Origin: Candidatus Latescibacterota bacterium
GTDB taxonomy: Bacteria > Latescibacterota > UBA2968 > GCA-2709665
Direction: 5' to 3'
Length of the DNA: 64,000 nucleotides
NCBI GenBank assembly: GCA_965219995.1
Contig: CBDCOX010000002.1
Coordinates: forward strand, 4,128,001 to 4,192,000
Positions 1 through 64,000 of this stretch are shown in pieces (position 1 is the stretch's first letter; every line of letters begins with the position of its first letter). The translations under genes were made by a program, and so were the position numbers. The notes beneath the pieces are model-generated. The model was not told the origin of the DNA and ran no database searches. It saw only the letters and a list, made by a program, of their open reading frames with translations.

Positions 1-618
1 TTCGGTTCCATCGGCCATATACATTTCCGTTCGCGGCCCCGCCTGACCCGCCTTCAATATCGCGCACACGCGTCCAACGGTGAACTGATCGAAAATCGAG
101 CTGCCGGACAGCACGTGGCTGGGCCGTACGATGGAAATGCGCAGCCCGGTCTCACGGGATGTCCGCTCCGCCATCAGCTCCCCGATATACTTGGAGAGGG
201 AATACTCGTTGTCGGGCCGTTTGGGATGCAACTCGTCCACGGGGTGGTAGGCGCAGGCGATGTTCTCGCCGTTGTTCGGGAAGACGCCGGACGAACTCAC
301 GTAGACGTACCGTTCCAGCCTGTCCGCGAACCGCCCGCACGCCCGCGACACCTCCAGGTTGATTTGCGTGTTGAGTTCGAACCAGGGTCCCACCAGGTTG
401 GCGGTGTGGATCACGGCATCCGTCCCCGACACGACCCGTTTCGCAAATTCCCCGTCGGTCAAATCCCCGTCCAGAATGTCCACGTCCAGGCCTTCCAGCC
501 GGTTCAGGCAGGGATCGTCCGGTATAACCGAACCCCGGACTTCATAATTCAGATCCAGTAACTGCCGGACCAGCCGGCATCCCACCTGCCCTGCAGCGCC
601 TGTCACCAGAACTTTCAT
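1..618 (-). CDS. NAD-dependent epimerase/dehydratase family protein (3' end runs off the window)
   Basis: Own translation from ATG at 618 with AGGAGG RBS: MKVLVTGAAGQVGCRLVRQLLDLNYEVRG, an extended-SDR TGxxGxxG Rossmann motif; absent from the ORF track because it is truncated. Confidence 0.85.
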   Translation of the reverse strand, partial: MKVLVTGAAGQVGCRLVRQLLDLNYEVRGSVIPDDPCLNRLEGLDVDILDGDLTDGEFAKRVVSGTDAVIHTANLVGPWFELNTQINLEVSRACGRFADRLERYVYVSSSGVFPNNGENIACAYHPVDELHPKRPDNEYSLSKYIGELMAERTSRETGLRISIVRPSHVLSGSSIFDQFTVGRVCAILKAGQAGPRTEMYMADGTE

Positions 619-740
619 GGACCACCTCCTGATCGTGCACAGACGAGTTTTCCGTCACCCGCACGAAACCCGCCAGTCCCGCAGTCGTAACAGGATGAAC
701 GGCACCAATATAGCGCCCGTCGTTACCGTCCGCAACATCT

Positions 741-785
741 GGTCTTGCTCCCCCTCTCCCCCCGGGTGAGAGGGGGAGCAAGACC
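741..785. repeat. Perfect 18-bp inverted repeat (CCCCTCTCC-type REP-like hairpin)
   Basis: GGTCTTGCTCCCCCTCTC (741-758) / GAGAGGGGGAGCAAGACC (768-785). Confidence 0.8.
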
Positions 786-935
786 GGGGAGACGTTAGAC
801 GTGAGACGGTAGAGGAAGACTTTTACAGCAGTGTTTCCACATAAACAGTGCCTGTTCATTTGCCGTTATCGTTACGGCAAGAAAAACCATCGGGCACACA
901 AATCTTCTCCCCTCTTCCGTCTCCCGTCTCACCGC
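785..935. repeat. Heptamer-armed repeat element, copy A (core type 1)
   Basis: Left arm GAGACGTTAGACGTGAGACGGTAGA, core ACAGCAGTGTTT...GTGCCTG...TTGCCGTTATCGTTACGGCAA...GGGCAC, right arm CCGTCTCCCGTCTCACCG; homologous to ~25300-25450, ~56850-57020 and ~63210-63372. Confidence 0.85.
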
Positions 936-1100
936 TCTTCGAGCGCCCGCCTTTCTTCTATATGGAAACGGGTCGTCCAATTCGCTAAATTGACGAAACG
1001 CCGCACTTGCGTTGTTCCGCAAGGTGGAACTGTAGCGCGAATCCAATGCATCCCGTGCCGTTCGGCCAGGCAACCCCACGCCTCTTACGGAGCGCCGACC

Positions 1101-2171
1101 ATGTCCGCCGCATCCCGCTTCCGCCCCGCACACATGCACGCCGTCTCCCGCAATCTGCTGATGGCTGCCGGCGCCCCCCGCCACGTGGCGGAAACCGTTT
1201 CCGAAATCCTCGTCAACTCCAACCTCTCCGGCCACGATTCCCACGGCGTCCTCCGCATCCCGACCTATTTGGACGGCATCGCGGGTGGATCGATCGTTCC
1301 CGCCGCCGAACCCGAGGTCGTCCGCAAAGGTACGATTACGCTCATCGTCGACGGACACAGCGGGATGGGCATCTACACCGCGCGAAGGGCCATCGACCTC
1401 GCCATCGACAATGCCGCCGGATCGGGAGTATGCTGCATCAGTTTCAGGCGCGTGGGCCACTTCGGCCGGCTGGGCGAGTACGCGGAGATCGCCGCCCGCG
1501 CAGGATGTATCGCCATCATCACCATCGGCGTGGGGACCGTGGATGCTGTCGCGCCTTACGGCGCAACGCGGGGCCCTTTAGGCACCAATCCGATCGCCGT
1601 TGGCGTACCCACGGGCGACGCGGCCCCGTTCATCCTGGACATCGCCACCAGCATCGTGGCCGAAGGCAAGCTCCAGGTGGCGCGGGCCGAGAACGCGTCC
1701 ATCCCCGACGGATATATCCTGGACAAGCACGGCAACCCGAGTACCGATCCGCTGGATTTCTACGACGGAGGATATCTCCTGCCGTTCGGGGCGCACAAGG
1801 GTTCCGGTCTCCTGCTGCTGACCTGCCTGCTGAGCGGCTTGTCCGGCCTGCCGGAAGTGGAGGAGGGCACACTCTCGGGCGCCTACATGCAGGTGATCCG
1901 CGTGAGCGCCTTCACGCCGCTCGAGACCTATCAGCGCGGGATTCGCACCTTCCTGGATAACATCAAGGCCATCCCCCCGGCGCCCGGATTCGACGAGGTC
2001 CTCGTGCCCGGCGATTTCGAACACCGCACCCGCGTGAAGCGCCTGCGCGAGGGATTCGACATTCCGGGTCCTATCGTGGAGCAATTGCGAGATCGAGCAG
2101 ACCGGCTCAATGTGTCGATGTCGGAGGACACCATCGAACCGGGCGATGAGGAAAGGTACGAGAAGCGGTGA
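1101..2171 (+). CDS. Ldh_2 family (malate/L-lactate/ureidoglycolate-type) oxidoreductase
   Basis: Motifs GHDSHGV, HFGRLGEY, GTNPIA, LDIATS, HKGSGL; start trimmed to MSAASRF because the longer ORF reads through the repeat. Confidence 0.9.
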   Translation: MSAASRFRPAHMHAVSRNLLMAAGAPRHVAETVSEILVNSNLSGHDSHGVLRIPTYLDGIAGGSIVPAAEPEVVRKGTITLIVDGHSGMGIYTARRAIDLAIDNAAGSGVCCISFRRVGHFGRLGEYAEIAARAGCIAIITIGVGTVDAVAPYGATRGPLGTNPIAVGVPTGDAAPFILDIATSIVAEGKLQVARAENASIPDGYILDKHGNPSTDPLDFYDGGYLLPFGAHKGSGLLLLTCLLSGLSGLPEVEEGTLSGAYMQVIRVSAFTPLETYQRGIRTFLDNIKAIPPAPGFDEVLVPGDFEHRTRVKRLREGFDIPGPIVEQLRDRADRLNVSMSEDTIEPGDEERYEKR

Positions 2172-2330
2172 GACGTAAGACGGGAGACGGTAGAAAAAAG
2201 CGGTGAGACGTAAGACGGGAGACGGTAGATGACATCTTTGCCAGATTGGTTTCTCCTTTTTTGCCTCCGGCAAGATACGAAACCGCACGGGGCTGACAAT
2301 CTCTCCCGTCTTACCTCTAACGTCTCCCCC
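2163..2330. repeat. Heptamer-armed repeat element, copy B (core type 2), with a 32-bp direct duplication of the left arm
   Basis: AAGCGGTGAGACGTAAGACGGGAGACGGTAGA at 2163-2194 and 2198-2229; the first copy supplies the TGA stop of the Ldh gene; right arm CTCCCGTCTTACCTCTAACGTCTCC. Confidence 0.85.
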
Positions 2331-2360
2331 GGGGAAGGGGGAGGAGAGGTCTGCGACAAC

Positions 2361-2420
2361 ATATCGGTACGCCGGTCCCGGAAGGAGGAGGTTGAAATCT
2401 ATGAGAGCGAAAGAACTTGA
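2361..2420 (+). pseudogene. C-terminal remnant of a BrnT-family toxin
   Basis: Reads ISVRRSRKEEVEIYESERT*, the typical BrnT C-terminus (IISxRR...E...YE), overlapping the antitoxin start; repeat DNA lies where the rest of the gene would be. Confidence 0.65.
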
Positions 2421-2643
2421 CGAGAGGTTCGACAGCGGGGAAGACATCACGAAATTCCTGGAGCTTGAGCAGGCGAGACGACCGGCCGAGGAACCGAAGC
2501 GGGTGAACGTCGATTTTCCGCTATGGATGGTTCATTCCCTGGATCGGGAAGCCGGACGTTTAGGCGTCACGCGGCAGTCCGTCATCAAATTCTGGATCGC
2601 GGAGAAATTGAAGCTGGCGTCTTCGTCAGATGGAGGGCCGTGA
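2401..2643 (+). CDS. BrnA/CopG-family (ribbon-helix-helix) antitoxin
   Basis: MRAKELDERFDSGEDIT...KRVNVDFPLWMVHSLDREAGRLGVTRQSVIKFWIAEKL; GGAGG RBS upstream. Confidence 0.85.
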   Translation: MRAKELDERFDSGEDITKFLELEQARRPAEEPKRVNVDFPLWMVHSLDREAGRLGVTRQSVIKFWIAEKLKLASSSDGGP

Positions 2644-2671
2644 CAACGTCACGTTCGGGTATACAATAAAC

Positions 2672-2735
2672 GTAGGGGCGACGCATGCGTCGCCCCTTCT
2701 ACCAAAAAGGGGCGCAGAACCTCGCCCCTTTTTTT
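2672..2735. repeat. GTAG-type REP palindrome followed by a second GGGGCG/CGCCCC hairpin with T-tract (possible terminator)
   Basis: GTAGGGGCGACGCATGCGTCGCCCCT then AAAAGGGGCG-cagaacct-CGCCCCTTTT, between convergent genes. Confidence 0.7.
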
Positions 2736-2752
2736 GTTTTTTCGCGGCGCAC

Positions 2753-3346
2753 CTATACGTGCGGGCCGCGTTCCCTGATAATCCGCAGCGCCAGGTCCGG
2801 ATCGATCTGCACGATCATCTCCGGTTCGATCTTGCAGTGGCCCGGCAGGTCGAACCCCGCCACCGCACTCCTCGCGTGCCACCCGGACAGCGACGCGTCC
2901 ATCCCGTCTTCGCCGAACCGCGAACCCGGCCCGCCGAACACGTCGTGAAAGACCGTGCTGTACCCGTCCACGACCTGCGGCGACTTCGAGAAAGATCCGC
3001 CGCCTGCGGAATTCACCATTCCGATGCATTTTACGCAATACCACACGTCGTTGAGCGTTCCGTACGGGTCCAGCGCCCAATGCAGCGTCACGACGTGGGA
3101 AATACCCGCCTCCCTGCCCGCTTCGAAACCGGCTTCCACGTCCGCGTCGTCGTTGGTGACCGCGCCGACCCCACCCCCTGTGCCGGATGTGAACACCAGC
3201 CCGGAAGGCGTAAACGTGGCCATGCAGATCCGCCTGCCCTGCGGTGCCGGACACGCGTCCTCCCTGGACCCCAGATCGATCCCGAGCTCCTTCAGCCGGT
3301 CGTACACGTCGAAATCCCGATGCCATGAACTGTGCAGTTCCGCCAT
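2753..3346 (-). CDS. RidA/YjgF-superfamily protein (Rid1-like, extended)
   Basis: RLKELGIDL N-terminus, LVFTSG, VKCIGMVNS, PQVVDGYS...VFG, HARSAV, EPEMIVQI; GGAG RBS. Confidence 0.7.
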   Translation of the reverse strand: MAELHSSWHRDFDVYDRLKELGIDLGSREDACPAPQGRRICMATFTPSGLVFTSGTGGGVGAVTNDDADVEAGFEAGREAGISHVVTLHWALDPYGTLNDVWYCVKCIGMVNSAGGGSFSKSPQVVDGYSTVFHDVFGGPGSRFGEDGMDASLSGWHARSAVAGFDLPGHCKIEPEMIVQIDPDLALRIIRERGPHV

Positions 3347-3492
3347 GTGCTCTCCTCTGTTTGAGATTGCGATTGAAAACGACCATTCAAAATAAAGTGT
3401 TCGAAAGCAATGTCAAGCCCCGATGAAATTACGGACTCGCGGAACCCCCGCGGAAGAAAGCTCGCCGAGTCCGGTTTTTATTCCCGTTCCCG

Positions 3493-4563
3493 CTACCAGA
3501 TTGTAGCGGCGATATACCGTTCGCCATCGGGCTCGTCGTCGTAGTAATACGCCGCGACGACCCTTCCATCGGGGCGTTCTACCGCGCGGGGATAGCCGAC
3601 GTCGTGGTCCCCTCCGTCGTCCCGCAGGACCACCGGATCGGACCATGTCACGCCTTCGTCTTCGCTCGTCACCGCGCGCAGTCCCGACGGCGCGTCGCGG
3701 TACCCGTATACCAGACACAGGCGCCCGTCGCCGAGCAGCATCATCGCGGGCGGGTTGCCGCCAGTTCCGGTTTCCGCGACCGGCCGGTTGAGATGGCGCC
3801 AACTGGCCGCGTTGTCGTCGGATCCGTACAGGTCGATCCAGTTGCCGTCCCTGCTTTCAGCGCCTCCACGACATCGCACGGCAACCAGGATGCGCCCGCC
3901 GGGAAGCCTGACGCTGGCCGGCATGATGGCGAATCCGTCGGGTTCCGCTCCGATCCAGGATCGAAACTCGAACGTCCTGCCGCCGTCGGTGGTCCGCGCG
4001 CAGAACACCCTGCCCTCGCGACCGTTTGACTTGGCCGACGTCAGGAATAGCGTGCACGTATCCCTGCCATTCAGCAGATAGTCCGTCCGGGCCGCGATGC
4101 CCGGCAGTCCGAACATGGGCAGACCGAACGGACCGTCCCAGGAGCGGCAGCGGTCGGTCGACGTGTAGAACCACGACCGCGCGCCGGCGGAGAGACCGGT
4201 CCGGGCGCACATCATCGCGAAGTCCGGGTGGCTGAAATCGATCCCTCCCGGGTGCCCCATGGGCAGCGCGGCCGCCACCTCTGTCTCCAGCGAGCGGTTC
4301 ACATGCTCGTTCGCCGATGCCCCCTTACCTTCCGGAGAGGCGATCGGTATCGGTTCGACCGTCCAGCTGAGACCGCCGTCCAGACTCCGCGCCTGCATCG
4401 TCTCGAACGGCCGGTCCCGGTCCCGCCGGTGAAATCCGCCGTCCGACTTGTGGTACCCCAGTGTGAACCCCACCACGATCTCGTCTCCCCACGACCAGAT
4501 CCCGTAATTGGCGGGCCATCCGGCGTATCGCCCTTTTTCCTTGTAAATGACGACGTGTTCCAT
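3493..4563 (-). CDS. Sialidase-like (BNR/Asp-box) beta-propeller protein
   Basis: Asp-boxes SLDGGLSW, STDRCRSW, TTDGGRTF, SDDNAASW, SEDEGVTW; DVGYP near the C-terminus. Confidence 0.85.
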   Translation of the reverse strand: MEHVVIYKEKGRYAGWPANYGIWSWGDEIVVGFTLGYHKSDGGFHRRDRDRPFETMQARSLDGGLSWTVEPIPIASPEGKGASANEHVNRSLETEVAAALPMGHPGGIDFSHPDFAMMCARTGLSAGARSWFYTSTDRCRSWDGPFGLPMFGLPGIAARTDYLLNGRDTCTLFLTSAKSNGREGRVFCARTTDGGRTFEFRSWIGAEPDGFAIMPASVRLPGGRILVAVRCRGGAESRDGNWIDLYGSDDNAASWRHLNRPVAETGTGGNPPAMMLLGDGRLCLVYGYRDAPSGLRAVTSEDEGVTWSDPVVLRDDGGDHDVGYPRAVERPDGRVVAAYYYDDEPDGERYIAATIW

Positions 4564-4770
4564 ATTTCGCACTCCCAATTTCTGTAATGTGAACGACTCC
4601 GGTCGGTAGTCGGCGAATTCGATCAGAACGCACGTATGGCGACCGCGTGGGAGACGCCGTAACCGGACTTACCAACACTTGCCCACGCAAATCCGCCTTG
4701 TGCGCCGTGACAGGCGGCATTATTCTATACCGGTCGCAGCAAACAGCTTCTAAACAGAAAGGACTCTTCG

Positions 4771-5415
4771 ATGGACACACTGCAACTCGCGGCGCCTCCC
4801 AACGCCTTCATCCTGTTCAACGGCAGGGACCTCAGCAACTGGACCTCCGTCGACGGCGGCGAACCCGGCTGGTCCGTGGAAGACGGCATCCTGCAGGTCG
4901 TGCCTCGCTCCGGGAATATCGTGCATACTGAACCCCTGACCGATTTCTACATGCACCTGGAATTCCGATGCCCGGACATGCCCGAAGCCACGGGACAGGC
5001 CAAAGGAAACAGCGGTGTCTTTCTCCACGGACTCTATGAGATCCAGGTCCTGGATTCATCGGGGATCAACATTCCGGGCACAGGAGACTGCGGCGCCTTC
5101 TACGACCAGTCGGCGCCCCTGGTGAACGCGTGCAAAGCGGCCATGGAATGGCAGACCTACGACATCGCTTTCCGTGCGCCTCGACTGGACGAAGAGGGCG
5201 GGGTGGCCGAACACGCACGCGCTACCGTTTTCCAGAATGGCACCGTGATCCAGAACAACGTGCAGATCTCATGCCCGACGGGTTCCGCCTCGAACAAGCC
5301 GGTGGAAACCTCCGGCCCCCTGCTCCTGCAGGACCACGGAGACCGCGTCGCCTACCGCAACATCTGGGCCGTTCCGCTTCCGCTTACTGGATCCGATACC
5401 TACGAACCGCGGTAG
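4771..5415 (+). CDS. DUF1080 (3-keto-disaccharide hydrolase-like) protein
   Basis: LFNGRDLSNW, GNSGVF, YEIQVLDS, EWQTYDI, LQDHGDRVAYRNIW. Confidence 0.9.
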   Translation: MDTLQLAAPPNAFILFNGRDLSNWTSVDGGEPGWSVEDGILQVVPRSGNIVHTEPLTDFYMHLEFRCPDMPEATGQAKGNSGVFLHGLYEIQVLDSSGINIPGTGDCGAFYDQSAPLVNACKAAMEWQTYDIAFRAPRLDEEGGVAEHARATVFQNGTVIQNNVQISCPTGSASNKPVETSGPLLLQDHGDRVAYRNIWAVPLPLTGSDTYEPR

Positions 5416-5541
5416 CAATCGCATCGGGAAGAATAGATACCGAAAGATCTGACTGGTAGTGTATTGTCGCGAGAACGTACCGCCGTTCTCCCAACGATTT
5501 ATCCCATCAGGATGCCCAAGCATTTGTGGAGCTTTGCGAAA

Positions 5542-5685
5542 CGTGGTCATTGAGCTTGTCGAAATGCCCGTGTTTCGATACCCTTGAACAGGCTCAGGGT
5601 GCACCGCCCGGGGCTGTTTGCTTGCCTTCGCCGACCCTTCGTCCCTTCGACAAGCTCGGGGCACCGCATGCTCAGGGAGCGGCTC
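5542..5685. repeat. TTCGACAAGCTCA-type palindromic REP/MITE-like element, copy 1
   Basis: Termini CGTGGTCATTGAGCTTGTCGAAATGCCCG and CCCTTCGACAAGCTCGGGGCACCGCATGCTCAGGGAGCGGCTC recur in reverse complement at 48100-48248. Confidence 0.8.
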
Positions 5686-5704
5686 TGGGCCCAAAGACGA
5701 TCCC

Positions 5705-6301
5705 ATGACCGATACCATCGAACTGAGCAGCCTGGAAACGGACCCCCGCCTCCTCAGGTTCGCCCTCAACGGGAGCGGCGTCGACGGGCCCTCCTTCGAT
5801 GCCTGGAAGCAGGCCCGATCGTTCATCTCCTCCGAAATCCACCGTCCCGGCACCCTCCTGGACATCGGCTGCGCCAACGGCTTTCTGCTGCGGTGCCTCA
5901 CCGTGTGGAGCAACCACGAACTCACCCCGTTCGGCTTCGACGCCAGCGAGGGCAGGATCATGGATACCGCCAGGTTCTTCCCCTCGCAGGAGATGCAGTT
6001 CGCCCGCCTTCCGGTCGAACGGCTGGCGGAGATCGATTCGCATGGACTCCCGCGGACCTATGACTTCGTCTACTGGGCGGTCTGGGACAACTACCGGTTC
6101 GACAGACCGGACCGAATCGATCTGCTCAGACGCGCGTTTGAAAACGTGAGAGACGACGGGCGGCTGATCCTGGGTTTCTATGACCGCAAGCCCGAGACGA
6201 TAGAAAATAAAATCGCCCAGATCAGGGCGCTCAACCTGGGGCATGCGGTCCGCGTGGCCAATCCCGACGGCCCGCAGGTTCTGCTCAGGCTATCGAAATA
6301 G
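5705..6301 (+). CDS. Class I SAM-dependent methyltransferase
   Basis: Motif I LLDIGCANG, GFDAS, YDFVY, DGRLILG; start trimmed to MTDTIEL downstream of the repeat. Confidence 0.75.
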   Translation: MTDTIELSSLETDPRLLRFALNGSGVDGPSFDAWKQARSFISSEIHRPGTLLDIGCANGFLLRCLTVWSNHELTPFGFDASEGRIMDTARFFPSQEMQFARLPVERLAEIDSHGLPRTYDFVYWAVWDNYRFDRPDRIDLLRRAFENVRDDGRLILGFYDRKPETIENKIAQIRALNLGHAVRVANPDGPQVLLRLSK

Positions 6302-6304
6302 CAA

Positions 6305-6500
6305 AGGCGGTGAGCAAAAGCGGTGAGACGTGAGACGCAAGACGGTAGAGGAAATCCTTGCCCGATATGCTCTTCCTTAAAGCCTCCGGCCTGAATTGAG
6401 ACCTCACAGGGCTGGTAGTCTCTCCCGTCTCCCGTCTAACGACTACCCGCTCTTCAGGCACTGATATCCTCTCCCGTCTCCCGTCTAACGTCTACCCTGC
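6305..6500. repeat. Heptamer-armed repeat element, copy C (core type 2) with an extra right arm
   Basis: GCGGTGAGACGTGAGACGCAAGACGGTAGA...TTGCCC...GCCTCCGGC...GGGCTG...CTCCCGTCTCCCGTCTAACG (right arm twice); between convergent genes. Confidence 0.85.
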
Positions 6501-6506
6501 CTTTTC

Positions 6507-6971
6507 TCATCTCCTGATCACGTCTTCGAACTCCTGGAACATTTCGATGCTGATCCCGTCGGGGTCCAGCGCGTACATCGCGCGGGCAACCACCACCCCG
6601 TCCCGGTCCACGTCCGTGGGCGGATTGATCGACCCGAATCCCGCCGCCTTCAGTTGCGCATACATCGCGTCCACGTCGTCCACCTCAAACGCCACGTGCG
6701 ACGCGCCCAGGAACCGGTTTTCCTGAGGCCGCGCTTCGACCCGCGGATGAACATATTGGACGAGTTCCAGGATGAACTCATTCACGGGATGCCGCAGGAT
6801 CGCGATCATCAGATGGACCTGATCGTAGCCCAGAATCGTATCGTAGGACGGTATGTCCTTCCGCTCGGATATCCGCACGAGCTCCAGACCGAGCAGGTCC
6901 TGGTAGAACGAAACCGAACGATCCAGGTCCGATACCGTAAATCCGTGATGGTGCCCCATGACAATGCCCAT
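6507..6971 (-). CDS. VOC/glyoxalase family protein
   Basis: HHHGFTVSDLDRSVSFYQDLLG, ELVQY, HVAFEVDD, DPDGISIEM. Confidence 0.9.
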   Translation of the reverse strand: MGIVMGHHHGFTVSDLDRSVSFYQDLLGLELVRISERKDIPSYDTILGYDQVHLMIAILRHPVNEFILELVQYVHPRVEARPQENRFLGASHVAFEVDDVDAMYAQLKAAGFGSINPPTDVDRDGVVVARAMYALDPDGISIEMFQEFEDVIRR

Positions 6972-7268
6972 GTTTCTTCGCTCCCTGAAAGTCAATTTAT
7001 GCCTGCTGCGCAATCGCCAAAATCGTCTGTAGTGGGCCGTCGCGCCATATCCGGTTTGGTTAATATAAAGCCTGACCCTATAATATCAAGGTCGGCTTGA
7101 GACGGCGCGGGCGGATTACGAGCGCGAGCCCCTTGTTTTCAGGGGCGATTCAGGGAACTCCCGGCCAGGTGCGGTCGTCTATATTGAACCAGCCGCGGCC
7201 GGGCCCGCTCAATCGTTGGGCCGTCTCCGGCCCGGTCCGTTCCCACACCGTTTCAAAGGAGTTGGTCC

Positions 7269-7700
7269 ATGCGCATCCGAAGCACGCTTTCCCTGGCAGC
7301 CCTTTCCGTTATCCTGATCGCCGGTCCCGGTTTCGCGGGTGCAGTCGAGGTGCCGGGCGAAGGCGATCCGGCCCTTTACGTCGTGAAAGTACACGCCGAC
7401 TGGTGCGGCGCATGCACGGCCCTGATACCCGTCCTCGATGAGGTCCGGACGTCTCTTGCGGACAAACCCGTCCTCTTTCTCGAGCTCGACGTGACCGACG
7501 CGAAACGCGCGGCCCAGTCCCGGCTGCTGGCTGCCGCTCTCGGTTTCGAAGAGCCGTTCAAAGCCAACAACAAGACAGGCCTCGTACTGCTCATCGATCC
7601 TGCCAAAAAGGCCGTCGTGGAAACCCTCACGCGCAAGAATCCCGCGCAGGAGATGACCGGCAAGATCAAGGCGCACATCGCCATGGTCGGGAAATCCTGA
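7269..7700 (+). CDS. Exported thioredoxin-fold protein
   Basis: Hydrophobic signal peptide, HADWCGAC CxxC motif; AAGGAG RBS. Confidence 0.85.
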   Translation: MRIRSTLSLAALSVILIAGPGFAGAVEVPGEGDPALYVVKVHADWCGACTALIPVLDEVRTSLADKPVLFLELDVTDAKRAAQSRLLAAALGFEEPFKANNKTGLVLLIDPAKKAVVETLTRKNPAQEMTGKIKAHIAMVGKS

Positions 7701-7764
7701 GCATCGAGGTGCTGTGCGGCGAGGGGAGACGGGCGCGTCCACTTGGCTGCTAAGGAGAGACCGG

Positions 7765-8832
7765 ATGACCATTAAAGACATCACCGCGACCAGCGTCAGC
7801 ATCCCGTATGCCGCACCGGTCGGCCCGTACGTCGGCCGGGGCGCCGGCGGCGGTACGCTGGGGGGAGCAGGCCTCATTGTCAGGATCGAGTCCGATTCCG
7901 GTCTGGTGGGATGGGGCGAGGGCACCGGGAGCTTTGAAACGGATCCCAACGCGATCCTTGCAGGCAGCCACGTTTCCGACATCGAAAAGGCGATCGGACT
8001 CCTGGAAGTTTCGGGCATCGCGAGGGGTCCCATGTCCGGCGTCGAAATGGCACTCTGGGACCTCGTCGGCAAGCACGCCGGGCTGCCGGTATGCCGACTG
8101 ATGGGCGGCGTTGTGCGCACCGAAGTCGACTTCACCGCATGCATGGGCCTGAAGGAACCCGGACGGTCCGCCGCCACGGCGCGGGAGTATATCGACCGGT
8201 GGGGGTTCCGTTTCATCAAGACGAAAGCCGGCAATGACCCCTCGCAGGACCTGGCCATTGCCGAAGCGGCCTGTAAGGAGATCGGCGGCGAAGCCGTATT
8301 CCGCCCGGATGCGAACGGCGGTTACCCGCCGGAAGAGACGATGGATATCATGCAGAAGATGGCGGACCTGGGCGTCACGCACTTCGAAGACCCATGCCAC
8401 ACCGAGCACGTGGAAACGCTCGCGCGGGTGCGCGGCGAAATCGGCACGCACATCCTCGTCAACGGCGGCGTTGCCCTGCCGGGAAGCATCCGGCCCTTTC
8501 TGGAATCCGGATGTGCTGACTCCCTGATGCCGGACACCCCGGCCGCCGGCGCGATGCTTCGCGTCAGGAAGATCGCTGACGCGGCAGAACCGTGGAACGT
8601 GCCCTGCCTGATGCACTGTTCCCACGACCTGGGCCTGAAGACCGCAGCGATTACCCATATTGCCGCTTCCACGCCCAACTTCTCGGGCCCCAACGACACC
8701 TGCTACCACGGGTTGGTGGACGACGTACTGGCCGAACCCTTCACGTTTGAAAACGGGCGGCTGAAGGTTCCTCTCGGCGCGGGCCTTGGCGTGGAAGTCG
8801 ACGAATCCAAGGTTGAACGGTACAGGGTCTGA
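7765..8832 (+). CDS. Mandelate racemase/muconate lactonizing enzyme family (enolase superfamily)
   Basis: GWGE, EMALWDLVGK, KTK, DANG, FEDP, GLGVEVD. Confidence 0.9.
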   Translation: MTIKDITATSVSIPYAAPVGPYVGRGAGGGTLGGAGLIVRIESDSGLVGWGEGTGSFETDPNAILAGSHVSDIEKAIGLLEVSGIARGPMSGVEMALWDLVGKHAGLPVCRLMGGVVRTEVDFTACMGLKEPGRSAATAREYIDRWGFRFIKTKAGNDPSQDLAIAEAACKEIGGEAVFRPDANGGYPPEETMDIMQKMADLGVTHFEDPCHTEHVETLARVRGEIGTHILVNGGVALPGSIRPFLESGCADSLMPDTPAAGAMLRVRKIADAAEPWNVPCLMHCSHDLGLKTAAITHIAASTPNFSGPNDTCYHGLVDDVLAEPFTFENGRLKVPLGAGLGVEVDESKVERYRV

Positions 8833-8917
8833 TCCCCGGTCGGCCCTTCGCCCGGTTGTCGCCAGGGCGGGGCCGGACGCCTCCCCGAAGTTTTCGTTCC
8901 AAGCTGAAAAGGCTGCC

Positions 8918-9757
8918 ATGAACGCCGTCCGAGTCGACGACCGCGACTGGTCCACGCTGACCCTGGGCGAACGCATCCGCCAGATAGAACTCGACGGTTA
9001 CGTCGTGCTGCCCGATCTGCTCACTCGCGGACACGTTACCGGGCTCAAAGCCGAGACCGCCAGGCTGGAGACCCGCCCGGTGGACTACAGCGTCCACCAG
9101 CAGGTCTGTCCGAATCTGCAATTCACCGGCGGGCTCATCACCGATCTCATCGCCCATCCTCCCACCCTCGCCTTTCTGAACGAACTGTTCGGCGGGGATC
9201 CCATCTTCATGTCACACACGTATGCCCGTTCCGAACCCGGCCATCCCGGCATCAGCCTCCACACCGACGGGCAGCCCTACGGTTCTCAGATCTTCGGGTA
9301 CGGCGGCAGCGTGCCGTTCATGGTCCGGGTGCTCTATTATCTGGACGACCTCACCCGAAACGTCTCGCCCTTCCGCGTGATCCCCCGCTCCCACCTGTCC
9401 ATGCACGCCGACGCGAACCCGTACAAACGCTACGAGGACCATCCCGAACAGGTGATGGTCCCCGTTGAATCCGGCAGCGCCGTTCTGATCAACCACAAGG
9501 TCTTTCACGGGAACTTCCCGAACACCGGCGCCCACGCCCGGGAAATGCTGGCCGTTGCCTACCGTCCCGCCTGGGCCGGCCCCATTGACGAAGTTCCCGC
9601 ATGGGACGAGGCCGACCTCGCCGCATTGCCGGATCCCGTGCGTCCCCTCTTCGCCGATCCCAACACCCGCCACTGGGACTTCCACGGCGGCAACAAACCG
9701 GCCAACATGGCCAGCGAAGCGCCCGGCATCAATCCCAGCCGCTGGGACCGTCAGTAG
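8918..9757 (+). CDS. Phytanoyl-CoA dioxygenase (PhyH) family Fe/2OG protein
   Basis: DGYVVLPDLL, HxD (LHTD), VIPRSH, distal His (FHG). Confidence 0.85.
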   Translation: MNAVRVDDRDWSTLTLGERIRQIELDGYVVLPDLLTRGHVTGLKAETARLETRPVDYSVHQQVCPNLQFTGGLITDLIAHPPTLAFLNELFGGDPIFMSHTYARSEPGHPGISLHTDGQPYGSQIFGYGGSVPFMVRVLYYLDDLTRNVSPFRVIPRSHLSMHADANPYKRYEDHPEQVMVPVESGSAVLINHKVFHGNFPNTGAHAREMLAVAYRPAWAGPIDEVPAWDEADLAALPDPVRPLFADPNTRHWDFHGGNKPANMASEAPGINPSRWDRQ

Positions 9758-9785
9758 CGCCCCGCGCTCAGCCGCCGGACGCGGG

Positions 9786-10673
9786 TCACGTCAGCGAGTT
9801 CCACTCCGCGCCGAGCGCATCGAACTGCCCGTAAAATGCCTCCAGCACCGGGTCGGCGAGCGGCCCCTTTGTCGTTAATTGCAGATTATGCCGGGCATGG
9901 TCGGGGTTCGTCGTCCCCACAATGGCCGTGTCGATGGCGTCCTGCGAAAGCGTGAATCGAAGGGATAGCTCGATGGGATCCTCCGGGGCTCCATCCGGGA
10001 CCTCGAGCTGCTGCGCCCGCTCCCAGTAGGCATCCGCGTATCCGTACGGCGACGCCGACTGCCCGATCGCACCGTTCGCGATCGGCCTCTTCGCAATCAC
10101 GCCCATCTCCGCGGCATGCGCCTCCGGCAGCACGTCTGCGCGCCCTTTCTGATCCACCAGGTTGAACGACGTCTGCAGTGTGCTGAATACGCCCATCCGG
10201 ATCGCCTCCAGCGCGTCCTCGCCGTCTCCGCTGTATCCTACGTACCTTGTCTTGCCCGCATCCTTCGCACGCATCACCGCGTCCACGGCCTCGCCCGTCC
10301 TGAGCACGTCCGCAGAACACGTATGCAGCTGGACGAGGTCAACGTAATCCGTTTTCAACCGCTGCAGCGACCGGTCGATGCTCTCCTCGATGATCTCTCT
10401 CGACCACGGTTCCCCGGTGGCATCCCCGGTCACGTGGCCGCACTTGGTTGCCAGGACGTATTCGTCCCGTCGTCCGCTGATGTACCGGCCGATCAGCTCC
10501 TCGCTGTTGTGGTAACAGGCCGCCGTGTCGACCAGCGTAATCCCGTCGTCCAGCAGCCGGTTGAGCAGATTTCCAACGCGACCGGCATCCACGTCCTCCA
10601 GCCCGATCCTCGCGCCGCCGAACCCCAGGCGGGTGACTTCCATATCCGTCCTGCCAAGCGTACGTGTCTCCAT
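9786..10673 (-). CDS. Aldo/keto reductase
   Basis: METRTLGRT, LGFG, DTAACY, SEELIG, ATKCG, SLQRLKTDYVDLVQLH; GGAGG RBS. Confidence 0.92.
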   Translation of the reverse strand: METRTLGRTDMEVTRLGFGGARIGLEDVDAGRVGNLLNRLLDDGITLVDTAACYHNSEELIGRYISGRRDEYVLATKCGHVTGDATGEPWSREIIEESIDRSLQRLKTDYVDLVQLHTCSADVLRTGEAVDAVMRAKDAGKTRYVGYSGDGEDALEAIRMGVFSTLQTSFNLVDQKGRADVLPEAHAAEMGVIAKRPIANGAIGQSASPYGYADAYWERAQQLEVPDGAPEDPIELSLRFTLSQDAIDTAIVGTTNPDHARHNLQLTTKGPLADPVLEAFYGQFDALGAEWNSLT

Positions 10674-10702
10674 CGCATAACCTCCATCAAAAGCCGGGAG
10701 GT

Positions 10703-10760
10703 GTGATCCTCTCCCGTCTCCCCTCTTACCTCTCACCGATTCTGGCTGACCGCCGATAGC
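10703..10760. repeat. Partial heptamer repeat (right arm plus GCTGACC/GCCGATA), copy D
   Basis: ATCCTCTCCCGTCTCCCCTCTTACCTCTCACCG matches the right arms of copies A-C. Confidence 0.6.
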
Positions 10761-10832
10761 TTTTTTCCCGACCGTGAAGATACGGTCAGCGACAGGATAA
10801 TGCAAGAGGTTAGCCCGTAATCCCGTTTTGGG

Positions 10833-10861
10833 TTGACAGGAAAGCCGGTCTGGTTTAGGTT
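10833..10861 (+). promoter_or_regulatory. Putative sigma70 promoter
   Basis: TTGACA-17 bp-TAGGTT upstream of the PhyH gene at 10981. Confidence 0.45.
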
Positions 10862-10980
10862 TGAATATTGCGATGCACGCAGTGTGAAGGCTGAAAAATC
10901 CGTGGTGGCGACGGTCCGATTCATCTTGCAGACCGGCGTTCCACGGCCTGAAAACCGGCTTCGGCCAGGGGGTTACACCG

Positions 10981-11847
10981 ATGCAACAGACCCGGGAACG
11001 AGTGGCTTTCGACAATTACGTGGACGACGGCGGCTACACCGCGGACCTTTATGAGTATCACGAGATTGATGAAGGAATCGAAAGCCTCGACGCTTCCACC
11101 GATGCGGACGTGGATTTTTTCCACCGGAACGGCTATCTGGCCGTCAGAAATGCGTTCACGAGCGCCGAGGTCGATGACATGCAGAACGGACTCATGGATC
11201 TCATCAAGGGGAAGAATCCGGAATTCAAGGGCGTGCAGTTCGAAATCAGCTACAAGGACAGGCTGCACACGCTGACGGACGACGAACGGTGGGACGCCGT
11301 GCGGAAGCTCCAGTACTTCATGGGCTACGACCACCGATTGACCCGTCTGGCCGAACATTCGAAGATCCTGGACATCATGGCGCGAATCATCGGCGAGGAA
11401 CCGGCGCTCTATTCGCATCAGGCCATCCTCAAACCGCCGCGGGTGGGGCGTGAAAAACCCTGGCACCAGGACCACGCCTACTTCAACCTTCCGATGGGGA
11501 CGACCATCGTGAGCATGTGGATTTCACTGGACAGAGCCACACCCGAAAACGGCTGCATGCGGGTGATTCCCGGTACCCATCTGCAGGGTCCCAGGGTCCA
11601 TTTCAAGCGCCGCGACTGGCAGATCTGCGACACGCATGTGGTCAGAGACCGCGTGGTGGCGGTCCCGCTGGAACCGGGTGGCTGCCTCATCTGGTCGGGC
11701 ATGATTCACCACGGCACGCCTGCCAACACCACCTCCCATCGGCGCAGGGCCCTGCAGTTCCACTATTGCCCCGCGCGCGTGGAAGCGACCTCGTCACAGG
11801 AGCGCCTGGCCGTATTCGGGAGCGAAGGAAAAGACGTCACCTGCTGA
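10981..11847 (+). CDS. Phytanoyl-CoA dioxygenase (PhyH) family protein
   Basis: FFHRNGYL, KPWHQD, ENGCMRVIPGTH, HHGT, RRALQFHY. Confidence 0.92.
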   Translation: MQQTRERVAFDNYVDDGGYTADLYEYHEIDEGIESLDASTDADVDFFHRNGYLAVRNAFTSAEVDDMQNGLMDLIKGKNPEFKGVQFEISYKDRLHTLTDDERWDAVRKLQYFMGYDHRLTRLAEHSKILDIMARIIGEEPALYSHQAILKPPRVGREKPWHQDHAYFNLPMGTTIVSMWISLDRATPENGCMRVIPGTHLQGPRVHFKRRDWQICDTHVVRDRVVAVPLEPGGCLIWSGMIHHGTPANTTSHRRRALQFHYCPARVEATSSQERLAVFGSEGKDVTC

Positions 11848-11875
11848 CGCTTGATCGAACCCGCAACCCCCAACA

Positions 11876-11912
11876 AAAGAGCCCCGGTGAAGACTTGAAC
11901 CGGGGCCTTTTT
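11876..11912 (+). terminator. Intrinsic terminator
   Basis: GCCCCGGT-loop-ACCGGGGC followed by CTTTTT and preceded by an A-run. Confidence 0.7.
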
Positions 11913-11927
11913 GACCCTTGTCGAAAT

Positions 11928-12758
11928 ATGGACTCCAAACTCCACTTCCTGCTCCGGATTCTCCTGGGAGGCCTCGCGCTCTATGTCCTCTACGCCGCCG
12001 TCCTTTTCTTCGCGCAGCGCCGCTTCATTTTTCCGCGGCACCTTGTCCGGACGCCGCCCGCCGACGCGACGGATGTGCCGGGAATCGAGCGCATCTGGTT
12101 GACATTGCGCGCCGGCCGAACGGAAACCTGGCTGCTCCCGCCCGAATCCGACGCGGGCTCCGCACCAGCGGTCATCGTAGCCCACGGCAATGCCGAGCTC
12201 ATCGACCACTGGGTCGACGAAACGACGGCTCTCGGACGTCTGGGATTCGCCGTCCTTCTCGTGGAATACCCCGGATACGGACGGTCTGAAGGCTCACCTT
12301 CCCAGGCCAGCGTCACCGAGGCCTTTGTGGCCGCGTACGATATGCTGGCGGCCCGGAATGACGTCGACGCGGACCGGATCGTATTCATGGGCCGCTCGCT
12401 CGGCGGGGGCGTGGTGTGCGCGCTCGCGGCCGAACGCCCGCCCGCCGCCCTGGTGCTGATTTCCACCTTCAAGAGCGTCAACGCCATGGCCGCGGAGAAA
12501 TTCTTCGTCCCCCCATTCTTCGCTCGGGACCCGTTCAACAATCAGAAGACGTTGAGGAGCTATCCCGGGCCCGTACTCATCGCGCACGGGACAAGGGATT
12601 CGCTGATTCCGTACCGCCACGGCGTCGCACTGCATCGCGTGGCCAGACGCGGCCGTCTCATCACGTACGAAGCCGGGCACAACAACTGTCCGCCCGACTG
12701 GCCGGCCTTCTGGGCAGAGGTCGAACGCTTTCTTCGGGAAGAGGAAATTCTTCGGTAG
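11928..12758 (+). CDS. Alpha/beta hydrolase (ABHD13/Bem46-like) with N-terminal TM helix
   Basis: HGNAE, EYPGYGRSEG, nucleophile GRSLG, HGTRD, AGHN. Confidence 0.9.
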   Translation: MDSKLHFLLRILLGGLALYVLYAAVLFFAQRRFIFPRHLVRTPPADATDVPGIERIWLTLRAGRTETWLLPPESDAGSAPAVIVAHGNAELIDHWVDETTALGRLGFAVLLVEYPGYGRSEGSPSQASVTEAFVAAYDMLAARNDVDADRIVFMGRSLGGGVVCALAAERPPAALVLISTFKSVNAMAAEKFFVPPFFARDPFNNQKTLRSYPGPVLIAHGTRDSLIPYRHGVALHRVARRGRLITYEAGHNNCPPDWPAFWAEVERFLREEEILR

Positions 12759-12803
12759 GCGACGTCGCCGCTCGACCCGTGCAATAGAACGGAGAATGCC
12801 CTC

Positions 12804-13580
12804 ATGCGGGCCATCGACTTCCACAACTCCTTCGTCCATTGGCGAACGGACTGGGACGTCCTTCCTTCCAAGACCGCCTCGCACAGACCGCCCTGGACGC
12901 TGAACGACGTCCGGGTCCCGATCGACAGCCGGTGCCGGTTGACGGAAAAGGCGTCGGGCGAATCGCGTGAATTCGTGCTGGGGGCGAACTGCAAGACCGA
13001 ACGCGTGGGGGTGCCGAAGGATATCTGGACGAACCCCAACGCGGATTTCGTCCCGGTCTTCACCAACGACCGGTTTCTGATTCTCAAGACCTACGACCGG
13101 GTGGGACGGCGCGTCAGCGCGTACCCGCCTTCGCTCGGCGATCAACCGGAACGACAGACGGGCCTGTCCGCGGAGACGTTCGTGGACGTACGCATCGATA
13201 TCGCAAGGAAGGAGGGACAGGTGCTGGGCAACGCCGACGACGTCATCCGGGCCGTATCCGACAACGGCCAACTCGTCGCCCGCACCGAATACGCGGATGA
13301 GCGGTATGCAGCTACCATTGACTATCCCATCCGGACGATCAACACGAACGAGCGGGACGGTTTCTTCCAGACGGATACCGGCCCACTTCTGTTCCCTGAT
13401 CTGAGCAGGGGCCCCGACGAACTGATCGATGGCATGGAACTCGCGTTCGCGGCCTTCAACGCACCGGACTGGATCGAGTTTCTCGTCCGGGTTCCGACGC
13501 CGCTGACCGACGACATCAGCGTTTATCACTACACCAGGTCCGTCAGACTGGACTGCGTGAACACGGTGATACGGATATGA
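12804..13580 (+). CDS. Hypothetical protein (258 aa)
   Basis: Long ORF with GGAG RBS and host-like codon use; no motif recognised. Confidence 0.7.
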   Translation: MRAIDFHNSFVHWRTDWDVLPSKTASHRPPWTLNDVRVPIDSRCRLTEKASGESREFVLGANCKTERVGVPKDIWTNPNADFVPVFTNDRFLILKTYDRVGRRVSAYPPSLGDQPERQTGLSAETFVDVRIDIARKEGQVLGNADDVIRAVSDNGQLVARTEYADERYAATIDYPIRTINTNERDGFFQTDTGPLLFPDLSRGPDELIDGMELAFAAFNAPDWIEFLVRVPTPLTDDISVYHYTRSVRLDCVNTVIRI

Positions 13581-13678
13581 TCGCGCGACCGATGGGACGG
13601 CGGGAGGGTCGCCCCAGTCTACATTTGCACCGAGTACGCGCTATCGTTCCCCAAGTCTGAAACGCACCGACGCGCGAT

Positions 13679-14260
13679 TCATTCTCCGCCCGGTTGATCG
13701 CTCAACAGTCGAATTCGCTCTACGATTTCGTCGATGCCGGGCGAATATCCGCCTTCAGTGGAAACATGGATTGTCGGCAGGTCGAAATCGGGCGGCGTAT
13801 AATCCCCCGGAGGCGCGATTTCGGCGGTTCGCCTATAGATTTCAACGCGTTTGTCGCCGTGGTAGAACTCCCGGTCCGGATCGTCCAGGCCTCGCTCCAG
13901 GTGACGCCTGGCAGCCACCATCCCGTCGACGGCGCAGACCACGAAAACCGGCGTACACAATTCGAGGATCCGGGGGATTCTCGACGCCCAGACCCTGTGC
14001 TGAAACGCCGCCTCGATGACGACGGAGATCTTCGCGGTGAGATATCGATTCACGATGTCGAAGAACAGATCGGTGGCCACCCTGTTGGTGTCCGCCGGAA
14101 GCCGATCGTGTTTCACGCCGTGGGTGTTGACGTAACCTTCCTTGATCCCGTCGCGGCGGATCACCGGCATCCACAGCCGCCCGGCAAGTTTCCCGGATAA
14201 CGTGGTTTTTCCCGATCCCGGCCGGCCCGTGACGATGACGCAGGTGGGTTTACGGCTCAT
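13679..14260 (-). CDS. P-loop kinase/AAA_33 family protein
   Basis: Walker A GRPGSGKTT, then D.IKE and VVIEA. Confidence 0.85.
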   Translation of the reverse strand: MSRKPTCVIVTGRPGSGKTTLSGKLAGRLWMPVIRRDGIKEGYVNTHGVKHDRLPADTNRVATDLFFDIVNRYLTAKISVVIEAAFQHRVWASRIPRILELCTPVFVVCAVDGMVAARRHLERGLDDPDREFYHGDKRVEIYRRTAEIAPPGDYTPPDFDLPTIHVSTEGGYSPGIDEIVERIRLLSDQPGGE

Positions 14261-14299
14261 GGTTCTACGGCTCGAAATAGGTTGAAGAACGGACCGCCT

Positions 14300-15982
14300 T
14301 CAATCCCGCGGCAGTTCCACGCTCGTCGCGCACTCCAGGTCCATTGTCACCGCGCGGAATTGAAAGCCGTATCGATCCACCGCTTCCCCGCGCGTCCCCC
14401 TGCCCGTATCCGGCAGCAGCACCGTCGCGCCCTTTATGTCCGCGTCCGCGCTGATCTCGTACGCACCGCCTTCCCTCCGTCGGAACCGCGCCGTGCGCCG
14501 CGCGCGTTCCCACGCGTCGATCCGTGCCGCCGTCCACCACGGCATGCCCTTGTCCCTGGTATAGCCGACGATTTCCCTGAGCCCGCCGCGAACGGCCGGC
14601 TCCCAGACGTGCGCGGGGTGAAAGAGGAAATGGGCGATGCCGTGGTGCTGAAACGCCTGGTCGGCGAAACAGTGCGCCAGGCGGGTGGAACAACGCTTGT
14701 GAATGTCCTGCACGGTCAGGTTCACCTCCAACACGTCGATCGGCGGGCCGCCCGGTGACTCGTCTTCAATCGGAAACCAGGGGTGGCATCCCCCGAAGGG
14801 AAAACCGTTGGTATAGGGCGTGTTCGGCCCCCGGCTCTGCTCCAAGGTGATGCCCGCGCGTTCGCACCACCGGAAGAACTCCAGCCGGCCCTGCCAGCGG
14901 AGCGTGTGGTTCTTGTTCGTGGTTACGGGGCGCCCGGACGCTTCCGTGACCGTTTTCAATTGTCCGGCCAACTCGTCATATCCCCATTTCAGATGGGCGG
15001 TCTCCGGTTTCTGGTCGTCCGACGCCGTCTGCCAGGTCTGCGCGTCGTAGTGCAGGGCTACCTCCGAGCCGTACTCGTGGATCGCGCGGTAGAATTCCGG
15101 CTGATAGTGCCCGGCCATGATGCACCACGTCGTCCGAACGTCCACTTCCTGAGTCAGCCGCAGCAACGACCAACCAAGCGCTTCGTCTCCGCCGTCCGAG
15201 TCGTGGGACATGTGCGCGATGGCAGGCAGGTTGTCCGGCCAGTACCACAGGACGGGCAGAGCGACGCCGACTTCCCGGCAGGCGTAGAGGACGGCCTTGA
15301 TGATGAGTTCGCGAAACTCGTCCGCTATCGGTTCCAGGAAGACGAGGTTTTCCTCCTCGCCCGGCACCGGCGACCGGTCGCGGTCCAGGTCCAGCGCAAG
15401 CCCCTTGATCCCGTCGATCCGCGTGGGTCCCGACGCGGGGGGTATCGGGTGCCCCTGCTGGATATGAACGATCGTACTGACGACGTCAGGACCCATGGCG
15501 ATCGCGATGCCATTGCCGGGCCGATGCTCCACTACCCCGTCGCTGGCGCCAATTACCCCCGCCAGGGCCGTCCCATCCACGGCTTTGATCCGGCGCCCGC
15601 CGAAACCGTGCAGACTGCTGGCGAATCCCGACGTTACCGGATGGTCATTCGCCGTCACCTGCACGTAGCCCTCCGCCATATCTCCCCGGTCCATCGAGCC
15701 GAATAGGTCGTCCATCCCCGACATGCCGCCCAGCCCGATCAGCGCCCCGCCCGATTCCACGAAGTTTGCCAGCAGCGCCCGCTCCGCCGCCGACAGCGGC
15801 ATATGCCAGGGCAGCAGGATCACGCGAAATCCATCCACAGCGGCAACGGGACGTTCGATCTCGTCGAACGGAATGCCGGCGTGTGCGAGGATTTCACGTA
15901 TGTAAACCCCGCCGTGATACCGGGAACCGTCCGGCGCCGTCTGTCCATCCGGATCGGTCACCACGCACAACGGAAGTTTCAT
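14300..15982 (-). CDS. Putative polysaccharide deacetylase/GH57-like barrel protein with N-terminal GATase-like domain
   Basis: N-terminal LILP...FVESGGALI; C-terminal SHDSD, EVALHYD, NHTLRW, FHP; AGGAG RBS before MKLPL. Confidence 0.55.
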   Translation of the reverse strand: MKLPLCVVTDPDGQTAPDGSRYHGGVYIREILAHAGIPFDEIERPVAAVDGFRVILLPWHMPLSAAERALLANFVESGGALIGLGGMSGMDDLFGSMDRGDMAEGYVQVTANDHPVTSGFASSLHGFGGRRIKAVDGTALAGVIGASDGVVEHRPGNGIAIAMGPDVVSTIVHIQQGHPIPPASGPTRIDGIKGLALDLDRDRSPVPGEEENLVFLEPIADEFRELIIKAVLYACREVGVALPVLWYWPDNLPAIAHMSHDSDGGDEALGWSLLRLTQEVDVRTTWCIMAGHYQPEFYRAIHEYGSEVALHYDAQTWQTASDDQKPETAHLKWGYDELAGQLKTVTEASGRPVTTNKNHTLRWQGRLEFFRWCERAGITLEQSRGPNTPYTNGFPFGGCHPWFPIEDESPGGPPIDVLEVNLTVQDIHKRCSTRLAHCFADQAFQHHGIAHFLFHPAHVWEPAVRGGLREIVGYTRDKGMPWWTAARIDAWERARRTARFRRREGGAYEISADADIKGATVLLPDTGRGTRGEAVDRYGFQFRAVTMDLECATSVELPRD

Positions 15983-16090
15983 CGATGATCTCCTGGTTAG
16001 CGACCGGGTCGCCGGAAATGTGTTTCGCGGCGACCCGGTGTGCAAGCGGAGGCTATCAGGAATGGAAATCGTACGCGTAAACTTCGTCCT

Positions 16091-17101
16091 TTACCCCGCC
16101 ATATCCTTCAGTCGGTTCAGTTGTCCGTCGCTGCCCAGCGCGATGAGCACGTCGTCCTGATGAATCGTGACGCCCGAAAGCCCTGCCGAGGCCGCAGGGT
16201 CGACCCGGGGTTTTCCGTCCGACCCGTGAATGCCCACGACAATCGCCCCCGTCCGCTGACCGATATCAGTCTCCTTTAATCGCCTGCCCACCAGCGGCGA
16301 CCCCCCGCCAACGTGAAATTGCTCGAGCCGCATGGCCGCCTCGCCCTCGCCCACGACGACGTCGAGAAAGTCCACGATCGACGGCCGCAAAAGCACCGAC
16401 GCGATTCTCCGCCCCGCCAGCTGATAGGGTGACATCACTCTGTCGGCGCCCGCCGTCGTCAGCTTGCCGATGGTCCGCTCCTCCGCTGCCCGCGCCACAA
16501 TCGTCAAATCCGGATTCGCCTGTCGCGCGGAGAGCACCACGAACACGTTCAGGGCGTCCTCCCTCAGCACGGCAATCAAACCCTTTGCATTATGGATGCC
16601 GGCTTCGACCAGCACCTCGTCGTCCTCCGCGTGGCCCGCCACGAACAGGACCGTTTCGTCCCGGCCCAATTCAGAGCGTTCGGGATCCTTGTCCACAATC
16701 ACGAAGGGCATGCCCGCCCGCTTCAGTTCCTGCGCCACTTCCTTGCCGACCACCCCGCCGCCACAGATGATGTAATGATCTTTCAGGTTTGAGACCAGAC
16801 GTTTCATTCTGCGCCCTCGCATGGCGTGGACAATCTGACCTTCGAAAACGAAACCGATAAACGTCGTCACCGAATACCCGACGGCGACAAAACTGAACAT
16901 CAGAAACAGGATCGTGAATCGCTGACCCATCGGCGAAAGCGGATGTACTTCGCCATAGCCGACGGTCGTAATCGTAATCACCGTCATGTACAGACTTTCC
17001 CAGAATTCCCATCCCTCGATCCACACGTAGCCCAGCGTGCCGCCCAGCACCAGTAATACAGGAACCATGAACGCGATCGCGAAACGAACGAGCGGCGGCA
17101 T
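16091..17101 (-). CDS. Potassium channel protein (MthK-like: 2TM, RCK and TrkA-C domains)
   Basis: Selectivity filter TITTVGYG, HYIICGGGVVG RCK domain, C-terminal TrkA-C. Confidence 0.92.
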   Translation of the reverse strand: MPPLVRFAIAFMVPVLLVLGGTLGYVWIEGWEFWESLYMTVITITTVGYGEVHPLSPMGQRFTILFLMFSFVAVGYSVTTFIGFVFEGQIVHAMRGRRMKRLVSNLKDHYIICGGGVVGKEVAQELKRAGMPFVIVDKDPERSELGRDETVLFVAGHAEDDEVLVEAGIHNAKGLIAVLREDALNVFVVLSARQANPDLTIVARAAEERTIGKLTTAGADRVMSPYQLAGRRIASVLLRPSIVDFLDVVVGEGEAAMRLEQFHVGGGSPLVGRRLKETDIGQRTGAIVVGIHGSDGKPRVDPAASAGLSGVTIHQDDVLIALGSDGQLNRLKDMAG

Positions 17102-17261
17102 CCAGAGAATCCAGAGAAGAAGCCATCAACCGGAAGGCGGTGGCGGCGGGCCCGATGGGGCGCAGTACAACACGACGGACACATCAGGCGGCGTATTCGA
17201 AGCGCAACGGTCCATCCGTCAAGAAGGAGGGGACGGGCTCACGGGGCAACCACGGAGTCTC

Positions 17262-18347
17262 TCACTGCCCGACGTCGGCATTTGCGACGAGGACCGGATC
17301 GCTGAGACCGTAGGCGTTGTTCCGGACTCGCGTCCGTCCGTCGGACCGCACCGACAGTTCGTCCGGCCGCTGGTAGAGCCAGTTGTGGTGGACGTCCACA
17401 CCTTCTTCAGGAACGCCGCGCACCACGACGGCCGTTTGCGGGCAGCGGAACGTATTGTGATGCACCTTCATCCACGTACCGGCGACGTCGGTCCCGTCTT
17501 TCCGGTCCCTTCCGCCGTGCATATCGAAGCAATGGCTCAACGACTCGCCGATTTCCACGTTGTGCCGGGCCTCGTATCCGCTGCCCGATCTGCCCGTGCC
17601 CGCCAGCGAGTGCCGGTTATAGTCGAACCGGTTGTATTCGATGAGCGAGAATGCCTCGTCGTGGCTCACCCCGTATCCCAGGCCGTTGTACTGGTTGTGA
17701 TGGATGAAGTTGTGGTGGATGTGATGCCCGTCACCGGCGCCGAGATAGATCGCGCCGTGGCTCCAGCCCGCCACCTCGCAATTGTCCACCTCCAGGCCCG
17801 GATGTCTGGTCTCGATCCCGTTGGAAATCGGAAATTTGTAGTAGTACTCGTGCCCCCTTCCTTCCCGGAACGAGCGGTTATGGTGCTCCAGACACCGCTT
17901 GGGGTTGGGTCCCTTAATTCGCAGACCCGTGACCCGTACGTCCGGACCCGTCACCTGGATCAGGGGTCTGGTATCGAACGTATCGCTCAGGATCATGCCG
18001 CCCGGGGACCCGTCCACGCCGCGGTCGCCCGCCAGAGTAACGCCTTCGGGAATCTCCAGCACGAGGGACTCGATGTACACCCGCTCGGTGCAGTCGATTT
18101 CCGCCTTGCCATCCACCCCGATCACGTCCCCGGGCTTCGCCTGCGCCAGGGCGTCCAGCAGGTCGTCCAGCGTTGACACCGGGTCGGGCAGCGGCGATAT
18201 CGCGTTTGCATACCCCTCGCCCCCGCCGATAGGGCCGTGTTTATCCGCCCGTGCACCGCAGGATTCTCCTGCAATTTCGGTCCAGGTCTGTCCCAACGGT
18301 TCCATTTCGCTACCGAACATCGCCTGCCTCCTTTTCCGTGCGGTCAT
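17262..18347 (-). CDS. Right-handed parallel beta-helix repeat protein
   Basis: AKPGDVI; repeated HHNxxHHN/EYNRF/RHNV strands; ATGA overlap with the upstream gene. Confidence 0.75.
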   Translation of the reverse strand: MTARKRRQAMFGSEMEPLGQTWTEIAGESCGARADKHGPIGGGEGYANAISPLPDPVSTLDDLLDALAQAKPGDVIGVDGKAEIDCTERVYIESLVLEIPEGVTLAGDRGVDGSPGGMILSDTFDTRPLIQVTGPDVRVTGLRIKGPNPKRCLEHHNRSFREGRGHEYYYKFPISNGIETRHPGLEVDNCEVAGWSHGAIYLGAGDGHHIHHNFIHHNQYNGLGYGVSHDEAFSLIEYNRFDYNRHSLAGTGRSGSGYEARHNVEIGESLSHCFDMHGGRDRKDGTDVAGTWMKVHHNTFRCPQTAVVVRGVPEEGVDVHHNWLYQRPDELSVRSDGRTRVRNNAYGLSDPVLVANADVGQ

Positions 18348-19306
18348 TCATTCACGGCAACCACGTAACCCTTCCTGTTATCGACCACGTTCAACAGCGA
18401 CTCGCCGTCCCGGAACCGCCGCACGTTTTCCGCGATCAGTCCGATCCTCCGTTCCTCGATACGGTCTGAATGCGCCGCGACGTGCGGCGTGATCATCACA
18501 TTCTCCATCCCCCACAGCGGGTGCCCTGCCGTCAGCGGCTCCTCTTCGAAAACGTCCAGTCCCGCTCCTGCCAGTTCGCCATTCATGAGCGCCCGCGTCA
18601 GTGCGGCGAGGTCCACCACCTTTCCCCTCCCGATGTTGATGAAGATGGCGCCGGGTTTCATCGCCCGCAGCGCCGATGCGTCAATCATCCGGTCGGTCTC
18701 GCCGGTATGCGGTGCACAGATCACGAAGAAATCCACCTCTCCCAGCATCGCATGCAATTCGTCCACGCGGTAAATCCGTTCCACGTAATCCGGACGTCCC
18801 TTCGGGGCCGGATCCAGGGCGAGGACGCGCATTCCGAACGCGTGTCCCCGTTCGGCAACCGCCAGCCCGATGCCGCCCAGGCCCAGCACGCCGAGGGTGG
18901 TGCCTGCCACGTGGATGACCGGCACGTGCTTTTTCTCCCACCGACCTTCCAGCTGACTCCGGAAATATTCCGGAATCCCGCGAGCCAGGGAAAGCAACAG
19001 CGCAAACACGTGCTCCGCAATGACGTCGCTGTAGATCCCTCGCAAGTTGGTGACGATGACGTCGCTTTCATGTAATTCCGGGAAATAATAACCGTCCAGT
19101 CCCGCGCTTGTCGCCTGGACCCATCGAAGTTTCTTTCCCGCGGCCAGCAGCGCCGGCGTCATTCGTCCGTAAAACGCGTCCGCTTCGCCGATCAGATCCA
19201 GCGCCGCCGCCTCGGACTCCGCTTCGTGCGTCTCCACGCCGATTTCGCGGATTCGCCCCATCCAATCCGGACTGAGCGCCGGCCAGAATACCATTTTTAC
19301 CGCCAT
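18344..19306 (-). CDS. D-2-hydroxyacid dehydrogenase
   Basis: GLGGIG, INIGRG, GAGLDVFEEEP, ITPHVA. Confidence 0.92.
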   Translation of the reverse strand: MAVKMVFWPALSPDWMGRIREIGVETHEAESEAAALDLIGEADAFYGRMTPALLAAGKKLRWVQATSAGLDGYYFPELHESDVIVTNLRGIYSDVIAEHVFALLLSLARGIPEYFRSQLEGRWEKKHVPVIHVAGTTLGVLGLGGIGLAVAERGHAFGMRVLALDPAPKGRPDYVERIYRVDELHAMLGEVDFFVICAPHTGETDRMIDASALRAMKPGAIFINIGRGKVVDLAALTRALMNGELAGAGLDVFEEEPLTAGHPLWGMENVMITPHVAAHSDRIEERRIGLIAENVRRFRDGESLLNVVDNRKGYVVAVNE

Positions 19307-19307
19307 T

Positions 19308-20180
19308 TCAGAGCTCCTCCACCGGGATGAACTCACCCCTGTCGTCGATCATGATACGTGCCCAATTCTGCTCCGGGTCGTGCGGCCACGCGACCAGCCA
19401 GCCCTCTCCAGCCGCCTGTGTCAGCACCCGTTGCTTCACCTCGAACGTCTTCCTCGGATACAGGTCGAACGCCATGATGTAAACCGGGTGCACGTGATGC
19501 CTGGTGGGGACCAGGTCTCCTATGAAACAGATTGTCTCGCCGCCACCCTGTACCAGGACGGACTGGTGCGCCGTCGTGTGTCCGGGCGTCAGGATCGTCC
19601 GCACGCCGGGGCAGATTTCCGCGTCGCCCTCAAGAAGCTCCAGAACGCCCGCCCGTTCCAGGGGAACCAGGTCCGTCGCGGCGTTGTACCCGTGAACGGT
19701 CTGCCGGTCCGCGCCAACGGCGTCTACCCATTCCTGTCGCTGTACGATGTACCGGGCGTTCGGAAACGCGGGCTCATAATCGTTGTCCGTCCAAACCGTT
19801 GTCCCGCCCGCGTGGTCCATGTGAAGGTGGGTGAGCACCACCCGGTCCACCGCCTCCGGCGCAATGCCCGCATCGGCCAGCGCGTCGATTACGCCCCGGG
19901 AGGGGTCCACACCATAGATGTCCCGATACTTCCCGGACAGTTTCTCGGCGCCGACACCGGTTTCCACCAGCACCGTCTCCGCCGGTGTCTCCACCAGCAG
20001 GCAGGTCAGGCCGAGTTGAATCCGGTTCCGCCCGTCCGGCGGGATCTTCTTTTCCCAGATCGACCGCGGGACCACGCCGAACATCGTCCCACCGTCGAGA
20101 CTGAACCGCCCGGCGTCCAGCGCTGTCACACGGATATCCCCGACGGTCCGCGATTCACCCTTTCGACTGGAATTGCTCAC
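19308..20180 (-). CDS. MBL-fold metallo-hydrolase (YtnP-like)
   Basis: LDGGTMFGVVP, THLHMDHAG, TPGHT, GDLVP, PHD; start codon uncertain (GTG at 20180). Confidence 0.88.
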   Translation of the reverse strand: MSNSSRKGESRTVGDIRVTALDAGRFSLDGGTMFGVVPRSIWEKKIPPDGRNRIQLGLTCLLVETPAETVLVETGVGAEKLSGKYRDIYGVDPSRGVIDALADAGIAPEAVDRVVLTHLHMDHAGGTTVWTDNDYEPAFPNARYIVQRQEWVDAVGADRQTVHGYNAATDLVPLERAGVLELLEGDAEICPGVRTILTPGHTTAHQSVLVQGGGETICFIGDLVPTRHHVHPVYIMAFDLYPRKTFEVKQRVLTQAAGEGWLVAWPHDPEQNWARIMIDDRGEFIPVEEL

Positions 20181-20572
20181 CCGATTCCAACTGTGAATGG
20201 ACTGCGTTGAGATTGCGGATTGTCGACGATCCCTGGCAAGAAGCCGCGGGTTCGACGCGGTCATGATGCAGGTATCTGCGACGGAAAGTCAAGGGCAAAA
20301 GACCGGAGGCATGGTTGTCCGGCGGGATGGGTAAACGTCCTTCCAAACCACCTTTCCGGTCCAATTCGGAAGGTTCTGTCGCGGCGTCGCGTTGCTTCTT
20401 CTGTCGAATTAACGTAAATTGTTGGCAGGGAATGAAGTCTGTATAGAGTTTTCGGTCAGGTTGGGTCGGCTCGTGGTTCCGTCTTTGATAAACTGCGTCG
20501 CGGATTTGCCGGCAAGAACGAAGGGTTTGTCGAGGATGGCGGCAAGGAAGACAAAGCTTAGGAGCGGCACCA

Positions 20573-21748
20573 ATGAGTATGGTTCGTGCGTACACTGATT
20601 TGAGCTCGTCATTTCCTATGCGCATCTTTGTGGTCGCCGGCGCGCTCATGGCGGGCGCTATTGCCGGGTGCGGATGGACTGGCGTTGTGGATGAGATTCC
20701 GGATGAACAGCACATTCCCGAAAGGACGATACGAAATGCAGGGAAAGTGGCCCTTGAATTGCGGGAAAGTGTCGAGCTTGTGTTTGATGAGGGCCTGCCG
20801 GAGATTCGGGACGTTGAGTGGATGGGTATTTCACCTGAGGGCACCTTGTTGGTTACCGACCGTGAAAGCCATCAGGCGCACGAAATCAACTACAGGGACT
20901 TAGAGTACATTCGCTCATTCGGGCGTACAGGCAGAGGTCCAGGGGAGCATTTGTCGGCTGACAATATGACGATGGATCCCGAGGGCAGGGTCTATCTCCT
21001 GGATGGAATTCAAGGGCAGATCCTGCGATTTGATCGCAAGGGCCGATTCCTGGATCGGACCCAATCTGTCGGGGTATCGAAGATTCACGCGGGTCGCAAT
21101 GATGGAGTATTTTTTCTTCGCGTGAACTCAAGCCTTATCATGGAATTACAGCGCCGGGACCCGTCGACGTGGGGCGTTTTGGGCCGTACACCGCTTTCCG
21201 ATCCAAAACAGAGTTATGTGTCGTTTCGGATGAAATATCTCGCAAAGTTGTGCTATAACGAGTCGTTGCAGGTGTTTTATTATCTGGGCCCGAATGACTA
21301 CATGGTCAAAGAGATCGATGCGATAACAGGTGAGATTACGGCGAAATTCGGCCGGCGACCGAACGGGTTCGTTGCCGTTCCCGATCTCTACCACCATATC
21401 GGGCGCGGAACTTTTGACGAATTGACACCCTTGGATGTTACCACCGTAGGATCTATGACACTGGTTGAGGATCGATATCTGTTCATATCACACGACCACC
21501 CGGAAACTCTAACGAGGGAATGGGTCGTCTATATGATAAATCCGTCCGGGACGTTCGAAGTGTTCGATCTGGATGACGTTACGAGTGGACGCTTTCGGCA
21601 ATTCAGCGGCCATGGCGGTGTGCCGGGGATGGGAGCCATCACCGCCGCGAAGGAATCCATATATATCTGGAGACCGCCACGTAGAGAAGTTGCGGACAGA
21701 TCCATCGGTACGATAGAAAAATATGCGGTTATGTTGGACCTGAACTGA
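20573..21748 (+). CDS. 6-bladed beta-propeller (NHL/DUF5128-like) lipoprotein, paralog 1
   Basis: Lipobox-like IAGC, FGRTGRGPGE, GRVYLLD, FDRKGRFL. Confidence 0.75.
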   Translation: MSMVRAYTDLSSSFPMRIFVVAGALMAGAIAGCGWTGVVDEIPDEQHIPERTIRNAGKVALELRESVELVFDEGLPEIRDVEWMGISPEGTLLVTDRESHQAHEINYRDLEYIRSFGRTGRGPGEHLSADNMTMDPEGRVYLLDGIQGQILRFDRKGRFLDRTQSVGVSKIHAGRNDGVFFLRVNSSLIMELQRRDPSTWGVLGRTPLSDPKQSYVSFRMKYLAKLCYNESLQVFYYLGPNDYMVKEIDAITGEITAKFGRRPNGFVAVPDLYHHIGRGTFDELTPLDVTTVGSMTLVEDRYLFISHDHPETLTREWVVYMINPSGTFEVFDLDDVTSGRFRQFSGHGGVPGMGAITAAKESIYIWRPPRREVADRSIGTIEKYAVMLDLN

Positions 21749-22007
21749 GGTCGGTGACTGCGATTTACCTGTTCCAGAACGTCGCCGGGACGCTCAGGGA
21801 TATCGCGAAGATTCCATTTCATTCGAGACCTTCGTGGGCTCGTCTGCCAACCCCCAGAAGATCCAAATTTGGGTAGCAGTGATCGGACATGGAATCTTCT
21901 CGTTACTTGCCGCCGGAAAACCTGGTAAAGCCACCAAGTCGCTACACTAGACACGTACACTCTGTTACCGAAGGCAATCGGCCCTCTTTGACATGATCCA
22001 ACAGTGT

Positions 22008-22162
22008 CCGGATCGAGGGCATCCCTGCCCTCGAACTTCGAGCAACCGACGAATTTCCACATCAAGGGCCAATTGCCTCCTTTCCTTCCGAGACCACATC
22101 CGTAGTGACGGCGCAAAGACCCCTCCTATTCGCCGTCGAGGGCAGGGATGCCCTCGATCCGG
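22008..22162. repeat. Inverted pair of 27-bp REP-like palindromes (BIME-like doublet)
   Basis: CCGGATCGAGGGCATCCCTGCCCTCGA (22008-22034) and its exact reverse complement (22136-22162); each has the internal palindrome TCGAGGGCA-N4-TGCCCTCGA. Confidence 0.85.
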
Positions 22163-22293
22163 GGAAAGGCGACTCTGACACCCAGGAATCGAGCTTATAG
22201 GCGTTTTGACCTCCGTGCTGCGCCACGTACATCCCTGCTGATGGATAGTTATTTACCGATGTTTATCAGGCAGCCTGATTAAGGAGAACACTT

Positions 22294-23466
22294 ATGGGTC
22301 TGGTTCGTGCGTACGCTAAATCGAGCTCATCATATCCAATGCGCGTCTTTCTGATCGCCGGGGCGCTCACAGTGGGTACAATTTCCGGTTGCGGAGGGGA
22401 TCGCGTATTGGAAGGGGTACCGGATGATGAGCGCATTCCCGAAAGGCCGCTGCGATATGCAGGGAAAGTAGCGCTTGAACTGCAAGAAACCATCGAGCTT
22501 GTGTTCAATGAGGACAAGCCTGAGATCGGGTATGTCGGGTGGATGGGCATTTCACCGGAGGGCACGTTGATGGTTACGGATTGGGATAACCATCAGGCGC
22601 ACGAAATCAACTACCGGAACAATAGTTACATTCGCTCATTCGGGCGCACAGGCAGAGGTCCCGGGGAGCACTTGTCGGCTCACCAGATGACAATAGATCC
22701 TGAGCGAAGGGTCTATCTCGTTGATCCGGCTCGAGGACAGGTCCTCCGGTATGATCGCACGGGCCGATATCTGGATCGGACCGAAGCTATCGGAGTATCG
22801 AAGATTCACGCCGGTCCTGAGGGAGAGATGTTCATTCTACGGGTAAACTCAAGTCTTTTCTTGGAATTACAGCGCCGGGACCCGGCGACGTTGGGAGTTT
22901 TAGGCAGTACACCGCTTTCCAATCAAAATCAGAGTTTTGTGTCGTTTCGGATGAGAGGAATGGCGCATTTGAGCTATAACGCTTCGATGCAGGTGTTTTA
23001 TTATCTCGGCCCGAATGACTACATGGTCAAAGAGATCGATGCGATTACAGGCGAGATTACCGCGAAATTTGGCCGGCGCCCTGCGGGATTTGTTGCGTTG
23101 CCCGATCGCTTCCACGATATCGGGAGTGGAACTGTTGACGATTTGAGGCAATTGGATATTACCAGTGTAGGATCTATGACATTGGTTGAGGATCGATATC
23201 TGTTCGTCTCCTTCAATAACCCGGGTACTATAATGAACGAATGGGTCGTCTATATGATAAATCCGTCCGGTCCGTTTGATGTGTTCGATCTGGATGACGT
23301 TACGATTACAAGCCTTGAGCCATTCAGGGACCACAGCGGTGTGCCGATGCAAGCCATCACCTCTGCGCGGGAATCTGTATTTATTTATAGACCGCCTCGT
23401 AGAGCAATTGCGGACAAATCCATCGGTACGATAGAAATATATGCGGTTACGTTGGACCTGAATTAA
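22294..23466 (+). CDS. 6-bladed beta-propeller lipoprotein, paralog 2 (tandem duplicate)
   Basis: Colinear with 20573-21748 and shares long identical blocks (QVFYYLGPNDYMVKEIDAITGEITAKFGRRP); AAGGAG RBS. Confidence 0.78.
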   Translation: MGLVRAYAKSSSSYPMRVFLIAGALTVGTISGCGGDRVLEGVPDDERIPERPLRYAGKVALELQETIELVFNEDKPEIGYVGWMGISPEGTLMVTDWDNHQAHEINYRNNSYIRSFGRTGRGPGEHLSAHQMTIDPERRVYLVDPARGQVLRYDRTGRYLDRTEAIGVSKIHAGPEGEMFILRVNSSLFLELQRRDPATLGVLGSTPLSNQNQSFVSFRMRGMAHLSYNASMQVFYYLGPNDYMVKEIDAITGEITAKFGRRPAGFVALPDRFHDIGSGTVDDLRQLDITSVGSMTLVEDRYLFVSFNNPGTIMNEWVVYMINPSGPFDVFDLDDVTITSLEPFRDHSGVPMQAITSARESVFIYRPPRRAIADKSIGTIEIYAVTLDLN

Positions 23467-23553
23467 GGATGGCAAGATCGAGATTATGTCGGCCGACGAG
23501 ACCAGAGAACTCGAAAAAGACTTGACGAAGAAACGGTCAAAGAGGCGTCGTCC

Positions 23554-23982
23554 TTAGCCGATTGACCGCTCCCTCACCACCTCCACCACCCCTTCAGCGG
23601 GGCGCATGCGGACGGTGTCACCGGTGCGGATGGTCGCGAGCGGGTCGGGTTGGAGTTCGTGCATCAGCGCCACGTTGGCCAGCACCGCGCCCTGGACCAT
23701 CACGGGATTCGTGCGACCGAAGATGAACCCCGCCGGGCAGGTCCCCCGCTCCACCATGTCCAGCATCATCCACGATGTGGCCACGCCGCCCTTGGACGTG
23801 CGGAACACGACGATTCTTCCGGCGATTGACTGTCCGAAGAGTGGATGCGTCTCACGGCTGATCACACCGCTATACCGGTCATCGTCGTACCGGGCGCTGA
23901 AGCCTTCCTCGCATACCAGCGCGATGCCTTCCGCGTCGGGTCCGACGCCCGGATGGCCGCGTAGCGCTGCGTTCTCGGTCAT
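23554..23982 (-). CDS. DUF126 / aconitase X small (swivel) subunit
   Basis: HPLFGQSIAGRIVVF..SKGG, IRTGDTV. Confidence 0.8.
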   Translation of the reverse strand: MTENAALRGHPGVGPDAEGIALVCEEGFSARYDDDRYSGVISRETHPLFGQSIAGRIVVFRTSKGGVATSWMMLDMVERGTCPAGFIFGRTNPVMVQGAVLANVALMHELQPDPLATIRTGDTVRMRPAEGVVEVVRERSIG

Positions 23983-24030
23983 CGCCCGTACGATTGAAGT
24001 TGAACTCGCTTGCGATGCAGGACACCACCG

Positions 24031-24948
24031 CTACGGTCCCAACTTTATCACGCCGCAGCCAATTCTTGCTCCCGCGTTTCCCGAAGGTTGCGAGACGAAG
24101 TCATCCGGCCCTGCGTGGACGACGATCGCCTTTCCGACAACGTCGATATCCGAACCTGTGTTCATCTCCCAGAGATTGGTCGTCAGCTGGAGTCTGCCGG
24201 CGCCTTGCTCGCTGGCGGTCAGATTGCCGATGTCACCAAGATGAAACTCGCCTTCTCCCCATTTTCCGTGGGCTACGCCTGTGGGATTCCAATGCCCGCC
24301 TGCCGACGTCCCGTCCGGCGCGCTGCAATCGCCTTTCTCGTGGATGTGCACCGCGTGTTGGCCCGCGGACGCGTTGTTGAGTTCGACGACGAAAGTGATA
24401 TTGTCGCCGGTCCGGGTGAACACCGCCTTTCCGGTCAGGCCGCTTGCGTTCGACTCGCCAATTATCGCGGTCGCCTGTTCAGCCGTTCCGCCAAGACCCG
24501 TGAGCTGGTACTTTCCGGTGACCTGTGCCTTCCCCCTGATGGGCAGATCAATTACGGAACGGTAACCACCGTTGATCGGGATACTTGACCAGCGGCCGAT
24601 CCTCGTCCCATTCAGGAACGCGCGCGCCCGATAGTAACCCGTCGCGGAACCGGCGATTTCAATCCTCACCTGACCTCCGCTATCGGTCACCCCCGACCAT
24701 TGAAAGTTCGGGGCCCGGCCTGAGACAGCGCGCGAGAATTCGACCGTCGCGCCGTTTACGGGCGTGTCTTCCCGCATCACGGTCCCCACCACAATTGCCC
24801 GGGTCCCGTCACCGACGGCGACCTTACTCAGGACCGGCGGATTCTGTTCGCCGGACCCGGACGACATCGTTATACGTTCGCCGCCGCAGCCGTACACGAT
24901 ACCCATTACGAGCGTCAGAACGACGATACTGCGAATTCCGTTTGCCAT
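24031..24948 (-). CDS. sodC: Cu/Zn superoxide dismutase, lipoprotein with an extra N-terminal domain
   Basis: Metal-ligand motifs HAVHIHE, GGHWNP, HG, HLGD, VVHAGPDD, and GARIGCG; lipobox-like VYGC. Confidence 0.88.
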   Translation of the reverse strand: MANGIRSIVVLTLVMGIVYGCGGERITMSSGSGEQNPPVLSKVAVGDGTRAIVVGTVMREDTPVNGATVEFSRAVSGRAPNFQWSGVTDSGGQVRIEIAGSATGYYRARAFLNGTRIGRWSSIPINGGYRSVIDLPIRGKAQVTGKYQLTGLGGTAEQATAIIGESNASGLTGKAVFTRTGDNITFVVELNNASAGQHAVHIHEKGDCSAPDGTSAGGHWNPTGVAHGKWGEGEFHLGDIGNLTASEQGAGRLQLTTNLWEMNTGSDIDVVGKAIVVHAGPDDFVSQPSGNAGARIGCGVIKLGP

Positions 24949-25071
24949 GGACGTCTCCTCCCTGTGGAGTGGTCTCGGTTTTTGATCGTTGGACTTTCAG
25001 GGGAGACGTCAAGAGCGGGAATCCCCGTCACAACGATCCACTTGTGTTCTAACCAAAAAACACCTGAGCGT

Positions 25072-25452
25072 TCTTCAGGCACTCATATCCTCTCCCGTCT
25101 ACCCGCCTCTTATGGTTGCCCGCCTTTCGGGTGTTTCCGGGTTCCCTTTGTGTCTCCGGCAAGGGGAAATGAAACCACACGGGGCAGGCAATAAAACCGG
25201 GTAGACGCAAGACGGTAGACGGTAGATGACGTCATTGCCCGTTTGGTTCTTCCTTTTTGCCTCCGGCAAGAGATGAAGACATACGAGGCAATAAAACCGG
25301 TGAGACGTAAGAGGGTAGACGGTAGATGAAGACATTTACAGCAGTGTTTCTGCATAAACCGTGCCTGCCAATTTACCGTTATCGTAACGACACGAAAGAC
25401 CATAGAGCACACATATCATCTCCCGTCTTACGTCTCCCTTCGACCCGCTTTT
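25072..25452. repeat. Composite heptamer-armed repeat array, copy E (core 2 + core 2 + core 1)
   Basis: GGCAATAAAACCGG + (AGACGNN)n junction occurs twice; two TTGCCCG...CTCCGGCAAG cores, then an ACAGCAGTGTTT core and a right arm. Confidence 0.85.
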
Positions 25453-25457
25453 GGCTT

Positions 25458-26030
25458 CTATTCCAGTATCTTCACCATATCGATGAGGTCGCAGGTCTCG
25501 CCGGAGTCCATCAATACCCAGTCCGGGCGGCGGCCGGATTCGATGTAGCCGACTTTGCGGTAGACGTGGCCCGCGGAGACATTGGCGGACCAGACGGTGA
25601 GGTACAGCCGGCGTGCGCCGAGCCTGCGGGATTCGTCTTCCAGGACTTGCATCAGGCGGGTACCGATGCCAAGGCCCCGGGCGCGGGCAATCAGCGCCAG
25701 CCCGATCGTGCAGTAATCGTGGCCGCTCTTCTGCGTGAATCCCTCGCCCAGAAGAACGCCGTCCTGTTCGACCAGGAGGTAACTCGACCGCTTCTGTTTT
25801 ATGCCCACCAGGGCCTGCGAGAGTTCCCGGCCCCCGGACGCCGCGTCGAGTTCAAGACGCCTGCACATGACTTTTTCGCGCGTGAGCGTCCCGTGCATTG
25901 CGATGAAGGCGTCCAGGTCCCGCCAGCGCGGGTACCGGAAACGGGTCTCCGTTCCCTCGACAATGAACGAATCAACGATGCGGCCTTCTTGCATGGCAGG
26001 CGTCCGGGAGGTCGTCAAAGGAATTGCCAC
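25458..26030 (-). CDS. GNAT family N-acetyltransferase
   Basis: Acetyl-CoA motif RGLGIGTRLM, then N..A..VYRKVGY; start may be at 25994. Confidence 0.85.
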   Translation of the reverse strand: MAIPLTTSRTPAMQEGRIVDSFIVEGTETRFRYPRWRDLDAFIAMHGTLTREKVMCRRLELDAASGGRELSQALVGIKQKRSSYLLVEQDGVLLGEGFTQKSGHDYCTIGLALIARARGLGIGTRLMQVLEDESRRLGARRLYLTVWSANVSAGHVYRKVGYIESGRRPDWVLMDSGETCDLIDMVKILE

Positions 26031-26112
26031 AGGGGAATAGCCGGCCCAAAATAACCCATGCGTGGTGTGGGCGCAAGCCCCGCGGGATCTGTGGAAAACT
26101 TCGTTTTAGGGC

Positions 26113-26141
26113 TTGACGCGTCTGTTTCCGGGTGTTAAAAT
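26113..26141 (+). promoter_or_regulatory. Putative sigma70 promoter (extended -10)
   Basis: TTGACG-17 bp-TAAAAT with TG just upstream of -10, ahead of the 26196-31387 gene run. Confidence 0.6.
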
Positions 26142-26195
26142 GCACTTCTACCGGACCCATGGCGGTGTCCGCTCTTCGAAGAAAAGGAACTGTGT

Positions 26196-27239
26196 ATGAA
26201 GACCTATCGGGTTGCAATTGTCGGACTGGGACGCATGGGCAGTACCATCGACGAGGAAGTCGTGGGCTATCCGTCCATCACGTTGCCATATTCGGTCGCC
26301 GCTTCGTGCGTGGCGAGCGACCGCCTGGAACTGGCGGCGGGTTCGGACCTTTTGGAAGAGAAGCGGCGGGCATTCGGCGAGAAGTGGGGCGTGGAGGCGT
26401 TATACGAAGACTATCTGGAAATGATCGAGAAGGAAGCGCCGGACATCGTGGCGGTTTGCACGAAGGGGATCCTGCACGCCGAGATGGGGGTGGCGGTAGC
26501 CCGGGCCGGAGTGCCGATGCTCTACCTCGAGAAGGCGATGGCGTGCTCCATGGAGGAAGCAGACGCGGTCCGGGACGCCTGCAGGGAACACGGGACGGTA
26601 TTCAATACGGGCGTCCTGCGGCGGTTCGACAATCGTTACCAGGCGGCCAGAGCGCTGATCGCACAGGGTGAAATCGGCAAGGTCAACGTGGCCCTGCACT
26701 TTGCCCGTTCGAATCTTCTGCACGGGCATGTTCATTCGATGGACACGCTTTCCTATCTGCTTGGCGATCCGAAGATCGCGCGGGTGCGGGGAGAGCTTCT
26801 TCCCGGGGAACTGGCAATAGAGAACAACCGCCTGGACGACGATCCGGTTTCAAGGTACCACCTGGAATTCGAAGACGGGGTTGAGGCCTGGACCATCCCG
26901 GCGGGCCACTGGGAATTCGAGGTCGTGGGCAGCGACGGAGCGATCCGTTCGAGGAACAACGGGGTGGGCTGGGAATTGCGCAAGGTCGAGCCCGCGCAGC
27001 GCCGTCGCCCGTCCGTGGAAGCCGCCGCGTTTCCGGAGGTGGAACCGCGAAGCGCCGTGGTCGATTGCCTGGAGGACCTGGTGGCCGCCCACGAGTCAGG
27101 CGAGCCTTCGCTGGGCAACGTGGAGGTCACGCACCACATTACGGAAGCGTGTTTTGCGGTAGCGGAGAGCCACCGCCGAGACGGGGCGCGGGTGGCGCTG
27201 CACGAAGTGGATCGAGGGCTGTACATTTTTCACGTATGA
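26196..27239 (+). CDS. Gfo/Idh/MocA family oxidoreductase
   Basis: VAIVGLGRMG, YLEKAMA. Confidence 0.9.
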   Translation: MKTYRVAIVGLGRMGSTIDEEVVGYPSITLPYSVAASCVASDRLELAAGSDLLEEKRRAFGEKWGVEALYEDYLEMIEKEAPDIVAVCTKGILHAEMGVAVARAGVPMLYLEKAMACSMEEADAVRDACREHGTVFNTGVLRRFDNRYQAARALIAQGEIGKVNVALHFARSNLLHGHVHSMDTLSYLLGDPKIARVRGELLPGELAIENNRLDDDPVSRYHLEFEDGVEAWTIPAGHWEFEVVGSDGAIRSRNNGVGWELRKVEPAQRRRPSVEAAAFPEVEPRSAVVDCLEDLVAAHESGEPSLGNVEVTHHITEACFAVAESHRRDGARVALHEVDRGLYIFHV

Positions 27240-27273
27240 GGGGCGCGCCGCGCCGATACCGGAACGAGGGACT

Positions 27274-28401
27274 ATGAAGATAACGCCGTTGATTTCACCG
27301 GACGAATTCGTGGGGCTGGACGGGATTACCCATCTCTGCACGGGAGGGGAAAGCCCGTGGCTGAAGGCGCAGGAGTCGGTCTATACCGAATTCGCCCGCC
27401 TGAAAGGTGGAGGATACGACGGGCGGGGCGAGATCTATGACATCGGGGACCGGTGCCGGGGCCGCCTGGGCGAACTGTGGCGCGTGCGGCCGGAGCGGAT
27501 CGCGTTCATGCCGTCCGCGGCCGAGGGGATCAACTGGCTGGCACGGGGGCTGGACTGGCGGGAGGGGGACAACGTGGTGACGACGAACCTGGAGTTTCCG
27601 TCGGTTGCGTACGCGTGGAAGCAGCTGGATGAACTGGGTGTGGAGGTGCGGATGGTCCCGCATCGCGACTGGTTCGTCCACGAGTCGGACCTGCTGGCGG
27701 CCACGGATTCGCGTACCCGCGTGCTGGCCGTGAGCCAGGTGAGTTTTTATACCGGGCAGAATCTGGATCTTGAGCGGCTATCGGAAGGGACGCGAGGCAG
27801 AGGCGTGCTGCTTGCCGCGGACGTGACGCACGCGTCCGGCGTGGTTCGGGTAAACGCCGAAATAACGGATATGACCGTGAGCAGCAGCTACAAGTGGATG
27901 CTGGCGACGCATGGCGTGGCGCCGTGTTATCTGAGCGAGCGGGCCGAGGATCAGACAGGCACAACGTGCTACGGCTGGAGGAACCTGGCGGTGTGGCCCG
28001 CCCAGCGCGCCGAGCGCCATCCCGAAGTGGATGAAAAACCGATGCCCGATCGGATGGAGCCCGGAAATCCGGCCATGATGGTTGTGATGCACCTGGACAA
28101 GGCGCTGGAGGTGTTGATGGCGGTAGGCATCGATCGGATCGATAACCATGCGCGGGACATGTCGGAGCGGGTCAGCGCCGGGCTCGAGCGGCTCGGCCTT
28201 CCGGTGATCAGCCCGAAGGAACGCAATGCGAGGTCCGGCAACACCTGCTTTGCCGTCGACGACGCCAAGGAGTTGGAGATGCAGCTGGCGTCGCACGGGG
28301 TGCTGTGCTGGGGCGAATACGGGCGGCTGCGGGTATCCACGCATTTGTACAACGGCAGCGCGGACGTCGACAGACTGCTGGAGGTCCTCGGGCGGCTGTG
28401 A
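27274..28401 (+). CDS. Aminotransferase class V PLP-dependent enzyme
   Basis: EFPS, DVTH, SSYKWML (PLP lysine), RVSTHLYN. Confidence 0.9.
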   Translation: MKITPLISPDEFVGLDGITHLCTGGESPWLKAQESVYTEFARLKGGGYDGRGEIYDIGDRCRGRLGELWRVRPERIAFMPSAAEGINWLARGLDWREGDNVVTTNLEFPSVAYAWKQLDELGVEVRMVPHRDWFVHESDLLAATDSRTRVLAVSQVSFYTGQNLDLERLSEGTRGRGVLLAADVTHASGVVRVNAEITDMTVSSSYKWMLATHGVAPCYLSERAEDQTGTTCYGWRNLAVWPAQRAERHPEVDEKPMPDRMEPGNPAMMVVMHLDKALEVLMAVGIDRIDNHARDMSERVSAGLERLGLPVISPKERNARSGNTCFAVDDAKELEMQLASHGVLCWGEYGRLRVSTHLYNGSADVDRLLEVLGRL

Positions 28402-28457
28402 GTCGGGAACGGCCCCTGTCGGGCGGTTGCCGGTTCTTTTCTGGGGAGAACGACAGG

Positions 28458-29288
28458 ATGATGAAACTGGGCTGTATGTCGCTGAGCTACAAGGACCTTT
28501 TCGCGGCCGGAACGATGGACCTTGAGGGGTTTATCGACCGGGCGTACGAACTGAGGCTGGACGGGATCGACGTCCATACACGGGCGTTTTCATCCACGGA
28601 GCCGGGTTACCTGCGGGACATCCGCATGCGATGTCTGAAGCGCGGGCTGGCGATCTCCTATATAGGCGTGAGCAACGACTTCGGCAGACCGGAGCCGGAA
28701 CTTCCCGCTGTGGTTGCAGAGGTGAAAGAATGGGTGGACGTGGCGGCCTTTATGGGGATACCCATGGTGCGGATTTTCGCGGCGTGGGTGCGCGGCGGCG
28801 CGACCGAAGAGGAGGTGTGGGGGCGGATGATGCCATGCATGAAAGAGGTCGCGTCCTACGGAGAAGAGAAGGGTGTCGTGCTGGGTCTGCACAACCACAA
28901 CCACGGGTGCGTCACCCGCACCGGAAAGGACGTGCGTCGCATTATCGAGACCGTGGACAACCCGTATCTTTCGCATATACTGGACACAGGTCAGTACGTC
29001 GGGTCGCCTGGCGCCAGCGGCGCGAACGGCAGGGAGGACCCCGCGCTTGACTTTTACGGCAGCATCGCCGAGACGGCGCCGCTGGCCGTGCACGTGCGCG
29101 CGAAGATTTACAGGATTCAGACCGGCGAGGAGGCCTGGCTGGACTACCCGCGCATTTTCGAGATCCTCAGGGGCGTGGATTTCAACGGCTGGGTTTCAGT
29201 GGTCTATGAAGGGCAGGCCGTGGAGGCGGAGGAGAAGGCGGTTCCGAAAGCGGTGGACTATCTCAGGCGGTTTGTCCCGGGAGGATAG
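28458..29288 (+). CDS. Sugar phosphate isomerase/epimerase (xylose isomerase-like TIM barrel)
   Basis: LHNHNH, LDTG, HVRAK, FNGWVSVVYEG. Confidence 0.85.
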   Translation: MMKLGCMSLSYKDLFAAGTMDLEGFIDRAYELRLDGIDVHTRAFSSTEPGYLRDIRMRCLKRGLAISYIGVSNDFGRPEPELPAVVAEVKEWVDVAAFMGIPMVRIFAAWVRGGATEEEVWGRMMPCMKEVASYGEEKGVVLGLHNHNHGCVTRTGKDVRRIIETVDNPYLSHILDTGQYVGSPGASGANGREDPALDFYGSIAETAPLAVHVRAKIYRIQTGEEAWLDYPRIFEILRGVDFNGWVSVVYEGQAVEAEEKAVPKAVDYLRRFVPGG

Positions 29289-29386
29289 AGCGCCCGAATT
29301 CAGATCAGCCGCAGGTGCGGCGTCGTGCCAGCGGGGATGACCGGGCCATCGACGAAACACCCGTTCAGTCAAGGGGGACCGGGGCA

Positions 29387-31387
29387 ATGGCCCAGGCGCG
29401 TTCAACGGATCACCGGAACCGTTCGGAAGACCCCGGGTCCGCTCGGGGCGGCATCACCGCGCGGTCCGTGGTTCTGGGTCTGTTGACGGCGGCCGCGTCG
29501 GCCTATTACGGGATTGCCGGGTCGATGGTGCTGCACGTGGGGTCGTTGGTCAAGTCGAACTTCCCCGTGTCGCTGATTCTTGTGTTTACAATCTGGGTGA
29601 TCATCAATATGGTGATCGCCCGGGTTGCGCCCCGCAGCGTGCTTTCCCGCACGGAGATGATGGTCATCTTCGCCATGACGTGGATCGCGGGGATGATGCC
29701 CGGGGTGGGGTGGACGGGGTATATGACGGGGGCGTTGCCCGCGCCGCACTTCTTCGCGACCCCCGAGAATCGCTGGGCGGAACTGTTCCTTGACGAATTG
29801 CCGCACTGGGCGTTCCCCGAGCCCGTACCGGAAATTGTGGACCGGTTCTATTTCGGGTTGCGCAAGGGGGAGTCCGTTCCGTGGGCCGGGTGGCTCGCGC
29901 CGGTGGGCTGGTGGCTGGCCGGAAGCCTCGCCATGGTGGGCGTGGCTTTTTTCGTAACGACGATCTTTCATCGCCAGTGGACCGACGCCGAGCGGCTGAC
30001 CTATCCGCTGGTCAGTTTTCCCACGGACCTGACCGAAGGGATCGGGCGCGGTCGCTGCATTCCCGCGCTCTTTCGGTCTCCGGTGTTCTGGCTGGGCTTT
30101 GCCTGGACCGCCGGGATCATCTGCTGGAATATCATCACGTTCTGGTACCCGCAGGTGCCGCGCGTCACGCTGTTCGATTCGGTGAATACCAAGTGGATGG
30201 TGGTGGCCCAGAATTTTCCGAGGGTCTACTATCGGATTCTGCCGCTCGTGATCGGTCTGGGCTATCTGTGCCGCCTCGATCTGCTGTTCAGTTTCTGGTT
30301 CATGGGCCTGCTGGCGGTGGTGAAGGTGGGCGTGATGAACCGGACCGGATTCACGGTGGGCATGGCGGGGCAGCCCTCCACGGGCAATGAAATCGTCAAC
30401 CTGGAAAGCCACGGCGCAATGACGGTCCTGGTGGTGTGGTCGCTGTGGATGGCCAGGCGTCACCTCGTCTACGTGTGGAAGAAGGCGTGGGAAGGGGGCG
30501 GCGAGGGCGAGGGGCCGGTGTCCTATCGGACCGCGGTGGCGGGTCTGGCGGTTTGCGCGACCTTCGTCTGCGGTTTCTTCATGGCCGTGGGCCTCTCGTT
30601 CAGCCTTGCCCTGGGCCAGATGACGCTGATGTTCATCGCGTATTTCACGGTTGCGAAATACATGGCGGCGACCGGGTTCGGATATCTCGTGCCCGTGGGC
30701 GGCAAGGGCGGCTGGTGGCTCAAGTCCATCACCGGCACGGCGACGATGGACACGCGCAACCTGGTCGGATTGGGGCTTCTGAACAGCAGCGTCTTTTTCG
30801 GAGGGGGAAGGCTGCAGACGATTCAGATGCTGCCGCACCACCTGAAGGCGATGGACCATCTGAAAGCCCGCCGGGGATGGATCGGCGGGACGGTTTTTGT
30901 TGGATTCGTGGTCAGCTTCCTGGTTTGCGTGGGTTTCATCGTCTATTACTGCTATACGGAGTCCGCGCTGTTCCTGCGGTCCTGGACGCTGTGGGAAGGC
31001 CCCCACGGTATTTTCAACGGTCTGGCAACGTCTATCGGCGAAACGGACAGGACCGTATTCGACCCGCAAAAGCTGGGGGTCTGGCTGTTCGGCGCGGCCG
31101 AGGCGGGCCTGCTCGCGCTGCTGCGGACGTGGTTCCCGTGGTGGCCGCTGCACCCGTTGGGTCTGGCGTTCCAGTATACGACGGGCCCCAGGTATTATGT
31201 GTTGAGCATTATGCTCGTGTGGGCGGCCAAGCTGCTGATCGTGCATTACGGCGGCCCAAGGCTGTACGAGAAAGCCAAGCCGTTTTTCTACGGTACGGTG
31301 ATCGGATATTGCGTTGGCATCGGCATCGCACAAGTCGTGGACCTGATCTGGTTTCCCGGTCAGGGGCACGGGTTTCACAATTATTAA
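29387..31387 (+). CDS. Multi-pass membrane protein, DUF6785/DUF6784-like (putative peptide transporter)
   Basis: GITARSV, FATPENRW, QW...ERLTYPL, WWPLHPLG, YGGPRLYEKAKPFF; many TM segments. Confidence 0.75.
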   Translation: MAQARSTDHRNRSEDPGSARGGITARSVVLGLLTAAASAYYGIAGSMVLHVGSLVKSNFPVSLILVFTIWVIINMVIARVAPRSVLSRTEMMVIFAMTWIAGMMPGVGWTGYMTGALPAPHFFATPENRWAELFLDELPHWAFPEPVPEIVDRFYFGLRKGESVPWAGWLAPVGWWLAGSLAMVGVAFFVTTIFHRQWTDAERLTYPLVSFPTDLTEGIGRGRCIPALFRSPVFWLGFAWTAGIICWNIITFWYPQVPRVTLFDSVNTKWMVVAQNFPRVYYRILPLVIGLGYLCRLDLLFSFWFMGLLAVVKVGVMNRTGFTVGMAGQPSTGNEIVNLESHGAMTVLVVWSLWMARRHLVYVWKKAWEGGGEGEGPVSYRTAVAGLAVCATFVCGFFMAVGLSFSLALGQMTLMFIAYFTVAKYMAATGFGYLVPVGGKGGWWLKSITGTATMDTRNLVGLGLLNSSVFFGGGRLQTIQMLPHHLKAMDHLKARRGWIGGTVFVGFVVSFLVCVGFIVYYCYTESALFLRSWTLWEGPHGIFNGLATSIGETDRTVFDPQKLGVWLFGAAEAGLLALLRTWFPWWPLHPLGLAFQYTTGPRYYVLSIMLVWAAKLLIVHYGGPRLYEKAKPFFYGTVIGYCVGIGIAQVVDLIWFPGQGHGFHNY

Positions 31388-31390
31388 AGG

Positions 31391-31520
31391 GCAGCAATCA
31401 GCTGTTGGCTGTCAGCAATCAGCCTTCAGCTTGAAGCAAAGACAAGAGTCAGCATCAAATTCAAGATCCACATCTCCCCAGATTCCCGAAGGGCGGGTAG
31501 ACGCGAGACGGGAGATGATA
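31391..31520. repeat. Heptamer repeat element, copy F (CAGC heptamers + core type 3 + AGACG arm)
   Basis: CAGCAATCAGCTGTTGGCTGTCAGCAATCAGCCTTCAGCTTGAAGC...TCCCCAGATTCCCGAAGGGCGGGTAGACGCGAGACGGGAGATGATA; matches 63138-63255. Confidence 0.8.
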
Positions 31521-31784
31521 ACACCGGTCTACAGAAGAACGACATGGCATTGCGACATCAACGAATGGATGACCGGACCCGCGTCCCTGCTCCGGTCGCT
31601 ACCCGCTGTAGCAACACTTGTCGGGAGTGAATCTCACCCGTCGAAGATCCGCGCCTTTTCACGGCGCACTGAATACAACGGGTTACAGGATATCGTCATG
31701 CAGCCCTTTGTGGTGTATTGCTTCTCGGGTAGGCGCTCTATGGAAATATTCAGCCCCTATCTGAATTGAAATCGATTTTACCAC

Positions 31785-31813
31785 TTGACTTCCCGGATCA
31801 TATCCCTTATGTT
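31785..31813 (+). promoter_or_regulatory. Putative sigma70 promoter of the metal ABC operon
   Basis: TTGACT-17 bp-TATGTT directly upstream of the palindromic operator. Confidence 0.55.
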
Positions 31814-31826
31814 CCGACGTGCTCAA

Positions 31827-31854
31827 ATATGATAATGAGTTATCATTATCATAT
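31827..31854. promoter_or_regulatory. Fur/Zur-type operator box 1
   Basis: Perfect 12-bp inverted repeat ATATGATAATGA-GTTA-TCATTATCATAT; close to the Fur consensus GATAATGATAATCATTATC. Confidence 0.8.
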
Positions 31855-31889
31855 AAAGGATTGTTGCTCTCCCTTGATTCGCCGTCAAT

Positions 31890-31996
31890 TCGCGGCAACT
31901 CCAGGCGGTCGGGCGTACTCATCGAACGCCACTGAGGATCACCCTGGGGAGGCGAGCATATTGGACCCGATAACCTTGAGCCAGAAGGCCTTCCAG
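31890..31996 (+). ncRNA. Degenerate cobalamin-riboswitch-like 3' half
   Basis: In order: GCAACT, GCCACTG (31928-31934), GGGGAGGC, GAGCCAGAAGGCCTTCC (31978-31994); the 5' GGGAA..GGTG domain is not found. Confidence 0.4.
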
Positions 31997-32038
31997 GCAT
32001 ATTGAAACCCATCGCTTTGCGAGGTCCGACAGAGGCCA

Positions 32039-32800
32039 ATGGCGAACCCAATGCACCTTTCAGCAACCGGACTCTCGCTCGGCTATGGGACCGAGACCGT
32101 AGCTGAAGACGTCGCGTTCAACCTTGCGCTCGGCGACGTACTCGGCGTTGTCGGTCACAACGGATCGGGAAAAACGACCCTGATCAAAACACTGTTGGGC
32201 ACCTTGCCGCCGCTTGCTGGCGCGCTCAGCTTTCCCGCCGGGCGGCCTCGGACAATTGCCTATCTGGGCCAGCAGACCGAATTCGACAGCCGCTTTCCCA
32301 TCCGGGTCCGCGACGTGGCGGAAATGGGCTCTTGGCCCAACCTGGGGTTTCTCGGTCGAATCGATACTGCGTGCAGGGCTCGAGTCAGGCGTGCGCTCGA
32401 GCGCACGGGCACCGCCGAGATCGCCGACTTGCCCTTGCACAAACTGTCCGCGGGTCAGCTGCAGCGGGCGCTGTTTGCCCGGACTATGGTTCAGGATGCG
32501 TCGCTGATCCTGCTGGATGAGCCGTTCACGGCCGTCGACCAGACAACGGAAGCGGCTCTGCTGACGCTGATCGATGACTGGGCCGCGGAAGGACGTACAA
32601 TCATCCTGGTTCTGCACGACCTTTCCGCCGTTCTGCAGCATTGCACCTCAGCGCTTCTCCTGGGAGGTGGCCGCGCGCTCTTCGGTGCCCCGAAGACAAC
32701 ACTCACGCCCGACAATCTGGTCGATCACCGGTACCTTTCGCAAAGTCAGGCCGCCTGGATCGGAGACATGTACTCGCAATCGAAAGCAGACGATGCTTGA
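32039..32800 (+). CDS. Metal (Zn/Mn) ABC transporter ATP-binding protein (AztA/ZnuC-like)
   Basis: GHNGSGKTT, LSAGQLQR, LLDEP, LHDL. Confidence 0.92.
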   Translation: MANPMHLSATGLSLGYGTETVAEDVAFNLALGDVLGVVGHNGSGKTTLIKTLLGTLPPLAGALSFPAGRPRTIAYLGQQTEFDSRFPIRVRDVAEMGSWPNLGFLGRIDTACRARVRRALERTGTAEIADLPLHKLSAGQLQRALFARTMVQDASLILLDEPFTAVDQTTEAALLTLIDDWAAEGRTIILVLHDLSAVLQHCTSALLLGGGRALFGAPKTTLTPDNLVDHRYLSQSQAAWIGDMYSQSKADDA

Positions 32801-33641
32801 GTGGCTCCACTACGCGTTCATGGTCCGAGCACTGACCGCGACGACGGTGTTGAGTATCTCCGTCGCCCCGGTCGGAGCATTCCTGGTGCTCAGGCGTCTG
32901 TCGCTCGCCGGCGAGGCGATGGCTCACGCCATTGTACCGGGAATCGTCATCGCTTTCGTGATTGCCGGTCTGTCGGTGGGATCCATGATCATCGGCGGGT
33001 TGGCCGCCGGTATCACCATCGCCGCGCTGACCGGCCTGCTCGCCCGTATGACAATCATCCGCGAGGATGCGAGTCTGGCGTCGCTCTATCTCGTGGCCCT
33101 TGCTCTTGGCATCTTCATCCTGTCCGCCGCAGGCTCGGCGGTGCCGCTGAAGAGTTTCCTGTTCGGTTCGATCCTTGGAATTGACGACGAAACCCTCATT
33201 CTGATCGGGACGACGGCTACAATCACTCTGGTGAGCTTTGCGCTGATCCTCAGGCCGCTGATCATCAATACAATCGATCCAGTCTTCCATGAGAGCCAGT
33301 CCAGGCGCCCTGTCCTCGTGACTCACTGGTTCATGTTTCTGGTCGTGCTCAATCTGTTGGGCGCCTTCAGGGCCCTCGGCACGCTGATGGCGGTCGGGTT
33401 GATGATCCTGCCAGCGACAGCGGCACGTTATTGGGTCTCGACAATCACCAGCTATCTGATCGTGACCTTCCTGTTCGCGCTGCTGAGCTGCTGGGTCGGG
33501 CTGATCGTTTCGTTCTATCTGCCGGACGTGCCTTCAGGTCCGGCAATCGTGCTGGTTGCGGCGGTCTTTTTCTTTTTCAGCCTGATCTTCGCACCGCAAG
33601 GATTTCATGTCGGCGCACGCCTTAACCCGTACCGCCGCTAA
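32793..33641 (+). CDS. Metal ABC transporter permease (ABC-3, AztB/ZnuB-like)
   Basis: FLVLRRLSLAGEAMAHAIVPG, FLFGSIL, PSGPAIV; overlaps the ATPase stop. Confidence 0.92.
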   Translation: MLEWLHYAFMVRALTATTVLSISVAPVGAFLVLRRLSLAGEAMAHAIVPGIVIAFVIAGLSVGSMIIGGLAAGITIAALTGLLARMTIIREDASLASLYLVALALGIFILSAAGSAVPLKSFLFGSILGIDDETLILIGTTATITLVSFALILRPLIINTIDPVFHESQSRRPVLVTHWFMFLVVLNLLGAFRALGTLMAVGLMILPATAARYWVSTITSYLIVTFLFALLSCWVGLIVSFYLPDVPSGPAIVLVAAVFFFFSLIFAPQGFHVGARLNPYRR

Positions 33642-33684
33642 CCCCTTACCATCAACCAAAACGTAATGTAGGGCAAAGAAACCC

Positions 33685-34593
33685 ATGAAAAGACTCTTTC
33701 GCGCACTGCTGATAGCGGTCCTGGCATTGGCCTCAATCCCAGCGGCCGCCAAGGACAAGATAAAGGTTGTCGCCAGCTTCTCCATCCTCTGTGACATGGT
33801 GCGACAGGTCACCGGCGATTTGGCCGATGTGACAACCATTGTCGGCCCGGACGCGGATGCTCACGTTTACACCCCCAATGCGGCCGACGCCAAAGCAGTG
33901 ACAAACGCTGAGGTGATCTTCGTCAACGGTCTGGGATTCGAGACCTGGTCGCAAACCCTGATCGAGACATCCGGCAGCAAGGGCAAGGTGTTCGTCGCAA
34001 CGGAAGGGTTAACGCCTTTGAAGGTTGACGGTGAAATCGACCCGCATGCCTGGAACTCGCTCACGAACGGCATGAAGTATGTCGCCAATATTGCGGACAG
34101 CATGTCGGAAACCGATCCGAAGAACGCGGAAGCATACAAGGCCAACGCCCGCGCCTACACCGCCAGACTCAAGGCATTACACAACCGCGCGCTCGACCAA
34201 CTCAGAGAACTGCCCGCCGACCGGCGAACCGTCGTGACCGCGCACGACGCCTTTGGGTATCTGGAGGCTGCTTATGGGCTCACGTTCCTGGCCCCGGTCG
34301 GAATCGACACCGACGCCGAGCCGTCGGCACGGGACCTCGCCAGGCTGATCGATCACCTGAAAGCGGTCGGCGCCGGCGCCCTGTTCGTTGAGAACATAAC
34401 CAGCCCATCCCTGGTTCAGCAGATCGCGCGCGAAACCGGAATTCAGATCGCTGGCCGGCTGTTCTCCGACGCGCTCTCGGAACGTGGCGGCCCGGCGACC
34501 AGCTACGAGAAGATGTTCGAGCACAATCTGGGAACGCTGATTCAAGCGCTCAGCCAACAATCGCAATTCGCCACAAGAAAAAGGGCGTTCTGA
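33685..34593 (+). CDS. Metal ABC transporter substrate-binding protein (cluster A-I, AztC/TroA-like)
   Basis: VVASFSIL, DAHVY, NGLGFE, DPHAW, HDAFGY, SDAL metal-ligand motifs. Confidence 0.92.
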   Translation: MKRLFRALLIAVLALASIPAAAKDKIKVVASFSILCDMVRQVTGDLADVTTIVGPDADAHVYTPNAADAKAVTNAEVIFVNGLGFETWSQTLIETSGSKGKVFVATEGLTPLKVDGEIDPHAWNSLTNGMKYVANIADSMSETDPKNAEAYKANARAYTARLKALHNRALDQLRELPADRRTVVTAHDAFGYLEAAYGLTFLAPVGIDTDAEPSARDLARLIDHLKAVGAGALFVENITSPSLVQQIARETGIQIAGRLFSDALSERGGPATSYEKMFEHNLGTLIQALSQQSQFATRKRAF

Positions 34594-34655
34594 AGGCCAG
34601 CCGATTGAAGTCCGTTATACCGATCCGGCATCCAGCTGCCAAAGGAGGCATACCC

Positions 34656-35036
34656 ATGAGCAACAGACTCACCAGCCAACGCAGCGCCATCGCGAGGGTC
34701 ATTCGCGACGCCCCCGGTCCACTGCGCCCCCTGGGAATCCTGGACCTGGCGTGCCCCTTAGTGCCGACGCTGGGCATTGCGACGGTTTATCGGCAACTCA
34801 GGAGCCTGCAAGACGCAGGTGAGGTGCGCGCCGTGGAATTGGGCGTCAATGATGTGCGCTACGAGCCGACCGACCGGGGCCACCATCACCACTTCCTCTG
34901 TCGTGAGTGCGACGAAGCGTTCGACATCCACGGGTGCCCGGAGGGAATCGCGAAGCTGGCGCCGCCGGGCTTCGAGCTCGAAGAGCACGAGATCACGCTT
35001 TACGGACAATGCCGCGATTGCAGCGCGGGGAAGTGA
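34656..35036 (+). CDS. Fur-family transcriptional regulator (probably Zur-like)
   Basis: TSQR, ATVYRQL, HHHHFLCREC, LYGQCRDC; AAGGAGG RBS. Confidence 0.9.
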   Translation: MSNRLTSQRSAIARVIRDAPGPLRPLGILDLACPLVPTLGIATVYRQLRSLQDAGEVRAVELGVNDVRYEPTDRGHHHHFLCRECDEAFDIHGCPEGIAKLAPPGFELEEHEITLYGQCRDCSAGK

Positions 35037-35194
35037 AACACGTTTGAAAGCGCCTATGGTACAAGGGCGCAACGAGCGGCCTGCGAGATTGAACGGCAGG
35101 CTGGCCTGGAAATGAACAACCGCTTTTCATTGTGATCCTGCGCCCTCGATCGTGAAGGAACGGCGCGGATGTGATAGAGAATAACATTCCTTAT

Positions 35195-35216
35195 TGATAA
35201 TGAGTAATCATTATTA
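35195..35216. promoter_or_regulatory. Fur/Zur-type operator box 2
   Basis: TGATAATGAGTAATCATTATTA, nearly identical to box 1, about 40 bp upstream of the TonB receptor start. Confidence 0.75.
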
Positions 35217-35253
35217 TTTTCCATGCGCATTTGCGCACACTACAGGAGGAGAA

Positions 35254-37560
35254 ATGCAAGCGTTACGGAAGTTCTGGTTGTTGCTGGGCGCCTCAAGAGT
35301 TCGAGCCATTCCCTTTTCCGCGGCCGTGATCCTCAGCCCCCTGTGCAGTCCTGCCTGGGCCGAGCAAGAAGCGGTCGAGACTGCCGCGGTCGTCTCCGCC
35401 AACCCTGACACGGGCTATTCCTCGCAGGAAACAAGGGTGTATGCCCTGCCTGAGTTGGTCGTCTCCGCCGACCCTGATACGGGCTATTCCTTCACCCACA
35501 GCGGCACGGCTCTTGGGGTTCCCATTCCGTTGGAAGACACACCGCAATCCGTTTTGACGATCAAAAGACAGGTACTCGAAGATCAGCTGGCCACCACCCT
35601 TTGGGACGGCCTGAAGAATGTGAGCGGCGTTTTCAGTCGCGGTACGAATTCGGCAGTCTCCGAAGATTTCGTCATTCGCGGCTTCCGGCTGGATCCCAGG
35701 CGTAACTACTACCACAATGGAGTGCCGTACTACAATCGGTTTGCCGCTGAGCCGGGCAATCTCGAACGGGTGGAGGTGCTCAAGGGCCCGGCCTCCATCC
35801 TCTACGGCGCGATCGAGCCGGGGGGGATTATCAACACCATTACGCCCCAACCGTCTACAACCTCCACGCGCCAGTTGCACCTGAGCGCGGGCAGCTATGG
35901 CCACATCAGCCCCCGGTTTTCGGCGTCCGGTCCGCTCGACAGCGAGGGAAGAGTGCTTTACAGGCTGTACGGCTCCCGATTGACGGCGGAGAGTTTTCGC
36001 GATTTCGTTGAGCAGGATCGCTGGTACGTCAACCCTTCCGTCTACTGGGGCTGGTCTCAATCGACAGCGCTGGAACTGAATCTGGAGTTGTTGCGCGACG
36101 AGAGAACGGCCGATGCCGGCATCGTCGCGATCCTGGATCAGCCTGCGTCGGTACCCATCGATCGCTTCTACGGAGACCCGCTCTACAACAAGGAAACCAT
36201 GAGAAACGGCGCGGTCACCCTGCGCGCCACCCGGAACTGGACTCGCAGCCTGACGCACACGTCGGCCCTCAGCCACTACAAGACCACATGGGATCGCGAG
36301 CAGATGTCGGTTGAAGCCATGCGGGGCGGTGTCGTTGGCCTGCCAGGCGGCGCAGGACATCCGGACAGCGACAGCAACCTGCTCAATCGCGCCATTTACG
36401 ACAACGAGATCTTCTATCGCGAGACCACGATGCGTCACGACCTGAGCTACAAGCAGGCGGGGGGTGCTCTTCGGCATACGCTGCTATTAGGCGTGGCACT
36501 CTCCTTCTACAAAGAGCGTGAAGTGCTCGGCGATCGTGTCCATCGAGAAGGTACGCCGGAAGCGGCGAATGCCGACGCGCTGAAGATCGACATCTACGAT
36601 CCGGAGCCGTATTACGGGCTGACCATTCCCCAGGATTTCGCCCTCTTCCGCAACCGCGAGCGCGAAGAGACCAGTTGGGGTATGTATCTGCAAGACCTGG
36701 TGGAACTCGGCGACCAATGGGTTCTGCTGGGGGGCTTGCGCTATGACGGGGTCGATTTCGACGAACGTACGAACCAGCGCGGTTCCTACAGAACCCACGA
36801 CCGCAGTGACGGCAGTCTGAGCCCGCGCCTGGGCGTCGTCTACAAGCCCGGTGGTGGTCTCTCCCTCTACTCCAGCTACAGCCGCTCTTTCAGACCGAAG
36901 TCGGGCGAGAAGATCTTCGATGAACCGGAGGGCGACGCCACACCGATAACTCCCGATATGGTCGTACCGGTCGACCCCGAGTCGGCGGCGCAATTTGAGG
37001 TGGGAGGGCGGTGGACCGATGCCGGCAACCGCCTGAGCGCGACGCTGGCGCTGTACGATCTGGCACGCACCAATGTAGTCGAAACCAATCCCCGCTACCG
37101 CATTTACCGCGTTCAGATCGGGCGCCAGCGCAGCCGGGGTTTCGATCTCGACCTGACCGCGCAGCCGATCCCCCAACTGCGTGCTATCGCCAGCTATGCG
37201 TATGCGGACGCGCGCGTCGAAAGGGATGCTGACCGCCCCGCGTGGGAGGACAACCATCTCGACAATACGCCCGAACACAGCGCCAGTCTGTGGTGCAACT
37301 ACCGCCATACGACTGGCCTGGCCGTGGGACTGGGCGTGATCTATACCGGAGAGCGCCAGGGCAATCTGGACAATGACTTCCTCCTTGACGACTACGTGCG
37401 GGTCGATGCCACCCTCACCTACCGGCTGCAGACCCTGAGAGTGGATCTGAGCGTCAAAAACCTCACCGACGTGGGGTACTACCAGAACGCATGGCGTCGC
37501 GACCGGATCATGCCCGGAACGCCCAGAAACTTTCTGCTGTCATTCGGCTATAGCCTGTGA
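35254..37560 (+). CDS. TonB-dependent receptor (siderophore-receptor-like)
   Basis: DTPQSV, plug motif LERVEVLKGPASILYG, NLTD..Y, C-terminal GTPRNFLLSFGYSL; AGGAGG RBS. Confidence 0.92.
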   Translation: MQALRKFWLLLGASRVRAIPFSAAVILSPLCSPAWAEQEAVETAAVVSANPDTGYSSQETRVYALPELVVSADPDTGYSFTHSGTALGVPIPLEDTPQSVLTIKRQVLEDQLATTLWDGLKNVSGVFSRGTNSAVSEDFVIRGFRLDPRRNYYHNGVPYYNRFAAEPGNLERVEVLKGPASILYGAIEPGGIINTITPQPSTTSTRQLHLSAGSYGHISPRFSASGPLDSEGRVLYRLYGSRLTAESFRDFVEQDRWYVNPSVYWGWSQSTALELNLELLRDERTADAGIVAILDQPASVPIDRFYGDPLYNKETMRNGAVTLRATRNWTRSLTHTSALSHYKTTWDREQMSVEAMRGGVVGLPGGAGHPDSDSNLLNRAIYDNEIFYRETTMRHDLSYKQAGGALRHTLLLGVALSFYKEREVLGDRVHREGTPEAANADALKIDIYDPEPYYGLTIPQDFALFRNREREETSWGMYLQDLVELGDQWVLLGGLRYDGVDFDERTNQRGSYRTHDRSDGSLSPRLGVVYKPGGGLSLYSSYSRSFRPKSGEKIFDEPEGDATPITPDMVVPVDPESAAQFEVGGRWTDAGNRLSATLALYDLARTNVVETNPRYRIYRVQIGRQRSRGFDLDLTAQPIPQLRAIASYAYADARVERDADRPAWEDNHLDNTPEHSASLWCNYRHTTGLAVGLGVIYTGERQGNLDNDFLLDDYVRVDATLTYRLQTLRVDLSVKNLTDVGYYQNAWRRDRIMPGTPRNFLLSFGYSL

Positions 37561-37586
37561 ATGCGTCCCGTGAGGAGACAAAAGCG

Positions 37587-38360
37587 ATGAACGAGAGCAC
37601 GGCCCCGGGCCGCCGACAGGTGAAGGGACGCTACAAGAAAGGGGTTCGCCGCTGGCATGCCTGGACCTCCATCTTCGCACTGGTCTTCACGGTGCTCGTG
37701 TGCGTGACCGCGATCCTGCTGGAGCACCTCAGTGGCTGGGGCCTGAGCAGCGTCGGAGTGCCCAGCCGGTGGTTTCCCGGCTACCAGACCACCGCCAGTC
37801 GCCTGGGACAGATCAAGTGCGCCCTGCTTGCCGGCAATGAGGAGGTGTACATCGGGACGCGAAAAGGGTTGCTTCACCTGAGTGGGAGCGAAACCCGCAG
37901 CGTTCCGCAGTTGGAGGGCCTGGACATCTTCAACATCGACCAACAGGGAGAGCGCATCCTGGTCGGCACGCGGGAAAGCACCTGGCTCTTCGAGGAGGAG
38001 CAGTGGAAGCGCATTTCCAACTTCAGAGGGGCGGCAACCTTTGCAGAAGATGGTCGCATCGTCCACATACAGGGCAGCAACGGCCTCTTCGTCACCGAGG
38101 ACCTGGGCGCGACCTGGACGGAACTGACGGCCGTGAACGCAACCATGGTGGAAGTCCCCCTTCCCGAGGTCGTCAGCTTCAGCAAGTTGGTTCTGGACCT
38201 GCACACCGGCAAAGCCCTCTTCGGCCCCGAGGGTGAGTGGATCTACGTGGACGCGCTGAGCATCGCCGTCCTGGCACTGGCAATAACGGGTTTCATCATC
38301 CGTCCCGCCTATGTGAAGCTGCGCACGTACCGGCGTAAATCCAGAGGGGAACAAGCATGA
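37587..38360 (+). CDS. PepSY-associated TM helix domain protein
   Basis: RRWHAW TM motif, VLDLHTG, AITG. Confidence 0.75.
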   Translation: MNESTAPGRRQVKGRYKKGVRRWHAWTSIFALVFTVLVCVTAILLEHLSGWGLSSVGVPSRWFPGYQTTASRLGQIKCALLAGNEEVYIGTRKGLLHLSGSETRSVPQLEGLDIFNIDQQGERILVGTRESTWLFEEEQWKRISNFRGAATFAEDGRIVHIQGSNGLFVTEDLGATWTELTAVNATMVEVPLPEVVSFSKLVLDLHTGKALFGPEGEWIYVDALSIAVLALAITGFIIRPAYVKLRTYRRKSRGEQA

Positions 38361-38547
38361 ACCTTCGCGTTATCCAGCCGGGCGCATGCTCCTTTTTTGG
38401 GATTGCATCGGAAAAGGGCCCGCGGGACGGAAACCTCGAAAGTACGGCGCGCAGGGGCAAGCCTGCGGTTGGACAGCGAGATGGCAGGTTGATCATCTTC
38501 GAGATCCAGTCGGCGGCCAGAGTTGGCAGTCGATGCAGGAGGAGTCA

Positions 38548-38994
38548 ATGAATCAGGTAAACTTCAACGCACGAACCAGGCGACTGCGCTTCGCCGTTCA
38601 GCAGGGTGAAAGCCTGACAATGCGGCGCACCGGGCCGTTGGGACAGATCATCTTTTGTGAAGGATGTTGTTGTGGTCGAGGCGACAGAGGATTCCCGTCA
38701 TTGCCAAAGGAGATGATCAAGGAGCGGTGGAAGAGGCTCAAGCTCAACGGTACAATCCAGCTCACGATCAGTGGATGCCTGGGCCCGTGCGATCTGGCCA
38801 ACGTCGTTTGTTTGCTAACGAGCAATGGAACCGGACAGTGGTTCGGCGGGCTTTCCGAGCATTGGCAATACGAAATATTCATCCAATGGGCCAGCCAGTG
38901 CCACCAGTCGGGTTCTCTTTTGCCGATTCCGGCGACATTAGACCGCCATCGTTTCGCACGCTTTCCTTCCGTTCCGGTTGCCGCTCAAACATGA
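38548..38994 (+). CDS. Thioredoxin-like (2Fe-2S) ferredoxin-domain protein of the kind found in CobN/CobW neighbourhoods
   Basis: CEGCCCG and ISGCLGPCDLANV Cys motifs; GGAGGAG RBS. Confidence 0.75.
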   Translation: MNQVNFNARTRRLRFAVQQGESLTMRRTGPLGQIIFCEGCCCGRGDRGFPSLPKEMIKERWKRLKLNGTIQLTISGCLGPCDLANVVCLLTSNGTGQWFGGLSEHWQYEIFIQWASQCHQSGSLLPIPATLDRHRFARFPSVPVAAQT

Positions 38995-39060
38995 AGCTGC
39001 CTGTATTCCAGCCCCGCCTTGTGGACTTGACCAATCCTCAATTCGGCAGGAGAGAAATCA

Positions 39061-40137
39061 ATGGCTGAAATTCAAGACTTGAAAGAACCTGTTCCGGTAA
39101 CGATTATCAGCGGCTTTTTGGGAGCGGGCAAAACCTCCCTGCTCAACCATATTCTCAGCGCCGACCACGGGTTGCGCGTGGCGGTATTGGTCAACGATTT
39201 TGGAGAGATTAACATTGACGCCGCGTTAGTCTCTGGCGTCTCTGGGGAATCCACCATAAACCTTTCCAACGGGTGTATCTGTTGCTCGATTCGCAACGAC
39301 CTGCTTGAGGCAACGGTTCAACTGATTGAATGCCCAAACCCGCCGGAGTATATCGTCGTTGAAACAAGCGGCGTATCTGACCCTGTGGCGGTTTCACTGA
39401 CCTTTTTGGCTACCGAATTGCAGTCTCGGACGCGAGTGGACAGTGTGCTGACCGTGGTAGATGCGGAGCAGATTTACCTGGTGAACGAGGAGCATCGCAG
39501 ACTCGCAATAGACCAGATCACGATGGCAGATGTCCTGGTGCTAAACAAGCTTGACCTGGTCAATGATGAAAAGCGGGAGGAATTGGCGAACTTTGTCAGA
39601 GACCTCGTTCCGGGAGCGCGTATCCTTCAGGCTACATATGGTAAGATTCCGCTCGATCTGGCACTCGGTGTCGGGACATACGACCCCCAGCGCTTTTCGG
39701 GAAAATCGGGTTTGGACGTTCACATTCATGCTGACGGCGAGGCGCAAGAACACGACCATGCCGACCATACGCTTGTTTTCAATACGTGGTGCTATACGAC
39801 TGACAAACCTCTGTCACGTGGGGCCGTGCGTGACGCGGTGAAGAACTTACCCGCGACCATTTACCGCGCCAAAGGGTTTGTTTACCTCTCCGATGTTCCC
39901 GGTCGGAAGGGAATCGTCCACGTTGCCGGCAAACGGGCGCGTCTGATCATGGGTGAGCCGTGGGGCGACGAGAAACCGGGAACACAGTTGGTTTTTATCG
40001 GTGAGGCAGGTGGAATCGACGATTGCGAATTGCAATCGCGCTTTGATGCGTGCCAAACGGAAAAGGATACTCACCAGGACACATCGTTTGATGCGGCTTT
40101 TGAATTGCTTCGGGAGCTTGGGATTACAGCGAAATAA
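39061..40137 (+). CDS. COG0523/CobW-family G3E GTPase metallochaperone
   Basis: GFLGAGKTS, VNDFG, GCICC, ETSG, NKLD, His-containing linker, CobW_C RAKG...LVFIG. Confidence 0.92.
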   Translation: MAEIQDLKEPVPVTIISGFLGAGKTSLLNHILSADHGLRVAVLVNDFGEINIDAALVSGVSGESTINLSNGCICCSIRNDLLEATVQLIECPNPPEYIVVETSGVSDPVAVSLTFLATELQSRTRVDSVLTVVDAEQIYLVNEEHRRLAIDQITMADVLVLNKLDLVNDEKREELANFVRDLVPGARILQATYGKIPLDLALGVGTYDPQRFSGKSGLDVHIHADGEAQEHDHADHTLVFNTWCYTTDKPLSRGAVRDAVKNLPATIYRAKGFVYLSDVPGRKGIVHVAGKRARLIMGEPWGDEKPGTQLVFIGEAGGIDDCELQSRFDACQTEKDTHQDTSFDAAFELLRELGITAK

Positions 40138-40292
40138 ACCGAGTATGGCAAGACCGGCAACCAATACACAGATTCAAATGGAATCTTAACTCCATCAGAC
40201 AATTTCCAGCGGTGCGGTGACGCCTTCCCGTAAAAACTCTCATTGACGCGAGAACGTCATCTCCGTTTTTTCTAAGGGACAAGACACCGACG

Positions 40293-40328
40293 ACCCCTTC
40301 CCCCTTCCGTCAGGAAGGGGGAAGGGGT
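40293..40328. repeat. Perfect 16-bp hairpin (CCCCTTCC-type REP-like)
   Basis: ACCCCTTCCCCCTTCC-GTCA-GGAAGGGGGAAGGGGT. Confidence 0.7.
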
Positions 40329-40448
40329 TCTTTCTCGAAGGCGGTGAGGAGGGGAAAGAGACATTGATTCGGTTCCCGCCCGGAACCGGGTTCCAATGAG
40401 CGAGCGGATTGAAGGGGGCCTGGTGTACATTCTGGAGGTTGATATCAG

Positions 40449-41423
40449 ATGAAAGTCTTGTACCTGAACGTACCGAATATGCTGCAGCCGTGGTACGAAG
40501 ATTTCAGGACTGCGGTCGGCGAGGGGCATACGGTCTGCCTGTACGATCCGGCAAAACCCATGGCGCCGCAGTTTCAGGACGTGGAGGTGGTGGTGGACCA
40601 GGGGGGATCGGTGGGCACCCGGGCCCTGATCGACGCCGCGCTTTCAGCGCGCGTGAAGCTGTGGCAGGTGCTGGGCACGGGGGTGGACCACGTGGACGTG
40701 GCGTATTTCCTCGAGAACGGCCTCACGCTTGCCAATACGCCAGGCCTGTTCAGCGCGGTGGCGCTGGCGGAGCACGCGATGTTCCTGATGCTCCATTTCG
40801 CGAAGCGCTTCGACCAGCACGTCCGGAATATCCGGTCGAAGGCGTTTTACTTTCCACTGAGCGAGGAACTGGCGGGAAAGACGCTGGGTCTGGTGGGGCT
40901 GGGCGCGAGCGGGCAGGCGCTCGCGGCCAGGGCGAAGTCGATGGGGATGCGCATTGCGGCCGTCGACGCGGTGGAGATCCCGCGGGAAAAGCTGGACGAC
41001 CTGGGCGTGGAGGTGTTTGCGGCGCCGCCGGAACTTGAAACCGTGCTCGCGCAGGCGGACTACGTGTCGCTGCACGTGCCGCTGACGTCGAAGACGCGGC
41101 ACCTGATCGACCGGCGGGCGCTGGGGGCGATGAAGCCTTCGGCGGTGCTGATCAACGTGGCCAGGGGCGAAATCGCGGATGAGGCCGCGCTGGTCGATGC
41201 GTTGAGGAGCGGGCGCATCCGGGGTGCAGGGCTGGATGTGTTCGCGGAAGAGCCGTTGCCTCCCGACCATCCGTTCCTGCAACTGTCGAACGTGGTGGCC
41301 ACACCGCATACCGCCGGACAGACCTATGGCACGTCGAGGCGGCGAGGGGAGGCTTGCGCGGAGAACGTGGATCGGATCGCGCGGGGGCTGGAACCGCTGT
41401 ACCGGATTACAGGGGTGGGCTGA
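40449..41423 (+). CDS. D-isomer-specific 2-hydroxyacid dehydrogenase
   Basis: GVDHVD, GLGASG, INVARG, GAGLDVFAEEP, ATPHTAG. Confidence 0.92.
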   Translation: MKVLYLNVPNMLQPWYEDFRTAVGEGHTVCLYDPAKPMAPQFQDVEVVVDQGGSVGTRALIDAALSARVKLWQVLGTGVDHVDVAYFLENGLTLANTPGLFSAVALAEHAMFLMLHFAKRFDQHVRNIRSKAFYFPLSEELAGKTLGLVGLGASGQALAARAKSMGMRIAAVDAVEIPREKLDDLGVEVFAAPPELETVLAQADYVSLHVPLTSKTRHLIDRRALGAMKPSAVLINVARGEIADEAALVDALRSGRIRGAGLDVFAEEPLPPDHPFLQLSNVVATPHTAGQTYGTSRRRGEACAENVDRIARGLEPLYRITGVG

Positions 41424-41503
41424 GGTAGGCGAACGGGATGTTTACTCCGGTACCTGACCGTAATCGCAGCCACCCATACCTCCCGGTTTTTATGCAAATG
41501 GAC

Positions 41504-41533
41504 TTGACAAACCCTGGTGCCTTAATGTACTTT
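41504..41533 (+). promoter_or_regulatory. Putative sigma70 promoter
   Basis: TTGACA-18 bp-TACTTT upstream of 41570. Confidence 0.45.
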
Positions 41534-41569
41534 TTCGAGAGTTGCACAAATGAAAATTGAGGGGGAAAT

Positions 41570-42070
41570 ATGGCAGGTATCGCCTTTGCACCAACCGTGA
41601 TGGCATTCAATCCGGGTATGTTAAGCGTTGATATTCCTTGGGTTAGCGGGGAGATTAGAGAAAAAGCCGTCATGTCCTTTGTCAAAATTGTAGGTGAGAT
41701 GAACAGGGATACGAAGCGACATACCGCGTTCCTGAAAAACATCTACAATGAGGCGGTTGAGAATCCCGATAGACTAAAGCACCTGATGCCCTACGAAGAT
41801 ATAAACGCGTCCGTCGAGCATCTGGAAGAATCCGAGGAAAAGTTAAAGAAATGTCTGAAGACGTTCGTCCGGATTCTCAATAGCGCCGGGTCCGAAACTG
41901 ACAACAGGAAGGTAGACGCGCTAAGCACGTTGATAGAGTCCATTAAATCGTTGATCGGTGCGTGCCAGGACCTTCGATGGCATGTGATGATTCACGAGGC
42001 TCAGAACGAACCTGCGTCAGGAATCGTCTGTGAGTCGCCGGAGGAATATCTGAAAAAGCTGTGGGAATGA
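41570..42070 (+). CDS. Hypothetical protein, probable antitoxin
   Basis: GAGGGG RBS; predicted helical; C-terminus CESPEEYLKKLWE resembles the 'S.EE...L' tails of antitoxins that precede RelE-type toxins. Confidence 0.6.
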   Translation: MAGIAFAPTVMAFNPGMLSVDIPWVSGEIREKAVMSFVKIVGEMNRDTKRHTAFLKNIYNEAVENPDRLKHLMPYEDINASVEHLEESEEKLKKCLKTFVRILNSAGSETDNRKVDALSTLIESIKSLIGACQDLRWHVMIHEAQNEPASGIVCESPEEYLKKLWE

Positions 42071-42074
42071 TGGA

Positions 42075-42238
42075 ATGGCGAACCACCAGCATTTGCCGAT
42101 CAGATTGGAAGAGCCAGGCAGGAGGTTCGTCAGACAAGCCCGCAAGTTGCCATAAAAATCCTCGACGCCGGGATAGGCCGCCTTCTCATTGTCGGGAAAC
42201 ATGATGTCGTTTACGAATCACTGAATCGCTCCAGGTAA
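42075..42238 (+). pseudogene. RelE/YafQ-like toxin pseudogene with internal deletion and frameshift
   Basis: MANHQHLPIRLEEPGRRFVRQARKLP* (42075-42155), then in another frame KILDAGIGRLLIVGKHDVVYESLNRSR* (42155-42238), matching the RelE C-terminal LLxVGxHD..Y motif. Confidence 0.6.
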
Positions 42239-42413
42239 ACCCCACCCCGAGTTCAACGCTCCGTTGTTGGCAGACGCCCCCTGCGGGACTCCCGATCGTC
42301 GTCCCTGCACGACGGTTGTCCGCTCCGAGCCGATCCCCGATAGAACCCAGCCCCCAGCATTCTGCGAGCATCGCGTCTACGCTACACTGTGGGGCACGTA
42401 CCAACGCAATACT

Positions 42414-42448
42414 GCACATTTGCACAGTTGCATGCAATGTGTTATATT
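42414..42448 (+). promoter_or_regulatory. Sigma70 promoter with overlapping imperfect palindrome (putative operator)
   Basis: TTGCAC (42420-42425)-17 bp-TATATT (42443-42448) with extended TG; CACATTTGCA...TGCAATGTG inverted repeat over the -35 and spacer. Confidence 0.6.
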
Positions 42449-42477
42449 AATGTGAGTGTACGTGGCGGGAGCGAAAT

Positions 42478-42729
42478 ATGTCGGAAAAGGAACACGACTA
42501 CATCAAGGAAGCGGCGAGCATGTCGATTCCGGCGACTGCGGTGGATCTGGCATCGAATCGGGCGATTGGTGAGCGCATCACCGAGTTGACACAAGTAATC
42601 GATCCCTATTCATCTGTTATGGACACGATCTTCCGCGCCGGGAGCATCACGCACGCCATTCGACAAATTGGTCATCTGGTTCTGACACCGGAAGGACAGT
42701 GTGTGTTGACCGTACGTGCAGGACACTAG
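42478..42729 (+). CDS. Hypothetical protein (83 aa), first gene of the putative Ubl operon
   Basis: GGGAG RBS, directly after the promoter; no motif recognised. Confidence 0.5.
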   Translation: MSEKEHDYIKEAASMSIPATAVDLASNRAIGERITELTQVIDPYSSVMDTIFRAGSITHAIRQIGHLVLTPEGQCVLTVRAGH

Positions 42730-42773
42730 AAGGCAAAACAGAAACGCAGTTAGAGATATAGGAGGAATTCAAC

Positions 42774-43067
42774 ATGGTGCAAGAACCTGGAAACGGCGAT
42801 GGACCCATCGGACCGACGGGGATCGTAAAGGAACTGACCATCTACATCAATGCTCGGTCGGCGCTGTGGGACAAACCGACCATTAGCTTTGCACAAGTTG
42901 TCGAACAGTGGAACAAAATCGATCCAGATCGACGCGTGATAGGTGATCTTCCGGGCATTGACTGGACGGCGAAGGACGGAACGAAGGGGATTTTCTATCC
43001 GTCCGATAACCCAATGGACGTGGTTGATGAACTGTCGTTCACGATTGACGACTCGTATCTCGCGTAG
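42774..43067 (+). CDS. Multi-ubiquitin-domain (beta-grasp) ubiquitin-like protein
   Basis: ELTIYINAR...W.KPTISFAQVV...G......M.V.D.LSFTI matches the Multi_ubiq pattern (I.VNG...W....ISYEQVV...V.DGM.F.V); AGGAGG RBS. Confidence 0.7.
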   Translation: MVQEPGNGDGPIGPTGIVKELTIYINARSALWDKPTISFAQVVEQWNKIDPDRRVIGDLPGIDWTAKDGTKGIFYPSDNPMDVVDELSFTIDDSYLA

Positions 43068-43075
43068 GGAAGACT

Positions 43076-44212
43076 GTGTCAGAACATGAGTCACGGGCTC
43101 GTTATGAAGCGGAGCGGCGCGAATGGAAAATCGAGCGTCGAGACTTAGAAATAGGTGCATTGGGAGTACCATGTTTTGTCGCACCGAATGTCGCAGGCGA
43201 ATGTCACATCTGGGTAGGGACTGCATCTGACTCGGACCAACTCGAAGCGAACCATGAATGGCAGCAAGGCGCTTTGCACGCGGCCATAATCCGAGGTCTT
43301 TCCGACGGCAGATTGTACGACCGATCTGGCACGGAGTTGACAGATGGGGTAATTGGAAGATCCCCTTCCAGCCTCAGTCTATCGATCAAGCTGACAGGCC
43401 GCGACTATGAGGATGCATGGGAGGCATTAAACAATTACGTCAAGCAGATATACGCGCTGTTCCTTGGCGGATCCGCATCGAGCGGGGAAGCGGCTCCACG
43501 CCCATATACATTCGATGTGCCTGGTGACCATCTGCCGGAAGCAGTCGAGTGGAGGGCTCTGGTAGCTCAAGAGCGTGTGGCGATTGTCGGACTTGGCGGT
43601 GTCGGCGCATGGATAGCAGACTCGGTTGTCAAGGCGGATCCTCGTGAGGTTTATGGTTGGGACTACGACTGCATAGAGCCCAAAAACATACTTCGCATGC
43701 CAGGTGGACTCGATCCGAACGTCTGGATCGGTAGGCCAAAGACCGAGTGGTTCCAAGAGACCTACTCCATAATACACAAGAACGTACATGGCCATAATGT
43801 AAAGGTACTCGCCGAAAACGTCCAAGACGTCGTTGATAGAACCACTTTCGCCTTCGTAGCCGTGGACGATGCGGACGCCCGGATGATGGTATGCGACGCG
43901 CTGGCCAACGCCAGAATCCCGTTCGTCGTGGCAGGACTCTCATTATTGCGTATTGACAAGAGAGTCAAGGTTTCCATGCGGATAGTAACCGCCCATGTCG
44001 GTGTGTCCTCTTGGAGAGAGGCTATCCCTCAAGTTGGCCGGGCGGGACAGGACGACTACGGCAGCCTTGACTTGCCCGACGTCTACTCAATGGCTGCGGG
44101 TTGGGCGATTCAGTCGTGGCGAAAGATGCGCGGCCAATTCTGGCAGGAGAAAAGCGAAGAGTGCCTAGTCTATCGTGCTCGTGAGCAGTCTCTCATATTG
44201 AGAGAGGTCTAA
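43076..44212 (+). CDS. ThiF/E1-like adenylyltransferase with N-terminal DUF6791-like domain
   Basis: RVAIVGLGGVG, DYDCIEPKNILR, FVAVDD...R; N-terminal LSIKL.GRDY.D....LNNY and C-terminal AIQSWRKMRGQF resemble DUF6791-ThiF proteins; GTG start with GGGA RBS. Confidence 0.8.
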   Translation: MSEHESRARYEAERREWKIERRDLEIGALGVPCFVAPNVAGECHIWVGTASDSDQLEANHEWQQGALHAAIIRGLSDGRLYDRSGTELTDGVIGRSPSSLSLSIKLTGRDYEDAWEALNNYVKQIYALFLGGSASSGEAAPRPYTFDVPGDHLPEAVEWRALVAQERVAIVGLGGVGAWIADSVVKADPREVYGWDYDCIEPKNILRMPGGLDPNVWIGRPKTEWFQETYSIIHKNVHGHNVKVLAENVQDVVDRTTFAFVAVDDADARMMVCDALANARIPFVVAGLSLLRIDKRVKVSMRIVTAHVGVSSWREAIPQVGRAGQDDYGSLDLPDVYSMAAGWAIQSWRKMRGQFWQEKSEECLVYRAREQSLILREV

Positions 44213-44288
44213 AGTGTTCTCTTGTAGATGGAGGAAGGCAGGAAAACGTGATTCTCATCCTAACTATGTTTTTAGGAACCGAGAGTCA

Positions 44289-44609
44289 ATGGTACTGAAG
44301 CCAGTGTTTGTTGAAACAATCCCGCAAATACCCGAAATGGAAGAGGGGACGCTTTACGTCAGCATGAGGTTCGCCGTCCTTTCCCACTTTTGTCCATGCG
44401 GGTGTGGTCGTCTAGTCGACGTGACGCTGGATCCTACGACTCGTAGTCTGACCTACGATGGCGAGTATCTGACTTTAGAACCTTCAATCGGGGTCAAGTT
44501 CCCGTGTAGAAGCCATTACTCGATTATTCGGAATGAGATCATCTGGTACCCGCCAATCTCGGAATCGCAAGTCAGTTGGTACAAACGTGTATGGGAGAGA
44601 TGGAGGTAG
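44289..44609 (+). CDS. DUF6527 family protein (Cys/His-rich)
   Basis: FVETIP...EEGTLYVS...HFCPCGCG...LTYDGE.LTLEPSIG..FPCRSHY.I..NEI.W. Confidence 0.85.
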   Translation: MVLKPVFVETIPQIPEMEEGTLYVSMRFAVLSHFCPCGCGRLVDVTLDPTTRSLTYDGEYLTLEPSIGVKFPCRSHYSIIRNEIIWYPPISESQVSWYKRVWERWR

Positions 44610-44707
44610 CCAAGAGTCTCTCTCGCTCTCATTTTCCGCCTGTTATAGTCAGGACTCCGCTGCTCTCGCTTTGTGTCCACTTAGCACCTAAATCCGGTAG
44701 CAAACCT

Positions 44708-45772
44708 ATGTCTCTGAATGAAAACCTGCGAAAAGCCAGGCGGCAAAAGATCGACGAGTTCTACACACAGCTTTCCGACATCGAGAACGAGCTGCGCCAC
44801 TACGCCGGACTCTTCCAAGGCAAGGTCGTATACTGCAATTGCGACGATCCCCGTGTCTCCAACTTTTTCCACTTCTTCTCGTACAACTTCGAGCGCCTGG
44901 GACTGAAGCGACTCATTACCGCCTGCTACAAGAACCAGGAACGCGATCTGTTCAGCCGTCACGATTCGGAGCGGGCGATTTGGCTCGAATACCAGGGGAG
45001 CGCGAAGGGTGCCAGGGAGCCTGACGTTGGGGATATTGGAATTCGTGAGTTTGAAGGAGACGGGGATTTCCGCAGTGCGGAATGCATCGAGCTTCTGAAG
45101 CAAGCGGACATCGTAGTGACCAACCCGCCGTTTTCGCTGTTCCGCGAATACGTCGCCCAACTGGTGCAATACGGCAAGAAGTTCCTGATCATCGGGAGTC
45201 AAAACGCCATCACGTACAAGGAGGTTTTCCCTCTAATCAAGGACAATAAGATGTGGCTTGGTGTCACCCCGAAAGGCCAAGATATGCTATTCGACGTGCC
45301 AGAGGACTACGCGAAGGAACTGGTGGCGACCGCAAAGGAGGGGAGCGCATACAGAGTCGTCGACGGGGTTATCAAAGGTCGGTTGGGTAACGCGGCCTGG
45401 TTCACCAATCTAGACCATAAGAAGCGCCATGAGGAATTGATCCTCTACAAACGCTACTCGCCGGAGGAATACCCGGCCTACGACAATTACAATGCGATCA
45501 ACGTGGACAAGGTCGCGGAGATCCCTATGGATTGGGACGGAGCGATGGGGGTGCCGGTCACGTTTCTGAACAAGCACAATCCAGAGCAGTTTGAGATCAT
45601 CGGGCTAACGGCAAGCGCCGACCGCTACGGCCTGAAAACGAAAAAATACACCGTGGCAGATGCTCCAAACTATAGCTATCTGAATAGCCGAGAAGGGGGG
45701 GTCATGAGGATGGGAAGCCGATATACGAGCACCTATAGGCGCCTTCTGGTTAAGAAAGTCCCGCCGCAATGA
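44708..45772 (+). CDS. Adenine-specific DNA methyltransferase, EcoRI-methylase family
   Basis: DEFYTQL, VYCNCDDP, GDGDFRS.EC, motif IV TNPPFSLFREY, WFTNL, MGVPVTFL. Confidence 0.92.
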   Translation: MSLNENLRKARRQKIDEFYTQLSDIENELRHYAGLFQGKVVYCNCDDPRVSNFFHFFSYNFERLGLKRLITACYKNQERDLFSRHDSERAIWLEYQGSAKGAREPDVGDIGIREFEGDGDFRSAECIELLKQADIVVTNPPFSLFREYVAQLVQYGKKFLIIGSQNAITYKEVFPLIKDNKMWLGVTPKGQDMLFDVPEDYAKELVATAKEGSAYRVVDGVIKGRLGNAAWFTNLDHKKRHEELILYKRYSPEEYPAYDNYNAINVDKVAEIPMDWDGAMGVPVTFLNKHNPEQFEIIGLTASADRYGLKTKKYTVADAPNYSYLNSREGGVMRMGSRYTSTYRRLLVKKVPPQ

Positions 45773-46863
45773 AAATTGACCTGAACGAGATCACGATCCG
45801 CGACCTTGTGGAGGACTACCATGACGACGGCGAAGGCGGGGTGCGCGGCTATGGCGGCAAGCTCGACATCCGACCGTCGTTTCAGCGCGAGTTCGTCTAC
45901 AGGGACAAGCAGCGCGATGCGGTGATCGAGACGATCAATAAAGGCTTTCCACTCAATGTGATGTATTGGGCCGTGCGCCATGACGGAACGTATGAGGTCA
46001 TCGACGGCCAGCAGCGCACGATCTCTGCGGCGCAGTACGTGGAAGGCGACTACTCCCTTGACGGAAGGTATTTCCACAACCTGCAAGACGACGAGCGGGA
46101 GAAGATTCTCAATTACGAATTGCAGGTTTACGTCTGCGATGGAACCGATAGCGAAAAACTGGCTTGGTTCAGGATCATCAACATTGCAGGGGAGAAGCTG
46201 ACTGACCAGGAGTTGCGGAACGCGGTCTATGCCGGAACGTGGGTGTCCGACGCAAAGCGGCATTTCAGCCGGAAGGGGGCTGCCTGCCCAGCGTATGCGA
46301 TTGGTAGCCGGTATCTGAATGGCAGAGCGGAGCGCCAGGAGTACCTCGAAACAGCCATCCAATGGATCAAGGACGAGGGCCAGACAGTCGAGGACTACAT
46401 GGCCGCCCATCAGCCTGACAAGACCGCAACCGCCTTGTGGAGTCACTTTCAGGCGGTCATCAACCGTGTTAAAGCGGTCTTCCCGAAGTATCGCAAGTTC
46501 ATGAAGGGCGTGGATTGGGGAGGGCTTTACAGGCAACTCAAAGACGAAAGCCTGGATCCGGAAGCGCTTGAAATCGACGTTGCCCGCCTGATGATGGACG
46601 ACGATGTCACAAGGAAGGCGGGCATCTACCCGTATCTCCTCACCGGTGAGGAAAAGCATCTCAACATTCGCGCCTTCTCCAACGCCATGAAGCAGAGGGC
46701 GTTCGAAATGCAAAACGGCGTCTGCAAGTCATGCGGGGAGGCGTTTGAGATATCGGAAATGGAGGCCGACCACATCAAACCTTGGTCGGAGGGCGGCAAG
46801 ACTGACGAACAGAATTGCCAAATGCTTTGCAAGCCGTGCAATCGCAGAAAATCCAATAAATGA
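45769..46863 (+). CDS. DUF262 (ParB/Srx-like, GmrS-type) domain fused to an HNH endonuclease
   Basis: PSFQREFVY, VIDGQQR, WF.IIN; C-terminal CKSC...ADHIKPWSEGGKT...NCQMLCKPCN; ATGA overlap with the MTase. Confidence 0.9.
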   Translation: MKIDLNEITIRDLVEDYHDDGEGGVRGYGGKLDIRPSFQREFVYRDKQRDAVIETINKGFPLNVMYWAVRHDGTYEVIDGQQRTISAAQYVEGDYSLDGRYFHNLQDDEREKILNYELQVYVCDGTDSEKLAWFRIINIAGEKLTDQELRNAVYAGTWVSDAKRHFSRKGAACPAYAIGSRYLNGRAERQEYLETAIQWIKDEGQTVEDYMAAHQPDKTATALWSHFQAVINRVKAVFPKYRKFMKGVDWGGLYRQLKDESLDPEALEIDVARLMMDDDVTRKAGIYPYLLTGEEKHLNIRAFSNAMKQRAFEMQNGVCKSCGEAFEISEMEADHIKPWSEGGKTDEQNCQMLCKPCNRRKSNK

Positions 46864-46948
46864 GCACATTCGGATGGGGCTTATATACTTAACTTGATAC
46901 GCCTATTGTGGACATCAAGGTACGCCTGAATAATACCGATCTGTACCA

Positions 46949-46983
46949 AATAAGGCCCCTCGTGGTGTGTGAGGGGCCTTATT
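46949..46983. terminator. Probable bidirectional terminator hairpin
   Basis: 13-bp stem AATAAGGCCCCTC / GAGGGGCCTTATT between convergent genes. Confidence 0.7.
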
Positions 46984-47083
46984 CCGGCAGGTCTGGTCGC
47001 GTGGGGTCGCTTACATCTCTCAGGAAGATATCTCATAGCGAAGGGTAAACCATGCTGATCTGCCAAGATATCCGGTCTGTATG

Positions 47084-47587
47084 TCAGTGGATTCTTGCAC
47101 TAATTTTGAATCTCTTGACGACCTCTTTGGTGATTTTGCTGGCGAGGGAACCTTCTGTTCCGAGGCCTTTGAAAGCCCAATCGGTTTTGTAATTGCATGT
47201 CCAGATGATGCCACCAGATCTACTAACCAACTTGACGTCGATATTCATGTTTTTTCCGGTGAACCAGTTGCCGTATCTTCGGATAGAGCCTGTTATCACG
47301 GCGTCTGTCTTGGAGATATCGAATATTTCCTTGGGCGATGGGGTACTTTTCTTGGTGTAGATCTGTGCCGAATCGGAGACCTCGAAAATTCCTAGTTGGA
47401 GCAATGCAGTTACCGTTCTGTTCGAAAGCTCGTTACCCAATCCGGGTTTGTTGCTCTCGAAGGGGATGACGACGATTTCTCTGAGGTCTCGAAGATTTGT
47501 CCGTGGCTTTAGCCATACTGTTCCTTTTGCGCAGCTTGTGGCGAACAGGGCCAGCAGAGCGTATAGCAGGATTCTGGAGCTGTGCAA
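47084..47587 (-). CDS. Hypothetical lipoprotein (CsgG/TolB-N-like fold possible)
   Basis: TTG start after AGGAGG; signal peptide ending FATSC; IVVIPFES, DAVITGSI, IIW. Confidence 0.65.
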   Translation of the reverse strand: MHSSRILLYALLALFATSCAKGTVWLKPRTNLRDLREIVVIPFESNKPGLGNELSNRTVTALLQLGIFEVSDSAQIYTKKSTPSPKEIFDISKTDAVITGSIRRYGNWFTGKNMNIDVKLVSRSGGIIWTCNYKTDWAFKGLGTEGSLASKITKEVVKRFKISARIH

Positions 47588-48099
47588 TTTGACCTCCTGT
47601 GTTATCCGAATCTGTCTGCATTGTGGGGAATCGTGTGGTGTAAATAGTAAATGTCCCGTGCTCCCGTCAAGGGGTTTGTCAGGCGAGCAGGTCGTTGAAT
47701 TCTACATAAGATCATATATGGACACTCCTCATAGTCTCAACAGCTTGGATTGTGTACCTCAAGCATGTAGCCCCTGAGCTTGACGAAGAGAGGCGAAACG
47801 CTGGCCTTTGGACGGACCGTATCGAGTGGCTCACCGTAAACGACGCATTGAGTCAGCATGTTTCGGCGGCCAGTTACAATCTATGCCCTTTAGGAATATA
47901 ATCTATGTCAACTATTCGCTTTTGTATTGAATAGGATTCGGATAGATTGAGACCGAATTTACTTTGGTAATACCCGTAACGTGAAGATTGCAACGCCTAC
48001 TCGAGGGGAACATGGTCAGGCGTGTTGGCAAGTTCAAAATACGGAATAGATGCAGCGCACCTGAAAAAGCAGTGAAAGAAACCCTGAAAGCCGTGCCGT

Positions 48100-48248
48100 G
48101 AGCCGCTCCCTGAGCATGCGGTGCCCTGAGCTTGTCGAAGGGTCGGCTAAAGGATGTGGAATGGCGCTGGAGATTGCAACATGAGCCCACGCCCGAAACG
48201 GTCGAAGTGAATCCCGCCGCGGGCATTTCGACAAGCTCAATGACCACG
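48100..48248. repeat. TTCGACAAGCTCA-type REP/MITE-like element, copy 2
   Basis: GAGCCGCTCCCTGAGCATGCGGTGCCCTGAGCTTGTCGAAGGG ... CGGGCATTTCGACAAGCTCAATGACCACG; reverse complement of the termini of 5542-5685 with a different middle. Confidence 0.8.
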
Positions 48249-48323
48249 CATTGACGTGGTCAGCGGATGGGGACATGATCCCTGTTCCCATTCCAGGTTG
48301 TACCACATTCACAGCGTCGTGAG

Positions 48324-51300
48324 GTGCGTAGATTGACCCGTGAAGTGGAAATTGAACTGGACCGGAAAGACGTTTGGCCCGCGGGGCGCGAATCCACGTT
48401 GCTGGGCGAGCTTGTCCGGATGGAAATTGCGAAGCATATCTGGGACAGCCGCCAGAGTTCCAAGCTGACCGGCTTCGAGTACGCCAAGCGCCGGGGAACG
48501 CGCAACATGATGGATCCCGCGAGACCGCGTCTGGACCGGCCCCGGGGGCGAACGCGTGTCTTCGCGCGCTGGACAGACGAGCTATTGTGGGTCTCCGTCA
48601 AATGCGAAGGGCGCAGCGACGGTGAAGACCGCATCGTCGTGGCGATCGCCCGGGGCGCAGACAGTCTGCTCCAGTTTGAATGTCGTTCCGACGGATCACT
48701 GCGGTTGCCTGATGGAGCGGGAGGGCCGACGTTCGAAGTTGAGCAGAGCCGGAATGGATGGTCGGCGCGCCTGACGGTACCCTGGGCGATGCTCGGCGTA
48801 CGTCCACGGCCCGGGCTGCAACTTCCCGTTAACGTCGCGCGGTTCACGGAATGGACGGACGTGGCTCCGCCCGCGATGTTGCCCGACGGATTCCTGGTCA
48901 ACGGATTCACTCGCATCCGGCCGGGGCTGGAAGTGAGCACCATGAGCCGGGCGGTGAGGTGTCCAACCGTGGGGGACCCGCTTCGGGCCGACAGGCTGGG
49001 CCGCCTGGTGCTGAGCCCGCGGCTGAAAATCGAAAACTTGAGCCTGATCGACGGTGGCCTCACGAAGAAAGAACTCAGATTGGAAATGAACCCGTCGGGG
49101 GCCCCGTCTGAAACGCTCGACGTACGCGTCGCGCTTTGCGATCCGTACGGACGCGAGACGGTATTCGTGGACCGGTCCCTGGGTGAGGGCGAGATGAGGA
49201 TTGGACTGGATTATCTGTTCGGCGCGTTCAGGGGCTTTCTGTATCCATACCGCCTCGCGGTGCAGGTATCCGATCCGGAGACCGGCGCCATTCTGGCGGA
49301 GTCGCAATGCGAGTTCATGCCGCCCCGGCGAGTCCGCCTGGACCCGCTGAGACTGGGCAACGATCAGCGCGGCCGTGGCCGATTCCGGATGGCCGGGGAA
49401 GGCCTGGCAGGTACAGAGTGGCAGGCGACGCTGGTGAACGACGCTGGCGAGGCGCTGGACAGGGGCAGCGTTCTGGCCGAATCGAACGAGGCGACGTTTG
49501 ACGTGGCCATTGGCGAAGTGCCCAGAGGGCGGTACAGGCTGCGGCTGACCCCGATGGGGTCGAACCCGGACTTCCACCTGGAATGCCCCTGTAACGTGAT
49601 GGGTGCGAGGCCCAATCCCCTCGTGCTGCTGGGCCCGGAGGACATCGCCCGTCTGCGAAATCAGGTGAAACAAGGGGGCCTGAAACCCCATTATGAGACG
49701 ATGAAAGCCGGCGTTGACGAGATACTTGAACGGGGTACCATCCTGGAGCGCAGCCTCACGTTCGAGGGGACCGAGATCCGCGAGGTCTCGATCGACGCCC
49801 TGCTCGCCGGAGACGACCTGCTGATGCAGGGTCACCCTGAGGATACGCTGTTTCAGCGGGACCCCCACCAGCTGATGGCCTCGGCGCTCGTGTATCTGAT
49901 CGAACGGGACGACCGGTACGGCCTGCTTGCGGAAAAAATGGTGCGGGTGCTTGTCGACCACGTTCTCTGGGGAGACCCGAGGGTATACGGGGCGGACGCG
50001 GACCTGATGTGGAAGGCGATGTACTGTGCATTGGCAATGGACTGGCTGGGTGACCTCATCGCACCGGATGCGCGCGTGGCGCTCACGGATCGCCTGGTCG
50101 AGAACGGGTTGCTCGTGTACCTTTGGGCGATGGAGAACGATCAGGCCTACTGGAAGGGACGGATCGCGAATCTAACGCCGATATCGGATAGTGTGGCATC
50201 GGCGCTGGCTCTTTGCCTTCGGGACGAAACGGTGGACGGGGACGCGGTGCTTCGAATCGCCAGAGAGGATATCGGAACGCCGGTACGCGCGTTTCCGCCG
50301 GACGGCTCGTGGCCCGAATCCGTCAACTACTGGGCGGTCTTCCTGCGAGGGATCATCCTGCACGGCGCGGCGTTGGAGTCCGTAACAGGTACCGACGACG
50401 GGGTATTCTCGCTGCCAGGCATGAAGGATACCGGGTATTTTCCGATATATTTCACGCCCAGGGGCGTGCCGGCGGGGTTCAACGACGGGATGAATAGCGG
50501 GGCGGCCCCCTTCCTCCACCTGCTGGCGCGACGGTTTGACGAGCCTCTGTTTTCCCTGTATGCCGACGTTTACGGCGGGGAAGGCGAAAACAGACGGTCC
50601 GACTGGTATACGGTCATGTGGCGTTCTCACGATATCCCCTATCAGCCCCCCGCTCCGTGCACTGAGGCGGGCGACAGGCCGGCGCCCCCGGCGTTGGGAT
50701 CGAGGATGACGGGGTTGAAGCGGCTTCAGGTGTACGAGGAGATCCGGTGGGCGGCGCTCTCGTCGGATTGGCCCGATCCGGAACTGTACGTGTCGTTCAA
50801 GAGCGGATACGCCGCGCCCGGTTTCGGCCATACGAGCAGGGACCTGAACGCCATCCAGGTGGTGGCCGGAGGAGAACCGCTGATCCGCCGCAGCCATGAC
50901 TACAGTACGCCGCCGGAGGGATACAGCACCACGCTGATTGACGGCAAGCCGCAGGGTCCCGGAACGGGGACGTTTCTTTATTGGGACGAGGCTGTCAGGC
51001 ACCTCGCGATTGCGGCGGAAGCGGACGGGTCGTTCGGCGAGGAAATCCGAAGGGTCCGGCGCCACATTGTCATGGTGGACGGCCGATACCTGGTTGTGCT
51101 GGACGAAGTGAGGAGTGACAGGCCGGTCCGGGTGACGTTCATGGCGCATACGGCTGGTGAGATCCTCATCGCGGGCCGGGGTTGCGAAATCAGGGGAAAG
51201 AAGACGCGGCTGTCTCTGACGTTCGCGAGATCGGATGTGGCGCCGGGCCGCGTCGCGTCGCCGGAGTGCGTGATGACGCAACTCACCGACGTGGCGCTGC

Positions 51301-51491
51301 ACGCGACCACCGAAGCGGGCCGAAATGTCGAACTGATAACCCTGATCTGGCCTGAAACCCATGATGCGGGGGCGCCCGCTTGCAAATGGGACGGCGAACG
51401 GCTGGTCGTCCATCGACCGGACGGCGTAAGGGACGATCTGGTATTCGAACGGAAGGATTCCGATTTGCAATTTCTGCGCATCGACGCATAA
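48324..51491 (+). CDS. Large heparinase II/III-like (alginate/heparin lyase fold) protein with N-terminal sugar-binding-like domain
   Basis: DGSWPESVNYW, FNDG, GHTSRDLN, STTLIDG, RRHIVMVDGRYLVVLDEV; N-terminal W.A.L.VPW CBM9/DOMON-like motif. Confidence 0.7.
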   Translation: MRRLTREVEIELDRKDVWPAGRESTLLGELVRMEIAKHIWDSRQSSKLTGFEYAKRRGTRNMMDPARPRLDRPRGRTRVFARWTDELLWVSVKCEGRSDGEDRIVVAIARGADSLLQFECRSDGSLRLPDGAGGPTFEVEQSRNGWSARLTVPWAMLGVRPRPGLQLPVNVARFTEWTDVAPPAMLPDGFLVNGFTRIRPGLEVSTMSRAVRCPTVGDPLRADRLGRLVLSPRLKIENLSLIDGGLTKKELRLEMNPSGAPSETLDVRVALCDPYGRETVFVDRSLGEGEMRIGLDYLFGAFRGFLYPYRLAVQVSDPETGAILAESQCEFMPPRRVRLDPLRLGNDQRGRGRFRMAGEGLAGTEWQATLVNDAGEALDRGSVLAESNEATFDVAIGEVPRGRYRLRLTPMGSNPDFHLECPCNVMGARPNPLVLLGPEDIARLRNQVKQGGLKPHYETMKAGVDEILERGTILERSLTFEGTEIREVSIDALLAGDDLLMQGHPEDTLFQRDPHQLMASALVYLIERDDRYGLLAEKMVRVLVDHVLWGDPRVYGADADLMWKAMYCALAMDWLGDLIAPDARVALTDRLVENGLLVYLWAMENDQAYWKGRIANLTPISDSVASALALCLRDETVDGDAVLRIAREDIGTPVRAFPPDGSWPESVNYWAVFLRGIILHGAALESVTGTDDGVFSLPGMKDTGYFPIYFTPRGVPAGFNDGMNSGAAPFLHLLARRFDEPLFSLYADVYGGEGENRRSDWYTVMWRSHDIPYQPPAPCTEAGDRPAPPALGSRMTGLKRLQVYEEIRWAALSSDWPDPELYVSFKSGYAAPGFGHTSRDLNAIQVVAGGEPLIRRSHDYSTPPEGYSTTLIDGKPQGPGTGTFLYWDEAVRHLAIAAEADGSFGEEIRRVRRHIVMVDGRYLVVLDEVRSDRPVRVTFMAHTAGEILIAGRGCEIRGKKTRLSLTFARSDVAPGRVASPECVMTQLTDVALHATTEAGRNVELITLIWPETHDAGAPACKWDGERLVVHRPDGVRDDLVFERKDSDLQFLRIDA

Positions 51492-51548
51492 ACGTCCCGT
51501 GGCGCGTCTCGCGCCTATTGGATCCACAAGTGACGGAAAGGACGACAA

Positions 51549-53777
51549 ATGCAGACAGCGAAAATCACCTGGACGAAGATCGACGAGGCGCCCGCGCTGG
51601 CCACGTGCGCGTTACTGCCGATCATCCAGTCGTACACCCGGGGGTCCGGCATTGAAGTCGTACTCAGCGACATCTCTCTTGCCGGCAGGATCGTCGCCAA
51701 CTTCCCCGAAAACCTCTCCGAAGCACAGCGGATTCCGGATTGCCTTGGCGAACTGGGCGACCTGGCCAGGAAACCTGAGGCCAATATTCTCAAGCTGCCC
51801 AACATCAGCGCCACGGTCCCGCAGCTGAAGGCGGCAATCGAGGAACTGCAGGCCAAGGGATACGATATTCCCGAGTACCCTGACGAGCCCCGGAACGATG
51901 CCGAAAAAGCGCTGCAGGCCCGCTTTTCCGCGGTACTCGGTTCCGCGGTCAATCCGGTTCTGCGTGAGGGGAATTCGGACCGGCGCGCCGCAACCTCGGT
52001 CAAGGAGTTCTCTCGAAAACATCCCCACAGGATGATGCGGCCGTGGCCGGCGTCGGGGTCCAGGGCACTGGTTGCCCACATGACGGACGGGGATTTCTTC
52101 GGGAGTGAGAAATCCACCACCGTGAGCGCGGCGACCAGCGTGCGGATCGAGTTCGCGGACCCGGCGGGGCAGGTCACCGTGCTCAAGGATGGGATCGCCC
52201 TGGAAGCCGGCGAAGTGGTCGACACCGCGGTGATGAACGTGAAGGCCCTCCGGCGGTTCTTTTCGGATCAGATGGACGCCGCGAGGCGGGACGGGGCGGT
52301 GCTGTCGCTGCATCTCAAATCAACGATGATGAAGGTCTCCGACCCGATTATGTTCGGCCACTGTGTCTCGGTCTACTTTCAGGAGGCGTTGGAAAAACAC
52401 GCCGACACACTGGAATCAATCGGCGCCGATCCCAAATACGGCCTTGCCGACGTGCTGGCAAGGCTCGAGCGCCTGCCGGCAGACGTAAAGGCCGGTATCG
52501 AGGCAGATATCTCCGCTGTTTACGACAGCCGACCCGGCCTGGCGATGGTCGATTCCGATCGCGGCATCACCAATCTCCATATGCCGAACGACGTCATTAT
52601 CGATGCCTCGATGCCCAACGTGGTCCGCGACGGCGGCAAAATGTGGAACCGGGACGGCGAACTGCAGGATACGATCGCCCTGGTGCCGGACCGGTGCTAT
52701 GCGACCATGTATAAGGAGATTCTGGAAGACGCGAAGGCGCGGGGGCAGTTCGATCCCGCTACGATGGGAAGCGTGTCAAACGTGGGTCTGATGGCGCAGA
52801 AGGCCGAGGAATACGGGTCCCACGACAAGACCTTCGAAGCCCGCGGCGCCGGAGAGATTCGGGTTGTCGACCCGGCCGGGAACGTGCTGATGGGACAGAG
52901 GGTCGAGACCGGAGACATCTTCCGGATGTGCCAGACCAGGGACGCCGCGATCAGGGACTGGGTCGGCCTGGCAATAAGGCGGGCGAGCGCCAGCGCCGCG
53001 CCGGTGGTGTTCTGGCTGGATGAGCGAAGGGCGCACGATGCCGAAATTATCGGAAAGCTGAACGTCTATCTGAAGGAACACGACGTGGTGGATCTGGACG
53101 TCCGCGTGATGAAGCCGCAGGACGCAATGCGGTTTTCCCTGCAACGGATACGGCGTGGGGAAGATACGATTGCGGCGACGGGCAACGTGCTGCGTGACTA
53201 TCTGACGGATCTCTTCCCCATACTGGAGCTCGGAACCAGCGCGAGGATGCTGTCAATCGTCCGGCTGATGAACGGCGGGGGGTTGTTCGAAACCGGAGCG
53301 GGCGGATCGGCGCCCAAGCACGTCCAGCAGTTCCTGCGAGAGGGCCATTTGAGGTGGGACTCGCTGGGCGAATACTGCGCCCTCGTGCCCTCGTTTCGTC
53401 TGATCGCCGAAACCGCCGCGAACGCAAAGGCCACCGTGTTCGCGGATACGCTGGACCGGGCGATTACGAAATACCTGGAGCACTCGCGGTCGCCGTCTCG
53501 CAAGGTAAATGAAATCGACAACCGGGGCAGCACCTTCTATCTCGCCATGTACTGGGCGCAGGCACTCGCGGAACAGGACGGCGACGCGGCACTCAAGGCG
53601 CGGTTCGGGGAAATTGCGGGAAAGCTGGAGGAGAATGAGGACAGGATTACGGCGGAACTGCTTGCCGCTCAAGGTGCGCCGGTAGATATCGGCGGCTACT
53701 ACGTGCCAGACCCGGAATTGACCGGCCGGGCCATGCGCCCCAGTCACACCTTCAATGCCATCATAGCCGCCGGGTAA
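51549..53777 (+). CDS. icd: Monomeric NADP-dependent isocitrate dehydrogenase
   Basis: [77 protein letters not shown]. Confidence 0.97.
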
Positions 53778-55257
53778 ACTGCGACCTGAGCGGCCTGCGC
53801 TGGCTCTGAAGGGCAGGATCGACGGGGTCCGGCGCACCCGCCCCGTTTTTTCCCTCGTACACCTTTGCGGCGCTCAGCGCCTCCTGGAAGGCGGCCAGCG
53901 GCTGATCGGCGCCGGGGTACCGGTCGGCGTGCGTGGCGCCGTTTTCCAGCTTGAGTACGCCCCGCGGGCAGACGGCCGAACAAATGCCGCATCCCACGCA
54001 GGAAGCGCGTACGATGTTTTCGCCGCGCTGGGCGTACGCCCTGACGTCGATGCCCATCTCACAATAGGTGGAGCAGTTGCCGCAGGACATGCATTGGCCG
54101 CCGTTGGTGGTGATTCGGAAACGGGAGAAGAACCGCTGGAAGATGCCCAGAATCGCGGCCATGGGGCAGCCGAAGCGGCACCAGACCCGGCTTCCCATCA
54201 GCGGATAGAATCCCACGCCGATGACGCCTGAGAACAGGGCGCCGATGTAGAAACCGTACGCGCTGGCCATCGGACCCGACAGACGGCCGAAGACGCGGCC
54301 CTCGGTGGCGGAGTTGACCCAGAGCGCGATGGTGGTTACGGTGATGAAGATGAGGACCGAGTAGATGATGCCCCTTTCGATCCTCCAGGAACGCGTCGTC
54401 TTGCTGGACAGCTGGCGAAAGGGATCGCCCAGGGTCTCGGCGAGGCCGCCGCAACCGCAGACCCATGAGCAGTACCAGCGTTTTCCGTAAAAGTACGTGA
54501 GCACGGGCGTGGCGATGAAGGTGGCCACGGCGCCCCAGAAGACCATGAAGACGCCGAGTGCGCCGGGATGGCCGGTCAGACTGCCCACGGTGGATGGAAA
54601 CAGGTAGTCGTATTTAAGCGGCCAGAAGTATGTGAAATAGAACTCGGGTTGGTTGAAGCTCTTGAGCAGTTGCGGAAGGAGAAAGGCGAAGCCGAGCTGG
54701 ATGAACATCACGGACGCGGTGCGGATGATCTGGTAGCGGTTATGCCGGTACTTCATGAACATGCGGACGCCGAACACGAGAATGGCGAGCGTATACAGGA
54801 AACCGTAGAAGAACCAGCGATCGGCAGGACCTCCGGCCAGCGCATGGGAAAGCGGGTCCACCAGCCGGACCCCGCGCTCCAGGTACTCGGGCCACCAGTA
54901 GAGCACGACGTAGAACCCGGTGATGAAAATGCCGAGGCCCCATCCGATGAGTCCCAGATGGGTCGTGCTGCCGAACATGATGCCGTCGTGCTTGATCCCC
55001 GGGACGGTGTTCCTGTAGGCGAACCAGAAATACGCGGCCGATCCCAGCACAATAAGACCGAAGCTGAGCAATATGCCCGCCCAGGTGCCTGAGAGCGGAC
55101 CGAGCAGGGTAACGAGGAGGGCCAGGAAGCCGAGCGCGACGGCTGTAATGGAGGTCCTTTCCGGCCAGGATGCCGCTGGCGCCGGCTGCGCGGGAGGCTC
55201 CTCGAAGCCCAGCGTTTCCTCGTCGAAGTCGAAGTCGAGGGTGGCGGTATCGATCAT
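53761..55257 (-). CDS. Membrane-bound 4Fe-4S binding protein (polyferredoxin-like)
   Basis: TM helices, [17 protein letters not shown], two CxxCxxCxxxC motifs; ATGA overlap with the upstream gene. Confidence 0.88.
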
Positions 55258-56522
55258 GACGTTTGCTCCCTGAGGGCGGGTACGATTTCGGATTCGTGCC
55301 TGTCGAAGAACTCGGGATCGAAGTTGGCCTCCGCCAGGTGGTCGAGGACGAATTCGACCGGGCGCTGTTCCGAGATCCATCGTTCGCACACGTCGTGGCG
55401 GTAGCGGATGCCCATGAGGTTGACACCGATCACGCCCTCTTCGGTGTAGACGATACGTACGGACTGCAGCTGTGCCGGGTGTCGCCAGAACAGGTTCCTC
55501 TCGCCCGGCACGTTGAGGTTGACGCGGCCGTATACCTGGTATTCGAGGTCCAGGAACTTGGCTGAATTGTACCAGATGCCCGGATCGTAAGTGCGGTCTT
55601 CTCCCGCGAGGACGTCGCCCGCGACCTCGCCCTGTTTCTTGCCGGTGTACCAGACCTGCTGGAGCAGGTTCCGCTCGCCCCCGGTGACGATCTCGGCACA
55701 GTCGCCGGCAGCGTAGATGTCCTGAACACTTGTCCGGAAACCGTGATCGACAAGAACGCCTCTTCCGGTTGCGATTTCGGAGTCCCTGACCAGATCGATA
55801 TTCGGAGAAACGCCGGCGGTCAGGCCCACGAACTGGCATTCCAGGCGCTCGCCGTCTTCGGTGACAACGCCGCTGGCTCTGCCGTTTCCGTCGTCCAGAA
55901 TCTCCTTGAGGCTGGTCTTGAGTTTCAGGCCGATGCCCTGTTCCCGGATGATCTCGTTGATCATTCCGGACTCTTCCATCGGGAGGATGTTGCTCCAGTA
56001 CGACGGTTCGCGCACCAGAAAGGTCACGTGAATGTTGCGCGAATGCAGCATTTCGGCGAGTTCGATGCCGATGAGGCCGCCGCCGACGATAACGGCATGG
56101 CGGGTTCCGTTGGCATTATCGTAGAGGCTTCGGAGGTCCTGCAGGGAATAGAGACCCTGGACGCCTTTGAGGTCCTGTCCCGGCCAGCCGAATTTGTTGG
56201 ATTTCGAGCCGGTGGCGATGAGCAGCTTGTCGAAGTGGAAATCACCGCCCCGGTGGAGGGTAAGGCATTTCCGGGCGGCGTCGATCCCGGTGACCCAGTC
56301 GCGGCGCAGATCGAGCCGGTTGATGGACCAGAAGTCGTCTTCGAAGGGTTTGGTGCCCTGGTAGGTCATGTGGCCCATGAAGACGTACATCAGGGCGGGC
56401 CGCGAATAGTGGTATTCGGATTCCCCGGAGATGAGCGTGATGCGCCAGTCGGGCTGTTTGCGCCGCAGTTGGATCGCCGCGGTCACGCCGGTGACGCCGT
56501 TGCCGATGATGGCGACGTGCAC
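55254..56522 (-). CDS. FAD/NAD(P)-dependent pyridine nucleotide-disulfide oxidoreductase
   Basis: IIGNGVTG, YSRPAL, LLIATGS, VGGGLIGIE, YAAGDCAE; GTG start after GGAGG. Confidence 0.9.
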   Translation of the reverse strand: MHVAIIGNGVTGVTAAIQLRRKQPDWRITLISGESEYHYSRPALMYVFMGHMTYQGTKPFEDDFWSINRLDLRRDWVTGIDAARKCLTLHRGGDFHFDKLLIATGSKSNKFGWPGQDLKGVQGLYSLQDLRSLYDNANGTRHAVIVGGGLIGIELAEMLHSRNIHVTFLVREPSYWSNILPMEESGMINEIIREQGIGLKLKTSLKEILDDGNGRASGVVTEDGERLECQFVGLTAGVSPNIDLVRDSEIATGRGVLVDHGFRTSVQDIYAAGDCAEIVTGGERNLLQQVWYTGKKQGEVAGDVLAGEDRTYDPGIWYNSAKFLDLEYQVYGRVNLNVPGERNLFWRHPAQLQSVRIVYTEEGVIGVNLMGIRYRHDVCERWISEQRPVEFVLDHLAEANFDPEFFDRHESEIVPALREQTS

Positions 56523-56820
56523 GAAGGTTCCTCCCTGGTTCTCCACGTGACGACGGAGGTTGGTTACGTGCTGATTCGGCCCGTCGACCGGGGATCCGGG
56601 GTGATCTGTCGGAAAACCGGACGCGCGGGACCGGACCGAAATTAACCAATACGACCTGAAAGTCAAGAGCGTATGCTGCCGTCGATTCGCAGGGCGGCCT
56701 TGTAAATTCCGCCGGCGTCCCTCGATTAGCTGACGAACCCGGCCGGGTACGGGTTCCATAAACCTTGGTGCGGGCGTCCGTGCAGGTCTTCCGCGGCAGC
56801 AGGGGCTTTATCAACGGGCT

Positions 56821-57113
56821 GTTAGGACGGTAGATGAAATCGGTGAGACGTTAGACGGTAGTTGAAGGCGGTGAGACGGTAGAGGTGAGACGGTAGATGA
56901 TGACGTTACCACAGTGTTTTCACGCTAACCGTGCCTGTTTCTTTACCGGCTATGGTAACGACGAGAAAAACCGTAGGGCACTCATGTCATCTCACGTCTC
57001 ACGGCTTACGTCTACCCGCCTTTAGGGAATTTGGGGAAAAGGGGATTTTGAATTTGAAGCTGATTTTTGTCTTCGCTTCAAACTGACCGCTGATCGCTGA
57101 CTGCTAATCGCTG
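56821..57113. repeat. Heptamer-armed repeat element, copy G (core 1 + core 3 + GCTGA heptamers)
   Basis: GGTGAGACGTTAGACGG...ACCACAGTGTTTTCACGCTAACCGTGCCTG...CATCTCACGTCTCACGG...GCTGATCGCTGACTGCTAATCGCTG; inverted homolog of copy H. Confidence 0.88.
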
Positions 57114-58321
57114 TTCTTTCCCTTTGCATCGGCAAGATCGTATACCCTGAATGCGCCCCAGTGCACGATCGACGTGGGTACCTCCTGCGCCTCGATTCCA
57201 AGGCGCTTCTGCATCAGGCTTCGCCTCGCCCTCACGTCTCCCGGATGGAGCGTGATGGTATCGATACCCTTATCCGGAAGGTTGGCGAAGGAAAACAGTT
57301 CGGACCCGCCGTGGGTCATCGGTTCGTCATCGATCCGGAGACGGACCGTTCCGATTCGGGTATCCCACTCGATCCTGAATCGGTAGACTTTCCCGTCCGC
57401 GACGTCCACGACCTGATCGAATTGGGTGATGCCTTCGGCGGTGCAGATGATTATCTTGCCCCGTAGCAACCCGAACTGGATGTTTCCGTACTTGATGATC
57501 CCCTGGTTTTCTTCCAGGATGAGGCAGGACTCCAGCGCGGAGTCGGCAGGCTTCATTTCGAACTCGACGGCGCCGGCGTTCAGTTGAGGAATGCGGACCT
57601 TGACATAGCCGTACTTCGTGGCGGTCTCTAGCCACCGGTGGTCCACCGGGCGCATGACGGTCTCGCAGACGTTGTCGTCCGGCATGCCGTCCGGCGGGGG
57701 AGCAACCGGCGCCCAGTGCAGCGGGAAGGTCTCCCTGAAAACAGCGGTACCACCGTTGTGCTCGGTATACTCCCGCAGACGGATGAGGCTGCCCGCTCCA
57801 GCATTCTCCGTCACCAGTTCCATGCTGGCGATTTCCCCGATGTCCCGTCCCAGGCACTCGATGACCTCGACCGGTGTGTTTTCATCCACGGAGAACCGGA
57901 GGCGTCCCGCTCCGAATTCGAATCCGCCGAAGGTCACGCGATGTTCGTCCGACGGCACAACGTAGGGTGGGCGAATGGCCGGATCGGCGTAGGGTCTGCC
58001 GTAGTGGAAGGTCAGGGATTCGCCGGAGTCGACGGTTCCACGTTCTCCTGTCAGGTGAATCCGGCCGTCGACGTCGATCCGGCAGTCCAGCGCCATCCGG
58101 TTGTCGGCGTCGTAGAAACGGATGCGATAGCTCTTACCGAGGGCGACCCGAAGCCTGAGAGCGACTGCATCCTCCGGGCGCCGGATGGGATTCTCGATTC
58201 GCCGGGAGCATCGCGCCGGGCCTCGCGAGCCGTCTATCGTGAGGTAGCCGTCCTCTCCGAAGATATAGGCGCCTCCCTCGCCGCGATCGTGCCAGCAGAA
58301 GTCCTGTGAGGCAATCAGCAT
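57104..58321 (-). CDS. Hypothetical protein (about 405 aa, beta-rich, concanavalin-like fold possible)
   Basis: GAGGA RBS before MLIASQDF; the further N-terminal extension in the ORF track is antisense to the heparinase gene. Confidence 0.65.
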   Translation of the reverse strand: MLIASQDFCWHDRGEGGAYIFGEDGYLTIDGSRGPARCSRRIENPIRRPEDAVALRLRVALGKSYRIRFYDADNRMALDCRIDVDGRIHLTGERGTVDSGESLTFHYGRPYADPAIRPPYVVPSDEHRVTFGGFEFGAGRLRFSVDENTPVEVIECLGRDIGEIASMELVTENAGAGSLIRLREYTEHNGGTAVFRETFPLHWAPVAPPPDGMPDDNVCETVMRPVDHRWLETATKYGYVKVRIPQLNAGAVEFEMKPADSALESCLILEENQGIIKYGNIQFGLLRGKIIICTAEGITQFDQVVDVADGKVYRFRIEWDTRIGTVRLRIDDEPMTHGGSELFSFANLPDKGIDTITLHPGDVRARRSLMQKRLGIEAQEVPTSIVHWGAFRVYDLADAKGKNSD

Positions 58322-58441
58322 GGATTCCTCTCCGGGTCGGTGGAGATTCGAGGTCAATCTTTCCAGGCGAAAATAGGGCGCAGGAGCAGGACGATCAAGG
58401 AGGATTGTTCCGGCGCCGGAACAGCGTGAGGAGGGACCGAC

Positions 58442-61132
58442 GTGAACGCGGGCAGTCTGTTTTACCCTGCGGAGTTGATTGAAAAGGCAAAACGCAATGC
58501 CGAGAACCACGCCTGGGCGAAGCGGTCGCGGGACCGGATCGTGGAGGCGGCGCAACCCTGGATGGCGTTCTCTGACGATGAGCTGTGGGACCTGATGTTC
58601 GGAAGTACCGTCCGGAGGTCCTGGATGGTCTGGTCCAACGGGCACTGTCCGGCCTGCAAGGAGGGTGTGCCCATGTACAACTGGCGGATCGAGGCGTTGC
58701 GCGTTCCGTGGAAACTTCGATGCCCGCACTGCGGACAGCTGTTTCCCAAGAACGACTTCCACGCGTTCTACCGGTCGGGCTTGGACGAGCACGGGGTGTT
58801 TCAGCACGGCCTCGCGGACAGATCGCTGCTGTTCAATACCGGGCATCCGGATCCGGACGACCCGCTGCACAGGTTCGGCGTGGACGACGGCGAGGGGTAC
58901 CGGGATGGAGAGAATATCTGGTGGTTTGTCGGGACCTACCTGGTCTACGGACAATGGAAGCAGGTCGTACACGGCGGGATCAAGGCGCTCGCGGCGGCGT
59001 ACGCGGCAACCGGCGACCCGGCGTACGCCCACAAGGCGGGGGTGCTGCTGGACCGTGTGGCGGATCTGTACACGACGTTCAATTTCAAAGACCAGGCGAT
59101 GATGTACGAAGGGCCGGCCCACGCGGGGTACGTGTCCACCTGGCACGACGCGTGCGAGGAAGCCCGGGAACTGGCGCAGGCGTACGACCAGGTGCGGGAC
59201 GCCCTGCGGGACGACGACACGCTGGCCCGTTTTCTCAACGGGAAGGCCGCGAAGTACGGCATCGAGGCGAGCAAGGCGTTGCCCGGAGACGTGACCCGCA
59301 ATATCGAGGAGGGAATCCTGCGGGATACGATCGGTAACCACGAACGTATCCGGTCCAACTATCCCCGCAAGGAAATCGCCCTGATTACGATACATTCGGT
59401 GCTGGACTGGGAGGGAAACCGAGACAAGGTCTACGGGTTGATCGACGAGATGATGGAACGCGCGACCGCGGTAGACGGCGTGACCGGTGAAAAAGGCCTC
59501 GCGGGTTACTGTTCGGGGGTCATCCAGAGCCTGGCGCAGTTCCTCGCCCGGTTCAGCCGGGTCGATCCCGGATTCCTGCGAGACATGCTGGCCCGGCACC
59601 CGAAGCTGAGGCAGACCTACCGGTTCCATATCGATACGTGGTGCCTCCAGCGATACTACCCGCAGGTGGGCGATACGGGCGCCTTTGCCGTGCAGGTCGA
59701 AAAATACGTGGGCGTCTCCTTCTCGGACGACCCCGGTCTGGAACCGTCGATGTTCGCATTCCTGTGGCGTCTCTACCGGGAAACGGGAGATGCGGCCTAT
59801 GTGCAGGCCCTGTTCCAGTCCAACGGGAATACCGTGGACGAGCTGCCACGGGACCTGTTTGCGGACGATCCGACAGCCTTTCAGAACGACGTCCGGGCAG
59901 TGATCGACGCCAGCGGGACGGAGATTGAACAGGCCAGTGTCAACAAGACGGAGTGGCGGCTGGCCGTGCTGCGGTCCGGCCGGGGCGACAACCGTCGCGC
60001 GGCGTGGCTGGACTACGATTCGGGCGGGCCGCACGGGCATTCCGATGGAATGAACCTGGGCCTGTTTGCAATGGGCATGGACCTGATGCCGGATTTCGGA
60101 TACCCTCCGGTACACTTCGGGGGCTGGTCCGGGCCGAAATTCCACTGGTACGTGAGCACCGCGGGTCACAATACGGTGGTTGTCGACGGCAAGGACCAGG
60201 AGCGACCTGCGGATGGAGACGCCGCGCTTTGGGCCGATGGCGAATGCTTCAGGGCAATCCGGGCCGACGGTTCCGCGCTGTACAGGATTCCCCGGTATGA
60301 ACGCACGGTGGCGATGGTGGATGTTTCGGAGCACAGCAGCTATCTTCTGGACGTATTCCGTGTGGTGGGCGGGAGAGACCACGCGAAGTTCATGCACAGT
60401 CACTTCGGCGCTGTTTCGACGCATGGGCTCATACTGGCGCCCGCCGAGGATTTCGGATACGAGACGCAGATGCGGAATTTCCGGCGTGACGGACAGCCCG
60501 ATTCCGGATGGCACGCGGACTGGAAGGTGGAGGACCGGTACGGATATATCGAGGAGGGCCGCGACGTCCACCTGCGTTACACCGATCTGACGGACGAAGC
60601 GGAGGCGTGTACGGCCGAGGCGTGGGTCGCACTGCGGGGGTTCGGCGGCAACGAGACCGCATGGATTCCCCGGGTGATGGTGCGGCGTCAGTCCGACGAT
60701 GAGCCGCTGGCATCCGCGTTTGTCGGGGTGATTGAAGCCTATGAGGGCGCGCCCGCGGTCTCGGGCGTTCGCCGGCTATCCATGGAAGGGGAAATCGAAC
60801 GTGGTCGACAGCTGACGGACGTAGGCGTGGAGATCGATCTCGCGGACGGGCGGCGTGACGTGATTCTGGCCCGAGACGTGGAAAACACCGTGCGCGACGG
60901 CGGCCAGATGGTGCGCAGGGACTGGAGCATGCGTACCGACGGAGAGTTGTGCATGGTGCGCAGAGGCGCCGACGGATCCGTCTCAAGGATTGCGTTTTGT
61001 AACGGAAAGAGCCTCCGGGCGGGCGATACCGTTCTGGATTTCGAGAACAGAACGGAATACGCGGAGGTCGGATTCGAATCCGGTGCTCCTGTGATTCTCG
61101 CCGGTAGAGGAACCCTGATGCGACAAGACTGA
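58442..61132 (+). CDS. Heparinase II/III family protein
   Basis: FGVDDGEG, HGHSDGMNL, DFGYP, HNTVVVDG, YERTVA, YLLDVFRV.GG; GAGGAGG RBS. Confidence 0.85.
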   Translation: MNAGSLFYPAELIEKAKRNAENHAWAKRSRDRIVEAAQPWMAFSDDELWDLMFGSTVRRSWMVWSNGHCPACKEGVPMYNWRIEALRVPWKLRCPHCGQLFPKNDFHAFYRSGLDEHGVFQHGLADRSLLFNTGHPDPDDPLHRFGVDDGEGYRDGENIWWFVGTYLVYGQWKQVVHGGIKALAAAYAATGDPAYAHKAGVLLDRVADLYTTFNFKDQAMMYEGPAHAGYVSTWHDACEEARELAQAYDQVRDALRDDDTLARFLNGKAAKYGIEASKALPGDVTRNIEEGILRDTIGNHERIRSNYPRKEIALITIHSVLDWEGNRDKVYGLIDEMMERATAVDGVTGEKGLAGYCSGVIQSLAQFLARFSRVDPGFLRDMLARHPKLRQTYRFHIDTWCLQRYYPQVGDTGAFAVQVEKYVGVSFSDDPGLEPSMFAFLWRLYRETGDAAYVQALFQSNGNTVDELPRDLFADDPTAFQNDVRAVIDASGTEIEQASVNKTEWRLAVLRSGRGDNRRAAWLDYDSGGPHGHSDGMNLGLFAMGMDLMPDFGYPPVHFGGWSGPKFHWYVSTAGHNTVVVDGKDQERPADGDAALWADGECFRAIRADGSALYRIPRYERTVAMVDVSEHSSYLLDVFRVVGGRDHAKFMHSHFGAVSTHGLILAPAEDFGYETQMRNFRRDGQPDSGWHADWKVEDRYGYIEEGRDVHLRYTDLTDEAEACTAEAWVALRGFGGNETAWIPRVMVRRQSDDEPLASAFVGVIEAYEGAPAVSGVRRLSMEGEIERGRQLTDVGVEIDLADGRRDVILARDVENTVRDGGQMVRRDWSMRTDGELCMVRRGADGSVSRIAFCNGKSLRAGDTVLDFENRTEYAEVGFESGAPVILAGRGTLMRQD

Positions 61133-61155
61133 CCTTTTGGAGGAGCAACGGGGCG

Positions 61156-63087
61156 ATGGGCTCGGAACCGGACTACGGTGTTGTTGTCGCCAAAGACGTC
61201 ATGGTGCCCATGCGGGACGGCGTCCGGCTGGCGACGGACGTCTACCGGCCAGCGCGCGACGGTGAACCGGCGCCCGGCAGGTTTCCCGCGATTCTGGGGC
61301 GGACGTCGTACGACAAGAGCAGTCCCCGGATGTGGGTGGAGCCGGTTGGCATGTTCTTTGCCAGGCATGGGTACGTTACGGTAGTCCAGGACCTGCGGGG
61401 CAGGCACCGGTCCGAGGGGACCGGGCAATACTACCATACGGCCAATCCCGGTGAGGGAAAGGACGGTTACGATACGGTGTCCTGGATAGGGGAACAGCCC
61501 TGGTCCAACGGTCGCGTGGGCACGGTGGGAAGCTCGCACGGAGCGATCGTTCAGGCGGTGATGGCGCTGTACCGCCCGCCGAATCTCGCGGCGATGTGGC
61601 AGGACGTGGGCCCGACCAACATGTACGCGCATTGCTCCCGCGAGGGAGGCGCGATGGCGCTCCACATGTTCGGCGCCATGTTCCTGCACGGGCACGACGC
61701 CCAGGAGATCAGGGACGACCCGGCCGCCGTGAAGGCGTTCGCGGATGCCATGGAGCGGATGAGGGAACTGGTCTACGCCACCCCGTTCAGGCCGGGGGAC
61801 ACGCCCCTGGCCGCGGTGCCCAATCTGGAAAAGATACTCTTCGACTACTATTATCGGGGCGAGTACGACGAGTTCTGGCAGCAGGAGTGCTGTGACCAGG
61901 AGCGGCATTTCGAACGGCACGGCGATATCCCGTCCGTATTCAGCGGGGGCTGGTACGATCCGTTCGCGGGGGCGACCACCGGTTATTTCACGGCGATGTC
62001 GAAACAGAACCGGACGCCCCAGCGGCTGTTGATGGGTCCGTGGAACCACGGCGGTATACGAGGAGAGGGCGATTCGTTCGCCGGCGACGTGGATTTCGGA
62101 CCCGACGCGGCCTGGGGCGACGACGTGTACAACCGGGAGCGGCTGCGGTGGTTCGACCGATGGTTGAAGGGGTTTGCCAACGCCGTGGATGACGATCCTC
62201 CCGTGCGAATCTTCGTCATGGGAGGCGGCGACGGGCGCCGCAACGCGGAGGGCCGCCTGAACCATGGCGGGACCTGGCGTTCGGAGCGGGAGTGGCCGCT
62301 CGCAAGGACGGTCCATACCCCGTATTATCTCCGCGAGGGCGGCCATCTGAGCGTGGAAATTCCGGCGGAAGGGGAGAGTCGGGCTGATTATCAGCACGAC
62401 CCCGACAATCCTGTGCCGACCATCGCGGGGAACGTGACCGGCTTTTACGAACTGGTACCGCTCGGCGACGGGATGGTGGAGCGATACACGCCGCCGAGAG
62501 CGCGGATGCGCAGCATTGTGCTGGACGGAGCCGCGCATCAACAGGAGGCGCCCGGGATCGTCGGCGCCGCACCGCCGTATCCGCTCCTGGCGTCCCGGGA
62601 CGACGTGCTGGTCTTTCAGACGGGTCCGCTGGCCGAGGACGTCGAGGTGACCGGCCCGATTGCGGCAAATCTCTGGATCGCTTCCACCGCCGTGGATACG
62701 GACTTTACCGCTAAGCTGATCGACGTGTATCCCGCCAGCGAAGACGATCCGGCGGGCTATCATATGAATCTTGTCGACTCCATCATCCGCACACGATACC
62801 GGAACGGGTGGGAGCAAGCGGAAATGATGAAGCCCGGAGACGTCTATGCCGTGAAGATCGATTTGCCGCCGACGAGCAATCTGTTCAAACGCGGCCACCG
62901 GATCCGGGTGGATATCTCCAGCAGCAATTTTCCCCGATTCGACGTCAATCCGAATACGGGAGAGCCCGTAGGACGACATACGCATTCGGTAATCGCCCGC
63001 AACACCGTTTACATGGACCTCGCGCGGCCTTCCCACGTTGTGCTGCCGATCATCCCGTTGCCGGAGGGAAGAAGAGATGACCGGTGA
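61156..63087 (+). CDS. CocE/NonD family hydrolase
   Basis: MRDGVRLATDVYRP, QDLRGR..SEG, GSSHG nucleophile, GGWYD, GPWNH, ISSSNFPRFDVN. Confidence 0.92.
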   Translation: MGSEPDYGVVVAKDVMVPMRDGVRLATDVYRPARDGEPAPGRFPAILGRTSYDKSSPRMWVEPVGMFFARHGYVTVVQDLRGRHRSEGTGQYYHTANPGEGKDGYDTVSWIGEQPWSNGRVGTVGSSHGAIVQAVMALYRPPNLAAMWQDVGPTNMYAHCSREGGAMALHMFGAMFLHGHDAQEIRDDPAAVKAFADAMERMRELVYATPFRPGDTPLAAVPNLEKILFDYYYRGEYDEFWQQECCDQERHFERHGDIPSVFSGGWYDPFAGATTGYFTAMSKQNRTPQRLLMGPWNHGGIRGEGDSFAGDVDFGPDAAWGDDVYNRERLRWFDRWLKGFANAVDDDPPVRIFVMGGGDGRRNAEGRLNHGGTWRSEREWPLARTVHTPYYLREGGHLSVEIPAEGESRADYQHDPDNPVPTIAGNVTGFYELVPLGDGMVERYTPPRARMRSIVLDGAAHQQEAPGIVGAAPPYPLLASRDDVLVFQTGPLAEDVEVTGPIAANLWIASTAVDTDFTAKLIDVYPASEDDPAGYHMNLVDSIIRTRYRNGWEQAEMMKPGDVYAVKIDLPPTSNLFKRGHRIRVDISSSNFPRFDVNPNTGEPVGRHTHSVIARNTVYMDLARPSHVVLPIIPLPEGRRDDR

Positions 63088-63137
63088 ATGCAAGTGTTCT
63101 TTCCCGGAAATTAGTCGCCTGAATTCGGTCGGAGAAA

Positions 63138-63372
63138 AGCAGCGATCAGCTCTCAGCCGTCAGCTTGAACCAAGAGCGAGAATCAACTTCAAAATCTCCC
63201 TTTCCCCAGATTTCCTAAAGGCGGGGAGACGTAAGACGGGAGACGGGAGATGATATCAGTGCCATATGGTATTTCTTGTCGTTACGATAAAGGTAGAGAA
63301 ACAGGCACGGTTAGCGTGAAAACACTGTGGTAACGTTATCCTCTACCGTCTCACGTCTAACGTCTAACCGAA
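63138..63372. repeat. Heptamer-armed repeat element, copy H (inverted relative to G)
   Basis: AGCAGCGATCAGCTCTCAGCCGTCAGC...GGAGACGTAAGACGGGAGACGGGAGATG...GAAACAGGCACGGTTAGCGTGAAAACACTGTGGTAACG...CCGTCTCACGTCTAACGTCTAACCG. Confidence 0.88.
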
Positions 63373-63478
63373 GTCAGGAGATCACAACGCAGCGACAAGG
63401 TATGAATCTGCGGAAGAATGGTGAGGTATTCTTGGGACAGGACACTGAAACTGAGCGCTTTATACAGGGAGACGAGTA

Positions 63479-64000
63479 ATGGCAACGAGCGAACCGACGG
63501 TGCAGAGATTGTTTGACTTGACCGGAAAGGTGGCGCTGGTGACGGGCGGTACGGGGTTTCTGGGATCGGCGTTCGCCAGCGCGCTGGCCGAGGCGGGGGC
63601 GAGGGTCGTCATCAGCAGCAGAGAGCGCAGCCGCGCCGAGGCAGCGGTCGCGACGTTGCCTGGCGACGCCGCTCATGTGGGCGTTCGGCTGGACCATATG
63701 GATGGGGGATCCATCGAAGCCGGTTTTGCCGATGCGGTGGAAGCAACCGGCCAGATCGACGTACTGGTCAACAACGGTAACGAAGGCGTGCTGAACGACT
63801 GGACGGACGTGACGCACGAACAGTTCGCGAAGCAACAGGGAAACGTTGCCGGATATTTCACGCTTGCCAGGCTGGTGCGAAACGATGCCGTGGAGCGGGG
63901 TGAGCCCGCGAGCGTTGTGATGCTCGGGTCCATGTACGGTCAGGTGGCGTCCTACCCGGACGCATACGCGGGAGTGTGTCCGGCCAGCCCCGCGGCCTAT
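63479..64000 (+). CDS. SDR family oxidoreductase (truncated at the window end)
   Basis: Own translation: MATSEPTVQRLFDLTGKVALVTGGTGFLG...IDVLVNNG...LGSMYG. Confidence 0.85.
   Translation, partial: MATSEPTVQRLFDLTGKVALVTGGTGFLGSAFASALAEAGARVVISSRERSRAEAAVATLPGDAAHVGVRLDHMDGGSIEAGFADAVEATGQIDVLVNNGNEGVLNDWTDVTHEQFAKQQGNVAGYFTLARLVRNDAVERGEPASVVMLGSMYGQVASYPDAYAGVCPASPAAY

Follow-up and report, generated by a model that had tools for sequence, protein, structure and literature searches.

Type II Bub (6E.2/DUF6527) operons, described in 2024 by Ye, Gong, Chambers, and Corbett (bioRxiv 10.1101/2024.11.21.623953), are the closest described systems to the locus reported here, and the operon of E. 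coli ZDHYS365 (BubA structure 9cd2) is their reference. In the passages of that preprint used here, BubA is the ubiquitin-like protein (Ubl), BubBD is an E2-E1 fusion that acts via Ser and Tyr oxyesters and has no catalytic cysteine, and BubE, a DUF6527 protein, is a Ser/His protease that carries a C4 zinc site; defining Type II traits include having no Cys and no JAB gene. The same passages name S106, R219, and Y342 in E. coli BubBD and a "lysine+histidine" near the E2 serine, report in vitro conjugation of E. coli BubA by BubBD, and describe a catalogue of 544 Bub operons. Both that preprint and a 2026 EMBO J paper state that protection against phage has yet to be demonstrated for any Bub operon. 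Type I Bub, represented by Citrobacter BubAB, BubCD, and BubE (PDB 9ea4 and 9eav), is a second relative. It would share the oxyester logic and the BubE protease with the present cassette, but its Ubl-E2 fusion, JAB-E1 fusion, and Gly terminus exposed by JAB cleavage are absent here. Type II CBASS Cap2/Cap3 and Bil (BilA-D) likewise perform E1/E2-type conjugation and occur in defence islands, and Cap2 is also an E2-E1 fusion; unlike the cassette, however, both systems use catalytic cysteines and JAB peptidases.

The locus lies in a 64,000-nucleotide stretch of a Candidatus Latescibacterota genome, and this whole stretch is referred to below as the window. As indicated by the ORF list with its translations, positions 42774-44609 hold three co-oriented ORFs on the plus strand, separated by gaps of 8 nt and then 1 nt, as an earlier note on this DNA had described. 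Their features are as follows.

42774-43067, plus strand: bubA, 97 aa, C-terminus ...TIDDSYLA
43076-44212, plus strand: bubBD, 378 aa, containing GLGGVG and WDYDCIEPKNILRMPG
43076-43525, plus strand: E2-like N-terminal domain of bubBD, residues 1 to about 150, with predicted catalytic S103, K105, and H68
43526-44212, plus strand: linker and ThiF-type adenylation (E1) domain of bubBD, with GLGGVG (172-177), R207, D264, and crossover-loop Y328
44214-44609, plus strand: bubE, 131 aa, HFCPCGCG ... PCRSHY

The earlier note had proposed a ubiquitin-like conjugation module, and homology supported this (a beta-grasp Ubl, an E1-type adenylating enzyme, and DUF6527). Because gene content and order fit the published scheme, the three-gene operon was read as Type II Bub, and our comparisons make it very probable that 42774-44609 is a complete, strongly diverged copy of such an operon. 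The suggestion of a new, non-canonical system therefore has to be given up: this kind of system has been known since 2024, and the oddities that were flagged, including the absence of Cys and of JAB, are published hallmarks of Type II Bub. Neither a JAB gene nor a separate E2 gene was found in the cassette by ORF listing or by Pfam, as had been remarked. The order of Ubl, E2-E1 fusion, and DUF6527 protein was kept in all full related loci (9/9), and comparison with five relatives indicated purifying selection on all three genes, with dN/dS values of 0.12-0.22 for BubA, 0.15-0.23 for BubBD, and 0.19-0.37 for the BubE core.

BubBD matched the Pfam ThiF family at residues 165-288 (E 1.5e-12), consistent with the initial description of its 378-aa ORF as a ThiF enzyme preceded by a domain of about 150 aa, and the absence of a cysteine after ThiF that it had remarked on was borne out, as none occurs in residues 290-340, the crossover region. 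Pfam DUF6791 (PF20590), however, gave no match to BubBD at E ≤ 0.1, and PF20590 matches were found in 0/5 genomes carrying the diverged cassette, in agreement with the impression that this E1 has strongly diverged from typical DUF6791-ThiF proteins. Given the lack of a direct PF20590 match, the homology of the N-terminus to DUF6791 was visible only profile to profile. When 27 family members were aligned by hhalign with 10 canonical DUF6791-ThiF proteins, the two profiles matched at a probability of 99.9% (E 9.4e-37) over 362 columns with 22% identity. The alignment spanned BubBD residues 1-150, so that the N-terminal domain was matched along its whole length to the DUF6791 E2-like domain of canonical BubBD, and registered S103/K105/H68/R207/Y328 on canonical S105/K107/H65/R218/Y341. 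S103, R207, and Y328 were invariant in 27/27 family members, and K105 and H68 were conserved in at least 90% of them. Sequence comparison thus identifies BubBD residues 1-150 as an E2-like domain homologous to DUF6791. The E2 that had been thought lacking would be this N-terminal domain of the ThiF protein, given that all catalytic residues are present and aligned.

The N-terminal model of BubBD followed a helix-sheet-helix order, with pLDDT 82-94 over residues 1-130. Searches with the whole BubBD structure by Foldseek and VIA-align gave only E1-domain matches, which filled both lists, and the closest structure was the E1 domain of Citrobacter BubCD of Type I Bub (Foldseek E 3.5e-13; VIA-align Z 24.8, rmsd 2.2 over 221 residues). 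BubCD was also the only PDB sequence match (E 7e-4). The NCBIfam PRK06153 models covered BubBD residues 163-374 only and scored 101.6 bits against a cut-off of 340 bits.

BubA is a single-domain beta-grasp Ubl with a disordered Gly/Pro-rich N-terminus, and an AGGAGG ribosome-binding site precedes its gene. Its Multi_ubiq match (E 3.9e-4, 21 bits) fell below the Pfam cut-off of 24.5 bits, whereas hhalign with canonical BubA gave a probability of 97.4% (E 9.4e-12) and aligned the two C-termini so that A97 fell on the terminal Ser. The AF2 model adopted a beta-grasp fold (pLDDT 82.8), and its top Foldseek match was 9cd2, the multi-ubiquitin protein (Type II BubA) of E. coli ZDHYS365; the first impression of a 97-aa beta-grasp Ubl was thus correct. 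That this Ubl lacks a terminal Gly was also correct (...DDSYLA), but the terminus is not unusual. A terminal Ser was found in all 17 canonical Type II BubA proteins recovered here (17/17), and the E. coli reference chain 9cd2 also ends in Ser, whereas the C-terminus in the diverged subfamily is Ala or Ser, with Ala in the window copy. A Gly-less C-terminus is the rule for Type II BubA and not an anomaly of the 42774-44609 locus. This small, non-Gly terminus was derived as a family feature from the recovered sequences and not from the preprint text; the passages of bioRxiv 10.1101/2024.11.21.623953 used here are silent on the Ser terminus of Type II BubA. A97 is the predicted adenylated residue.

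The complex of BubBD(150-378) with BubA was predicted with a score of 0.73, against 0.00 for the best of three controls. This mark was reached by 116/157 solved complexes and 2/215 mismatched pairs, and it measures likeness rather than binding, since similar complexes have already been solved. At least 87% of the contacts agreed among runs, and the partner pLDDT was at least 78. In the model, contacts of BubA residues 90 and 92-97 fell on the GLGGVG loop (172, 174-177) and on positions 261-264, 266, and 269.

BubE matched DUF6527 (PF20137) in Pfam at E 9.4e-17. Its 131-aa ORF carries a C4 zinc site, C60/C62/C64/C98, together with S91 and H101, in the same spacing as the residues given for Citrobacter BubE in the preprint passages (C57/C59/C61/C99, S92, and H102; bioRxiv 10.1101/2024.11.21.623953). 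This comparison favors the Zn-binding peptidase among the roles earlier considered for DUF6527, and BubE can be predicted to act as a Ser/His protease of the DUF6527 family whose C4 site binds zinc. The first 25 codons of the bubE ORF showed weaker constraint (dN/dS 0.34-1.33), and the start may be the ATG at 44289 rather than 44214.

Taken beside the reference, the cassette resembles Type II Bub in gene order, in the absence of JAB and catalytic Cys, in the aligned E2 Ser (with Lys/His), adenylation Arg, and crossover Tyr, in the C4 site and Ser/His dyad of BubE, in a non-Gly Ubl C-terminus at the same register, and in mobile or defence contexts. It differs in that its BubBD has 22% profile-profile identity with an N-terminal domain undetected by Pfam DUF6791, and in that its 97-aa Ubl consists of one beta-grasp domain and ends in Ala (Ser in some relatives), not in T-x-x-S. 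A second, canonical Type II Bub operon was found in the same genome (G000:C2, about 86.1-89.1 kb; L013, 6096-9084). It has the same three-gene architecture and likewise adjoins a DNA-modification gene, a DNA-methylase/specificity fusion, and its BubE is 42% identical to that of the window (E 6e-25). Unlike the window cassette, however, it gives clear Multi_ubiq (E 1.2e-14) and DUF6791 (E 5.7e-57) matches, its BubA ends in ...TDKS, and it is accompanied by divergently transcribed HTH_3 and Peptidase_M78 genes of the CapH/CapP type. CBASS/Cap2 was rejected, as the cassette has no CD-NTase, catalytic Cys, or JAB Cap3, and the E1-E2 matches in PADLOC were weak and confined to the ThiF region (best E 1.9e-7). 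Nor does the cassette fit Type I Bub: a JAB domain is lacking, and the 97-aa Ubl is encoded on its own.

The surroundings of the cassette comprise the following features.

41430-47865, no strand: island of variable content, bounded by a D-2-hydroxyacid-dehydrogenase-like gene and a large heparinase-like gene
42421-42448, plus strand: sigma-70-like promoter, TTGCAC-type first hexamer and extended -10 TGnTATATT
42478-42729, plus strand: truncated, degenerate upstream gene, 83 aa (family full length about 139 aa)
44708-45772, plus strand: EcoRI-type adenine DNA methyltransferase (PF13651 E 1.5e-133; PADLOC MTase_II E 9.9e-118)
45769-46863, plus strand: GmrSD_N (DUF262-type) plus HNH endonuclease (GmrSD_N E 7.4e-19, HNH E 1.4e-15)

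The methylase start, ATG 44708, is residue 45 of a longer ORF, at the position where the proteins of relatives begin. The GmrSD_N+HNH enzyme, which matched PADLOC REase_II over its full length (E 2.2e-139), is the restriction partner of the methylase, and the pair forms a restriction-modification (R-M) module next to the Bub cassette. Together with a drop in GC content (0.51-0.54 at 42-48 kb vs 0.62-0.63 beyond 48 kb), this pair directly downstream upholds the earlier placement of the genes in a defence island. PADLOC detected the R-M pair but has no model for BubA or BubE and gave only weak E1-E2 matches for BubBD.

The island holds a family-less 166-aa ORF, the Bub cassette, the R-M pair, and a minus-strand 167-aa ORF, and its content varied among 14 congeners. 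Six of them had no 166-aa ORF, Bub, or R-M genes, one of which (G046) carried 676 unmatched bases instead; six had the 166-aa ORF part only; one (G056) had the 166-aa ORF and the R-M genes without Bub, with the junction at 42077|44674; and one (G055, locus L004) had Bub and R-M as in the window. The Bub cassette thus occupies a genus-level variable slot beside an R-M system. Furthermore, its nucleotide identity was about 80-86% among MAGs labelled as very different groups. Defence or mobility genes lay beside the cassette in 8/10 loci from other genomes: R-M genes or DNA methylases in L001, L002, L003, L004, L005, and L009, Thoeris ThsA/ThsB in L009, a Schlafen-like helicase fragment in L008, and a phage integrase in L010. 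A tRNA scan of the window detected no tRNA genes and hence no tRNA-linked integration site, and inspection by eye revealed no direct repeats at the cassette ends.

Homologues of the upstream gene were located directly 5′ of BubA in 9/9 full loci. Their family numbers 85 proteins; at full length these are about 139 aa long and combine an RHH-like N-terminal part with a C-terminal WHWxExC...CxxC part. Searches with this family gave no Pfam domain (closest, YdjO at E 0.063), no NCBIfam match, a score of 0.75 in the protein atlas, short of the useful range, and a best PDB profile hit at E 0.44 to an AHA1 fragment; since none of these was usable, the RHH assignment is taken from the sequence pattern alone. 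The product is likely a transcriptional regulator of the operon. None of the Bub-associated regulators CapW (WYL-HTH), CapH+CapP (HTH plus M78 peptidase), and CapK+CapS (kinase plus STAS-wHTH) adjoins the cassette, whose upstream gene is instead family-less and RHH-like. The promoter lies about 30 nt upstream of this small gene, and its spacer holds the 10-bp palindrome TTGCATGCAA. The promoter match is weak on its own, as a consensus scan found 3 sites in the region vs 3.0 expected by chance; its two hexamer blocks were, however, the only conserved columns in the upstream DNA alignment of nine cassette copies.

The state of the upstream gene raises the question of whether the cassette looks intact but is decaying or deregulated, with a truncated regulator leaving the operon silent or constitutively on and contributing little in this host. 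The window copy of the gene has 83 residues vs about 139, lacks the C-terminal ~55 residues that form the Cys-rich part, carries MSIPAT in place of the family-invariant LSFRAN (4/6 residues differ), and has a dN/dS of 0.63 against the L004 copy. Against the same congener, however, dN/dS of the three Bub genes was 0.12-0.26, none of BubA, BubBD, and BubE is shortened or has lost a catalytic residue, and the promoter blocks are conserved. We therefore regard decay as unlikely; the truncated gene is kept in two genomes of the genus, and because the window and L004 share this state, a tolerated regulatory variant fits better.

Still less probable is that the cassette is a mechanistic offshoot of Bub, which would work through a Cys33/Cys363 thioester or by terminal modification of an Ala-ended peptide in the manner of MccB/PaaA. 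Both cysteines are invariant in 27/27 family members and specific to the subfamily, since canonical BubBD does not conserve them. The structural neighbours of the E1 domain include MccB and PaaA, and the Ubl ends in Ala/Ser where canonical BubA has Ser. Yet all five canonical residues (Ser, Lys, His, Arg, and Tyr) are invariant or nearly so, and the deconjugating BubE is retained. Moreover, C363 contacts the beta-sheet face of BubA (residues 61 and 73) and not its tail in the complex model, and within the E2-like domain C33 sits in an early strand, away from the aligned catalytic position. That the genes form a ThiS/MoaD-ThiF/MoeB-type sulfur-carrier or cofactor pathway, in place of protein conjugation, has the least to commend it and is extremely improbable. 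The E1-domain structure resembles MoeB and ThiF, and NCBIfam ThiF, MoeB, and TcdA models gave weak matches (E 4.6e-10 to 1e-2), but all of these were far below cut-off, and Bub proteins were the best matches in sequence and structure. BubA ends in ...SYLA with no Gly-Gly; no sulfurtransferase, ThiG/MoaE, or rhodanese gene occurs in the cassette or in 10 related loci, in which R-M, Thoeris, and integrase genes are the neighbours; and the cassette has both an E2-like domain fused to its E1 and a BubE protease. The sulfur-carrier and microcin-type readings were rejected on these grounds, i.e., no Gly-Gly or sulfur partners in the one case, and canonical Bub catalytic residues with BubE kept in the other.

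For a diverged Type II Bub operon, homology with the E. coli and Citrobacter systems already published suggests the following mechanism. Within BubBD, the E1 domain would bind BubA and adenylate its free C-terminal Ala97, and processing of BubA would not be needed, since the gene ends at this residue. The acyl group would then pass to Tyr328 in the flexible crossover loop as an oxyester, and from there to Ser103 of the fused N-terminal E2-like domain, assisted by Lys105 and His68, before BubA is transferred to a lysine of a target protein. BubE, as a zinc-stabilised Ser91/His101 protease, would strip BubA from targets and thereby restrain the pathway. The cassette would usually be accompanied by its own small upstream regulator, of which the window copy appears to have lost the C-terminal domain, and it probably spreads horizontally into defence islands as a block of about 2.2 kb. 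Its entry into such islands makes a role in antiphage or stress defence likely.

Taken together, the observations allow a wider but tentative reading, to which we give somewhat less than even weight: the cassette may represent a distinct third Bub lineage that current Pfam models miss (DUF6791) or under-score (Multi_ubiq), with its own RHH-plus-Cys/His regulator, a single-domain Ubl ending in Ala/Ser, recent spread across MAGs whose labels span six or more distantly related groups, and orthogonal, non-redundant Ubl-E1 pairs, as implied by its coexistence with a canonical Bub operon in one genome. On the same reading, a small non-Gly (Ser/Ala) terminus would possibly be defining and mechanistically meaningful for all E2-E1-fusion Bub systems, as against the Gly of Type I. 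With its 97-aa, Ala-ended Ubl, the cassette provides a compact, diverged test case for how E1 adenylation and oxyester transfer handle non-Gly termini, and its upstream RHH-like gene is a candidate for a fourth kind of Bub-associated regulator. Movement of the cassette between distant bacteria and into defence slots supports a putative role in defence or stress.

Three genes lie at window 42774-44609, all on the + strand, as the earlier note had read them, and a fourth conserved gene precedes them:

42478-42729: window copy of the conserved gene upstream of bubA
42774-43067, + strand: bubA, ubiquitin-like protein (Ubl) of 97 aa, ending ...TIDDSYLA
43076-44212, + strand: bubBD, predicted E2-E1 fusion of 378 aa
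44214-44609, + strand: bubE, DUF6527 protease of 131 aa

An AGGAGG ribosome-binding site stands 5' of bubA, and the gaps are 8 nt between bubA and bubBD and 1 nt between bubBD and bubE. Of the four families against which the earlier note had proposed a comparison, Pfam recognized ThiF on BubBD residues 165-288 (E 1.5e-12) and DUF6527 on BubE (E 9.4e-17), whereas Multi_ubiq matched BubA below threshold (E 3.9e-4, 21 vs 24.5 bits) and DUF6791 had no match in BubBD at E <= 0.1. A restriction-modification (R-M) pair (window 44708-46863) follows directly 3' of the cassette, assigned by Pfam and PADLOC as an EcoRI-type methylase (MTase_II) and a GmrSD_N+HNH endonuclease (REase_II). GC content drops to 0.51-0.54 over window 42-48 kb.

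Operons formerly called '6E/DUF6527' have been renamed Bub (bioRxiv 10.1101/2024.11.21.623953, Ye, Gong, Chambers and Corbett; companion 10.1101/2024.11.21.623966). [quoted passage not shown] The oxyester carriers of E. coli BubBD are Y342 in the E1 crossover loop and E2 S106, with Lys and His nearby, and adenylation requires R219; Citrobacter BubE is a Ser/His protease (S92, H102) with a C4 zinc site, C57/C59/C61/C99 (bioRxiv 10.1101/2024.11.21.623953). The earlier note had remarked on the missing Cys, JAB peptidase and separate E2 and on the Cys-rich DUF6527 protein, and had read the module as a non-canonical system. All of these are published hallmarks of Type II Bub.

BubBD relatives were collected by a word-indexed search, which returned 142 proteins at E <= 0.001, the best 120 of the 142 spanning 47-100% identity. 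In an alignment of 27 relatives, S103, R207 and Y328 were invariant, and H68 and K105 were at least 90% conserved. Scanning 168 genomes of the window's phylum with PF20590 yielded 10 with DUF6791 operons, which formed the canonical comparison set. Profile-profile comparison of the 27 diverged with the 10 canonical BubBD proteins gave a probability of 99.9% (E 9.4e-37, 22% identity, 362 columns), with the N-terminal domain within the alignment and S103/K105/H68/R207/Y328 set against canonical S105/K107/H65/R218/Y341. Pfam DUF6791 (PF20590) itself detected none of the five genomes carrying the diverged cassette, and NCBIfam PRK06153 models covered BubBD 163-374 only, with scores far below cut-offs. 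A PDB sequence search with BubBD matched solely Citrobacter BubCD (E 7e-4). BubCD was also the best structural match of the BubBD AF2 model (pLDDT 83.7), with Foldseek E 3.5e-13 and VIA-align Z 24.8, rmsd 2.2 over 221 residues, in lists filled by E1-domain matches for the whole model; its crossover loop (322-330) had low confidence, as expected of a mobile loop. C33 and C363 (window 43172-43174 and 44162-44164) are invariant in 27/27 proteins of the diverged lineage and not conserved in canonical BubBD.

Compared with the canonical copy from its own genome, BubE shows 42% identity, and its C60/C62/C64/C98, S91 and H101 keep the published spacing. The first 25 codons of bubE (44214-44288) are less constrained, with dN/dS 0.34-1.33 vs 0.19-0.37 for the rest. 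Since the alignment with canonical BubE begins at residue 23, translation may instead start from the ATG at 44289.

The beta-grasp fold that the earlier note had supposed for the 97-aa protein was borne out by its AF2 model (pLDDT 82.8, residues 1-13 disordered). The top Foldseek match (E 3.6e-3, prob 1.0) was 9cd2, the multi-ubiquitin protein of E. coli ZDHYS365, whose chain ends ...TDKS, and the remaining matches were also beta-grasp. All nine BubA homologues of the related loci end in D[D/N]SYLA. An exhaustive representative search at E <= 0.001 returned 17 proteins; 14 were inspected, and 3 long multi-repeat proteins were left out. Eight of the 14 were full-length and single-domain with the same end register, ending in A (4), S (3) or G (1); three others had C-terminal extensions and three were fragments or frame-broken. 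Canonical BubA of the window's phylum ends in T[D/G][K/R/Q]S in 10/10 cases. A sample of 401 genomes from a second phylum contained 8 with a PF20590 match and 7 complete operons, and BubA ended in Ser in all 7. The consensus end of the recovered canonical Type II BubA proteins is T-x-x-S, and A97 aligned to the canonical terminal Ser (hhalign: prob 97.4%, E 9.4e-12). The preprint text consulted contains no discussion of this Ser and 0 occurrences of 'C-terminal serine' (bioRxiv 10.1101/2024.11.21.623953). As E. coli BubA and BubBD are reported there to conjugate in an ATP-dependent manner, a non-Gly terminus is compatible with the conjugation chemistry. Separately, three proteins, P0127 (1067 aa), P0137 (1231 aa) and P0136 (618 aa), with 11, 9 and 4 Ubl-like stretches, respectively, may be giant multi-ubiquitin-repeat proteins; the Pfam matches of P0127 are zero-stretch only and of doubtful meaning.

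Complex prediction for BubBD(150-378) with BubA scored 0.73, the best of three controls scoring 0.00; 116/157 solved complexes and 2/215 mismatched pairs reached this mark. The runs shared at least 87% of contacts, with partner pLDDT of at least 78. The BubA tail (90, 92-97) contacted BubBD at the GLGGVG loop (172, 174-177) and at residues 261-264, 266 and 269. Since solved structures of like complexes exist (BubCD-BubA, ThiF-ThiS, MoeB-MoaD), this result shows likeness to solved complexes and is no proof of binding. In the same predicted complex, C363 contacts the sheet face of BubA.

The upstream gene belongs to a family of 85 proteins, in which no known domain was found, and encodes about 139 aa in 7/9 related loci. 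The family has an invariant strand-like motif, LSFRAN, and ends in a WHWxExC...CxxC part; judged by sequence pattern, its putative helices resemble those of ribbon-helix-helix proteins. Both the window copy and that of the congener L004 are missing this C-terminal part and are altered at invariant positions, with dN/dS of 0.63 between them. Upstream of nine cassette copies, the sole block of conserved DNA is a promoter-like site at 42421-42448.

We commit to a Bub mechanism as the reading of this cassette, its steps being traceable at the residue level and its probable chemistry taken from homologous systems. The E1 domain of BubBD would adenylate Ala97 of BubA; the acyl group would move to Tyr328, then on to Ser103, and would be transferred onto a target lysine, and BubE would undo the tagging. 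Three other explanations were weighed against this: that the cassette is decaying or deregulated, that it uses another chemistry through the subfamily-specific C33/C363, and that BubA serves as a sulfur carrier. Even jointly, we consider them unlikely. No phage protection by a Bub operon has been reported to date, as far as the available source text goes.

A scan of genome contigs matched 49 stretches, of which 11, in 10 loci (L001-L010), encode a relative. BubBD is 77-89% identical in these loci, which come from MAGs labelled Rhodothermales, Pseudomonadales, Acidobacteria, Latescibacterota (2), Gemmatimonadetes, Vicinamibacterales, Arenicellales, Gammaproteobacteria and one unclassified bacterium. 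Cassette DNA is about 80-86% identical among copies over roughly 42710-44610, and dS is only 0.18-0.80 for the five copies compared. Of 168 genomes of the window's phylum, 3 have a close copy of the E2-like domain, at 77% identity or more. The same R-M pair stands 3' of the cassette in 3/9 other full loci (L001, L004, L005). Elsewhere the neighbours are an N6_N4 methylase (L002), an upstream methylase-HTH and a downstream DUF6119 gene (L003), a Schlafen-like helicase fragment (L008), Thoeris ThsB (TIR) and ThsA (Macro) followed by a PvuII-type R-M pair (L009, 5607-9081, Latescibacterota MAG), and a phage integrase (L010).

The slot at window 41430-47865, between dehydrogenase-like and heparinase-like genes, was compared in 14 congeners and is hypervariable within the genus:

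6/14 congeners: no 166-aa ORF, no Bub and no R-M pair; G046 instead has 676 unmatched bases
6/14 congeners: the 166-aa ORF alone
G056: the 166-aa ORF and the R-M pair without Bub, junction 42077|44674
G055 (L004): as in the window, Bub plus R-M

The congener G045 lacks the genes themselves but matches 83 bp at the 3' end of the endonuclease region (46793-46875). The 166-aa ORF (window 41570-42070) has no family match in Pfam or NCBIfam, and DNA matching it lies at the same site in 7/14 congeners. At window 20001-24000, GC is 0.54-0.55 vs about 0.61-0.64 in most flanking DNA and GC skew is reversed; this could be a further stretch of acquired DNA.

A second Bub operon, of the canonical Type II form, lies elsewhere in this genome, outside the window (L013 6096-9084; G000:C2, about 86.1-89.1 kb), with a Multi_ubiq 146-aa ORF (E 1.2e-14), a DUF6791-ThiF protein of 394 aa (E 5.7e-57) and a DUF6527 protein of 129 aa. 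It is accompanied by divergent genes of the CapH/CapP type (HTH_3 and Peptidase_M78) and adjoined by an 871-aa N6_Mtase/Methylase_S fusion, a DUF2188 protein and a weak SIR2_2 match. That one genome has both Bub lineages suggests that their pairs are orthogonal. The module is real, intact and diverged, yet of an already described kind of system: its Gly-less terminus and its lack of Cys, JAB and a separate E2 are family traits, and hence not new.
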